Origin: Sphaerodactylus townsendi
Lineage: Eukaryota
Direction of reading: 5' to 3'
Length of the DNA: 64,000 nucleotides
Assembly (NCBI RefSeq): GCF_021028975.2
Contig: NC_059434.1
Location: forward strand, 48,360,001-48,424,000
The first letter of the stretch is position 1, and the number at the start of each line of letters is the position of its first letter. Below are positions 1 through 64,000 of this stretch, piece by piece. The position numbers and the translations under genes are program-made. The notes beneath the pieces were generated by a model. That model worked only from the letters and a program-made list of their open reading frames with translations. It made no database searches and had not been told where the DNA came from.

Positions 1-2429
1 CTGCTCAATTTTTTCATCAATTCCCTGCTTCGCCATGTGACTTTTAAAATCATATGTTGCTTAAATTATAGGGTCCATCCTCAAAATAGTTCTTTACACA
101 TATTGGGAGCTGGATTGATTATTTTTGCCTTTCAAAAAATGTATGCCTAAAAATAGACGTCATCCCTTACTGGTTAAAAATACCCCAAAATGCACAGAAA
201 ATTATAACATGCTTCAGTAAATGTGTCACTGTATAACCTTTCTAGAATTCTTCTTCAAAAGTTTCTATCTTTATTATTCTGCCTCAGTTCTTTCACAAAA
301 CACTATGTTTTTTATGACTTGACGTTGCAAATATAATTCTCTTTCCATAATTTTAAATTGTAGTTTTGCACCATAGATGTATGGATTTCGGCAGGAAATG
401 CTTTGAAATCACACTGAAACTTTTGCAAACAATATATCATACAGTTTTGTTTGCAAATAATATATCATACAGTTATTCCAGTCAAGAGGTCAGCATACTA
501 TCTGATGTATATACAGAGTAAATATACAGCAGCCCCACTTGCTTCATTTGAAGGACCCAGTTATAGAACTGACCTTGACATTAAGGGTTCCATGAGTCTA
601 CCATAGGGGCTTGCAGACACACACGGGCATGGAATTCCTAGTGGGAACTCCTTTTAAAATTGCCACAGAGGTCTGATTCAACCTGGGACAACAGCACAGG
701 AATGGAGGGGATTCTGCCTTCCCCCCTGCACTGTTTCTCTGAGTCAGAATGGCACAGGTGGTGTTATTTGCCCATCTGAGGGGCTTAATGTGCACAGAAG
801 CTTACTCATGGAGTTCCTCTGATGGGGCAAATAATGTCCCCTGATCTTTTTAGCACAGGAAAACTGTGTCGGGAGGGAACGGCATAAGCCCCTCCTTTCC
901 CCGCAGTCCTGTGGCAATCTTAAAAGGATTTTCCACTCCAATGTTTCTGCAACCCACACCCCGCCCTGCAGACTCAAGGAAGCTGCAGCATCTTGTTTGG
1001 TCATGACAAGTAGAACAGAAAGCATGGGTGTTTCCACTATGTGTGTAGAAATTAATGGGAAAGCTTCAGTTTGTAGGGACCTTGGTAGACCACTTGAATA
1101 CGTTGTAATCACTTTTCTGGACAGATTACAGTCACAATTTTATTCTAGGGGTCTCTAGAATTTCACTTCAGGAAAGGTAAGCACCAGGTTCTCTAGAGGG
1201 ATGCCTTTATATACCTTCATATTTATTTTGCCGCCTGAGGAGGGAAGGAAGCAGTCCGAGGGTACAGAAGTCGTTGGCGCTTGGGCCCATATAAGTCTGC
1301 GACCCCACCTCCCTTAGGCACATCACTCACTCGCGCCGGCAGCTGGGGCCTGCATGGGGCTGTGCTGGATGCCAGCACTAAGCCTGCCCCTCTCCCTGCC
1401 CCACCCCCAGGCAGCAACAGAGGCCAAGGTACATTTCAGCTGCTCTTTCTTTTCCTTTATTGTCTGGGAAAACACTACAAAGCTCCACCTAATGATATAA
1501 ATCAAAATGCTTTCATCATTATTCAGTTATTAGTAGAATTGTCTTTGCAATAATGGCAATGTTAGTATTCATTGATCAATGCAGTTTCTATTAATTTTCC
1601 ACTTAGGTCTCCTCTGGGCAGCTAGAAAGGCAGAAAGAGTTTGTGTTGGAAGGGAATTCAGAATCTTAAGTACAAGCTATATGTTCTTGTGTGTATATGT
1701 ATGATAGCATAGCTAATTAGAGAAATCACTAAATTGGAATTCATACACTGTTCCCTAAGTCTCTGCCAGAGAGTGAGGCTACTAACATATCTGCCAAGTC
1801 CTCTAGGTTTTAGAGGTTTTGAAAGCTGAGGTAATAAACTGCAGACAAGTACATACTAGGAGGATAGGATTGTTATAATTGGCTTCCTTTGTAAAAAACT
1901 GAGATTGCTCTGCAGGATCCATTGTAAGGAACCATCTAGCAGTGATCATATTCTGAGGAGATAAATTGAGAAAGTCTTGCATTTGGACCGTGATTGAAGC
2001 ACTGCTTTTTGAAACTAGCCTTTATTCTTGAAAGAGAAAACCTCTGTTCTGTATGTCAGAACCAGAGTTATTCATGAAATGTGAGCAGTGTATAATAGCC
2101 TCTCAGTATCTTAGAAGGGTCAAGTCTGTTCAAATATTTAATAATTCTTTCAAGTGATTAATTCAGGAATCTTTCATTCTTAATCCAGAACACTGACCTG
2201 CATTTTAATAAGCAACAGCCCTTTCCTTGGCAAGTCTTATTTTCTGTTGGAGCCAGCATATGAACACTTAAGGAACATGCATTCCTTCTAATGTACGTTG
2301 TGTTTTTCAATAGAGATCTTAAATTCAGTCTTTAGAATGTAGGAGCTGCTGATACCTACTCAGATTAAGCCATTTACTCTTTTGACTGGATGCTGCTTTT
2401 AACCCTGCTCTGCAGTGCATAGATATCTG

Positions 2430-2625
2430 CGTATGAAGCTACCTGGTGCTGAATCAGGCCATTGGTCTATCAAGCTCAGTACTGAGTAGCAGCAGCTCTC
2501 AAGGGTCTCAGGCAAAAGTCTTTCACATCAGCCATTACCTGATCCTTTTAAGCAGAGATGCTGGAAATTGAATGGGACTCTTTGCATGCAGAGCAGATAC
2601 TCTGTCACTGAGCCAGAGCCCCTCC
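2430..2625 (+). mobile_element. Degenerate squamate LINE-3'-end/SINE-like repeat
   Basis: atgaagct...tgaatcaggccattggtctatcaag...gagatgctggaaattgaatgggactc...cactgagccagagcccctcccc resembles a common lizard retro-repeat. Boundaries approximate. Confidence 0.55.
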
Positions 2626-4998
2626 CCAGTGACGGGACAATTGAGCTGTTCAAAAGCTGGGCCTTTTCGTTTCCTTTTCTAATAACGTCCCTCCCCTTCT
2701 TTTTGCATACTAGTGTTTCCTTGTGTGTATATATATACACATACGTTCTGAAAGTGTTATATCCAGTGGGGAGATATAAATACATAAATCTGTCAACCAA
2801 CTATAATATTTTGCATCTAACAAATACTCTCTGACTCATGAAAGCTACAATACTTTTGTTAATTTTTCAGATGCCAGCTGTCTCTTTGCAGTTTTAAAAT
2901 TGCTTTTACTTTCTATATCTGAAGCAATTGTTGTTTTCACAAGAGAATGGAAAGTCAATTTCTAGGCCAGGCCATGTGCAGGGGTGGTTTAACTACAAGG
3001 CAGTTGCCCTGGACCCCACACTAGGAAGGGCCCCTGAGTGCCATGCAGGTGTTGGGAGGGGCTAGGAAGTTGGAGCCTAGTATCTCTCACTCTTTCTCCT
3101 GTGACAAGAAATTGTTCCATAAATTGAAAAGTGATCTTGCCAATTGCAACCCAGAAAGAATTCTGACTACACAGGAGCAGTTTTAAACTGTTGTATTGCT
3201 TCTTCTCACTGCTTGGGAGGAGCAGGCCTGATTGATGACCATGCCTATAAACAGTGGCCATGTTGAGAGCTAAGATGCTGAGCAAGATCAGATAGGTGCT
3301 TGCTCACGTGGGAAGGCTGGCCTCTTAGCCACAAGTGGCAGGAGGAGCCTGACTGAACAGCTTGCTGAATTGAAAGGAAGGAAGGGGGCTGCGGCAGCAA
3401 CCAGCAGAGGGGAATGGTGTCCAGAGCTCAATATCAGTGTATGGCACCTTGGGAGGAAAGCATGCCTCATAAGAGTCAGGATATGGAATGGGCAGTTGTA
3501 GTAAGTAGCTAAGCAATTAAAATATGTTAATGTGAGCAGAAGCAGAAACAGCCACAGCAGGGTAAGAAAAGGATAGCTGTGAAGGAATCATGAGGCGGTG
3601 GATGGATATCTAAAGGATGTTTATGTGGGGTGGGTAGGGAGAGAGGAGGTATGTCTGGGAGCTGGTAGGGAGTAACCATAGGTCTGATCCAGCAAGGCTA
3701 CTTTTAGTTTCATCAAAATGCACTATTCAGAATAGAGTAGAATAGACTGCACTATTGCAGGTCTGAAATGGTAGTTGCAATTTTTAATGTTCTTTTACTT
3801 AAAAGCCTCCCTGAAAATAGAAAACTGGTACTGAAGGGGCAGGGAGAATTATCCTTGCTGTACTAACTTTCTGTTTTCTTAAGAGTTTTTAAAGCCAAAG
3901 AACATTTAAAGTTGAAATCCACTGCAATCTGCTGGTGCAGTCCATTCTGGCCTTTTAGTGTTCTATACCTCATTCTCCTACATATGTTAACCAGTGTTAC
4001 CCTGTCTCCCTGACAGCAAAGAGGAATTCTGCTACTCATTCTCAAAACACTCTGACAAATGCAAAACCCCTCTGGTCTTTTTAACCCCACTTACAGGCAG
4101 AACTTTTTCCTGCAATTTGCAATGGCAAATGGCAAACTCACAGTGCCCTGAGCTTCCTCTGACTCAGAGACAGGGTGCTGCATAGCTTTTGCCTGCCTGG
4201 TGAGCCAGCCATCCAGGCAGCTGAGAGGAGTGGTTTGCATTAAAATATAGGGGTTGTGGGGGACACCCTTGACTTTTTCTCCAGAATTACTCAGATCACC
4301 CCTGGCTAATTGTATTTTTAGTGTCAGACTGTGCCCTTTTCAGAGCACTGGAGAAAATGGTAAAGAAGTGAAAGATGCCATAAGACTTCAGGTCTCATGA
4401 AATGTACTTGAACATCCTAGTTAGACCTTAAAAACAATAGTCTCTGATATAAAGCAGCCACCTTTGTCTTCTGAAGTTGCGGGTTCAAATGGTGCTTAAA
4501 ATATGGTTCTGTGGAGAGTCTATAAAGCTGTGTAAATATAAAACAAAATGAATAATTATTTAAAGTTTGGTTAGGGCAAACAGATGTTCAAACAGATGTT
4601 TCCTACATAATAAGCTTGTACACTTTTTGGTCTAGTTTTAATCTTGAAGTAGAGTTTTACACTCACAGCAAAAATACAGCTTTGAGTCTGCATCCTGTGT
4701 TTTAATTATAAATGACTTTATTTTGTTTATTTTTATTTTTTGCTTTACAAAAATGCCACACCTTAAGGATGTTACTGTTTTCTATAACTGTTCTATAGGA
4801 TGTTGCTATGACCAAAAATACATCAAAAACATTTCTATTAATTCATTACATTAAAAAAACCTTTTTACATTTTCTCCTATCACTGATTCCGTTTGACTTA
4901 TTACTTTCAGCCTCTGGCCCACAAAGTTGGTGGCACAATCAACAAACCCCTCAGTGGCTGTTTCATCTCTGCTCTATTTGATTTCTCCACTCTGAGTA

Positions 4999-5346
4999 NN
5001 NNNNNNNNNNNNNNNNNNNNNNNNNNNNNNNNNNNNNNNNNNNNNNNNNNNNNNNNNNNNNNNNNNNNNNNNNNNNNNNNNNNNNNNNNNNNNNNNNNNN
5101 NNNNNNNNNNNNNNNNNNNNNNNNNNNNNNNNNNNNNNNNNNNNNNNNNNNNNNNNNNNNNNNNNNNNNNNNNNNNNNNNNNNNNNNNNNNNNNNNNNNN
5201 NNNNNNNNNNNNNNNNNNNNNNNNNNNNNNNNNNNNNNNNNNNNNNNNNNNNNNNNNNNNNNNNNNNNNNNNNNNNNNNNNNNNNNNNNNNNNNNNNNNN
5301 NNNNNNNNNNNNNNNNNNNNNNNNNNNNNNNNNNNNNNNNNNNNNN
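4999..5346. other. Assembly gap (N run)
   Basis: Run of N bases. Confidence 1.
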
Positions 5347-6506
5347 CTGGAATTAATATTTGTCTAACATTTTAACCTTGTCCTTCTACTTATATAAATC
5401 AGTTCAGTTCTTCAATGTGGAAATGTTTGATTTTCTCCCCTTGGTAAGAAAAATAGGCTTCAAAATGTGACTCTGATTTTAAACTTTAGAAACCTTTTGA
5501 CATGTGGCAAATATTTATAATACGTTTTACATTCCAGGAATGTTCAGTTGCCATCTCTTCTGAATTGTAATGATTATAAACAATTTTTTAAAATACAAAT
5601 TTTGCCATTTTAACTGTCGGTCATTGTAAGGCACCTTGTCAGCTTGCGGCATTAGTTTTCTGCATTTCAGTCATCTGGATATGTCATATTCTTATAGGTT
5701 TGCAGATGTCCTGTTGTTTTTGTAGTTCCCATGTGAGAGAGGACACTGGAACAACATAATCATAGTTTTGAACATTTTCTTATGCATGACACTTTTTATT
5801 TCTTGAAATTAGTTATCTGCTACCTGAAAATTGGTGTGGAGCTTTTTAAACAAATTCCTTTTATCATTATATATAAACTTTATTTTCAGCACATTTCTAT
5901 ATTAGGACTTGAGCTTTTTGTTCACTGGTGGCTTGACATTTTGATTTCTGCACGGCTACATTAGGCACTCCTATTCACAGCTGATATTAAGGTCACCAGC
6001 CGTGACACATGAAAGAAAGTGTGTGATGTGTTTACTTACAAACTTGAGTGTCTGGCCTGTGAGCTGTTACTGTAGTGTGAGATATTTTATTGTAAATATA
6101 GCTTCCTTTATTAAAAAATGTGCAAATATTGTGTTGGTGTATATTGGCCAATATGCAGCTTAGATTTTGGAGTGACCTCAGGTTGTGTATATTTGAATTG
6201 GGAATTAGAGGAGAAACCTGCAGTTCAGTGCTGGTATGGCAGGTAGTGTGGCACCAGCAACCCTTGGCTTACCTGCATAGAGCTCAGCCATTATCTCTTG
6301 AAGGAGGCTATCACGTTTCTAAGTTGTAGCTTCATGGTGTGTATTAGTTGCTACAGTCTATGATTTTTCTCCAAAGTACACAAATAATTTCAAGCTATTG
6401 AATCTTTGTGTCAAGTTGATACATGGATTGACTGTTAGACACTCTACCTATGCATGGAAAAAGGAACTTCCTTGTTAAATGTATAGTCTCTTTTATTTCT
6501 TCTCAG

Positions 6507-6630
6507 TCTAGGGAAAGTGGATGAAGCCATTGCATACTTGGAGAAGTTTATGAATATTGCCAAGAATATTCAACTGACCCATAACTTAGTGGATGCATAT
6601 ACATTCCTGGGAAACATTTACAATGAAAGA
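6507..6630 (+). CDS. TTC29: TTC29 (tetratricopeptide repeat domain 29) internal coding exon, 124 nt
   Basis: Acceptor ttttatttcttctcAG (AG 6505-6506) and donor GTAAGT at 6631. Translates (S)LGKVDEAIAYLEKFMNIAKNIQLTHNLVDAYTFLGNIYNER, a TPR helix pair that matches my recollection of mammalian TTC29 (EAIKYLKKFVKIA...LGDIYNEKG). Ends in phase 0, compatible with the next exon. Confidence 0.92.
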
Positions 6631-7159
6631 GTAAGTACTAGCTTGGTCTATAGTCATGGAATCTGATCCTAAATATTTGTAGTTTCAATTTGACACCACT
6701 TGCAGGTTGTGTTTTCAAGCTTCTGACATGCCTTATCTTGGAAACAGCATATCTTTGGAGCAGACACTTGATAAAATATGCACAATTTAAAACCCCTGAT
6801 TTTAGATGATAACTAGAAATAGGTGACATAAAGAAAAACATTTTAAAACTTGCAGTTAACTTTGCAAGCTAAGACACGTCATTGACAGACTTATGTTCTG
6901 CCTCACAGCCAACTTGCCTTTTCTTTGCTGTAGACGTTCCTATATGCATTATTTTTTGCCTTTTCCAAAGTCACCACAGAGCAGAGAAGCTGTTCTGTTT
7001 CCAAATGCTGGCAAAACATGACTTTTCCTGTTGTTTTCCTTTTCCCCATGAAACAAAACAGCTTAACAGGAAGCATGATTCTTTATCTGGGTTTATTATT
7101 ATAGATTCGATCTACAATATAAAGCAGCAACCGAATCAACGAGTGCAGCCATTGCTGCC

Positions 7160-7880
7160 GGGGTGAGCAAAGGAGGCAAAATAGCCTTGCAAGCATAGCC
7201 GGACGGCATGCTGCAAATGGGGTGCAATGATTGGCTCCGGGCCGGTAAAGGCGGGAGGAGCCTGAATATATAAAGGGCACCACACCCAGAGCTCGCCCTT
7301 CCCGGCGGCGAGACTCAGAAAGGCGTGGCCCACCAACCCTCCCTAAGAGGAAAGGGTTGTTGCTTGGTCATTTATTGTCGCAGCCCTGGCGGGTTGGCAA
7401 CGGGAGTCGCAACATCTGGGGAGAAAACGAGCCATCCGGCAGGTTCTCCCAGGCTTGTGCCCTGCGGAAGGGCTGGGGGTGGGGCGGGCAGGCTGGCAGA
7501 CCGGTAGGCCGGGCCGCTGCCCAACACCCCAGGGAGTGGGGAGGGTCGGGCCGGCCATGGGCTTAGCCGGTGCCTGACACCCCAGCAAGCATGGAGAGGA
7601 TGGCGGGCCGGTAGGCGGCCATGGGCTTAGCCGGTGCCCGCATCCTCAGCAGGAGCAGGAAGGGTGGAAGCCGGAGTGTTACCTCTGGGGCTCCCCTTCC
7701 TGCTAGTAGCTCCAATGGAGATTGGGGAATGTTGATGTTGCGACCCGTTTTGCTGCCCGAGCTTCTCTGTATATAGTTTGATATTAATTATGTTTATATA
7801 TTAATAAATTGGGCTGCGGCCCAATCCATTTTCCAGCCTGTCGTAGTTGTGTCATTATTTTGACGGAGAAGGGTCTCACC
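7160..7880 (+). mobile_element. CpG-rich terminal-repeat remnant, DIRS/Ngaro-like retrotransposon or solo LTR
   Basis: GC/CpG-rich island in an AT-rich intron. Contains ATTGG (CCAAT) at ~7230, a GC box, TATATAAAG at ~7267 and AATAAA at ~7803 followed by a GT-rich tract. Motifs cccaccaaccctccc and aataaa..gctgcggcc resemble DIRS/Ngaro repeats. Boundaries approximate. Confidence 0.55.
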
Positions 7881-7899
7881 ATCTGCACGCAATGCAAGC

Positions 7900-8062
7900 A
7901 AAGAAGAGGTGGTTTTTATGCCCTGCTTTTTCTCTAAGGAGTCTCAAAGCAGCTTACAGTAGCCTTGCCTTGCCTTCCCCATAACATATGTCTTGTGAAA
8001 AATGTGGGGCTGAGAATGTTTGGAGAGAACTGTGACTAGCCCAAGTTCACACAGCAGGCTTC
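7900..8062 (-). mobile_element. Squam3-like SINE 3' fragment
   Basis: aagaagaggtggtttttatgccctgctttttctc...aggagtctcaaagcagcttac...gtgactagcccaag matches the reverse complement of the SINE at 37091-37384. Confidence 0.75.
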
Positions 8063-8235
8063 AGGAATATACTGCCTTTCCCATTTTTCAACAACATGGA
8101 GGAACCAAAATGGACTGCACAGTGGGAGGTCAGATAAACAAAAATCAGGGAGGTTTCTTTCAACAGAAGTGGTGTTCTATTAGCATAAGTGTCATTGTGC
8201 CATATACCTATACCCATATACCTATTCCTATACAG

Positions 8236-8614
8236 CAGCATTTCCCAGACATTTTTCCCATAGCCTGGTTATTTTAATACCTCTCCTCTGTGACACACTA
8301 TTTTTTTTATCATTTGCATGCAGGGGCATCAGGGAGGCTCCTCAGGGTGCTGCTTCTGCCCACACCTACCTCACGGCACCAGCATCTGCCACGAAGCCTC
8401 AGTTCCATCCCCGGCCCCTTTCTGGGTGGTAGGCTGGCCAGGGAGGAGCCCCAAAGCTGCTGTATTGTTCCGGCTGGTCTGGCCCCAGGTGTGTGGTGCC
8501 CTCCAAGCAAGGACGGGGGTGGGGTGGTCGGTCCCAGCCCTGGACATTAGGTGACCCAGCATTTTGCTTTCGTGACCCAGTGTCAGGTCATGACCCACCA
8601 TTTGGGAAACGCTG
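8236..8614. mobile_element. Non-autonomous hAT (Charlie-like) element
   Basis: TIR CAGCATTTCCCA ... TGGGAAACGCTG. Perfect 8-bp TSD CTATACAG at 8228-8235 and 8615-8622. Confidence 0.85.
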
Positions 8615-9021
8615 CTATACAGGGATTCTGGTATGGTTTCACACTGTATTGTGCATCACTTTTTGTACCACTTTCTCCATCTGGGTGCTGTAGCATATTG
8701 GCATCCTAAAGCAGCAAACACTTGTCTTCCCTGCAGCTTCCTAGTCCTTGCTACTCACGTAGTCCCACATATGGATTTTAAGTGCTTATTATTCATTGTT
8801 GTTGTAGAGGTCACATTGCCCATTACAGGGTTTTTAGTCAAACTTTTATTGTCAATTAGTAGCTGAAATACTGTGCCAAATAATTCAAATAGTGGTCACA
8901 TTGCATTCTGGGTTTGACCAGTTTTTAAATCAATTTCAGTTCAATTTTCTGAGTAGGATTTCAGATTCTTTATTTCAGTGTATTTTAGCTGCCTTCACTT
9001 CTTTATCAGATACGGCAGCAC

Positions 9022-9083
<62 letters not shown>

Positions 9084-9280
9084 AGTCATTTAACTTATAA
9101 CCCGCCTTTCCCACAGTGGAGACCCAAATCAGCTTACATTGTTCTCCTCGCCTCCATTTTACCCTCACAACCACCTGGTGAGGTACATTAGGCTGAGAGT
9201 GTGTCACGGGTCCAAGAGCTCACAGCAAACTGCCATATCAGTGTAGAGATTTGAATCTGGTTCTCCTGGATCCTCATCCA
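9022..9280 (-). mobile_element. Old tRNA-derived SINE with an expanded (GACA)n microsatellite tail
   Basis: (TCTG)~15 at 9022-9082, followed by cccgcctttc...cattttaccctcacaaccacctggtgaggta...gatttgaatctggttctcc (SINE body on the minus strand). Confidence 0.7.
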
Positions 9281-10330
9281 GCAACCTCGTCTTTGTATCA
9301 CATGCATGAATATCAAGCAAATTCAAACTAGCCTCATACTTTAATGAAAGGACAAATAGGAGAGTTAAAATGTTCTTTATTCATTAATCAGCCTCATCCC
9401 TTCATAGCAAATGTACCTGTAACATGTAAGTACACATAGAAGGAGGAGCAGTCGGTCCTTGCTTCCCAAGGCATGCACTGTATATGATATGCTTGGTGAT
9501 TAATGTGCAGTTATTGTGCACATTATATTTCTCTGTATATACCAAGTTATTAGAATGAAATGTAATAGTATAATAGATGAAGTAGCACATGTGTAGGCAG
9601 ATAATAAGGGAGATAGTGGCTTTATCTGCACAGGACATTCTTGGTATACATAACAAAATATGTTTGTGCAAACAGATTGATGTTGACATCATGAATTCAG
9701 CAAAAGTTAACTCCATTTAGGCCATTCTCTAGACACAATGTAATTTTTTTTTCAAGTGTTGATTTTAGGGGGCTGAAAGTTTAATCAGTGAATTAAGATG
9801 CTCTTGTTATGCACATACAGAACATATGTTCACTAGTAGATGTTGGTGTTCTACCCAGTCAGCATTTCTTAATAAACCAGACTAGAGAAAAGTATCCATT
9901 ACTGCTGTACTCTTTCTAGCTCTTTAGTGTGCCTTTACCACTGGAGGACTTGCCTAGGGACAAGGGGTATCCCTTGTCCCCGGGCGCATCCATTGCAGTC
10001 ACGTGGGGGGCGCCAAAACATCCCCTCACGCAGACTGATTTTGGAAGCCCAAGCAAGCCCGGCATTCAGGAAGCGGCTGCTGAAAAAATTAAGGAAGCCT
10101 GACATAGCCCCGCCCACTCGCTACGGTGGCCCTGAGTGTCCAGAGGGCGGGGGAGAAATACCATTGTGCCTCCAGGAGGAGGACTGGAGAGCTCCGCCTC
10201 CCCTCCCTCTCGCCCAGAGTGCAGTGCCTTATTCTCCAGTAAGTCCTTGATGTTGCTCTCAAGCCTTCTCCCCAGCAGACAGGCGCCAGCCAGCACAGGA
10301 GAAGTCCATAGGCTGGCTAGGAAGGCAATC

Positions 10331-12085
10331 CCTGCCCCACAAGGTGTTTGTTGTGGGGAGAGGAAGGGAGGGCGCGTTTGTGAACTGTTTGGAGACTCCT
10401 TAAAGGTAATGTGCAAATCCAAACTGCACTTCTATCCATAAAATCTTGTTTGCAATTGTGAATGGCCTTGATTGGGTGTGTGTGGGGGCGGGGGGGGGGA
10501 GCGCCTGGCTTCTTAACTTTTGCTGTGGGGCTGGGCTGTAATCTGCAGAGTGAGTTTGATGCCCCACTTTCTCTGCCCCACAAGGTGCTTGCTGTGGGGA
10601 GAGGAAAGGGAGGGGGTGTTTGTTAGCTGTTTGGAGACTCCTTATAGGCAATGTATGAATCCAAACTGTTCTTCTATTCCTAAAATTTTGTTTGCTATTG
10701 TGAATAGCCTTAATATTAGAGGGGGGGGATGGAGCGCCTGGCTTCTTAACTTTTGCTGTGGGGCTGGGCTGTAATCTGCAGAGTGAGTTTGATGCCCCAC
10801 TTTCTCTGCCCCACAAGGTGCTTGCTGTGGGGAGAGGAAAGGGGGGGTGTTTGTTAGCTGTTTGGAGACTCCTTATAGGCAATGTATGAATCCAAACTGT
10901 TCTTCTATTCCTAAAATTTTGTTTGCAATTGTGAATAGCCTTAATATTAGAGGGGGGGGGATGGAGCGCCTGGCTTCTTAACTTTTGCTGTGGGGCTGGG
11001 CTGTAATCTGCAGAGTGAGTTTGATGCCCCACTTTCTCTGCCCCACAAGGTGCTTGCTGTGGGGAGAGGAAAGGGAGGGGGTGTTTGTTAGCTGTTTGGA
11101 GACTCCTTATAGGCAATGTATGTGTGGGGCTGGACTGGAATCTGCAGAGTGAGTTTGATGCCCCACTTTCTCTGCCCCACAAGGTGCTTGCTGTGGGGAG
11201 AGGAAAGGGGGGGGTGTTTGTTAGCTGTTTGGAGACTCCTTATAGGCAATGTATGAATCCAAACTGTTCTTCTATTCCTAAAATTTTGTTTGCTATTGTG
11301 AATAGCCTTAATATTAGATAGGAATGGAGCCTGGCTTCTTAACTTTTGCTGTGGGGCTGGGCTGTAATCTGCAGAGTGAGTTTGATGCCCCACTTTCTCT
11401 GCCCCACAAGGTGCTTGCTGTGGGGAGAGGAAAGGGAGGGGGTGTTTGTTAGCTGTTTGGAGACTCCTTATAGGCAATGTATGAATCCAAACTGTTCTTC
11501 TATTCCTAAAATTTTGTTTGCAATTGTGAATAGCCTTAATATTAGAGGGGGGGGGATGGAGCGCCTGGCTTCTTAACTTTTGCTGTGGGGCTGGGCTGTA
11601 ATCTGCAGAGTGAGTTTGATGCCCCACTTTCTCTGCCCCACAAGGTGCTTGCTGTGGGGAGAGGAAAGGGAGGGGGTGTTTGTTAGCTGTTTGGAGACTC
11701 CTTATAGGCAATGTATGAATCCAAACTGTTCTTCTATTCCTAAAATTTTGTTTGCAATTGTGAATAGCCTTAATATTGGGGTGGGGGGATGGAGCGCCTG
11801 GCTTCTTAACTTTTGCTGTGGGGCTGGGCTGTAATCTGCAGAGTGAGTTTGATGCCCCACTTTGTCTGCTTACAAGGGAGAGGAAAGGGGGGTGTTTGTT
11901 AGCTGTTTGGAGACTCCTTGTAGGCAATGTATGAATCCAAATTGTTCTTCTATTCCTAAAATCTTGTTTGCTATTGTGAATAGCCTTAATATGGGGGTGG
12001 AGCGCCTGGCTTCTTAACTTTTGCTGTGGGGCTGGGCTGTAATCTGCAGAGTGAGTTTGATGCCCCACTCTGTCTGCCCCACCTG
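10331..12085 (+). repeat. Tandem array of ~233-bp units (8 copies of the marker TGAGTTTGATGCCCCAC) inside hAT copy 1
   Basis: Marker at 10551, 10784, 11016, 11150, 11377, 11611, 11844 and 12052; spacings 233, 232, 134, 227, 234, 233, 208. Confidence 0.95.
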
Positions 12086-12149
12086 CTACCCTACAAGGGC
12101 AGGAAAGAGGGAGAGGAAGAAAGTGGGGAGAGGAAAGGAAGGCATTTGT

Positions 12150-12365
12150 TAGCTTGCAAACTCCTTTCCCTTCCTTTCTCCACAACAGACACCTTGTAAA
12201 GTAGGTGTGGCTGAGAGAGTTCAAAGAGAACTAGTTCAAGGTCACCAATCAGGCTTCATGTGTAGGAGGGGGAAAACAAATCCAGTTCATCAGATAAAGG
12301 TCCACCACTCATGTGGGAGGAGTAAGGAATCAAACCCAGTTTTCCATATTAGATGCCACCAGGCT
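12150..12365 (-). mobile_element. SINE fragment captured inside the composite hAT
   Basis: caaactcctttcccttcc...cacaacagacaccttgtaaagtaggtg...ggaatcaaacccagttttcc is a Squam3-like body. Also present in copy 2 at ~39705-39915. Confidence 0.75.
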
Positions 12366-14544
12366 GAAAAGGGCACATTCATTCATCTCTTTGCTGCATT
12401 ACACTTAGCACTAAATTACCTATAACATCAATTATGAGGGTCTCTTATGATTCTTTTGGATGTTTGTTTTAGACAGATTGTTGCCACGGGTGTTGGGAGC
12501 AGGTCCTCTCCAGAGCAGTGGCTGGTTGCTTAATTTGGAGGGGACAGGTTGGTCAATAAAGCAAAATAGAAGCTCTGATAGAAAGTCAATTTGTAGTGCA
12601 AAAAAAAAATATTTAGGGAATTGGTCAAACATCCATTTGTTTTCCCCTTCCTCAGCTGCTTTGGCTTTTGACAAAAGCATGAGGTTCCGATCTTCTGCAT
12701 CATGTGGTGGTGGAGCCCACTCTTTCTGGCCTTCAAGAGGGGACCTATCTCCATCTAGTCCAGCAATAAGTTTCCAGTACTAGCCAGCCAAATATATCAG
12801 ACCAACTCCTGAGCAGACCTTGTGAGTTACAGCAGTCCCAGTTCTCAGCATACTGTCAAGTGAAAAACTCAGAGGCACACTGGCAGAAAATGATGCCCAG
12901 GGCTAGACAAAAGTTTTCCACCCCTGCCCCCCGCCCCCTGCCCTGCCAGCACCGGGGGCAAGGCCTGGTTTTTCCACCACCCCCCATCAAGCCCCACTTA
13001 TGGCCTCCCTGTCAGCCATGGGGGCCATCCTTGTGCCTCAGCAGCCATGGCTCCCCACTCCAGACTCTTGTGGGGGCGGCAGGCCGCCCAGTCCCCATGC
13101 TTAACTCAGAAGGCCCTGCATCTTTGCCAGGCCGCCTCCACCTGGGCATGTCGTGGGGAGTTTGCAGGAAGGATAAACACTGTTTCTAAAAAATACCCAC
13201 CCACCCCTTCTACTACAGGTTTGTCTGGTAACAAGAACACTGGAACCTTGACACTTGTTTTAAAATGAGTAGAGTATAGGTAGAGGCACTACTGCAAGGT
13301 GGCAGATTTACCCCACATCAGATCCACAAAGATAAATGGGGAAAGCCTGCTATCCAAGGTACTTCAGCCAACTCACAGTTGTCTCTCTGATTTTCTTTCT
13401 TTGTTCAAACTGCCTTTGGGGGGAAGGTTCCGATGGGGGCGGTGATTTGTGAGAGATTTACATGCTTAAAAGTTAATTCCCACTTGCACTGGCTTGGAGC
13501 TGTTTCTGAGGCTAACAACCTACCTCATAGGGTTGGTGTGAGGACAAAATTAGGAAAGAGAGTTGGTGGGGAGAGCCATGTATGTTTTGCTGGTGGTGGG
13601 AGGTGTTTTGTGAGCTGGTACAAAAAATCATTGTTTGGTCGTTGTGGGGGAGGGTGGTCGTCCATACCGGGGGGGGGGGGCACCAAACTCAGATTTTGTC
13701 CCCGGGCTCCAGTTTGCCTAGATTCGCCCCTGGCCTTTACTGAGTACTGGGGCACATTTAATTAATTGAACTTACAGGTGACCACATCTCCAGAACTTGA
13801 GGCAGGGAACTCTATATCTACAATCCTGTGACTTTCCAATAAGTAAGTCCCATTTGAATTCAGTGGGCTTGCCTCTGAATGAACATATTTTTGATGGTAC
13901 CACCCAAAACTTCTGTGAATTTTTAGAAATGTTGTACGGCTTCAGGCGGACATACAGGCACAGACTTTGGCAGAGGAAGAGGATTCTGGACCAACAAATG
14001 ACAGTCACCAAGATTGCCTCTCTATGTATTTTGTGGTCATGATTTGTTAAACTGATGGTATTTTCATTGGAGTTTTGCTGGTTGATTTTAAAAATGGTGG
14101 CAGATTTTGCTGCAAGGAGTGGGATTATTATGGGAGGAAAGTGGTAGCTGCAGTAATGAAAGTTTTATACAATTCACTGAAGTGAACTCGTTTTTTCATG
14201 CCGTTTCCTGTTGTAGCTCTCTGTTTTTAAAGTCCAGGTCTCCTACTTTTGCAGGTGCTAGAGGAAAATGTTAGTGACAGCAACATTTTTTTTCTTTTTG
14301 TCTCTCTTTGGGGAGGGAAAGAGCAGTGCATGATCATAGCGTACACAGCAGGAAAGGATTTTAAAATGTAAACTATATAATGTTAACTATGTTCTACATG
14401 TCAAGATATTGAGACACCAAGGTAAACTTTTTCTGCACCCAGAATTATAAAGCCGGCTACTGAATTGGTCCAATCGGCAACAAATTTAAACCTCGTGAAA
14501 ACTAAATATTTAAAAACTGAGAAGCATTTTTTTTCTTTTATTAG

Positions 14545-14776
14545 GGGAACTACTTGAAAGCCTGTGAATATTTTGATGAGGCATTTTGTGCAGCAAATGT
14601 TCTTGCTGATTTGCCTCTAGTGAATGAAACAAAGGTATTCTGTGGCATTGGGAAAGCTCATAACATGATGATGAAAGTTACCAGTCATACAGAAGCTGCG
14701 GATCACATCGGCATTGAATACCTGCTGGATTGGAAGGGAAATAGAAGTGACATGTGCGCTGACCCTTTTACAGTTG
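14545..14776 (+). CDS. TTC29: TTC29 internal coding exon, 232 nt
   Basis: Acceptor tttttctttttattAG (14543-14544) and donor GTAAG at 14777. Translates GNYLKACEYFDEAFCAANVLADLPLVNETKVFCGIGKAHNMMMKVTSHTEAADHIGIEYLLDWKGNRSDMCADPFTV, matching the TTC29 C-terminal region as recalled (ETKVHYGIAKAHQMM...YLLSWKESR...DP). In frame with the preceding exon. Confidence 0.93.
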
Positions 14777-15105
14777 GTAAGACGCTAGTTATGAAATGCA
14801 TTAGTACTTCATTGTCCTTAATGGCAAAGTCATTTTTCTTGTATTGTTTTATTAAATTACTTGCTAAATTTAATCCCATTTTCCTGAGAGGAGGTTAATT
14901 TTTTAAAAAATGAAATAGATTTATACATGTATTGAAATTATAATAGATACATTCACTAGAAGCTACCAGCATCTTCTGTTGTTCTTCAGGTCACCTCTAT
15001 ATAAAATTTGGAACAGGCCAGGGAAAACTGAATGTTGACAAGTTACAAATTTAAAATTGTTAGAAGACAAGAACAGAAGAGATCAATGATGTTTTATTAT
15101 GACTA

Positions 15106-15356
15106 TCCTGTTTCCCCGAAAATAAGACCTATCCTGAAATAATGATTTTTCAGGATTTTTGGAGGATGCTTGAAATATTAAGCTCTACTCCAAAAATAAG
15201 CCTTAGTTTCAGATTTCCCAGTGCAGGTGATCTGGTCATGTGGGGGGCACAAAATCATGGGGGGGAAAATAAGACATCCCCTAAAAATAAGCCCTAATGC
15301 ATCTTTTGGAGCAAAAATTAATATAAGATCCTGTCTTATTTTCAGGGAAAACACGG
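15106..15356. mobile_element. Tc1/Mariner-type MITE
   Basis: TIR (t)cctgtttccccgaaaataagac ... gtcttattttcagggaaaacacgg, flanked by TA at 15104-15105 and 15357-15358. Internal aaaataag repeats. Confidence 0.8.
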
Positions 15357-15546
15357 TATGTAATCCTTCATATCCTTAACATGGTGAATGTAGTCCCATT
15401 TACAGAATACTTTGTTATCCACACCTATCTATAATCACAAGCTTTATCTCACTAATTCTTCAGAAGGCCAGAGGGTCTAGGTTGTTTATCAGTATACTGG
15501 AAAAAATACAAGTTCTGAATTCCTTTGCTTGATATGTATTTTTCAG

Positions 15547-15590
15547 GCGTCAGATATACAGGTTCACCAGCAGTATCTTATTTTAGCTAA
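15547..15590 (+). CDS. TTC29: Candidate terminal coding exon of TTC29 (GVRYTGSPAVSYFS*)
   Basis: Acceptor gtatttttcAG (15545-15546). Phase 1 fits the previous exon, with stop TAA at 15588-15590. Only weak resemblance (GS..AVS) to the mammalian tail. Confidence 0.4.
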
Positions 15591-17444
15591 TGAAGTTGAA
15601 ATCAGAGTTAAGCTGTAGTTATTTATTAGTTTGGAAAAATGAAATTCTCTTGCAGGAAACTGAAAAAAATTATGTTGCAGGAAAGTGCTTCTTGTGGGTT
15701 CTAATGAGGAAATAGGAATGTGAAACTATCTTGTAAGCACTGCTACTGGAATACTATCAGCATATACCATTGCATCATTGGAATGGGCAACAATTCCGGT
15801 AGCAGCACTTTCCAAAAATACCCCATTCACTTATTTACCCCAGATCCTAAGAAACAACAGGCTTCTCCAACACCTTTAGGAATTATAAAATGTCTCTCAT
15901 AATTCTGCGTTTTTTACTTTGCTTCCAAAAAGTTTTAGAGCTGTAAAAACCCAAAAGTGTAGTATGAAAGCTGAACTACTGTCTTCTGAAAACTCAGATT
16001 CTTGGCAATGTTTGATGAAAGTTTAATGCAGATGTTAGAAGGCAGGTGCAAAAGCTAAGCAGCACCTTTAAGCAATTATAGAAATTTTTCACTTTTTAAC
16101 AAAGCACTCGAAATTATACTGTATTGTTTTGCACAAGTGCATTAGTCCTTTCCTTTTGCACAATTACTCTTACTCATCATCTACTCAACAGAAAATATTA
16201 CTGATTTTCTGAAAGAAGTATGGTTGATCTGATCCTGTTTGGGGGGCAGGGGGGAATAGAAGCTGCTGAAGGATGTACAAGCTGCTTCACTACCAAAGTC
16301 AAGTTGATCGCAAACTGGATTACAAATACTTTGTGTATGCTTGCATTGCTACTTGGGAACTGTTGTGTAATCCCATAACTTCTGACCATATGCCAACATG
16401 ATGAATAGTGCTGACTGATGAATGCTGCGAAAAGCAGCATAGTACTGATTTAAACTGAATCACGACATGTGCATGATATGTCCATGAGCCATAAATATAC
16501 ACAGCAACTGCAATAGATGCAAAGTTACCCAAAACGCTGCTCAGTTTGAATTGTGAACGCAATCAAAAGAGGTACTTGGCTAGAGAGAGAGTAAAGTGTG
16601 ATGTTCAAATATGTTATTTGTAAACAGTGAAGTATCCCTGCTGTGAAACTGTTTACACAAACAGTTTTCTGTATAGAATGGTACCCATACAGCCTTGAGC
16701 TAGGCAGCTACACTGCCACCCAAGTACTGTATGAATAAGCCCAAACTTTTAATTTGATTGTTCCCATCTGTTTCACAACCATGGGAAATTATGATTTGCC
16801 TAAGAATGTGAGGCTCAAAATCAGCCAGTGTGCCACTGAAGCATTGTCAGGCCTGTGTCTGTCAGTTGATGGGTAGCGGGCATTTGCAAAGAGGAATTGT
16901 ATTGTGTATAACTTTGTACTCTGCCTCCTTGTGCAGGCGGCCTTGGCAGCCCCGGAAGAACTGATCTTATCAACTGGGAAGAGTGAACTGTTCCCAGGCT
17001 TGTAGTGCTTTGTAGTGGGAATCGTAGGAGCCATTTGGCTATGGGGGGCGGGGAGCTTTGGGAGATATGGGCAGTAGATTTGAGTGGGAACCTCAGTTTT
17101 CGTCTTTGCTTCATGTTGTCCTTTTAAATTGAAATAAAGACTTTGGAGCAAATCTACAGTTTCTATTATTTTCAGACCTGAAGTCTGACAAGCATTCAAA
17201 TGTAGAGCGTGTGATCACTGCACAAGTAGAATGATAATTTTTGTTCACAGTCATGCAGTTTTTATGAAGTTTTGGAATGTTTAGCATCAAAATCTGCCTC
17301 CTGGTGGTCTTGGAGCACAGTATTTGAGGCTTAGAATTCTGAATCCTACCATGTCATTTTTATTCAGGCTAATTGGTAGGTCACTTCATGTAGAAGGGCA
17401 GTTCAGAACACTCAGTATGCAAACAGTAAGGTTTCTTGTTGGAG

Positions 17445-17690
17445 TGTGTGCGTGTGTGTATGCATGCATGCGTGTAAGGTGTCTTCAAACCACAATTGGC
17501 TTATGGCAATCCAACTGGGTTTCCAAGACAAGAGACTAACAGAAGTGGTTTGCCATTACCTTCCTCTCCATAGTGATTCTGGTATTCCTTGGTCTTCCAT
17601 CTACTTATTAGTCAGGGTAGATTCTGCATAGTTTCTGAAATCTGACAAGATCAAACTAGCTTGGACGATTAGGTCTGGGCCTTCTTGCTA
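17445..17690 (-). mobile_element. Sauria-SINE/BovB-tail-related repeat, degenerate
   Basis: (TG)-rich tail, then ggcttatggcaatcc...ccaagacaagagactaacagaagtggtttgccatt, similar to 35680-35830 and the reverse complement of 19120-19200. Confidence 0.6.
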
Positions 17691-18979
17691 CAGTGGATGG
17701 TTTTTCCTTTATGTTCTGTTTTAGTAGATTAGAGTTTCTGACGAAACTCTTGACTCTGTTATATTTGCATTCTGACAGAGTACATCATGGCATCATATTA
17801 TTTTCAATTCATTAACCGGTATGTTAAACAAAGATATTTTAAAAACTCTTACTTTTCCAACAACTGCTGGGGTAGCACTTGTGAAGGGTTCAATCAAAGA
17901 CTGCCCAGCAGAGTATTACCAGGAACTAAAGGTACCATGCTGTCAGAATGCAGCGCTGGACCATTTCTGAACAAGGCACATAGCCCTAATCCAATAATAA
18001 AACCTTTATTACTTTAAAGAACTTCTCAGAAGCAGAATGCAACTTCTTTTGTGCACTGCTAAATTTACCTGACTCCCAAGTTCCTGGATTATTATTCCAT
18101 TTAGTAGAGATCAGAGAGGCATAGAAAGTTATTTGAAGCACAGAAATGGACTGTTCACTGACTCCCAAGAATGGAAGCTACAGACAGCAGTTTTATATTG
18201 GCCAACTGGACTGGCTATAACTGTGAGCACAACAGCCTTGTTGCAAATAGAAACCTAGAGACAAACTTCTGCAGACCTGTGATGAATTTAAGACAGCAAA
18301 GACAAGATTCAATTTTATGTTCCTCACCTTAAAAGAGAGAGAGAGAGACTGAAGTTGTAGTCCATCAACAATGACAAATGTTCTCAAGCAAGCTCACTGG
18401 GTATTAACTGTTGTACTTTCAGCTGTTTTAGTTCCAGATATTATAACTCCTGATCACTGAGTCCTCCCTGTTATCCAGTGGAGGTGTTCTTCTTCCCACC
18501 CTCAGGAACTCTTTTCATCACTCCACTAATTCAAAGTCTACAATAGCTAATTATTCCTGGTTCCAAAGCAAGATGGGAGTCTTTGCCCCATAATGATTTT
18601 GTGTGCCCAAGCAATTTAAAATGGTTATCTTGTTATCCATCCTTCCTGTGTTAGAAAGAGACATCTAGTTCAAGTAAAACAACCTTTCACATCATGACAA
18701 CAGTATGGCCCATTATCTTGCCTCATGCTTCACTATGACTGGAAAGACTTCTTTACAGAGCTGACTGTTCCACTATTGTGAATGTTCAGGCAATGGGACT
18801 TAATTCCAGATAGAGATTTAGATGCACCTAAATTCTTTTGAACTTCTTGTGGTACTTTGGGGCATTAATATCCTTCACACTGGGTCCTCATTGTTCTTCC
18901 CAGTGCTGAGAAGCAGAAGCTGGAATAGTGGTAGAGGAACATCTATTTTGTTCTGGATAAATTATAACGGGATATACGA

Positions 18980-19212
18980 GAGCCGGCATGGTGAAATAGT
19001 TAAGAGCAGCAGACTCTGATCCGGAGAACTGGATTTAATTTCCCACTCTTCCACATTAAGCCTATTGGATGACCTTGGGCTACTCACTGTTCTCTCAGAG
19101 CTCTGTCAGCCCATGCAGAGGCAAGCAATGACAAACCACCTTGTCTTTTACCTTGAAAACCCTACAGGATTGCTGTAAGTCAGCTATGACTTGATGGCAT
19201 ACACACACATGT
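18980..19212 (+). mobile_element. tRNA-derived SINE with a Sauria-SINE-like tail
   Basis: A-box-like tggtgaaatagttaagagc and B-box-like ggatttaatttccc; ends gtaagtcagctatgacttgatggcatacacacac. Confidence 0.7.
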
Positions 19213-19427
19213 GTGAGAGAAAGAGCTGTTGTTGTGGCAAGTGTTAGCTTACTGAGCCTGAGCAACAGGAAGAAATGTGTTGAACTGACCAAGAAATATT
19301 GAATTCATCAAGAAAATGATACCTAGGAAATACTGGAAAGTAGCTGCAGATTTTTTTTGGCCAGATGTTTTCCCATCTGCAAAGGAAAGCTAAGGAGAAA
19401 GGCGGCCAGATTCAGTTACTATAAGTA

Positions 19428-19660
19428 AGAACATAAAAAAGAGCCTGCTGGATCAGACCAGAGTCCATCTAGTCCAGCTGTCTGCTCCTCGCAGTGGCTC
19501 ACCAGATGCCTTTGGGAGCTCACAAGCAGGATGTGAAAGCAATGGCCTTCTGCTGCTGCTGCTCCCGAGCACCTGGTCTGCTAAGGCATTTGCAATCTCA
19601 GATCAAGGAGGATCAAGATTGGTAGCCATAGATCGACTTCTCCATATATCTGTTCAAGTA
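19428..19660 (+). mobile_element. CR1-type LINE 3' UTR fragment
   Basis: agaacataa...gagcctgctggatcagaccagagtccatctagtccagc is a characteristic squamate CR1 end read from its tail, so the element's sense is probably opposite. Confidence 0.7.
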
Positions 19661-20981
19661 GTATGAAGATGAGAAAAATCCTCTATAAATCTGTTCAAGC
19701 AGTATGAAGATGAGAAAAATTCCTAGTATCCCAGGAATATTAGCGAGATAAAGAATTTAATTCCAGGACATTTCTTTGCATTCTACCCTGTGTTTAATTA
19801 ATAACCACAGTGATATAGGTTACCCAGCAGATCTGGCACTTTTATGACTCCTTTATACAAGAAGAAGCAAACAATTACTCTCTTTTTTGTTTTAATTGCA
19901 GTTTACATTGCTTTTGTTATTTTCCGTGTAATCATTAAGACATTGCCTATATTAACTTTTTATACTTTTCAATTAAATACTTTGTCCTTTCAGTTCAACA
20001 TACATTTAAAAAGTTTCCTCCATCTTCTTTAATAATTCACTTATAACTTTCTTTGCATGATGAATCATTAATTAGATTTCTGTAATAATTTGGTGCCCCT
20101 GAACTTGTTGACTTTGCACACTAAAAGGATGAAATCACACTCATTCCTTTATCATCAAGACCCATTAAGATTTAAGTGAGTGGGCAGCTTCAACCATCTT
20201 AAAAAAATAAATTTGTAATCAGAAATCAATTTATTGGTGCTCAACAAACCACAGTCCAGTCAATGGCTTATTCATACTGTGTTTTTTCATTGGATCAGCA
20301 TGGTCTGCTGAGACAAGCTGGAACCCAGATTTACTTTCCCCAGTGGTAATGGCAAGAATGGGGGCAGGGTGTGTGGAGGTAATGGTTCCATGAAAACAAA
20401 GTCACAGGACCAAGGGGTCTCATTCTGTGGGCCCCTGAACAAGGTGCCCTGAGCCATTCACCATTGTTTCCTGGTGGTGAGGGAGGAATCCATACTTTCT
20501 CCAGGACAAACAATAGCCAAAAGCACACCAAAGGCCTCCCAATGGAAACAGAACTAATAAGCCCAACAGAATCAACATCAAACCAGAGAATCACAGCATG
20601 ACCACAGCCCAACACATCCATTGTCTAACCAGAGAATCCAAGTCCTATCATCAGTAGCAAGGTACAAAAGTCCAGCCCAACAAAGCCAATGTCAAACCAC
20701 AGAATCCAACTAGAACCTAGTGCCAGTGTGGCAACAGGAACCGATTAGACCCAATCTCAAGCCAGAGAATCCCTGCAGATGCAACCAGGCAAGCACCCCC
20801 TAATGTGTAATTCCGTTTGCCTCTGAGAGCTGCTTCCCTCCCTCATGTTTCCTGAGAAACTTGCAAAAAGTGCAAAAAAAAAGCTACACAAGTTTGGTGC
20901 TTTAAAATTCCAGCTCCTGATATCCTTAGGTATTCTGAAAGATTTCCAGGAATATTCAGGATTGGGAGACTGGTATTTAGT

Positions 20982-21045
20982 AAATTCTCTAGTATGTATT
21001 CAAATTCTCTAGTATGTATTCAAATTCTCTAGTATGTATTCAAAT
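20982..21045 (+). repeat. 20-bp minisatellite x3 (AAATTCTCTAGTATGTATTC)
   Basis: Three exact tandem copies visible. Confidence 0.95.
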
Positions 21046-23089
21046 CTGGGATATATTTTAAAAAATCCAATCTGGAATTTTTCAGGTATACTTTTGGACC
21101 AGATACATCTGAGCGCACATCCATAAATCAGACTACACTCTTCTCTATACTTATGAGATCCAGAGGCTGCAGGAGCCAGGGGTGCTGTCACCACTGTGCC
21201 ATTTCCAGAGGACTTCCAAGAGGTGCAGGACTTCCAAGAGGTCCTGAAAATCCTCTGAGATGGACCCCCTCCCCCCATACACCTTCCTGCCTTCCTGAGG
21301 CAGTGCAAACACTCTCGATCAGGCTTCTCAGACTTCCCGTCCTTTCCAGGGACTGCGCTGCTTCAGATGATAGTATGTGTTGATTTAAAAACACTGTTGC
21401 TCAGCCCTATAATTTCCCCAGAAGGTAAATGGATATTTTCCTTTTGGCAAATCTCCAGGTTCAGAAAACAGAATCAAAATTTATTTAACAGAGGAGATGG
21501 GATAGGAGAAAACTTAGATGGAAGGTAAAAAAGCAGGAGAAATATATGTACAACGGCTTTGCCTTAGAATTCCATTTTTGATTTCAGGAACAGGCCCTGG
21601 TTTTACTTAGGCTTATTAAGATTCAATTTCAGTAGCTTAAATTTCCATAAATGGTGCAGTCACAGATTGTTCAGGATTATTACAGGGTTCTAACAGACTA
21701 GTACTTTTCCAAAGTACCCTCACACTCTGCCTTGACTCAAAACCCCAAAACTAAACATGTCAAAACAAAAATCCAATACACCAGACTAACTGCTCCCAGG
21801 AATTCTTCTTTCTAGAAGATCAATTCCTGTCCTGTTTATATAGCCCCTTGTGTAAAGACTCTGTTCTTCCACTTCAGTTTCAGCCCTTCAATAAGCAACC
21901 AGTAGTTTTCTTGTCTGGGCATAATTTTGGTCTCTCATAGCTCAAGCTGTCACCATAGAACTAGTGAGATTCTTCACACTGACTGAAATACTCTCTCAAA
22001 GTAGATATGTTTAACACAACCAGATGTTCACACCCAGGAGTCAGAATCCAAAATCTTCAAACTCCTCCCGTCAGAAAGAAATCCTCTTTCCTCTCTGAGT
22101 CATCCAGTTGTTACATAAATCAGACTGCAGATTAGCGCATCCAATTGGGTTGCTTCCCCTCTTCCTAGGGAGCTTATTCCTCACTCTGAAATGTAAACAA
22201 CCTGACCTTAGACAGACCTGCACTTTCTAGACTCATTTATATTGTGCAGTCTGTCATATCCTCTGTTGGGCCAAACAGACTTATGCAACCCTTTTGGATG
22301 GCCTAAGTCAGAGGTCCACACAGAGGTCATTTCTAGGCCAGAAGACTGATGGAAGCCAACTAAAGTTGACTCTATTTCTAGGAACACCCATAGCCCACCC
22401 ACAGCCATGCCAGTATCCATCTTTAGGCCAGTGCAGCTCCACTGGCAGCTGGCTGTTTTGGGTTAGGCACCATGGAGTTCTGGGGTGCCCTCCTGCCTCA
22501 ATGTTTGCCCTTCCTGCTAGCGTTGGTGCCACTTTTTTGTGTGGGAGTGGTATATACATTTGTGTTTTGTTTTTCACATTAAATGCAACATATTCTGCAT
22601 TCCTTTATTTTTGCTTTTGCCTTGGTGTAGCAGGCTCTCTTTTGTTCCTGGTTGCATCTGCACTACACCTTGTCATTTGTTACCATATTCCACTCAAATA
22701 GTCAGCCTACAGTCACTATAAGTTCTCTCTGTTTCTTTCCTTTTGTTGCCTACCTAGATTCCAGTGGCAATATTTGATTCTCCATATTTTCCTTCTTGGC
22801 AACCAACTTTTTTACCATGGTTACTTGCATCCAGTGTACAACCAATACTGACCTAGCCCTGCTGCTCCACTGGTGCCACCAGTATTGCATCAATCTGTAG
22901 TACAGCCACTGTTACTTCATTCTTCTAGAATGCTGTCAGTACCTTTGATCCTGATACAGCCCACTTTTATATTAACAGGTCTGTATGCCTGTTTATGTAG
23001 TACAGATTTATCCCAATCTTCCCAACTTTTATGACAATATGCATGTGGTCTGGGACCTGCGTGTTTTCTCCCATACAAAGTTACCCACT

Positions 23090-23408
23090 CCCTCAAGTTG
23101 TCTGCAGAGATTCTGCTTTGGTTCCCTCCACCATCTGAGGCTCGACGAGAAAGAGCCTCTTTTTTGGTTGTAGCACCAAAACGTTGGAATTCCCTCTTTA
23201 GGGAAATTCATCTGTCTCCTTTGACTTTTTTGTTTTATTTGTTATTCCCTCAATAATGGGTTTTGGATCTCCTTCTAGTGTTGTTTTTGTTTGTTTGTTT
23301 TTAATTGAATTTTATATTTTAACCGTATTTAATTGTTTTAATGTTTATCATCTTGTAAATCTTGATTGTATGGAAAGGCAGCATAAAAATGTTTTAAATC
23401 AATAAATG
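23090..23408 (+). mobile_element. L2-like LINE 3' end
   Basis: gtagcaccaaaacgttggaattccctc (APKRWNSL, a LINE ORF2 C-terminal motif), followed by a T-rich UTR and an aataaat tail. Confidence 0.6.
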
Positions 23409-23419
23409 GTTGTCCACTC

Positions 23420-23570
23420 CCTGGTTTTTTTTCCTCCCAGCAACACTGTAAGGTGGGTAGGTTGATCTGAGATAAAACAGCTGAGGAACCACTAATTTTC
23501 ATGGCAGAATGCTTATTTGAACCTGGTCTCCCAGATTCTAAAACACTATTCTGACCACTACACCACATTT
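23420..23570 (-). mobile_element. Old tRNA-derived SINE
   Basis: tttgaacctggtctcccagattc...tgaccactacaccaca contains A/B boxes on the minus strand. Confidence 0.65.
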
Positions 23571-26500
23571 TCTTCTGACTGATTGAGAATGAAGCCATAG
23601 AAACTTTCCCACTTTCTCAGAAGGGAAGGGAGTTCTGCTCCAGGTACTTTATGGTACCCTGGGAGTTAATATTAATGTTAGATATTTATGATTTCATTTT
23701 GTAAGCCATCTAAAACATTTCTCTGAAGTGATATCATACAAGTAGTTTAAAATAAATAGTCATGTACCTGGTAAAGTGACAATGGTTAGTATTCTTTTCT
23801 GTGTTGCTATTTACCCAGGGAAAATGTTGTTCCAGATTAAAATGTTTGGGGACCGGGAGTCCTAGACTAAGTTGAGCCATCACGGAAAGTTCTAATTGGC
23901 ATCTTGCACAATTTGTTCATTTTATTGATTCACTATGTCAAATCAATGCAAATGTCTGCCTTTCTCCAGAGCATCTCAGCACTGAAGGTGTGAGACAACA
24001 GTATCAAAAATAATTTTATAAAACAAACATTAAAACAACAGACAAAACTCTAAAAATAAGTTATTCACCATTTTCCCCTTTCCTGGTCAGAACAGCTCTG
24101 TTTTATATCTCACCAGAACACCAGGAAGGAAGGAACCCTTTCCCTTGATCTCTTCTAGATGACTGTTCCAAGGGCATGGGGCAGCCGCTTAAAAATGTGT
24201 GCCTGGAATGTTGCTGAAAATGTCTTAGGGGGATACTAACAGTAGATCTTGCTGGAAGACAGCTCCTAGTCTTAGGCTGGAGGGGCCATTTGTGCCCAAG
24301 TGGAAGAGGATGGGAAGCGAGAATGATTTGGGCAATTGGGCCCAGCATTGGCTGTCAGCCATCTTCCTGCAAACTGCAGGCTTGTCATAGTAAACAGCTC
24401 AGACTGAAAGGAGCAGGCTGAAGAGATGCTGGGCATTCAGCAACTCTCTCTTGACAAAGAGAGGATCTAATTTACACCCATTGATAGAACAGACAGCCAA
24501 GGTTCAATCTGCCAGTATCTGCTGCTCCTGTCTGATGACACCTGCCCTGTATCTTCTGTCTGCTTCTCCTGTCTGATGGCACCCTCACTTCATCCTTGGA
24601 GGAAAGGAGGCCCAGAACCCAAGATACCATGTCAGGGTGCAGAGATAGATGTGCATGGGGGAGAACAATTTGGTGTGTTAGCTAGTAACAAAGGCTGCTA
24701 CTGCCCAATAATGTGGGGGAAGTTCTTTGATGAGGGAAGAAAGTAAAAAAAGCAGCCACTCGTGTGTGATGGAGTCTTATCACAGCTCTCACAGCTATAT
24801 TGTTGGTTATTTTGATGAGAGGAGGGAGTAAAAAATCAACCACTCAGAGCTATCATGTAGGATAACATATAGGTATCTTTGTTCTGTGACCTATTTTGAA
24901 ATATATATATTTAAATTACTGTAACTTGGTTACCTTGAGTACTTTTTAGGCAGAAAGCCGATTAAAAGTTCATTAACCATAGGCTTTTCAATGTGTTTGT
25001 GATTTCCCTTTGCTTATCCTACTTCCTTCCTCTTCTAGAATGTGGAACTTGATCAGCACTTCCTAGTTCGAACAAGCTCCAATTTGCTGTGCCTTGTAGG
25101 GGGAAATGAACCCAGTTTGCCATAGTGCCGGTATTTGAACGGCAAACTGGAGCTTGATCAAAACAGGAAGCACACATGAGAAGGTAGGAGGAACACACAC
25201 AATTCTGACAAACCTATTTAATCAGAATTTGTATGATGTTTCAATGCATCTATAGTCAATATTGTCTTTGTATCAAATCAGCAGAACTCAAAATGAATTC
25301 TGAAGAATACTACATTGTTTTAAAATGTATTTTTCACAGAAGCATACCATTTTACAACTATGAAGTAAATATTCTCTTATTACCCACTAGGTACTTCCAC
25401 CTCCAAACTCTGCACCAGTTTCATCCTGGTACTGCGCCCTAGAGCACATAGGGTGATACATTAATATTTAATGATAACTGCATTTCAGAGTGAATGCACT
25501 ATGCACACATATATTTTATTTATGCCTCTTTTACCATATATAAATTATATTAGATGAACCAAAACAACTGAGCAGGTTGTCTAAAATGTGATATCCCAAA
25601 TGGCCTTGTTAAGAAAATGTAAATTGTTTGGATAATCTTGTTTTCAAAAGCCAAATTCACTTGGGCCAAAATACATATAGAATTTTTTGAATGTATCCAG
25701 TTCCCTAATTTCTTTATGGTTGTATAATGCATGGAGTTTGTACCAAATTGCTGTTGTTGTGATGAAATTCTTCTTGAAATCCAGGCTACGTAATAACTGG
25801 ACTCTCTTAGCTACCTGGGTGGTTCTATTGAACCACAAAGGTGATGTAGGAACGCTGTTGGAATCATATAGTCATCACATGGGATTTGCAAATTTATTTA
25901 GCAACTGATCCCTGTACAGTTATTAATACTAATATTGAAAGCAACAGGTGATTCATGATCCTCTGCCAAGTTTTTTTTCATGATGATAATTTAAAACTTT
26001 TACAATATTTAGCAAAACTGGAAATGTAGGTGGGGGCCAAGGAAATGATGTATAACAAACTGTAAATATTTATATATGTAGTTGAAATTGATGCATAATT
26101 TGATGAACTGATGATTAAAAACTTAATACAATCATTAAAATCTGTAAACTCCCCATATGATATGAATTGAACTGAATTCATTTTTTATTATATGCAGAAA
26201 ATATCCTGTATATTAATGTTACATTGTTTCAGTCCCTTTCTCAAAAAACCCCATGTATACAGTCAAAAATATTTAGATAAATGGGGAGTTTAACCTTGGC
26301 TGTATTTCTGTCTTCAGTCTGTGCGCTCTGGAAAATCATCTAGATATGAGAGAGCCTATCAGTTGAAAGAGGCTGCAATAAATCTCCTGTATATTGCTGC
26401 ATTATGTTTTTCATCTCTGAGGGCTTACACTGAACGCTGGTACGGTGGGGCACTAGAAAACATTTTAGTTTATTTTATTATGACTGCATTCTGTCTGGCG

Positions 26501-28426
26501 AAAATATGCAAGCACAAGTCTCACATGTCCATTGGAAAACATGGGGTTAAAGTGGACTGTATTTTAGGCTGCATTCAGTTGACTTGCTGTGTGGGGAGAG
26601 ACTGAGCAGTCCTGGCTAATGACTTGTAGGTACTGAATCCTCAGGTCTCTCAGGTGGTTTCACTCGACCAGTTTCAACAGAATGATGAAAAGGCTGAGAT
26701 AAAATAAACTGACAGTTGCTACTCATTGCAGGCAGCAAGCTGTACCCCAGCAGCTGAGACCCTGGGAGCCCTCTTTTTTAAACAAAGGCTTTCTCTGCAG
26801 TGAGCAATGAACTCCACACACACAAAAAAGGAGAGGGAGATTGGCAGCTGGTGACCGACAGGAGGAGGGAAAGGAGGAAAACTGGGGAACACGGCAATTG
26901 TTAGCTAATTAGAAGCCATTTCCCACCTACTTAATACCAACCCATTAAGCAAAAAAATGCTTTTTCATCTTACTCTCGCTGCTACACATGACATTATACT
27001 CCAATCAATACTCTCCCACTGGCTGCCTCAGTACCCACAAATGAATGCGTTGCAGTTCAAGAATGCAGTAATTGAATTGGGGCAATGAAATTGGAGATCT
27101 CACAGACAAGAACTTTCTCTGAAGGTACTGATGTTATATTTGTGAAGCTTGGATAAAGAAATCAGATCTCACCATTGACAGCTTTCAGACTCTGGCAAAT
27201 AAAAACAGAGTGTGATTAACACATGTCAGCTTTCATATTTAAAAAAGTAAATGGAGCCTTTCCTTTTTCTGAATGGTGTGGGCAGGAGGTGGAGAAAAAG
27301 TATCTTGATACAGTTTACACAAGCAACAAGACTTGTCGTTTCCATTATTAATTTGTTTAATGGCGGTTTAATCTTTTACTTGCAAGACATCTGCAGTAGA
27401 AACAGAAATCCTGCTAACCTGTCCATGCATCAGCAATGCAGCTGGAACTTCTTTCAATTCTGATAATTGTGATAACACCGGTCTCTGAATCCATCTTTTG
27501 ATGTAACTTACAATACAGTAGTTCAGCTGGTAACAGCAGGGTTTGCATCCAGCTAAAGTTATGTTCCTATTTACAGTTATTTGGAATAAAAGCCCTGCTG
27601 GATTTTCTAAGTAATGTTTTAAGTTCACACCATATTTGTGTTTACCACTGCAACACCAGAAGAATGGGAAGAGTGCTGAAGGTGGCCAGTTGAGCGAAAC
27701 TGTCTTTCAAAACATGCATGATAAATTTCAACATAATCTGAAATCATCTCGGCCATAAGCATCTGTACGTGTTTTTAGAAACCTGACATTTATTGGCACA
27801 GAAGGAAGAAAAAAAATAAAGGGAAAGAAAAATGCTTCTATTATCTACAATTGTCTTCATACAAAGCCTGGCTTGTATTGCCAGGCCTTAATTCTATCTC
27901 ACTTAAATCTGACACTCTTGATTTCAGTATTGGTGTATCATTCCATTTCATTTAGTTTTATTACATGCTCTAATCACGATCCCCTCTTGTTATATATTTT
28001 GTTAGCTGTTTCTGCCCATGTTCCATCAAGCCATGCATCTGTTCACACGATTCTACAATTGTAGTAAGATCTTTAAGTAACTTCAGTCTGTTTACATGAT
28101 ACAGAGCCCCATTTAGACGGAGTGCCAAATCCGCTTATGAAAGCGGCATGCCACCACACTGGCAGATTTGGCCTCCCTGGAGTACTTATCCCAGCAGAGG
28201 GATGATTCCACCAGCAAGCAGCTGCCGCCACACACATACACATACCCCTCTGGACACAGCACCAGCATCTCAGCCTTCCTGCCACCATTACCACTGTAAC
28301 AGGGGCAGGCCAGGAGTGTGGCCGGGGAGGAACCAGCTTTAGTTGTCTCCCTCCTGGCCATTCACAGCACTACTCCAGCTGCTGGGAATTTAGACTTATG
28401 CCACCCTTTTTTTGAACCCCATAGAG

Positions 28427-28904
28427 CAGTGATGGCGAAACTTTTCGAGACCGTGTGCCCAAACAACAACCCAAAACCCACTTATTTATCGCAAAGTGCC
28501 AACACGGCAATTTAACCTGAATACTGAGGTTTTAGTTTAGAAAAAAACGGTTGGCTCCAAGGCACACATTACTCGGGAGTAAGCTTGGTGGTCGTCGGTG
28601 GCTTTGCTTTGAAGCAACTGTGCAACGCTTTGAATGGGTGAATCACAACCCTAGGAGGGTTTAAAAGCAAGCCCCATTGCCAGCAACTGGGCTTACTCCC
28701 AGGTAAAGGATTGCGCTTTAGTTCTTCCCATGAAAATCAGTGGGGTTTAACAGCACTTAACAGGGTTACCTACACATCGTGCCCAGCGGCCCAGGCCAGC
28801 CTAGATGTGTGTGTCCCCCACATGATGAACTTTGTGCGCGCGTGCCCACAGAGAAGGCTCTGAGTGCCACCTCTGGCACCTGTGCCATAGGTTCGCCACC
28901 ACTT
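28427..28904. mobile_element. Non-autonomous hAT element
   Basis: TIR CAGTGATGGCGAAAC ... GGTTCGCCACCACTT. Perfect 8-bp TSD CCATAGAG at 28419-28426 and 28905-28912. Confidence 0.88.
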
Positions 28905-29700
28905 CCATAGAGACTTCTCAGTGGCAGGCGGGGCTTTTTCACTTTTCAAGTCTCCCCAAGCCATCGGGAAACCTCTTTGGGGACAGGAACATGCCCAGCT
29001 CTTGTATGGAGCTGGCAGATGCTTCATTCTACACAAATGGTTTTCCCAACTTATACCCAACAAACTTTAAGAAACTGTACTGTCTTTTCTTCTGGATCCA
29101 CAATGCAGTAACTGTTCCATCTTTTCCCCCACAACAACATAAACCATGGATCGGTTGGCAATGCTCATAACAATGTAAAATCTAGGTTCTGTTATTCAAA
29201 GGTACAATATGTAAAAAGTCTGTGCATACAATAGTTCTGTTCCATGGAGGTACAATAAACATTTCAAATAACATTGTTTAAATTATTGTTGTGCTATGCT
29301 AAATCTGTGGAGCCCCACTGCTATTTAATACTTTTGTTTCCAAGCTGAATAATTTGTACTATCTTTACTTTTTGCACGGTGGTTCATTTGGGTTATTTTA
29401 TGATTGCCATATTTATCATAGAATGGGGGTCCTGTTGCATCATTCTGATTCAAAGGTTCTCAGCTACTATCAGGTCACGAAAGTGGAAGATTCTGGAAGC
29501 ATTACTCACCTGAAATTTTTCTTGTTTTTTTCTCTTTGCTGTCTTAAGCCTCAGATGCCCGCCAGTGACTCAATGTAGATATACCATAGCTCAAGGCTGA
29601 GAACACCATGAACAACTGAAATGTTGTTGAATGCTATTGGCAGTTGCATGTTCAATACATTTGCAGGGGTTTTGGAAATGTGATATAATTACACCTTGTG

Positions 29701-30152
29701 CAGAGGCGTGTCTAGGGAAAATGTAGCCTGGTGCAAAATCTGAGTTTTCCGTCCCCACCCCCACCCGTGAATGGGTGGCCGCCCCCCCCCCCCATGACCA
29801 AACAATTTTTTTGCTCCAGGTCTTGAAGTCAGTGTATGAACCTGGAGGGAAGGAGGAGAGGTGTGGGGGGGGGGGCAGTTTTCCACCTCCCATGTGACTA
29901 AATGGCCAAAGCCCAGGGACATTTGAACCAGTGGTGGGATTCAAACATTTTAACAACAGGTTCAGATGGTGGTGGGATTCAAATAATGACTGTTAAAAAG
30001 TATTTAAAATATTTAAAATATTAAAAAAATATTAATTCTTAATAAAAACCATTTTAAGTATTAAAAAGTGATATTTTAACAACGGATTCTACAGAACCTT
30101 TGGAACCCTCTGAATCCCACCTCTGATTCGAACCCTGGGCAGTACGCCCCTG
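29701..30152. mobile_element. Non-autonomous hAT element with the same end family as the large composite element
   Basis: TIR CAGAGGCGT ... ACGCCCCTG. Perfect TSD ACCTTGTG at 29693-29700 and 30153-30160. Subterminal gcctggtgcaaaatctgagttt resembles 38360-38385. Confidence 0.88.
29929..30125. mobile_element. hAT MITE nested in 29701-30152
   Basis: TIR CAGTGGTGGGATTCA ... TGAATCCCACCTCTG. TSD ATTTGAAC / ATTCGAAC. Confidence 0.85.
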
Positions 30153-30588
30153 ACCTTGTGACTGCTAATAGAAATAGTGGTCAGGAAAGACAGAACCTGC
30201 TTTCAGTAGGGGAAAAAACTCATAATTAAACCAGTAATTTGCCTTTTAAATTGGTATAATGAGATACTCACCAGGAGAACATTTCTGAGTCAATTTTTAA
30301 TGTAATTGAAATTTTAAAAATACCTTAACACAGGTCTATCCCAATCACATTCCTGATTTTACACAAAATCCATATTCTGTCACATACATATTTTATTGCA
30401 CAGCTATGTAGAAAGAACCAGCTTGGGAAATGCTATGGAAGAATAGGCAGGAAATTCATTAAAACGTGGTGATTTGCCAATGCAATGTCTAAACTTTTAG
30501 ATAAATGGAGTGCATTACTGGCAGCTCTTTCTTGTTTATCTGATACTGAGAGGTTCCAGCTCATTTTAAAAATTAGCTCTTTAGCATT

Positions 30589-31345
30589 GGCCATTTCCTC
30601 ACTGAGAAATTAAAGCCGGATACAACTAGGTTTCAAAAGAAACGGCATCGCGGTTTCACCCTCCCCACTGCAGCGTGAGGACATCAGTGTCTATCACGGT
30701 TTCAAACAGTGCAGAACTCCCCACGAACGAGCGATTGAACGCACAATCTGCTCAGTGGCTCTTTGTTCCTCGTCCTGATTGGCTGTTGCTCTGTTTTGGG
30801 GTGGGAAGTTTTAAAAACTTTTTTTTGCGCAGCTACATCACCACACGCATGAGTAGATAGAAGCTACATTGTTGTGTGACTTCGACTTTTTCGGCACTCT
30901 TTACCCACACAGCTGTGCTGACACGAAAGTCTTATTTTAGTTTACAGTTGGCACAGAAATCACGTTCCACGCAACCACATTTCAACGTAACGGCCACCAG
31001 CACGAAATTTTAAAAAGGGCTGTGCGCGCATTGTGCGCAGCCTACTGCGTTCTGATTGGCTGGAAGGCTCCACATCACTCCCTATGGTGGGAAAATAAAC
31101 CTAGATTCTGTTCCCTGTCCCCTCCCCCCGTCCCCTGTCCCCTCCCCACCAATCTGGCTTCAGGGCGTGTTTTTTAAAAAGGTGCACTTCCATTCAGGTT
31201 CTTAAAAAACACGTGATAAGGGGGAGAGGGAGCGCCAGAACTGGGGATGAATCCATGTTAAGCAGTTAAGCAGTGGGGAGTTCTTGCTGAAACCTTGATA
31301 TTTCACTTGAGTACCACACGATTAATTGACCGTGGGGAATTGACC
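30589..31345. mobile_element. PIF/Harbinger-like non-autonomous element
   Basis: TIR GGCCATTTCCTCAC ... GTGGGGAATTGACC with a 3-bp ATT on both sides. CpG-rich interior. Confidence 0.7.
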
Positions 31346-34300
31346 ATTATCTCAAGGCATACTACCTTCAAGATGGAATAAAAAAGCCCACATTTTTAGC
31401 AGAAGTTTCATTCAATATTATAAACTAACAAAATTCTTACTCTGATTTTCTTCTAAAACAGAAGTCCATTGCCATCCTGCAGACTAAATATTTATTCCAG
31501 TATGAACTTTTGTAAGTGCACAGATGCTATGCACCTGTGTAAGAAAAGATTACAGAAAAGGAAGAATTTGTCTAAAAAGAAGCTGATTTAAATACTAGAG
31601 CCTGTATGTTGTGTACAATTCTATATATTGTGTTCTAGTACTATAGGGTTTTTGCAAGGATTTTTTAAAATGCATGGAGTATGGCACTTTTAAATACCGG
31701 TTTATAATTTTTGTATTTTCTTTGTTGTAAGGAGGGTTCTCTTCAACAGTATTGATTATTTGAAGATAATACAGATTAGATCAGAAGGGGAAATACTTGT
31801 ATTATTGTCTCCTGTTAAAAATATCAGTAAAGGGGAGCTGCCTAAGATAGCCAACAGAGGCCTTAGGTGTGCCTGAATACAAAACATTTTGCAACGTATA
31901 ACTAGGGAAGGTTAATATAATTTTTGTCTATTGAATAAGAGCATCCAGGTTGATTGATACAGTAATTTTGGCCTTTGCTATGGCAAATATTTAGCTCATT
32001 ATCAATTTTAATAGCATTTTGCAGAACAAGCTTTTTCTTGATATGCAGAAAATAGTATTAAATTTCCCTGCATAGATACATTGTTATGACACACAATAAC
32101 TACTTGACTATAAAGGGGGGGATTAATAATTTAGGAGGTGTTAACAAATTAGGGCCATCATTAAAAATACTTTGAACCATTTTGTAGAAAAATCAAATTG
32201 AGGTAATGCTTTGCTCTTATGATAAAGAATTACAGCATTAATTCTGCAAAGTGAACTTATTGCTCCTATTCGTCTCTAAAACCCTGGAGCATTAAAAGAC
32301 AGGAAGAATGAAATGATCATTGCTTTTCTTTTTTTCCCAAGCATAACAGCTCTAATATTTCCATCACAGCTCCATGGCGGAGCTTTTGTGGATGTGCTAG
32401 AGGAAAAGCCCAACAATGTCTTCTTTTCCTTTGTTTTACTTCTGCTATTATGAGATATGGGGCCAGTGGTTCTTAACAAAATGGAAATGGTGCTTGTACA
32501 GAATTCTACATAGGGTGTTCACTGACAATTTTTTTTTTTGTAAGTGGGTATTTTAAATCATAACCTGGCTGGTTTTATTTGCTTTCTTTACTTTGATTTT
32601 GCTGTCTTATAGCTGAATGTCAAATACATTTTAACTGAATAGTTCTAATAATAATTATCTGCTCAGTCCAAACAAATGACAAAAGAAAGAATGTTGGATT
32701 TTTAAAATAACATGGATATTGTTTTCAAATGCTGTATTACATGTGCATTCGTGCGTGTGCTGACATGCATAAGTAAATATAGTTTGTATCTTGCCACCGT
32801 AAGTATGTTCTTGGCTGCCACTGGAAATCCTCCCTGGCAGGGCAAATCCCCCTGTCTCACTCTTTGGCTCCTTGTACTTTCTATAGCCCAACATTCCATC
32901 TTATCTATGCCTCCGCTTGTCCTGGTTTAGTGTATTTGCCTTTAGTGTATTAGGTAATGAGAGAAAAAGTTAATTGCCCCGTTTTCCAGTTTTTATAATA
33001 ATAAGCATTATTGAACTGACATGTGAATTAAATTATATTGCGCCAGTTAAGAATCATGTTTCTCCCTTCCTATCAGTGATTGAGGGAATTTGCCTTTGCT
33101 GATCTACTCTGAAGTAAGTCTAATTTTATCCAGTGGAGCTATTCCCAGGAAGGTGTTATTACATGAAACAGCCTTGGATTGGACAAGATGGGGAATTGCA
33201 GTGGCAGTCAAGAATGCATCTTTGCTTCCAGAATGAAAGTGTATTTTACCAATTCAGCTAAGCACGGGTCTTATCTAATCTCTGCTTGCTCTTTGCATGA
33301 TCAGATGATCCAAAGATAAATTATTGAAAGCAGATTATTAGCATTTCTACTGTTGTTACTACTGGCAGAGTTTCACTGGTGTCATCACTGAGAAAATTTA
33401 GGAAGAAATAGTGCTACAGTAAAAACAGCAAATCTATTGAATTATCCCCCAAAAGCCACCACTGCAGTTTATTTTTATAGCACTCTTTACGTAAAATAAA
33501 ATGCAAACTGGTCTTCAGGGAGTAGTCAGCTAAGTTCAGTGAGCTTTTGGATGAAAACTCTGAAGAGCTGGGTTTCCTAAGTGCAGAATGATACACAAAA
33601 ATCCTATTTATCTGATCTATAGTGTGATGCTACAACATCATGCCTTGCTCAAAATAACTAAAAATTGCTACTCCTAAAGCTGGCCTTTGTTACCCATGCT
33701 GCGCTGTGTCCCATAGACAAACACAATTGGTTTTGGAGATCTTGGAAAACACTCGCTTCATAATTCTTTTTCGAGTTGAAGGCTTTCATCAAGCACAGGT
33801 TTTGAAAGTTTTACCCTATCCCAGACTCATGTGTCTTCAAAGATTCTCAGCCTCTGGAAACTAAACTCACTGATACATCATTGCAGAGAGAAATGATGCC
33901 ACACAAACCACAGGAAGCCACACCTTGAGAAGTGCTTTCTTCTTGGTTTGGGAAGAATGAATTCATAAATGCTAGAAGCATTCTGCTCTTCAGCTATCCT
34001 TCATATATAGAAATTAACATCCCTACTTCATGCTTGATATGGGAGACTGAATGACAGTAGCCTCTGAAAAAGACTGTAGCTTTAGTATCAGCCAAATACT
34101 TGTCATTAGATATTACTCTGCTATCCTAACTATAAAAAATAACCTGGCCACCTAAACCTTACTTTGTTAATGTTATCCAATACAAGGACTCCTCTTCTGT
34201 TTGCATATGTCATCTCTGTCTCTATCAGTGGGATCCTATGGTGGGAGACCAAATGGGCTTAGGAAGCCAACTGACTCCTATCATCATATCTTGAAGACAT

Positions 34301-35679
34301 GCTAGCATTAGGACTAGTTATGCCAGTGCAGGCCACCAGTGCTACTGTACTGCTATCGAGCACCAGTGCTGCTGTGCAGTGGCTACACACCGATGTAACT
34401 CAGGCACAGCACCTTGCAGTGACATCAATGTGGGCAGATTGTGGGGCTTGGCCAGAGTTAGTCTGCTCCTAGTGCCTTTCATCCTGAGACCAGTGAACAT
34501 GACAGTGACACTCAGGCCCACTCCATATGGTGTGGGACGAGTAAAACCACTGGTTGGGGGGAGAACTTTGCATGGCTGCTGCCTCCGAAACGAGGCAGCA
34601 CCATCGTTTGCCCACCACCACCACCACCAGTGTTTTTGAAACTTGCTAAACTAGTTTTTTAAACCACTGTTTTGCATTTGGTGCCAAGCGAATGGCACCA
34701 GGTGGGAGGCACCACTTTTAGGCACATCCTTTTTTCCTAACTTACCTTCTCTTCCCTTCAGCTCCACAGAGACGAAGGGACATGCCTCCTGCCCTCTGCC
34801 CCTGAGGTGTTGTTATAGCCATGGGGGCAAGTCCCCTCATCCCTGCACAGCTGCTCAGGAAAGAGAAGGTACTTTTTTTTTAAAAGGAAGTGCCTCTGTG
34901 TGGAGGCGCCTCCGTGAGCTGTGGCAGCTCCAGGGCCATCCGTGTGGAAGTGTGCAAAAGGCCCTGGAGCTACACCAGGGTAATTTATCCTGGTGTGCAG
35001 CTGCTTCACTGGCCTGTACAGAGTGGGCCAAAGTTGCCCAAGGGAAAAAAAGGCAGCAAAGGCCATAGTCAGTCACAGAGTGGCAAAAAAAATCAAGCGC
35101 CCACTTCAAAGACTCATCTTTTGTTTGCATAAGATTAGTGCCCCAAAAGTGCCCTATACAAGGACTCATCTTTTTGTAAGATAAGTGCCCTCCATCCATG
35201 AGGCTCCAAGCTGCTTAGGATGCCACCTAAGCTTAGGATGCCACCAATCACCTCTCTCCCCTGTGGCACCCAAGCCTCCTCCCCAGCACTCAATCATGCC
35301 CTCTACAAAAACCCCAGACAGGATGCCTCAAAATTCATGGGGCAGGTAGGGCATGCAGCACAGGACTATGTCTGAAAGCTCCCTGCCATGAGTGAACATC
35401 AAGGCATCTTGGTGGGAGGAAAATCATAAAGGACACTTAACACAAGTGAGTGAGCACTTTGTACAAAGATCCAGCAGGGAGAGCAAAGTTCACACTCTAT
35501 GGATGACCACTCTCAGTTCTGAAACCAAACAGGTACCCCATCTCCTCAGGACACAGAGCAGCAGCCATGCACTGATCTTCCCTCTTTCCCCTTGTCTGTG
35601 ACTGGAAGTAACCTTGGCAACGCCACCTCCTGCACCTGGAGCCCCAGACTCTCCTCACTATCACCCCCTTGCTTAAGGG

Positions 35680-35915
35680 GGTTTGGTTCTGTCAAGTCAC
35701 AGTTGACTTATAGCAACCCTGTAGGGTTTTCAAGGCAAGAGACTTTCAGAGATGGTTGACCTGCTTATGTGTCACAGCCCTGGTATTCCTTGGAGGTCTT
35801 CCATTCAAATACTAGCCAAGGTCAGGATTGAGAAGGTTTGACTGGCCCAAGTTTCCATGGTGTATGTGGATATTTGTACCTGGGGATACCTTAACCACCA
35901 CACCACACTGGCTCT
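35680..35915 (-). mobile_element. Sauria-SINE-like and tRNA-SINE fragments
   Basis: ctgtcaagtcacagttgacttatagcaaccctgtagggttttcaaggcaagag... and taaccaccacaccacactggctc. Confidence 0.6.
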
Positions 35916-36652
35916 CATTTGTGATCTATATCCATAATAAAAAAATTTAAAATGACATATGACACATATAAAAACTTGCAAAATTTAACAAGGGTCAATA
36001 AATTAACATAAGATTACATTTGAGAATCCCTTTGAGCTCCTAACCCCCACCCAATTGGTCCTGCTCTTGGATAAATAGTGAGATGAAGTGTGCTGCCGAA
36101 TATATTTAGGTATTGTGGATAGTTTTCTGCTTCACTGAATCCCTTCATTCTCTTTCTTGTTCTGGCTGACATATTGGTTGGTTGATTTCGGAAAGGTAAG
36201 AGAATGTTACAGGATGTGTGGCTGTTTTTTACTCTCAAGGACTCAGTCTGAGAATCTCTGTCATGTAATCAGAATAAAAGGAATACTGTAGTAATCATGA
36301 TTAATGTAAGGAACACTGATTATGAATTTATGTTGAAATAAAATTCATATCCCCAATACCCTCTAGTTTTATTTATATATTAATTAAATGTTCATGTTTC
36401 CTTTCACCCCCAAAGAAGGCTCCATAGGCAGTTCCGCAACAAGCACAATAAAAATGTAACATTATTTAAGCTATGTAAATCATCTAAAAAACTAACAGAA
36501 AAAGAGTTAAATGCGTTAAGCCAGTGATCAGTCAGTTATGTCACCAGTTCAGAGTCCTTTCAGAATTAAAAAAATCCTTCAGATTTCTTCATAAGACCTC
36601 AAGGGTATCATGAACTTCAATTCTTAAGAGGAAGTATTTTGGAGGTTCGGAG

Positions 36653-38099
36653 CAGGGACGTAGGTATAGATTTTTTAGGGGGGGTTCAGGGTGGGGCCAC
36701 ACCCCACCCGCCCCTAGGGCATGGCCACGCCTCCCCAACCCCCGCCTCTGGCCTAGCGCTTATAAAAGCAGCTCTCCGAGGTCGGGGATGGCAGACTCCC
36801 CTGCCTTCCCTGCCCTGCCTCTCCCCTCTGGGCAGAGGCATAGAGGGAAAATGGAGCCCGGTGCAAAATCTGAGTTTTGCACCCCCCACCCCCACCCAGG
36901 CAGCCGCTGTGATGCTGGAATCCACCCCCAAACAGCATCACTTTCAACGGTGTTTGAAAACTAGAGAGCCCAAATTCTCCTTTTAAATCCACCTTAAAGG
37001 GAGAATCTGGGGTCCCTAGTTAAACAACATTGAAAGTGATGCTGTTTTGGGGTGGATTATCCCCCACCCTGAAACAGCATCACTTTCAATGTGGCGTAGT
37101 GGTTAAGAGCAGGTGCATTCTAATCTGGAGGAACCGGGTTTGATTCCCTGCTCTGCCGCTTGAGCTGTGGAGGCTTATCTGGGGAATTCAGATTAGCCTG
37201 TGCACTCCCACACACGCCAGCTGGGTGACCTTGGACTAGTCACAGCTTTTCGGAGCTCTCTCAGCCCCACCCACCTCACAGGGTGTTTGTTGTGAGGGAG
37301 CAAGGGCAAGGAGATTGTAAGCCCCTTTGAGTCTCCTACAGGAGAGAAAGGGGGGATATAAATCCAAACTCTTCTTCTTCTTCTAAACTGAGGACCTCAG
37401 ATTCTCCCTTTAAATCCATGCCAAAGGGGGTGGATTTAAAAGGAGAATCTGGGTAAATTTGGGGGGTGCCTACTGTCAGGGGTGCAATGGTTAAGCTAGA
37501 AGCACCAAAATTTCAGGGTATCTTTAGGAGTCTCTCCTAATGATACCACCCAGGTTTGGTGAAGTTTGGTTCAAGGGGTCCAAAGTTATGGACCCTCAAA
37601 GGTGTAGCCCCCAGCTCCTATTAGCTCCCATTGGAAACAATGGGGGATGGGAGCACCCTTTTGGGAGTCCATGGCTTTGGACTCCCTGGACCAAATTTCA
37701 CAAAACATGGGTGGTATCAATAAGAGACTCTCCTGATAGTACATCCCAGGTTTGGTGAAGTTTGGTTCAGGGGGTCCAACGTTATGGACCCTCAAAGGTA
37801 TAGCCCCCATCTTCTATTAGCTCCCATTGGAAACAATGGAGGATGGGGCACCCCCTTTTGGAGTCCATAACTTTGGACCCCCTGAACCAAACCTCACCAA
37901 ACCCAGGTATTATCATCAGGAGAGTCCCCCAAACAATCTCTGAAAGTTTAGTGCTGCTAGCCCAAAAAAATGCGCCCCCTGCAGGCCAAAAACTGAAAAA
38001 GAACTAAAATGTTTTTAAAACCCACAAACGGGTGGGCGAAGCTTCGGACATGAATGGGGGGGTTCAAACCCGAGAAACCTCCCCTTACCTACGTCCATG
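36653..38099. mobile_element. Non-autonomous hAT element built from alternating inverted modules
   Basis: TIR CAGGGACGTAGGTA ... TACCTACGTCCATG. TSD GTTCGGAG (36645-36652) / GTTCAGAG (38100-38107). Confidence 0.88.
37091..37384 (+). mobile_element. Squam3-like tRNA-derived SINE inserted in the hAT element
   Basis: A box TGGCGTAGTGG, B box GGTTTGATTCCC and (CTT)n tail. Near-identical copies at 48341-48648 and 58617-58927. Confidence 0.9.
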
Positions 38100-38336
38100 G
38101 TTCAGAGCATTTGACATCATCAACTGCCTTTTTCATGTAAACTGTCTCTTGGTTTCAAATTATTGTAAAGGGTAGATCCCAGAAGATGCTGGGAGATTTC
38201 TTTTTAATCTTCCAAAGGAACCTGAGGAACCCCTTAGTCAATGATACACGGTCTGAAGAGAAATCCCCCAGCAATATCTTCTGTGAACTGTAGTTTTTTT
38301 TAAAAAAAACTGAAACCAACACAAGGTGCCTATAGG

Positions 38337-41300
38337 CAGGGGCGAATCTAGGCAAACTGGAGCCCGGGGACAAAATCTGAGTTTGGTGCCCCCCCCCCGG
38401 TATGGACGACCACCCTCCCCCACAACGACCAAACAATGATTTTTTGTACCAGCTCACAAAACACCTCCCACCACCAGCAAAACATACATGGCTCTCCCCA
38501 CCAACTCTCTTTCCTAATTTTGTCCTCACACCAACCCTATGAGGTAGGTTGTTAGCCTCAGAAACAGCTCCAAGCCAGTGCAAGTGGGAATTAACTTTTA
38601 AGCATGTAAATCTCTCACAAATCACCGCCCCCATCGGAACCTTCCCCCCAAAGGCAGTTTGAACAAAGAAAGAAAATCAGAGAGACAACTGTGAGTTGGC
38701 TGAAGTACCTTGGATAGCAGGCTTTCCCCATTTATCTTTGTGGATCTGATGTGGGGTAAATCTGCCACCTTGCAGTAGTGCCTCTACCTATACTCTACTC
38801 ATTTTAAAACAAGTGTCAAGGTTCCAGTGTTCTTGTTACCAGACAAACCTGTAGTAGAAGGGGTGGGTGGGTATTTTTTAGAAACAGTGTTTATCATTCC
38901 TGCAAACTCCCCACGACATGCCCAGGTAGAGACGGCCTGGCAAAGATGCAGGGCCTTCTGAGTTAAGCATGGGGACTGGGCGGCCTGCCCCCCCCAAAGC
39001 CCCCAGAGTCTGGAGTGGGGAGCCATGGCTTCTGAGGCGCATGGATGGCCCCCGCAGCTGACAGGGAAACCATAAGTGGGGCTTGATGGGGGGTGGAAAA
39101 ACCAGGTCTTGCCCCCAGTGCTGGCTGGGCATGGAGCAGGGGTGGGGCAGGGGTGGAAAACTCTTGTCTTGCCCTGGGCATCATTTTCTGCCAGTGTGCC
39201 TCTGAGTTTTTCACTTGACAGTATGCTGAGAATAGGGACTGCTGTAACTCACAAGGTCTGCTCAGGAGTTGGTCTGATGTATTTGGCTGGCTAATACTGG
39301 AAACTAATTGCTGGACTAGATGGAGATAGGTCCCCTCTTGAAGGCCAGAAAGAGTGGGCTCCACCACCACATGATGCAGAAGATCGGAACCTCATGCTTT
39401 TGTCAAAAGCCAAAGCAGCTGAGGAAGGGGGAAAACAAATGGATGTTTGACCAATTCCCCTAAATATTTTTTTTGCACTACAAATTGACTTTCTATCAGA
39501 GCTTCTATTTTGCTTTATTGACCAACCTGTCCCCTCCAAATTAAGCAACCAGCCACTGCTCTGGAGAGGACCTGCTCCCAACACCCGTGGCAACAATCTG
39601 TCTAAAACAAACATCCAAAAGAATCATAAAGGCCTCTGATAATTGATGTTATAGGTAATTTAGTGCTAAGTGTACGGCAAAGATGAATGAATGTGCCCTT
39701 TTCAGCCTGGTGGCATCTAATATGGAAAACTGGGTTTGATTCCTTACTCCTCCACATGAGTGGTGGACCTTTATCTGATGAACTGGATTTGTTTCCCCCT
39801 CCTACACATGAAGCCTGATTGGTGACCTTGAACTAGTTCTCTTTGAACTCTCTCAGCCACACCTACTTTACAAGGTGTCTGTTGTGGAGAAAGGAAGGGA
39901 AAGGAGTTTGCAAGCTAACAAATGCCTTCCTTTCCTCTCCCCACTTTCTTCCTCTCCCTCTTCTGCTCCTGCTCCCTTGTAGGGTAGCAGGTGGGGCAGA
40001 CAGAGTGGGGCATCAAACTCACTCTGCAGATTACAGCCCAGCCCCACAGCAAAAGTTAAGAAGCCAGGCGCTCCATCCCCCCCCTAATATTAAGGCTATT
40101 CACAATAGCAAACAAAATTTTAGGAATAGAAGAACAGTTTGGATTCATACATTGCCTATAAGGAGTCTCCAAACAGCTAACAAACACCCCCTCCCTTTCC
40201 TCTCCCCACAGCAAGCACCTTGTGGGGCAGAGAAAGTGGGGCATCAAACTCACTCTGCAGATTACAGCCCAGCCCCACAGCAAAAGTTAAGAAGCCAGGC
40301 GCTCCATCCCCCCCCCCCCCTCTAATATTAAGGCTATTCACAATTGCAAACAAAATTTTAGGAATAGAAGAACAGTTTGGATTCATACATTGCCTACAAG
40401 GAGTCTCCAAACAGCTAACAAACACCCCCCTTTCCTCTCCCTTGTGGGGCAGACAAAGTGGGGCATCAAACTCACTCTGCAGATTACAGCCCAGCCCCAC
40501 AGCAAAAGTTAAGAAGCCAGGCGCTCCATCCCCCCACCCCAATATTAAGGCTATTCACAATTGCAAACAAAATTTTAGGAATAGAAGAACAGTTTGGATT
40601 CATACATTGCCTATAAGGAGTCTCCAAACAGCTAACAAACACCCCCTCCCTTTCCTCTCCCCACAGCAAGCACCTTGTGGGGCAGAGAAAGTGGGGCATC
40701 AAACTCACTCTGCAGATTACAGCCCAGCCCCACAGCAAAACTTAAGAAGCCAGGCGCTCCATCCCCCCCCCCTCTAATATTAAGGCTATTCACAATAGCA
40801 AACAAAATTTTAGGAATAGAAGAACAGTTTGGATTCATACATTGCCTATAAGGAGTCTCCAAACAGCTAACAAACACCCCCCTTTCCTCCCCACAGCAAG
40901 CACCTTGTGGGGCAGAGAAAGTGGGGCATCAAACTCACTCTGCAGATTACACCCCAGCCCCACAGCAAAAGTTAAGAAGCCAGGCGCCCCCCCCCCCCCC
41001 GCCCCCACACACACCCAATCAAGGCCATTCACAATTGCAAACAAGATTTTATGGATAGAAGTGCAGTTTGGATTTGCACATTACCTTTAAGGAGTCTCCA
41101 AACAGTTCACAAACGCGCCCTCCCTTCCTCTCCCCACAACAAACACCTTGTGGGGCAGGGATTGCCTTCCTAGCCAGCCTATGGACTTCTCCTGTGCTGG
41201 CTGGCGCCCGTCTGCTGGGGAGAAGGCTTGAGAGCAACATCAAGGACTTACTGGAGAATAAGGCACTGCACTCTGGGCGAGAGGGAGGGGAGGCGGAGCT

Positions 41301-41551
41301 CTCCAGTCCTCCTCCTGGAGGCACAATGATATTTCTCCCCCGCCCTCTGGACACTCAGGGCCACCGTAGCGAGTGGGCGGGGCTATGTCAGGCTTCCTTA
41401 ATTTTTTCAGCAGCCGCTTCCTGAATGCCGGGCTTGCTTGGGCTTCCAAAATCAGTCTGCGTGAGGGGATGTTTTGGCGCCCCCCACGTGACTGCAATGG
41501 ATGCGCCCGGGGACAAGGGGTACCCCTTGTCCCTAGGCAAGTCCGCCAGTG
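38337..41551 (-). mobile_element. Composite non-autonomous hAT-type transposon, copy 2 (3215 bp), inverted relative to copy 1
   Basis: End-to-end reverse complement of 9939-13732. Begins CAGGGGCGAATCTAGG and ends CAAGTCCGCCAGTG. Flanks CCTATAGG / CTGACGGT do not form a TSD. Confidence 0.92.
39990..41160 (-). repeat. Tandem array of ~233-bp units (5 marker copies) inside hAT copy 2
   Basis: Marker CATCAAACTCAC at 40011, 40242, 40464, 40697 and 40927. Confidence 0.95.
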
Positions 41552-41650
41552 CTGACGGTCAAGGATACTATGCTGATGATATCAAATGCCGCTGAGAGGT
41601 CCAGGGGAAAATGCACTATAACACACTCCCCATCTGTAGGTCGGTATAGA
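41552..41650 (-). mobile_element. L2/CR1-type LINE reverse transcriptase fragment
   Basis: The minus strand translates to ...DGECVIVHFPLDLSAAFDIIS..., containing the LDLSAAFD RT motif typical of L2. Confidence 0.75.
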
Positions 41651-42179
41651 TTAGTGTTTCTCAACCTGTAGGTCAGGACCCCAAAGTGGGTTACAAAGCA
41701 TCTAGAATTAGATCTCAGGCCACCCCACCCTAATGGTTTCCCTTGCCTTTTCCATTGTTTACTTTGTATTTTAGAAATCAAACTCTGACCCTAGAAACAG
41801 TCATGTCATGTCATACATTAGGGTTTTTTTTCCATTACGTATATATGGTGATCAAGTAAAATGTGTCCTGATTGTTACTGTAGTAGTGAGTTTCTTAGAA
41901 TCTAACAGGGAATTAGAGAGTGTAATGGAGTAGAGATCTGTCAAAGGCTGGACTGTAACCTCCATATGCAGAGGCTGTGTACACTGGAATATGCCTTTTG
42001 CTTGAGGTCCATAGTGAGGCAGCTGTGCCCTTTGTGTGACGTTTGTTGGTTTTTCAAAAGCATCTGGTCAGCTACTGTAGAAAATGGAATGCTGAACTAG
42101 ATGGGTGCCAAGGTTATGTTTGCCTATGGGACAAAAAAACCTTGAGTCCACCTTGCATGTATTTATATTTTGTTTCTTT

Positions 42180-42900
42180 CCTGACCAAGGCTAGGCGCAG
42201 AATGGCTAATGATAAAATTGAGCAATTTTAAAATCATATATTAAATATATTAAATCTGGTTAAAACCATCTGTTTGTGTTAAAATTTTCAATAGTGCTCT
42301 TAAAACCTTGTAACTGTATCAGGAGACCAGTCAAAGAGGGAGGAGAGGAAGGGGAAGAGCAAAGGAACAAACAGAGGGTCCCCACGGTGAGGAAAAGATG
42401 GAGAATAAGAAGTGGGAAAGGATGGGGTAGGTGGGTAGCCAGCTAATAGCAAACTGTTACTGTCCTCAGCCATAGGCACAGTGGAACAACTCAGTCTTAC
42501 AGGCCCTGCGGAATTAAGCCAAGTCTTGCAGGGCCCAGGTCTCATTTGATGGAGAGTTCCCCTAGACTCGGATCAGATTCAAGAAGGCTCTGGCTCTACT
42601 TGAGGACAGTCCGATGGTTCTAGGGCCAGGGATCACCAGTAAGTTGTTACCAACTACACATAACACTCTTTGAGGGGTTATCAGGGGAGGCAGTCCTGCA
42701 TGTACAATCATCTCAGACTGTTTAGCACTTTAAAGGTCAGCACCAAACCTTGAATTTGATCTGGTACTCAACCTGGAACCAGCGCAGCTGATGAAGCACT
42801 GGTCATATATGTATTCTTCGTACATTCATAATTAGAACACACACCACTGCATGCTGAACCAGCTGTCGTTTCTGCAGCAGTGTCAAGGGTTGGGATAGTA
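42180..42900 (-). mobile_element. Degenerate L2-like LINE 3' region
   Basis: ctttaaaggtcagcaccaaaccttgaatttgatctggtactcaac...accagcgcagctg resembles squamate L2 ORF2 ends on the minus strand. Boundaries approximate. Confidence 0.55.
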
Positions 42901-44316
42901 AAGACCATCAGGGCAACCTATTTATTTATGTATTTTATTTATAGTCTGTCTTTTTCCCTAATGGTTACCCAAAATAGCTTACATCATTCTCCTCCATTCA
43001 CTAAAAAAATGAAATGTCATGTTGTCAGTTTTTAAAAATGGAAAGACATTTTATAGCAAACAGTTTTGTCTATGTTTTATATTGTTGTTTTCCAGAAAAT
43101 ATATTTCAGTTTTTGACAAAAAAAACCCTCTCTTAAATGGCAAGCCAAAAAATAAACCTCTTAATAGAGTAAACATCCCTCTAGAATTGTGTATTTAACA
43201 GATGTCTACTAGATATCTTATCTTGGGAGTTGATTCTTTGTTTAGTACAAGTAGCAGTGGGATCACACTACAAGAAATGGCTAGCCTTTTTGCCATCTTT
43301 AAAGCAGATTGCCTTAAGAGATACTGAGACCATAAGAGAAAAAGAGAAATTGCATAGATCCAATAGGCTGAGAGGTTTCTATTATATTTCTTCCTCAGAG
43401 ATTGTATCATCATTAAATTCACACTTTTAAGGCCCTGGGAATCAGGCCAGCATGACAGAAAAGTTAAGCTAAAACGAATCTACTGTATTAATTTTTGTGG
43501 ACATGATTAAGCTTTCTGCGTACGGGAACAATACTATTTTTCACGCCATCTTTAGTTGGAGGTTAGGCAAATAGTCCTTAATGTGAGAGAGAAAATGAGA
43601 AGAAACCAGACAGAGTCAAAATTGAATATGGAAGTAAACAAACTGCCTGAGTTTATGATCTAAACTGGAAAATAATACAAGGTCATTTATTTGTAATGAT
43701 AGGATGGGAGTCCTTTCAGCTAGCAGGCAACTTTTAGAAAGTATTTCAAGTAGACTGCCCATCAAATAAGCATAATTGTAATCAAAATTCTTAGAACGTT
43801 CACAAAAATTCCTGAAGGCAGTCAGCTCCCCTCAAATTAGTAACTCAGATAAATCACCATTAATTAGTTAATATAAGCCAGCAGGTGGTTTCAAGCCCAG
43901 AGACATTCTCTGGTTATTTTAATTATGTATACTATACTATACCAAAGATAAAGCAAGGAAAAGGGAACAACAGACACAAATGTAATTTTTAAAAACTGTT
44001 TAGGGGTAATGATCAACTGAAGTCTCCTGCAAGTCCCACATCGAACCCAGAGGAATACAAGGCAGCTTTGACCCCCTGCTCAAATAATATAATCCATGAA
44101 CACTCCATGCTGCTGTTATTTCAACACCGATTATGCACGCAATGAGCAAAATATGTACGGGAATCTTGCTTGCATATATTTGTTCTAGAAAAATTTCTAT
44201 TAACAGGAGTTGAGTAGCAACTGGTTTTTTAAATAATATCACAGGTCTTTGAAGTGTATCGTTGAAACAATATACACGCAGAATCTTTTTTCATTTAGAT
44301 TCCCCAAAAATATTAC

Positions 44317-44372
44317 ATTGGCCTGATATTCAGTATTAACATATTGGCCTGATATTCAGTATTAACATATTG
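44317..44372 (+). repeat. 26-bp tandem duplication (ATTGGCCTGATATTCAGTATTAACAT x2)
   Basis: Two exact adjacent copies. Confidence 0.9.
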
Positions 44373-45141
44373 CACTGGTTAAGACACAGGTGATAACTAA
44401 ATCTGAAACAAATGTAGAAAATGAATTAAAATTCAGATCTCTAGTACATAAGATTATGAATGTGCACTGGGGAAAAAATCTGATGTTTTTCATATTTCTG
44501 GAATAGTTCCAGGTTATTTGGGATAAAGATTTTTGAGATTAAGATTTGTTTTAATTCTGAAAATTTTCAGGTCCATTATTTTTTGTGGGGGGTACTTTCA
44601 AGGGGGTTGGAGTGGCTGTGTTTCAAGTGCATAACGCCCAATCTTTGCCCTGCCTATCCACTAAAGATTCCCCAGGTTTCAAAGAGTTCAGTTCTATGAG
44701 TTCCGGAGCAAAGTGCCTCCATGCATATCTTACCTATCTCCATTATTTCCTTTTTGGACCTACTGTCTCCAGGGAAAAGATGCCAATAGCCAAACACACA
44801 AGAGCAACCAATGGCCAAAATCTTCCAAATACAAACAGAACCAACAAGCTCAACAAAACCAATGTCAAAACAGAGACTCCTTCCTATGGTACACCCCAAA
44901 TACAAACCCTTTAAAAATGAGAAATTTTATAAACAAAAAATTGCAAAGTACTTAAAAATTTTAAAAGAAGCCAAGAGAGGGAAACCCAATAGCACAAACC
45001 CTTTTTAAAACAACATAAAACAAAAGCAAGAAAAAGTGTTTTAAAAAACCAGAAACAAAAAAGGTGCGTTCTGCTTACCAACTTCACCCCCCATCAACCC
45101 CCCCCCAAAACCCTGAAATAATAATTTAAAGTTTAAACAAT

Positions 45142-45700
45142 GGTCAATTCCGCACAGAAAATGTATAATGGGTTGCAGTCATTATAAAGGAACCCATTTT
45201 CCTTTTTCCTGTTCACATGCATGCCGTGCAGGCAGCGATTGGAGCCCAAGGAAACAACGCAAGTTGCTTTTGTATTTTCACGTGGAGACGCTGTCTTTCT
45301 TTAATTATTTCCTGCAACACATATGTAGTTGCGCAGGCATATAGAAATGAACCCCCACAGCCATGCTGATCACCCCACAATTCAATCGGTTGCACCTGCA
45401 TAGCTGCGCATGTACAACATGCAAAATGAAAGAAAAGGGGGTCTTTTTGCAACAGCAGGGCAATAATGAACATACTGCTGTGGCAGGTGGATTTTCCCTG
45501 ACTGTACAGTGGAAGGAAGGGAAATGAAGTACCTCCTGCCTGACCATTCACGCAGCAGCATCTCCAACCTGGGATTTTGCAAAAAATCACTAGTTCAGTG
45601 ATTTTTTAAAATCCCAGGTTGAAGGAAATAAAACAGGGCAGACTCATTTTGGGGACAGGACAAATACAACCCCACCCCCCCAATAAAAAAGGTTTGTCTT
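45142..45700. mobile_element. Probable Harbinger-like element, one end recognisable
   Basis: Starts GGTCAATTCCGCACAG, matching the reverse-complement end of 30589-31345 (GGTCAATTCCCCACG). Internal inverted repeat caacctgggatttt / aaaatcccaggttg. Right end unclear. Confidence 0.5.
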
Positions 45701-45777
45701 GTGTCCTACACTCATTATATTTGCCTTGGTTGGAATCCACCATTATCTTAAAGTCTACTTTTAAAAAAATATTGATA

Positions 45778-45995
45778 GCCAGTGTGGTGTAGGTATTGGA
45801 GTATCAGACTAGGACCTGGGATACCCAGGTTCAGATCACCACTCTGCCAAGGAAGTTTGCTGGATGACAATGGAGGAATCCCACACACTCATCCTAACAC
45901 TTTTCTGGGTTGTTGTCAGGATAAAATGGAGAAGAGGAAAATATCATAGGTGACTTTGAATCTACATTGGTAATAAAAGGGGAATATAAATTAAG
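45778..45995 (+). mobile_element. Old tRNA-derived SINE
   Basis: gccagtgtggtgtag (A box), ccaggttcagatc (B box) and gggttgttgtcaggataaaatggag core. Confidence 0.7.
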
Positions 45996-48340
45996 GATGT
46001 AAACAAATATTATTATGTTGAGGTGCTAGTGATCAAACAAGAGCAGTATTCAGTATCTTGTCAGGTAGCCAGCCACTGTGCAAATGTCTATATTCTCTAT
46101 GTTACTGAATGCAATGCAGATGTCTTGCCAGTCTGTTCCGAGTCCTATAAGTAATGATATAAGAAGGGAAAAGGCATAGATCCTGAAGTCACTCCAACTT
46201 CCTATCTCACAAGTGGACTAAAAACAAGTATAGGACATGTCTTCACCCAGAATCTAGCCCAGTTTCTTAAAGACCAGTAATGAAACTCAAGAAAACTTTG
46301 TTCTAAAATGTACAAAGCATACTGCCTCCATATGAACCAAGCATCTATTCTCTCTAGAATAGTCTGACTTGTCTCTCCTAGAGAAAGGAGAATTGTCGTA
46401 AGGGGAAATAAGTGAAGGGTCAAGGCAACATCACCTTTTTCCTTTAACGGTTTTCCCCAAACTATGACCTAAAGTACTTAGGATCTTGGAATTAGTTATT
46501 GACTTCGAAGATGTACAGAGGGATGTGACAATAGCTTTTAGGAGAGCAAAGTAAGCATGGTTCTATCACTGCTTTTCCCAGAACTTTTTTTATTAAACTG
46601 GTCAGCACAGATGAGATGACACCTGTCTATATAACACTTCTTACAGACTTACTTCAAAATAGGTAACCTATCATATATGTTAATGACTGAGTTGAAAATA
46701 TCCTTAATGGATTGATTTTAGATTCTCACTCATTTATTCCAGCAGATACTGAAGAATTAATTGAAAGACCCTTGTGACAAACAAATCAAGCTATTCCTTT
46801 AAAAAAATTGATAAAGCTCCAGGGCCTTTAAAATTTGAAGTGCTGATCTCTTATTTGCAAGGGAAGTTTGTTTATGGTCAAATAACTAGAATCAGGGAGC
46901 CTAGATTTCCCCAAGGAGACCAAGGATTAGCATACAAAAATTATCTTCGAGCAGGTTTTTTTGCTCCATGTCAGCAAGAATAATGACAGCATGTAGAGGT
47001 GTTTGGGAGAGACACTAAGAGGTTCCTACTTGTATCTGTCAGGTATGTTGTTCACAAACTCAGAATTGTTTTGGGGGTCTCTCAATTAATTTTAATCAAG
47101 AAAAAAGGTTATTTCAGGGCCTAGTAAACATGCCAACTTTTAAAAATATATTAAAGTAAGAGTGCTACACATTTGAACCTTCTGGAAGACCACTGACTTC
47201 CATTCCCAGGTGACTCCCTGCAAGCATCTTCGGAGGTGGTAGGAAATTCTGTCAAACTTGTTGACAGGTCCCTCTCAGTGAACAACATAGGGAGCCACTC
47301 TAATACTTGACAGCATTGTCGGCTCAATCAAAATGTCTGGGTGCAGTCTCTCAGGGTTATCCCCTAGAATTCAAAGCTCTTCCAAGAAAGAGAGTCCAGA
47401 AAAAAACTGTCTAGAAAATAATTCATTGTATATTCTCCTGGCAATTTACTACCTGCTAGAGATCAGAGTGGTAGAACCAGTGCTGATAAACAATTGTGTT
47501 AGACCTCTACTACATCTTTTTCACTGTTCGCAAGAATAATGGGATCACAAGAGCCAACTGGAAGTGGTTGAATCACTGGATAAAGAAAATGCACTTTCGA
47601 AGGTCTCCATTTGAAATCAATCCATTCAAAGTCAATCATCCCAGCCATGATAGACATTTTTGAAGCCTGTCTTCCTCTATCATGTGGGAAATTACTTTCA
47701 CTTTGAAAACTTACCATATGCTTTGCCTTCTCATCACCTTAAATTTGAGGAACTCTCCTTTCCATACCTCAGCAACTTCCTAATAACAGCAGAGAAATTG
47801 TCTCATCTGGACAAGGCGTGAACCCATTCTTCTCTCTAAGCAACACCAACAGTGTAAGAATTTAACATGTTATTTCTTATCAGAGTTTATTGAGCAGACT
47901 GATGCATCCATGTATAAGACTTAAATTTCTGAGTCTGTAAATCTATGCAGAGATTGTCTGTCTTGCATATTTTTGTGAAAAGGAAATGATCCCTCATGTC
48001 TGTTCATTCCCTGAGCTGTACTAAACAGAGGAGTAAAACTTTTCGTGGTCTCGGAAGTTGCTCCCAAAAACAAGCTAATCTGCCCAATTACAGGGCAGAA
48101 TACTAATACATGTGACCTACCAATAGCTGAAAACTAACATCCCAGCATGCAGTTATTTTAAAGGGACAGCTCTATTTTCTAGTAACTACTGCTAATACAT
48201 ATGCATTTGCCATCTCAGAATGACTAGATTCCTCTTGGGACAGCACAGAACATCCAGAATGTTTATGCTGTTAATGCTGCTCTCCAGCACCACAGCTTCA
48301 TGATCAACTAAAAGGAAAAAATCCTCTTAGTAGCTATTAC

Positions 48341-48648
48341 AAGAAGAAGGAGGAGGAGGAGGAGTTTGGATTTATATCCCCCTTTCTCTCCTGTAGGAGA
48401 CTAAAAGGGGCTTACAATCTCCTTGCCCTTCCCCCCTCACAACAAACACCCTGTGTGGTGGGTGGGGCTGAGAGAGCTCTGAGAAGCTGTGACTAGCCCA
48501 AGGTCACCCAGCTGGCATGTGTGGGAGTGCACAGGCTAATCTCAATCCCAGATAAGCCTCCACAGCTCAAGCAGCAGAGTGGAGAATCAAACCCGGCTCC
48601 TCCAAATTAGAATGCACCTGCTCTTAACCACTACACCACTGCTGCTCC
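48341..48648 (-). mobile_element. Full-length Squam3-like SINE
   Basis: Reverse complement of 37091-37384 plus the 5' GGAGCAGCA head; (AAG/AGG)n tail. Confidence 0.9.
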
Positions 48649-49013
48649 ACTACATTAGTGAGGTGAACCTCTGAGCTGAATAATTAATCAATCAGCAGCA
48701 GCTATCTTTCATGAAGATACGGTGGTTTTACATACAAACCCTACTTTCATCCACAAAATTAACTTTTTTTCACAGGTCATAGCATTATCCTCCTTCTGTC
48801 CAGTCCAGAGACATGAGACTGGCCCTCCTTACATATAAGACTGCTCTAAAATTCTATTTATCTAAGACTGAACAATTCTGTGATTTAGAAACAATATTTG
48901 TATCCTTTCATAAGTCATCCTTGAATGCTAAAGTATCCACAACTACTTTAAATTTGTACACTAAAGAATGCTTTTCTATGACTTACAGGGCTTGGCATAG
49001 AGAGCCACTAGGG

Positions 49014-49152
49014 CAGTGGTGGCGAACCTATGGTACTCCAGATGTTCATGGACTACAATTCCCATCAGTGCCTGCCAATTGGTCGTGCTGGCAGGGGCTT
49101 ATGGGAATTGTAGTCCATGAACATCTGGAGTGCCAGAGGTTCGCCACCATGG
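49014..49152. mobile_element. Palindromic hAT MITE
   Basis: Fold-back CAGTGGTGGCGAACC...ggactacaattcccat / atgggaattgtagtcc...GGTTCGCCACCATGG. Degenerate TSD CACTAGGG / CAATAAGG. Confidence 0.85.
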
Positions 49153-49254
49153 CAATAAGGGGACTGACAGCTTACACTTTCAGAGTGGCAGCTACATCCA
49201 TAGAGTACCACTAGGCTTCCACTATCAAGGTGATTTACAAGGCAGCCATTATGT

Positions 49255-49385
49255 ACACACCTTTGAAGATGCCAACCACAGATGCAGACGAAACCTTAGG
49301 AACAAGATCCACCAGACCACGGCCACACAGCCCGGAAAACCCACCAGAACCAGTTGAATCTGGCCGTGAAAGCCTTCGACAATCA
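49255..49385 (+). mobile_element. Penelope-like terminal fragment with a degenerate hammerhead ribozyme motif
   Basis: cct-TTGAAGA-tgccaaccacagatgcagac-GAAA-ccttagga...ggccacacagcccggaaaacc...ggccgtgaaagccttcgacaa resembles the squamate Penelope pLTR as recalled. Confidence 0.7.
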
Positions 49386-49399
49386 CCTCTGTGATGGCT

Positions 49400-50210
49400 C
49401 ATCATGCCGCCCACGAACCAGTCCACCACGCAGCATCTCTTCTAAATTAGGGAAACTACAGCACTCTGTCAGCTGTCCCAATTCTGCAATATAAACAGAA
49501 ATACTTTCCACCAGATTCTGATTTCACTTATAAAACACATTCCTCCCTGCTATTTCCAAGGGCTGGGGAACAAAATGTCCTCTCAACACATCCTCAAAAG
49601 TGGTTAACGACAATTTAGCCTGGACTAAATCAAATGTCTGTGTTCCACAAATGCTTAAAAATACTATGGGTTTCTTTTCTGGCTCTGTGACCCCATTAGC
49701 AGTCAAATAAAACTCACCTTGCTTCATAACTCTCCCACTTACTCAGGCAAGCCAGGTTAAACTCCTCCATGTGCCCTTGAAATGCCATAATCCCACTCTG
49801 ACATTCATCTCTCTGTTCCCAGGCTCCAGGGCTTCAATAACCCTTGGCTGCTCAAATCCACATCCCATCCTCATCGCCAACTATTATGCCTGAATAACCA
49901 GGCAAGCAGCAAGGTATGACAGGATTTATTATAATGTGACCCCAGTATAATTACAACTCTCAGCATTACGCAAGTGAACTAAAATAAATACAATGCTCCC
50001 AACTGATGTAACTCCCACGAACTATGGAAACTGACTCAGCTCAGTACACAACACAACCTGCCTACTGGAGCGGAACCAAAAATTTAGGACCCTGCCTGCA
50101 TCCAGGAGGAGATGCTTCTCTCAGAAGTCTAGTGCATCATCCTGAAACTACCAAAGAGGGAAAATCACAGGAGGTGAATGAAATATTCCATTTGTAAGGA
50201 CAAAACATAT
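49400..50210 (-). mobile_element. Gypsy LTR retrotransposon 5' remnant (LTR, PBS, disrupted gag)
   Basis: PBS-like TGGCGATGAGGATGG (rc of ~49865-49879). gag starts at the ATG at 49788 and reads MAFQGHMEEFN.../EFYLTANGVTEPEKKPIVFLSICGTQTF...HFVPQPLEIAGRNVFYK/ESISVYIAELGQLTECCSFPNLEEML, with frameshift and stop. LTR extent approximate. Confidence 0.8.
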
Positions 50211-51261
50211 GATGATGTTAATCCAGTTTCTGGGCATGTTCGTCTCTTATTAAGAAGTAATCCTTTTATGCACAAACTCTACAGAGACTTCTCCCTTGAA
50301 AGGAACAAATATCACAACAGGCAAGGAACTAGAGCACATTCAGTCTCTATACGCAAGTGGTTGCTAGATCAGAACCTGTTGTGATCTGGATCTTCTCTTT
50401 AAAAACCACTGTGCACCCCAGGAACCACAAATGTTCATCTAGGAGGTTGGTGGTTGTATTTTATCACTGATTAATTTTTAATTCATTTATACCTCCCAAT
50501 GGGGACCCCAAGTGAATTATATCGTTCTCCTTTGCTCTATTTTATCCTCACACATGGTGGCTCTGGGCTACTGGATTGAACTGGAATTCAAGATGAGCAT
50601 CAACAGATCAAAGCTCAGACCATTAGTTTATCACTGTTGGAGTTCCAGTTATCATCTTGACCAAAGGTGGTAAGAACAAACCAGAGAGGCATAAGTCTTT
50701 TTCACCAGAAGACTCCAGAATTTTCTGCTGGGAAGAAATTAATCTAAAATTGATCAAAGTAGGACATGTGGTGGGGATAGACAAAACCATGATCACATGG
50801 TGGAAGTCGCTGAACTTGTTGGAATGGCATCCTTACCTTGTAGTGTTAAATCAAACACTACCACTTTGACAGTCTACAATTAGGATCTTCCTCTGCAATA
50901 TGAGGAACAATTAGGCAGTGGTTATATCTGGTTCCGTAATGACTTCAAGGTTCATAAACATATAAGACATTAAAACTACATGGGATTTTCTGCTCCCGTG
51001 TTCCAGATTCAGAGGGACTGTATGAATAAGCAATAAACACATTACAGTATTCCTCATGTTTAAATGGAAGGTATTTTTAGCAAATGTTTTGAGAAAATTA
51101 CTCAATTCAGGTGTACGTTTCTCAGTCATGGCTATTGAAAGGGGACAAAAGTAAAATATCTAGGGTTTCATGAATTCAAGTCAGTACAACAACTACATTG
51201 CTAGTCAAAAGTGAGGGTTTTTATCCTTAAAGAGAAAAACTAACCTTTTGAATATATGAAA

Positions 51262-52263
51262 CTAGCAGGGCACCGTGCTTCACTATGCATACTTCATCAC
51301 AGGCTCTCTATGAATTTCAGGGTGACATTCAACATACTTCTTTAAAGCCTGTTTGTGAACTTTGGGGTGACATGCAGCATATTTCCTCACAGTCTGTTTG
51401 TGGACTGATGGGTTTGTTTTCGCATATTTTGCAGCAGCTTCCTGTAGTTGTCTTTTTCTAATGCAATGTGTTATTGCTCTCTTTCATCTGGTGGGCTCCA
51501 AAAGACGTCATGTGGAAGCAGCCATTGTATTTTCGGGATGCAGAAAGAAAGTGTTCTGCCATTGGATGCTGATGATGAGAAGGCTGTGAAGAGGTTCAGG
51601 AGAGGGTTGAAGGGCAGGGAGCTGGACTGTACCGCCACTGCAGCACATTCCTGGGGACTCATCCTGCCACTTCAGAGCAGGACACCAAGCACAGGGTGAT
51701 CGGAGGCCGAGAGCAGTCAACTTGTCTGCACAGTAATCAATCTGATATCCATATGGTATAGAAATTAAATTACCATACCATACCATATGCAAAACCCGAC
51801 AAATGTTTAGTAGTCCAAGGTGATAGTGTGGTTTGTAATCTGTTTTGATTGTATTTGGCTGTAGCAGTGTTGTTAACGTGAGGGTGGGTGGAGGAGTACT
51901 TTTTCACAGCCTGTCTGTTAACTTCGGGTTGACATTCAGCATGCTTTTTTGCAGCCTGTTTGTTGAAGCTGGTGGTGTTTAACTGTCATCCTTAGAATGT
52001 TCATGCAGCATGTCTGTGGACTGAGGGGCTGGTTTGCCCTTAGAATGTTTGTGCAGATGGCCAGAGATGAGCAGTTAAAAGAGTAAATGTGTAATAACTC
52101 GAGTAAAACTGAATATTTTGAAAAATCCTTTCTTAGTGAGCACCTAAACCACATAATGAACTGGTGTGCCAAATTTCAACTTTGTAGGTTCGGTGGTTTT
52201 TGAGTTCTTTTGATGAGTCAGTCAGTGAGTCAGTCAGTGGTATTTTGCATTTATAGATATAGA
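51262..52263 (-). mobile_element. Non-autonomous Helitron with a RepHel N-terminal remnant
   Basis: The minus strand begins TC(TATATCTATAAA) and ends CTAG, inserted between A and T with no TSD and a short subterminal hairpin remnant. Encodes CAWCPALKWQDESPGMCCSGGTVQLPALQPSPEPLHSLL and, in a shifted frame, HFLSASRKYNGCFHMTSFGA; both are typical Helitron RepHel N-terminal motifs. Confidence 0.9.
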
Positions 52264-52418
52264 TAACAGTCACAAATTGTTCAGAAATATTTTAGCAATG
52301 TCTCCTTCAAAGTATGTAAGTTTTATTTCAAATGAATTCCCTAATGCTGCAGGCATCTAGGAAAGCTGAAAAAACTGAAATTTAATCAGCTTTTTTGGAG
52401 TCAGGCTGTTCAGGGCGC

Positions 52419-52473
52419 CACACACACACACACACACACACGCACGCACGCACGCACGCACGCACGCACACAC
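52419..52473 (+). repeat. Compound microsatellite (CA)n(CGCA)n
   Basis: Seen directly. Confidence 0.95.
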
Positions 52474-53759
52474 CCGGCAAGGTTGAAATGACATTTTTGG
52501 GAGGCTTTTTGTCATTTGGATTTACCGAATGATCAGCCCTAGTGACCATACTTTCCAATCTTTTGGCTTTTAGGTTTGCAGGTTTATTTCATTTTATGAC
52601 CAGCTTTATACTCGTTTAGTTTTGGAGACTGAAACATAAAAATGTGTCTTGCAGGGTGTTTTATCATGAATTAACAAAAGTAACTTGGATTTATGGTATA
52701 AAATCTTTTTAAAACATATGTTCACATTAAATACTGTGACTTTAGTAAGTAAGAGGGTCCCTCTTAGTGCTGCATAATAGTACAATGCCTCTGCTTTCCT
52801 GAAATAGTTTCTTTCTGCTTTATATGGCACTATGCATTCTTGTTACATAAGTAAGGAGCTTAGTTCAGTGTTTCACATTTTGGATTCTAAGTAAATCTGC
52901 CTTGTGTTGACCCGGTATTGAAGAGCTCAGTATTGATTTTTGTCTACATGTGTTTATGGTGTTTATTTTGAGCTACTGGGGATTAATAACAAAATTAACA
53001 AGTGGCTAAGAAGGTTTCTTTAGTTCTTTGATTACGTTGTTCTAGAAAATAGGGAGTGAAGGAGATGGTATAATAAAGGAATCGATTTATTCCATCACTG
53101 GGCATAAAAACATTAGCCTTGGGAAAGAGTCGTCCTCCAAAAGCTTTAGCTGTCCAGTCTCTACTTGCCTAGCACAAAATAATTTGCATTTTTAGAGAAA
53201 TTTCAGGTCTTCAGTGAGCTCTGGTGAAACATGAATAAATTGCTTTCTTTTCCTCTTTTACAGACTTTATAAAGCTGAATCCATTAGAGGCTGAGTCAAA
53301 GTGTAATGAAATAAAGGCAACAACTGACATGATGGAAACCCTGGATTAGGTTTCCTGCTAGTAGAAGCTCAGCTGTCATGGCCTGTGTGTCAAGTTAGTG
53401 GTCTTTGGGGAGGCTCATGAGTACATATGGATATATTTTTTTTAACTGCTGCATTACAGCAGGTCTCTAAAGCAGACAGAAATTAAATAGAGAAAGCAAA
53501 GATTAAGAATTAAGCAAAGCTGCGGAGAGCAGTTCACTAGAGAAAACTGTGTCATAAATCCTTTTTCGGCTTGTCATCTTGTTATCAGCAACCTAGCAGT
53601 TTTGCATGAGATCTACAATGTTTCTTTCACACTTCAAAAAAAAAAAGACTGTGTACGCAAGAGATTACTATAGGGTAATGCAAATCACATTGGTCTGGTT
53701 GTGCAGCTACCAGAATTCAGCTAAGTCTGCAAAAAGTTGCTCTGTGTTTTAAACATATA

Positions 53760-53865
53760 AGTGTTGACTGGCTGCTGTTGATTTTTCAGGCTGTGCGGCC
53801 ATGGGTTGATAGTTTTAGCTCCTAATGTTTCCCCTGCATCTGTGACTGGTGTTTTTAGAGGCATG
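53760..53865 (-). mobile_element. Older Penelope-like terminal fragment
   Basis: The reverse complement cctctaaaaacaccagtcacagatgcaggggaaacattagga...tggccgcacagcctgaaaa is homologous to 49255-49385. Confidence 0.65.
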
Positions 53866-54010
53866 TCACTTTTGTCTGTAAGATAACCGCTTGACCGGAA
53901 CCCAAAGTGAATATCAGAAGATTTACATCTGCATTTTACATTTATGGCACTATCAGCTGCAGTAGACAATGTGGTGTTTCAATTTGTGGTCAATATGGTT
54001 GTCAGACTCA

Positions 54011-54480
54011 GGCCCATTCTGCACAGGCCAATTAAAACGGGTTGAGGCCCATTTAAAAAAGGGCGTGGGGGGAAGTTCCCACAGAACTCGTCCCCAAAAC
54101 ACTGCTAACCCATTTTAAGGGGCAGAACCCAGATTTAATGAAATTTGCTAATTCGGCAAGTTTTTTTTTCCTTTAACCCAGGTTGCAAATGCTTCCTGCT
54201 TGCTTGTGCAAACTATAACAAGCAGGGGCATTCAATCTCCACCCCCCTTCCCTGCCATTAGAGGGGATACTCTAATAGGCAGTTGCCATGCCATGCAGGT
54301 AGGTGGGGGTGGATTCTCGGGTGAGGGGTGGCTTGCACAGAAATGGTTTGCACAGAAACACAGCATTTCCATGTGAACCCATGCTCTGGGATCCCAGTGA
54401 TCCTGGCTCGCTCCTGCAGCCGCCATGCAAACAACGGCAGAGGGTTCCATGAACCCATTGCTGCTCATGCAGGATCAGCC
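54011..54480. mobile_element. Harbinger-like MITE
   Basis: Imperfect TIR GGCCCATTCTGCACA ... TGCAGGATCAGCC; flanks TCA / TGA (TNA-type). Confidence 0.5.
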
Positions 54481-56899
54481 TGAGAATTAAAGCATCTGTG
54501 AAACTGTGCTAAATATCCATGTACATATTAACATGTACATGGATATTTAGCACAGTTTCACAGAGCGACTGAAGATCTGAATTAAAATGGATGCTTAATT
54601 CAGTTTTTAAAAAGGGATCTCCAGTTTCCACATGACTTGATTCTGCTTTCCACTTGCTTATTTGGTACTTGAAATGGCACAGGGGTTGCCATGTGATAAG
54701 CAAGAGATTAGTGCTTTGGTTCCTTTAAAAACTACTTCCTGACTGATTCTGAGCCATTGCCTCAACTTCCGCATCAGCTACTGCTAGAATTCTTTCAAAC
54801 ATAATTTCCCTTGCAAGGGAAGGTTCTGTGGTTTTGTGTTCTTGGAGGTATTACTTTTCCTTTCTTCTCCTTAAATGTAGCCTGAGTGTCCATTTATATT
54901 AAAAGAAAGAATACTGTTTCTGGTAGGAGGATGGTTCCACCCTATATAAAGATAGACAAATAATGGATGGTTTTGAAGGGTGGTTTTCTTCTCCCTGAAG
55001 GAAAACTAACTCTTCTGTAAAGTTCAGTGACAGGAACTTTGCATCTCCTCTGAAAGCATCGGTGTCTTTAACTTGCTTTTCCCACACTTCCTTACCCTGA
55101 AGGGATGCACTCAAGTCTAATGCTCCTTAAAAGCTTTAAGGGAAAACTCTGGCCTTACAGAAAATCTCCCTGGCATCTTATTTAGTTGAAGATGTATTGC
55201 AGGATTTTTCTCTGCTTTGCTGGTTTCAGTGTCTATGGCCAGATCTTGAAAGACTGGTTTCCAACTTATGTGTGATCACAGATGGTGAACTGTGTGTGAA
55301 CTACTGAGCAAAGTTCTCACTGAAACTACCAAAGTAGAGGTTTATAGAACCTAAATGGCACCACACAGTATTTATAAGCAAACTACCGGCAGACACACGA
55401 CTCCTGTAGTATACAGAATGTAGAGTTGGTTTACAATAATCAGTTACCCAAAATTTTCCATTGGGAAAAAATGTGGTAAATTGCCCTCCCCCCCAAAAAA
55501 ACACCCCCACAGTTAACATGATAATGTAAAGACCAACAGAAAGTTGGTCTCAATACATTTCATATTTGTCCTTGTAGGGATGTAATTCAGCAGTTTAGTA
55601 ATAGTTCTGATTTGGTATCTTCTTCATCTATTCAAAATAATTTTGTGGAGATACTTTTTTCCAGTTATAGAAATATGCACACATTTACTGCATGACATTT
55701 GTTACTGTGGGGTGTTTGAGGTAATTTTACTCATCAGAACCAGAATGGAGTTTGGGCTACAATGCTAATTGCCCTAGGAATTAGATTTTATAAAGACGAG
55801 AGGAATGGCACTATTTTTTTAAAGCATATTAATGATAGCAGAAAAACATATTTCTATGACATGCTCAGTCTCAGTTGAAAGATTATACTTATGACGATCC
55901 CAAAGGTTCAACTTCCCATTTCAAGGTATATAAAATAAATCCTGTTCCCAATTCATAAACTGGGTTCCAACAGTCAAGCTATGTTCAAATAAACCTACCT
56001 AGTCAAACATTCCCAGAGCTTTTTGTTTAGCACTCCCAGATGTACTCATAAAGATTCATTCATTGCTCTGTATAATACATAGCCCCAAAAGAGAACCAAA
56101 TAAAACATTTTTTACAATCTACACTGAACAATTTTGTATAATAAAAGCAGAAGACCCTCTGCATTAATTCATCTAGAAACCCTGAAAATCATGCATTTAG
56201 TATTTTTTTTTTACACAGATTATATCTGGAGAATTTGACTAGTAAGTGAGTCAAATGGTTGTGGTTGCATTGTCTTTCTACACCTGTGTCATGAGATTTC
56301 AACTGTCATTTTGCTGTTTGCCTAGCAATCTCATAAATATTGTTGAGATTGCCAACAGCCGCCAAAGTTGCAACATGGGCATGTGGAAATGGCAGCATAG
56401 GAAGACGGGCAAGTGAAGCTACAGCAGGGAAGGAGAGTGTCAGGGCAAGAGGGAATGAGATGAGAATAGAGCAGTGACCAGGCACATTGGTGGGGAAGGG
56501 AGGTATCAGTACAGACAGCATGGGGGAGTGAGGCAGTGGTGCTAAAGGTAGCTGGGATGGAAAGGAGGCCAGTGGAACAAAGGCAGCAAAGAAGCCGGTG
56601 GCTGAAGCACAGACCAGCAACGGTGTGGGATTTCATCTCCTCCTATGTCTGCTTCTGATCGTAAATATTGTTACTATTTTGTCTCATTTCTTTTTTTCCC
56701 CTTGTTTGTTCCCTATGCCTAACAAATTACACGTCTTTACTGTTAAACTCCAGGCATCATAACTGATAAATCTGCCATCTAGCTTGTACCTATCCATTTC
56801 AGGGACAATCTGTGTTGCTGTCCTGATCACATCTCTTCAGTTCTCTTCATCCTCCTGTAAAAGGTGTTCAGTTACTGAAAGAGCTGCATTGCGTTAGGC

Positions 56900-57049
56900 C
56901 AGTTCTGGCGAACCTTTGGCACTCCAGATGTTATGGACTACAATTCCCATCAGCCGCTGCCAATTGGCCATGCTGGCAGGGGCTGATGGCAGGGGCTGAT
57001 GGGAATTGTAGTCCATAACATCTGGAGTGCCAAAGGTTCGCCACCACGG
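56900..57049. mobile_element. Palindromic hAT MITE (same family as 49014-49152)
   Basis: Near-perfect fold-back. Perfect TSD CGTTAGGC at 56892-56899 and 57050-57057. Internal 14-bp duplication tggcaggggctga. Confidence 0.92.
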
Positions 57050-58616
57050 CGTTAGGCTATGGGAGCAAATCCTGCCATGTTGTCCTTACCTTTTTAATTA
57101 GCTGGTATTTGGCTTCTAATTATTCTGTTCTGAACTACAACCGGGACAATACGAATTCTAACAGTTCTGTAAATCTTTGGCTTCCATTATTTACCTCTAT
57201 ATTTTAGCCTGTTTAACTGATATGAATATTCCTGTCATAATTTAAGGGTGCAAACATGAGAAATTGGATATTTATTAATTTTCAGTAAAAAAATGACATA
57301 GGAGGTAGATTCTGATTTAATCAGGAGGGCATTAATCCCTTTCTCCCATGCATTTTCCCTAATCTAAGATGCTGTTTAGCTTGCTAGTAAAAAGGCTAAA
57401 TATTTGGCAGTAAATATATTAAATGGCAGACTTAATCAGTTTACAAATATTTAGTTGGATCCAGACTGAATTTTCCAGTACTCTACAGAGTACTGATCTC
57501 TATAAAATGCTACTCCTGGGCAATTGGGTGGCCTGAGGAATGACATGCAGGAATGTAGCAGGTAGGAAGAATTGGTGGAAACATAGGTCTAGTGAGGGTG
57601 ACCAGAGAGGACAGGAGCCCCAAATGCCACTCCTGAGGGTCAAGTGAGGGTACTTTAGGCTGCCCTCCCTCCCCCCAGAAGTGAGACAAGGAGTAGGGGC
57701 TGCTACTACTAGGCTGAGGCTCACCCCCAACCAGAGGACGGAAGCAGAAGAATGCCCCTGGGTGACTGGGCTTGCCCTTTATGAAGCAGCTTGCAAGCAA
57801 AGATTCAGGGCTCAGTTGGGAGGTCTGGGGCCCTGGCAGAGAGAGCCCCCAATGGGCAAGGGAGAGCCCCATGGGCAGCCCCAATGGAGGGTGCAGCTAG
57901 GCCACAAATACCCATAGCAGCGGCATGCCCCCAGCCCTTCCCCCCTCTCTCCTGGCAAACCCACTCCACCCCTGGTCTGACTTGCAGGCTGAGGCACATA
58001 ACAAGCTGCTGCTCTGGTCTGATAAGATTCGGGGAAGTCTGCATTACTTTCTTCACCTTAGAGTGATCCAGAGTGCATGCAAAGTGCAGCATTGAATCTC
58101 CCCATGAAGCAATGGGGAGGGGAAAACAACTTCAGGCACCCCTCAGTTCCATAAGGTTCCCCTTTACTTATTTACTTAATTTATATTCCACTTTTCTCTC
58201 CAGTGGAGCCCGAAGTGACTTACATCATTCTCTAATTTATCTGCACAACTTTATGAAGTAGGTTAGGTTGAGATTGTGCAACTGGCCCAAGACCACTCAG
58301 CGAGCTTTTGGGGCGGGGGCTTTACAGGGGTTTCTGAAACAGTCATTAGTGAGGTGTTTTTTTAAACCCCAATCCTAAAAGAGGAAGAAACGGACACTAA
58401 AACTCCTCACATTGTAACCAACTGTTGATGAGATCTCGGAGTGGTATATAAAAAAAATTCTAAGTGCTAAAGTCTTTAGAAACAGGAAAAGAAATAACAT
58501 CTTGCAATGCTTATTGCTTATAATGGAAATGTTTATAATATCTGTCAAAATCTATAGAAAAGAATCATATTCTGAACAAAGTTGCTATAGTATATTATTT
58601 TGTTTAATGTCTGCAT

Positions 58617-58927
58617 AAAGAAGAAGAAGAAGAAGAAGAAGAAGAAGAAGAGTTGGATTTATATCCCCCATTTCTCTCCTGTAAGGAGACTCAAACTCCT
58701 TTCCCTTCCCCCCTCATAACAAACATCCTGTGAAGTAGGTGGAGCTGAGAGAGCTCAGAAGAACTGTGACTAGCCCAAGGTGACTCAGCTGGCGTGTGTT
58801 GAAGTGCACAGGCTAATCTGAATTCCCCAGATAAGCCTCCTCAGCTCAAGCGGCAGAGCGGGGAATCAAACCCGGTTCCTCCAGATTAGTGTACACCTGC
58901 TCTTAACCACTATGCCACTGCTGCTCC
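58617..58927 (-). mobile_element. Full-length Squam3-like SINE with a (GAA)~11 tail
   Basis: Reverse-complement match to 37091-37384; A/B boxes at the right end. Confidence 0.9.
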
Positions 58928-61581
58928 TTGAATCTTGAATGGGCTACATTATAGTGTGTCATATTCAGCAGAATTATATTTGTGTGGCAACAATCTGATG
59001 TCCCAAAGAAGAGCAAATGTCATTCCAGTATTTAAAAATTGCTAGGAATTTCCATTTCTCACATCTGTGATATACATTCCCTTCAAATGAAAGAAACCAT
59101 TGCATTTTTATTATAAAAGGTATTGAGAAATTACTTCCCACTAGTCTTTACCTAAAAAAAAACAGTTGATGGATAATTTTTACCATTTTTCCATGATGCT
59201 TCAAGGAAAGAGTTACTTTTGCATATTCACTTTTAATTAGATTTTAGGGGGCAGACGGGATCCTTGTGGTTAGCAAGTAAGAGCCCGACATTTGTTTTTA
59301 AAAGAATTTAGCTGACAGTAAAGCCAGTTTAAATATTTGAAAACCACACAAATTGATCTTTCTAATGACACTAAAAATGAGGATGAATGAGCATAGAACT
59401 ATTGGATTGCTTTCAAAATAATTCTCAATTTACATGTTATTATTTTACAGGACTGCTGTAATCATATGCATACTTGCTTGAGAATAAGTGGCACAGAGGC
59501 AACATCTCTCTGTGCAGTTGTGTGATCATCTAGCATACATATAGTCTAATCGGATCTATATTTACTCGAAAGTAAATCCTGCTAATTTCAGTAGGATTTT
59601 TTCCTAAATAACAACTTTAGAAGGAAGAGAAGTGCCATTGAACTCAGAGGGTTTATCCAAATGAAAATGTGTGCGTGGCCAAGAAAAGAGTTTGCCCCAT
59701 TGAATAGACTTCTGAGACAGTGGAGTCAAGATGAGGGGAGGGGGTTCCATTTTCTGTAGCTACACCCCTGGGTGGAAATTGCCAGTTCAGTCTGGACCCA
59801 ACTCATTAGTTTTAAAAACAACAGCCCTGTGTTTTTTTGAAGCAGCTTCTCATAGCTTATCACACTACCCAGCCTTTTACATTACAGGATCAACTTTTGG
59901 CAATACAGGGTGGGAAAAGCACAGTTAATGGAATAATAGCCTGCAAGGTTTAGCTAAATTAAATACGAATATAATCAACATTTGCGATGACTCTTCAAAA
60001 GTAATCCCTTTAGCTTTCAAGAAAGAAAAGCTACATGAAGGAAATCTCTGTAGACTCCACTGAAACAATATTGCCTTCATATTTCCATGGTAGGTTTGTC
60101 ACTCACTGTGAAGTTTAAATTTAAGGTAATGTCCACAGTATATTCATATAAGCTGAGAGCAGTATCTTTGATTTGTTGAAGTGTTACATTAGCTACTGAG
60201 GGTCTATGCCGTAAACTTTGACACATCCTTTATGAACATAATACTGCTGACTCTTTTCTGAATAGAATATGCTGGAGAAAGTGGTTTGCACAGTCAAATT
60301 CTACCCATTCATTAATCTTAATTTTAATCAAACTACCAAATAAACCTACCACAGTTTCCAGACAGACATTCCAGATAAATAAATCGAACCAGCAACATTT
60401 GACGAGATTTTAAGACATTATGTTACTACCGATTAGGTGAAATACAAAAGCAGAAAAACCAGAAAAACGTATAAGCACAGAATATGACTCTTTGCAAGTT
60501 CTGACGCCCAAGGTCCATTGAAATGGGTAGGAACTGTACTCCTTCCGTTCATTTCCTTAGGGCTTCTTTCTGAGGTTCCTGGAGGGAGGTGGTGCTTATT
60601 GGTGACTGTGGTACTTTGCTCCTGTTATATTTTTATTTTGTTTTGCTAAAGCTGCCTACACACAAAAATACGACAGTTCAAAAATGAAAGCCAGCTTCAA
60701 AAGAGAATAGTGAAATGGGTCTTGTCATCTAAATTGTGCCAAATTGAAGGTACAGCATATGCTGTCAAATCCTGGTCAAGTTTTATAAAATGTATGTTAC
60801 TATGGAAATAGCATGTATATGGTTCACACTTAGACATATTGAAGTGATAACTCACACACTGACAAATAATAGAGTTTACATTGCAACAAATGGAATTATG
60901 TAAAATGAACATGAACATCTTGCAGATCTAAGCAACTTTGCGCAACACCACTTGAGTTTTATTTTATGTATTATATTTGGATATTTGAAGTATAGCAAAC
61001 ACAATAAAAGTACTTTAGCTATTGATTTAATTTTCACTGAAAGCTCTTTGTTGCCAGGAACTTTTTATCTGTTACCTTGTGAACATCCAGGCTGATATAT
61101 ACAATTTGGAAATTTTGTATTTTACTAGAGTGTTACAGAAAGACAAATTAATGGGCAAATTAATCAGAAAAATATATTAATTTAGACCACTTAAAGCACC
61201 AGTTTATCAGGATGTTCAATTGTTACTTAATCATTAGATTGACGTTAATTGACCATATGGTGGCATCTCCGTGTATGGAGTTTTATGCAGTAACAATAAG
61301 AGACCAACGCCTGACAAGGATTTTGCTATCTAAAATTAGACATAGATAATTTGAAAAACATTAGAAGGAAGATGAAGGCAAATACTTTTTTAAAAGAATG
61401 TGTTAGATTAGTAAATCTCCTTCTTAGATTGAATTCATACATGGCTACTACATGTTACTTAAATCTTTTTGAGCCGTTCTCCCACTTGGTGAGCACAATC
61501 CTGATGGCTACATGGCAAAGGTGGCTGGCACAACAGCAGAATCACTGATCTGATCTCTAAGGATAAATTACAAAAGCTGGG

Positions 61582-61723
61582 NNNNNNNNNNNNNNNNNNN
61601 NNNNNNNNNNNNNNNNNNNNNNNNNNNNNNNNNNNNNNNNNNNNNNNNNNNNNNNNNNNNNNNNNNNNNNNNNNNNNNNNNNNNNNNNNNNNNNNNNNNN
61701 NNNNNNNNNNNNNNNNNNNNNNN
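61582..61723. other. Assembly gap (N run)
   Basis: Run of N bases. Confidence 1.
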
Positions 61724-64000
61724 GTACCTTATTAAAAGAAAGGAAAAGAACCTGTCTGGCTCTAGTGCGAAATATACAACTCTATTTTAATGAAAATAAT
61801 TCAAACATCTACCTACCAGAACAACTCTTAATCAACAACATATTGTATACAACAACAACAACAACAAAACAATGAACAATATACACATAGAGGATCCCAA
61901 ATATAATAATAGGCAAATGCCCCTGCAGTGGGATTTCACAGGCAATGAATTTGCTGGCATCCACATCAGTCACACCCACAAAACATCACAGGGGCACAAT
62001 GGTGTGATGACGACAAGGGAGGGAACCAATCAACCACAGCGGAACCCCAGGAAGTCTGCACTGGAGACACATGAGAAGAAGGATTGAGGGGGGCAGTCCC
62101 TCATAGCACACAGGCCATGCCTGCAGCTCCCACCTCTTAAAGGCATAGGCCTCTGCCAAAAAGAACAGAGTCTGCAGAACAAAAAGGGAAGGGGACCCTT
62201 CCACACACCAATATCCAAAATACATGTGTAAACCCAGGGCCCAGTCAAACACAGATCACCACACATAGTACCAGGAACACAGAGTAATCCCAGCTGCTGC
62301 CACTGCTGAAATAGGAGGAGGGTCGCTGCGGCAGGGGTCAGTACAAGATCATGGAATGTCACCAGCATGTCTTCAAGTCATCCCTCAATGCATGCCTGCT
62401 GTCCCTCCATGTCCCCACCAACAGCCACCATCTGCTCAAAGAGAAAATGAAATCAGGAAATGATTAAACTTTTAATTTAATGATGATTTGCTGAGCTGAT
62501 CCCATTTACTATGGGTGAGAGGCAAGCAGGGTGTTTGATTACCACAAGAATCCAGAATCTCAACACAGAAATGTGTGCTGCAAATAGTTCATTGCTGAAT
62601 CACAGATTATTCTATGACACTTTTCCTACTTTTTTTTTACCTCAGCAGTGGGATACACCCTCCTTCTTTTCTCCCATCTCTACGTGACAGTTGCAGTGCA
62701 GGCACAGAGAAGAAGGGATCCCTTAGATTTGTTCTGCTAATGATGGAGAATAAATTTACATTAATGCAGCTTAGGTTTTAACGATATTTTGCAGTTTTTA
62801 AAGATATTTTGGTTCTGGTATGTTACTGCAATAAGAAATGAAAAAATATTAAATATGACTTAGTTTTATGTTAAATTCCTTTCATTATATCAAAATGGCA
62901 CCCATGCTGAGGTTTTGGTTGTATACAAGTTTATTTCATTTTACTTGATTAACTGGTTAAATCACAGACAATTAATCAATCAACGATTTCGTAGTCAGTT
63001 CAGCTAGAGTGCTAACAGGTGCCACAGGGCCAGCCATTCTAAAAATGGTGCTCCTATTTTCAGTCATTTCTTTAAAGACAAGTGGAGTCTTTCATAATGT
63101 TTATATGAATGAACCTTAATCTCAGACACTATCAATGGATTTTAGTATTGTTGTCAATGCTTAGAAATCAACAACAGCATCTCTATTCTGCTTGTTTTAT
63201 AGGGGAGTCGGGTACAGCTGCCCTTCCAGAAATAAGCAGTGGTAAGTAACAGAACTATTAGTATCTATTTGCCTTTTTCAGCTGTTGAATAACAAGATAG
63301 AGATGGTATATACTACTAGTCTTTTGTATGTCAGTTCATCTTCCACCTTCAGTGCAGCCCTCATTTGGACTGCACATGTGCAGGCCGGCCACAGAATAGT
63401 AGTTTCTAGTTACTGAGGAACCATTGGGAATATCCCTTTTCTCTAGAGACTGCACAACATTTTTTCCCGCCCAAACCAACATATGCTCTGGAGAAGTAGT
63501 GTCCCCTTCCCTCAGTTCTTTTCTTACCACCACTGGGATGGGAGCTTCTTCTCTTACCTCTAGCCATTTTTTCCATTGCTTTTTCTCTGTAAGAAAAGGA
63601 AAACAAAGTGAAGGAGTGTGCCGTATCAAGTTCTTTATACCAGTTACTACTTACATGCCCATTGGTTGAAGCAGCTGACGCTGACCAACCCACTTTTTAA
63701 TCCAAAGGCCAACAAATCTCAATTTATCTGTGAGGTTGCCCCCCCCCATCCCTGCTGACCATCTTCACAGGGCCCAGAATGTCAGTCAAGGCCTTGATCA
63801 AAAACTGCACGTCATATGGCACAAAAATGACTCATAGCAATGAGCATGGCCTCTGTCTCAGGCGTCTGGGGGAGCCTCACAATGTTCCCAACTATAAGAT
63901 GCACCAGAAATTACCCTGCAAAGCGAGAGGTGGCAAAGCCTTTAGGTTAAAATCTGCATTATGGTAGAGAGCTCTCACCTTCTCCAGTACTAGGAAGTCA

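What the first reader, a model, noticed from the sequence alone, without database searches (positions are those of the whole stretch)
10331..12085. The 233-bp array unit appears to be built from a SINE 3' body
Seen: the unit segment ccccacaaggtg(c/t)ttg(c/t)tgtggggagaggaaagggag...ttgttagctgtttggagactcctt...aatccaaact..tcttct aligns by eye with the SINE tail at 37275-37380 (cctcacagggtgtttgttgtgagggagcaagggcaaggagattgtaagcccctttgagtctcct...aaatccaaactcttcttc). The first, more diverged unit at 10331 is closest to the SINE. Inference: a SINE inserted in the transposon, its tail plus flank was tandemly amplified, and transposition now spreads a nascent satellite.
Basis: partly seen in the sequence, partly recalled or inferred. 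Interest (0 to 1): 0.7.

Follow-up and report, generated by a model that had tools for sequence, protein, structure and literature searches.

The report
SINE-promoter repeat riding a DNA transposon
A 233-base tandem repeat, made mostly of pieces of a common lizard SINE plus about 60 bases that match a host CpG island elsewhere in the genome, lies inside DNA-transposon copies at all 146 sites examined, in runs of at most 12 units; it likely arose when the transposon captured host DNA, and it is a transposon-spread seed rather than a true satellite.

Summary
The SINE match is real (70/97 and 80/105 identical to the SINE at 37091, z 15-19). The unit is more than a tail. It is a mosaic: about 106 bp of Squam3B-type 3' end, a 38-bp SINE head with box B, and about 60 bp matching a CpG island on contig C4. 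That locus carries no transposon ends and also matches 1.3 kb of the element's interior (90%). The array lies in a 3.8-kb non-autonomous hAT-like element with 8-bp target duplications (34 of 35 clean-ended copies); the site is empty in two related organisms. All 146 unit-bearing loci examined lie in this carrier or in a second MITE that took up its left part. Old copies hold 0-2 units (one has 5), young copies 1-12. No free-standing or long array and no SINE-free copy was found. The first unit is not closest to the SINE. The SINE piece is about 15% from consensus while the cargo is 5-6% from its source, so it was likely copied in as an old fossil during capture, not freshly inserted. Verdict: a new variant combining three known kinds.

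The parts
9931..9938 (+). left 8-bp target-site duplication of element A
   Evidence: identical to 13733-13740; one copy only in empty-site contigs of two related organisms
9939..13732 (+). element A: 3794-bp non-autonomous hAT-like transposon, in an intron-like position about 0.8 kb before a TTC29-like exon
   Evidence: 8-bp TSD; imperfect short terminal repeats; longest stop-free frames 279 and 380 codons, not scanned for domains; exon 14545-14775 matches TTC29, E 4e-16
9939..10018 (+). left end (about 50-80 bp) shared with other small elements that have unrelated interiors
   Evidence: 18 of 26 loci fetched for the left-end motif alone align over about the first 40-80 bp only, and none carries the unit next to that end
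10302..10327 (+). 26-bp piece of the C4 host locus (just upstream of a candidate start codon on the other strand)
   Evidence: 24/26 here, 26/26 in the oldest copies L142 and L167
10329..10569 (+). unit 1, the diverged first-position variant found at the same position in other young copies
10570..11862 (+). middle units 2-7 (227-234 bp; unit 4 at 11035-11168 truncated to 134 bp)
10565..10676 (+). within unit 2: Squam3B-type SINE 3' body, LINE-derived region (9 nt short) and start of the CTT-type tail
   Evidence: profile positions 177-304, E 3e-18
10690..10745 (+). within unit 2: piece matching the C4 CpG island (L199:2567-2631)
   Evidence: 77-80% over 65 bp in unit 1 and in old copies, E 2e-10 to 3e-9; 68% in middle units; also present in an older copy of that island on C5
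10765..10802 (+). within unit 2: SINE head fragment with box B, joined to the SINE body at a 3-4-nt overlap
   Evidence: 35/38 to consensus in the oldest copies, 33/38 in old, 30/37 in young
11863..12070 (+). unit 8, last-position variant with a 19-bp deletion
12071..12154 (+). trailing partial unit, fused at a shared AGCT (12151-12154) to an inverted SINE
   Evidence: sequence
12150..12363 (-). inverted older-subfamily SINE, 3' end missing here but complete at the C4 locus
   Evidence: profile positions 30-248 here versus 25-299 at L199
12181..13466 (+). captured host DNA matching L199:2832-4156 (G000:C4:30508331-30509655)
   Evidence: 89.9% over 1337 columns; group masters 5-6% from the source
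13441..13732 (+). right arm shared with a related element (L092); overlaps the host match by about 25 bp
13733..13740 (+). right 8-bp target-site duplication
38337..41551 (-). element B, second copy with a 5-unit array (39991-41161); no target-site duplication
   Evidence: not the sister of A

Best explanation
The array is cargo of a non-autonomous hAT-like transposon, and its 233-bp unit is a mosaic of an old Squam3B-type SINE and host CpG-island DNA that was likely stitched together by template switching while the transposon captured host sequence. Shown: the interior carries three collinear pieces (26 bp, about 65 bp, 1.3 kb) of one locus on C4 that has no transposon ends; between them lie SINE pieces that this locus lacks; one 65-bp stretch of a single SINE copy occurs twice, about 340-350 bp apart, in the oldest elements. 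Inferred: copying alternated between the C4 locus and a second, unfound SINE-bearing locus and read that stretch twice, creating the direct repeat. A 103-bp loss between two 6-bp repeats then shortened the period to about 233-245 bp (long form seen in 3 old copies). Unequal exchange or slippage between the direct repeats likely adds and removes units (0-12 seen; hybrid zero-unit copies exist; position-specific variants are duplicated or displaced). Transposition disperses the array (8-bp target duplications, empty sites in relatives), and a second MITE took up the left part with about one unit and spread it too. No function is proposed; it would be selfish cargo, at most a seed from which a satellite could grow.
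For: SINE homology of body and head. Host source L199: 89-92% over about 1.3 kb, 26/26 and 52/65 short pieces in the same order and strand, CpG o/e 0.6-0.96, no end motif of this element at the borders of the match; the 270 bp between the short pieces occur in no element, only there and in an older 69-70% copy on C5. The host match ends in about 25 bp shared with the right arm of a related element, as expected for template switching in Pack-TIRs (PMC8277862, passages). Leading and trailing SINE stretches share a 3-nt insertion found in 0 of 60 free SINEs, so they are copies of one SINE. SINE piece 17 mismatches in 110 plus gaps from consensus, best free SINE 97/116, against 5-6% for the cargo. 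8-bp TSD in 34 of 35 clean-ended copies, 0 of 1190 cross-pairs (13 of 48 were not scored because an end did not fit the motif). Empty site in one contig each of runs X4 and X6, filled site in X1. Units per element: young 49, median 4, range 1-12; old 22, median 2, range 0-5; Mann-Whitney p 3e-9, copies not independent. Head identity falls from 35/38 to 30/37 from oldest to young copies. Second carrier: 20 of 27 with both ends have a TSD with at most 1 mismatch.
Against: The second donor locus was not found: its linker matches only the three old element copies. No intermediate element (host cargo without the SINE pieces) was found, so one-step template switching and SINE insertion followed by rearrangement cannot be told apart directly. 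The age argument is weakened by a free SINE (L220) whose short tail is identical to the unit's over 19 bases, so a minor source lineage may exist and the 15% may overstate age. The C4 SINE has the same 9-nt-short tail (about 15 free copies of this form against 3118 of the long form) yet is only 64-68% like the unit there; this is unexplained. The C4 locus has itself changed since (22-bp gap, altered SINE stretch). About 280 bp of the left arm have no source found. No autonomous partner was found. Many copies show indel-rich interiors that look like assembly error, and outgroup rooting of the tree failed.
Confidence: 0.68

Rival explanations
1. One reading: the element first captured the C4 DNA, a SINE then retrotransposed into it, and later deletions and a duplication inside the element made the unit.
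For: SINEs do insert into copies of this element (L003, L019, L044, L063, L073, L194). A head-to-body SINE facing an inverted SINE and fused to it at the homologous AGCT looks like the collapse of an inverted pair. A free SINE with the same short tail exists.
Against: No SINE-free or single-SINE copy among 128 left arms. The sequence after the SINE tail in the oldest copies (about 60 bp plus the 3' 41 nt of yet another inverted SINE) is not C4 sequence, as it should be after an insertion into the cargo. The SINE piece is about three times more diverged than the cargo.
Confidence: 0.22
2. The unit is an older, independent satellite that the transposon picked up ready-made.
For: Pattern searches list only the first 100 matches, so 80 of 180, 24 of 124 and 87 of 187 matches were not seen; satellites are often missing from assemblies.
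Against: All 75 of 75 exact matches of a young-unit 23-mer fall in fetched carrier loci. 146 of 146 unit-bearing loci have carrier sequence (L190 as the far half of L146 across an LTR-type insertion). Old copies have the fewest units and 3 keep a longer ancestral form. The unlisted spacer matches are in proportion to the unlisted part of the genome (100 of 180 listed over about 59% of the bases).
Confidence: 0.04
3. The long arrays are assembly artefacts; real elements hold only 2-4 units.
For: Several loci have indel-rich or homopolymer-junk stretches (L112, L189); no raw long reads could be laid.
Against: Units within A and L001 differ by diagnostic bases shared with units in other loci; A and L001, both long, group together in two trees (support 92/83 and 0.83). 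This rival touches array length only, not unit origin.
Confidence: 0.06

Closest known systems
SINE-derived satellites sSat3 of squamates, e.g. sSat3Gja1, sSat3Ppi1, sSat3Ati1 (PMC10702118; main text parts 1-4 of 5 read)
   Same: Tandem unit shorter than the SINE and built from Squam3 parts, with extra non-SINE sequence; distinct terminal units; short arrays with variable unit number.
   Different: Here the unit joins head and 3' end with the middle missing and includes host CpG-island DNA; it is dispersed by DNA transposons (the paper's main text has no 'hAT', 'MITE' or 'inverted'); no subtelomeric bias; at most 12 units. By its methods (fragments of at least 20% of the SINE, merged if under 100 bp apart) these arrays would likely be missed, since the 3' fragments lie about 128 bp apart (inference).
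Multicopy Pack-TIRs of animals, e.g. Pack-hAT-N8_XT and the FoSTeST model (PMC8277862; passages read)
   Same: Terminal-repeat element carrying GC-rich host DNA from a distant parent locus, short homology at a breakpoint, later amplification by transposition.
   Different: The cargo here is discontinuous, interleaved with SINE pieces, and contains a direct repeat that grew into a tandem array; at least 72 full-type copies rather than a few.
Tandem repeats riding in non-autonomous DNA transposons: DTC84 of Donax (PMC3879986, abstract), Tetris TIR-220 (PMC4079207, abstract), Xstir/Xmix and miDNA4 of Xenopus (seen only as passages of the reviews PMC9659126 and PMC6947457)
   Same: Short internal arrays with position-fixed variants and variable copy number, spread by transposition; proposed seeds of satellites.
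   Different: Their units are not described there as SINE-derived; Tetris and miDNA4 units also form long satellite arrays, which were not found here.

Membership tests
Squam3B-type SINE (origin of unit) | tRNA-derived head with box B | tested here: met
   38-bp fragment, 31 identities, 0 of 1000 shuffles; by eye 29 of 31 (oldest copies) to the published gecko Squam3B head
Squam3B-type SINE (origin of unit) | CORE remnant and L2-like 3' region of the B type | tested here: met
   profile E 1e-17 to 1e-21 for the B-type models; only one hit (E 1e-4) with the A-type model; 31 of 32 by eye to published Squam3B
Squam3B-type SINE (origin of unit) | 11-nt insertion that defines subfamily B | tested here: inconclusive
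   that part of the body is missing from the unit
Squam3B-type SINE (origin of unit) | (CTT)n tail | tested here: met
   start of the tail kept in middle units, decayed in unit 1
sSat3 SINE-derived satellite | tandem unit made of SINE parts, shorter than the SINE | tested here: met
   about 144 of 233 bp SINE-derived
sSat3 SINE-derived satellite | at least four middle monomers | tested here: met
   met at A; 11 of 71 full-type elements have 6 or more units
sSat3 SINE-derived satellite | subtelomeric preference of longer loci | tested here: not met
   0 of the 10 single arrays of 7-12 units lie within 5% of a contig end
sSat3 SINE-derived satellite | identity with a published gecko sSat3 variant | not testable with these tools
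   the paper's sequence supplements (.rtf.doc) could not be read; unit lengths in the text (126-151 nt) differ from 233
proper satellite DNA | long head-to-tail arrays, outside a mobile carrier | tested here: not met
   maximum 12 units; 146 of 146 loci in carriers; unassembled heterochromatin not testable
hAT non-autonomous element | 8-bp target-site duplication | tested here: met
   34 of 35, control 0 of 1190
hAT non-autonomous element | short terminal inverted repeats | tested here: met
   imperfect: 11 of 13 in old copies, 8 of 13 in young copies, 7 of 13 in A
hAT non-autonomous element | autonomous partner with the same ends and a hAT transposase | tested here: inconclusive
   73 hAT dimerisation-domain matches in the genome; the 12 fetched 3.2-kb loci gave two isolated short motif hits and no matching end, but may be too short to reach the ends
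Pack-TIR (Pack-hAT) | captured non-transposon host DNA with a parent locus elsewhere | tested here: met
   L199 on C4, 89-92% over about 1.3 kb plus two short pieces
Pack-TIR (Pack-hAT) | short homology at capture breakpoints | tested here: met
   about 25 bp at the right junction, 4 bp at the SINE-SINE junction; no chance model was run
Pack-TIR (Pack-hAT) | captured piece belongs to a gene | tested here: inconclusive
   CpG island with a candidate 30-codon first exon and splice donor; no match in PDB or Pfam, nor for 78 of 144 downstream frames scanned

The most novel reading that the evidence does not exclude
Host-DNA capture by a hAT element manufactured a new SINE-promoter hybrid repeat in one template-switching event, and transposition (here by two successive carriers) rather than concerted evolution is what gives a SINE-derived repeat the same unit at many unlinked sites. 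Some published gecko and teiid sSat3 variants with 'regions of unknown origin' may have arisen and spread the same way, and this family catches the process at the 1-to-12-unit stage with its ancestral states still in the genome.
Probability: 0.3. Interest if true: 0.65.

Novelty: new variant of a known kind. Interest (0 to 1): 0.45.

Why it matters
SINE-derived tandem repeats of lizards are described, but how one unit comes to be shared by many loci is open. This family gives a dated series in one genome: a likely source locus, a 340-350-bp ancestral period, a 233-bp derived unit, old copies with 1-2 units, young copies with up to 12, and an empty site in relatives. About 50 near-identical young insertions with different unit numbers are a natural replicate experiment on the first steps of array growth. 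No effect on the host gene is shown.

Tried and rejected
1) 'The inverted SINE was split in two by the array': the 41-nt inverted tail in the three oldest copies completes the inverted SINE by position (profile 253-293 versus 28-248), but the C4 source shows that SINE with a different tail, so the 41 nt come from another copy; rejected. 2) Zero-unit copies as the ancestral state: L126 has first-unit bases on the left and the trailing junction on the right, so it is likely a collapse; rejected. 3) Local hopping from A to B: they are not sisters (A-B 2.1% apart, B-L004 0.6%); rejected. 4) Rooting the element tree on the SINE consensus was pulled to an error-rich copy; polarity was taken from head identity and the long ancestral form instead. 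5) L220 as the second donor: same short tail but a different flank; rejected. 6) Contig depth as a test for hidden satellite: spacer bins were about 1-3.5 times the left-arm bins in X1 and X2, no sign of a large excess, but the tool states this depth is no copy number, so it is not used as evidence. 7) No RNA holder listed. 8) Autonomous partner: not found. 9) Gene at the C4 island: not identified. 10) The 85-bp spacer has no SINE similarity on either strand (138-350 of 500 shuffles score as high). 11) Literature: 8 searches found no report of a SINE-derived array carried in a DNA transposon; the library lacks most subscription papers, and the sSat sequence supplements were unreadable. 12) Earlier notes near this place or like this unit: none. 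One young, left-truncated copy (L053, 2 units) was binned with the old group.

Full report
Observation. The window holds an array of 232-234-bp period at 10329-12082 and an inverted one at 39991-41161. The first ~105 bp of each unit align with the SINE at 37091-37384: 70 identities and 27 mismatches for unit 1, 80 and 25 for unit 2, z 11-19 against 300 shuffles per test. I built profiles from SINE copies in unrelated flanks. The older local subfamily (19 copies) fits best, E 4e-17 for unit 1 and 1e-17 for a middle unit; the young subfamily to which 37091 belongs fits less well, E 1e-11 to 3e-12. By eye 10338-10369 matches the published Squam3B consensus at 31 of 32 positions (PMC7983390, supplement passage). 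The claim that unit 1 is closest fails: 64 versus 77-79 against the named SINE, 99 versus 96-98 against the older consensus.

The unit is more than a tail. Its last 38 bp match the SINE head with box B (0 of 1000 shuffles against the older consensus; weaker, 21-27 of 1000, against the SINE at 37091). Identity of this head is 35/38 in the oldest copies, 33/38 in old and 30/37 in young copies. The 85 bp between tail and head are not SINE-like.

The carrier. Array A lies in a 3794-bp element (9939-13732) flanked by an 8-bp duplication. Of 48 copies with both ends in view, 35 had ends clean enough to score; 34 have a duplication with at most one mismatch, against 0 of 1190 cross-pairs; the exception is copy B of this window. 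Terminal repeats are short and imperfect (11 of 13 in old copies, 8 of 13 in young). One contig each from runs X4 and X6 (organisms B and D, coded) joins 9930 to 13733, the empty site, while X1 bridges both junctions of the filled site. The element is hAT-like by its 8-bp duplication (family knowledge, recalled); no autonomous partner was found. An exon 0.8 kb downstream matches TTC29.

Genome survey. All 75 exact matches of a 23-mer of the young unit lie in loci I fetched. Looser patterns gave 180, 124 and 187 matches, of which only the first 100 each were listed; I fetched the listed sites not yet covered. In all, 146 unit-bearing loci were examined: 72 of the full type, 69 of a second type and 5 truncated or interrupted. 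In the second type the left arm, about one unit and 78 bp of the next sit inside another MITE with its own 8-bp duplications (20 of 27 with both ends). Every locus has carrier sequence; L190 counts as the far half of L146 across an LTR-type insertion. Of 128 left arms that reach the junction, 126 are followed at once by the SINE-derived unit and two have a garbled or interrupted first unit; none is SINE-free. Young elements (0.2-2% from their master) hold 1-12 units, median 4 (n 49); old ones (1-5.5%) hold 0-5, median 2 (n 22). First, middle and last units are distinct variants kept across loci, with local duplications and displacements. None of the ten longest single arrays is within 5% of a contig end.

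Ancestral state. Three old copies (L058, L142, L167) have 103 extra bases in the spacer, bounded by a 6-bp direct repeat, that hold a non-SINE linker and the last 41 nt of an inverted SINE (38/41 to consensus); the period there is 336-353 bp in L142 and L167. Leading and trailing SINE stretches share a 3-nt insertion absent from 60 free SINEs, so the seed is one 65-bp stretch of one SINE copy present twice.

Source of the cargo. A locus on C4 (L199) matches 12181-13466 at 89.9%, and old copies at up to 92%. It also holds, in the same order and strand, the last 26 bp of the left arm (26/26 in the oldest copies) and 65 bp of the unit's spacer (80%, E 2e-10). It is a CpG island with a candidate first exon on the other strand; the gene was not identified. 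It has no end motif of the element at the borders of the match, its inverted SINE is complete, and the match stops in about 25 bp shared with the right arm of a related element. The 270 bp between the two short pieces occur in no element but do occur, with the 65-bp piece, in an older 69-70% copy of the island on C5. Group masters are 5-6% from this source, while the unit's SINE piece is 15% plus gaps from the SINE consensus and 16% from the best free copy.

Mechanism. Shown: mosaic unit, host source, single-SINE origin of the seed repeat, longer ancestral form, transposition, growth in the young burst. Inferred: the order host - SINE block - host - SINE head and body - host is most simply one capture that switched between two templates, as proposed for multicopy Pack-TIRs (PMC8277862, passages); the 103-bp loss removed one arm of a weak inverted pair; unequal exchange between the direct repeats changes unit number. 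Against: the second donor is not in the assembly; no intermediate was found; a free SINE shares the unit's short tail; the C4 SINE also has a 9-nt-short tail, rare among free copies, which I cannot explain. I give this route 0.68 and SINE insertion followed by rearrangement 0.22.

Comparison. SINE-derived satellites of squamates are known (PMC10702118; parts 1-4 of 5 of the main text read; its .rtf and .doc supplements with the gecko sequences could not be read and may bear on novelty). Arrays riding in MITEs are known (PMC3879986 and PMC4079207, abstracts; PMC9659126 and PMC6947457, passages). PMC7983390 was read in parts 1-2 of 4, with part 1 of supplement 1 and passages of supplements 2-4. 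Eight searches found no report of the combination. It works like an sSat3 seed inside a Pack-hAT; it fails the tests for a proper satellite. Novelty: new variant of a known kind. Interest 0.45.

Noticed in passing
window 38337-41551 and flanks: Copy B has no target-site duplication; its left flank is a decayed LINE reverse-transcriptase fragment that does not continue on the other side, which suggests an adjacent deletion or a recombinant.
   Followed up: partly
window 14545-14775: Exon matching TTC29 (E 4e-16); element A lies about 0.8 kb upstream of it.
   Followed up: partly
window 36829-37929: Another small element with a related end (36829-36897), holding the SINE at 37091 and a 196-bp dimer at 37517-37902.
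   Followed up: no
L011 and L018 (G000:C11, about 70 kb apart, opposite strands): Sister copies in the left-arm tree (98/90) but not in the longer tree; possible local hop.
   Followed up: partly
L055, L136, L026: Head-to-tail double elements (L055, L136) and a partial duplication of the left arm inside the array (L026).
   Followed up: no
L201:3756-4560 (G000:C5, near 69.92 Mb): Older, CpG-depleted copy (69-70%) of about 1 kb of the same C4 CpG island; it may be a separate, earlier capture of that promoter.
   Followed up: partly
L032, L034, L035, L037, L064, L128: Several second-carrier copies share the same downstream flank, so they were multiplied again inside a larger repeat.
   Followed up: no
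L036:1760-2060, L202:1750-2100: Free SINEs with three or four tandem copies of the 53-bp head module; the local B-type subfamilies have two, which the published consensus rows I saw do not show.
   Followed up: no
L211:1690-3020: A tandem run of about ten units with a period near 142 bp, made from a small hairpin-type repeat.
   Followed up: no
L112 and L113 (G000:C2, 46 kb apart); L189:1420 onward: Inverted duplicated flanks, and long poly-C or poly-G runs that look like assembly junk.
   Followed up: no
L085:1033-2631 (-): 533-codon stop-free frame next to a left-end motif; no Pfam match.
   Followed up: partly
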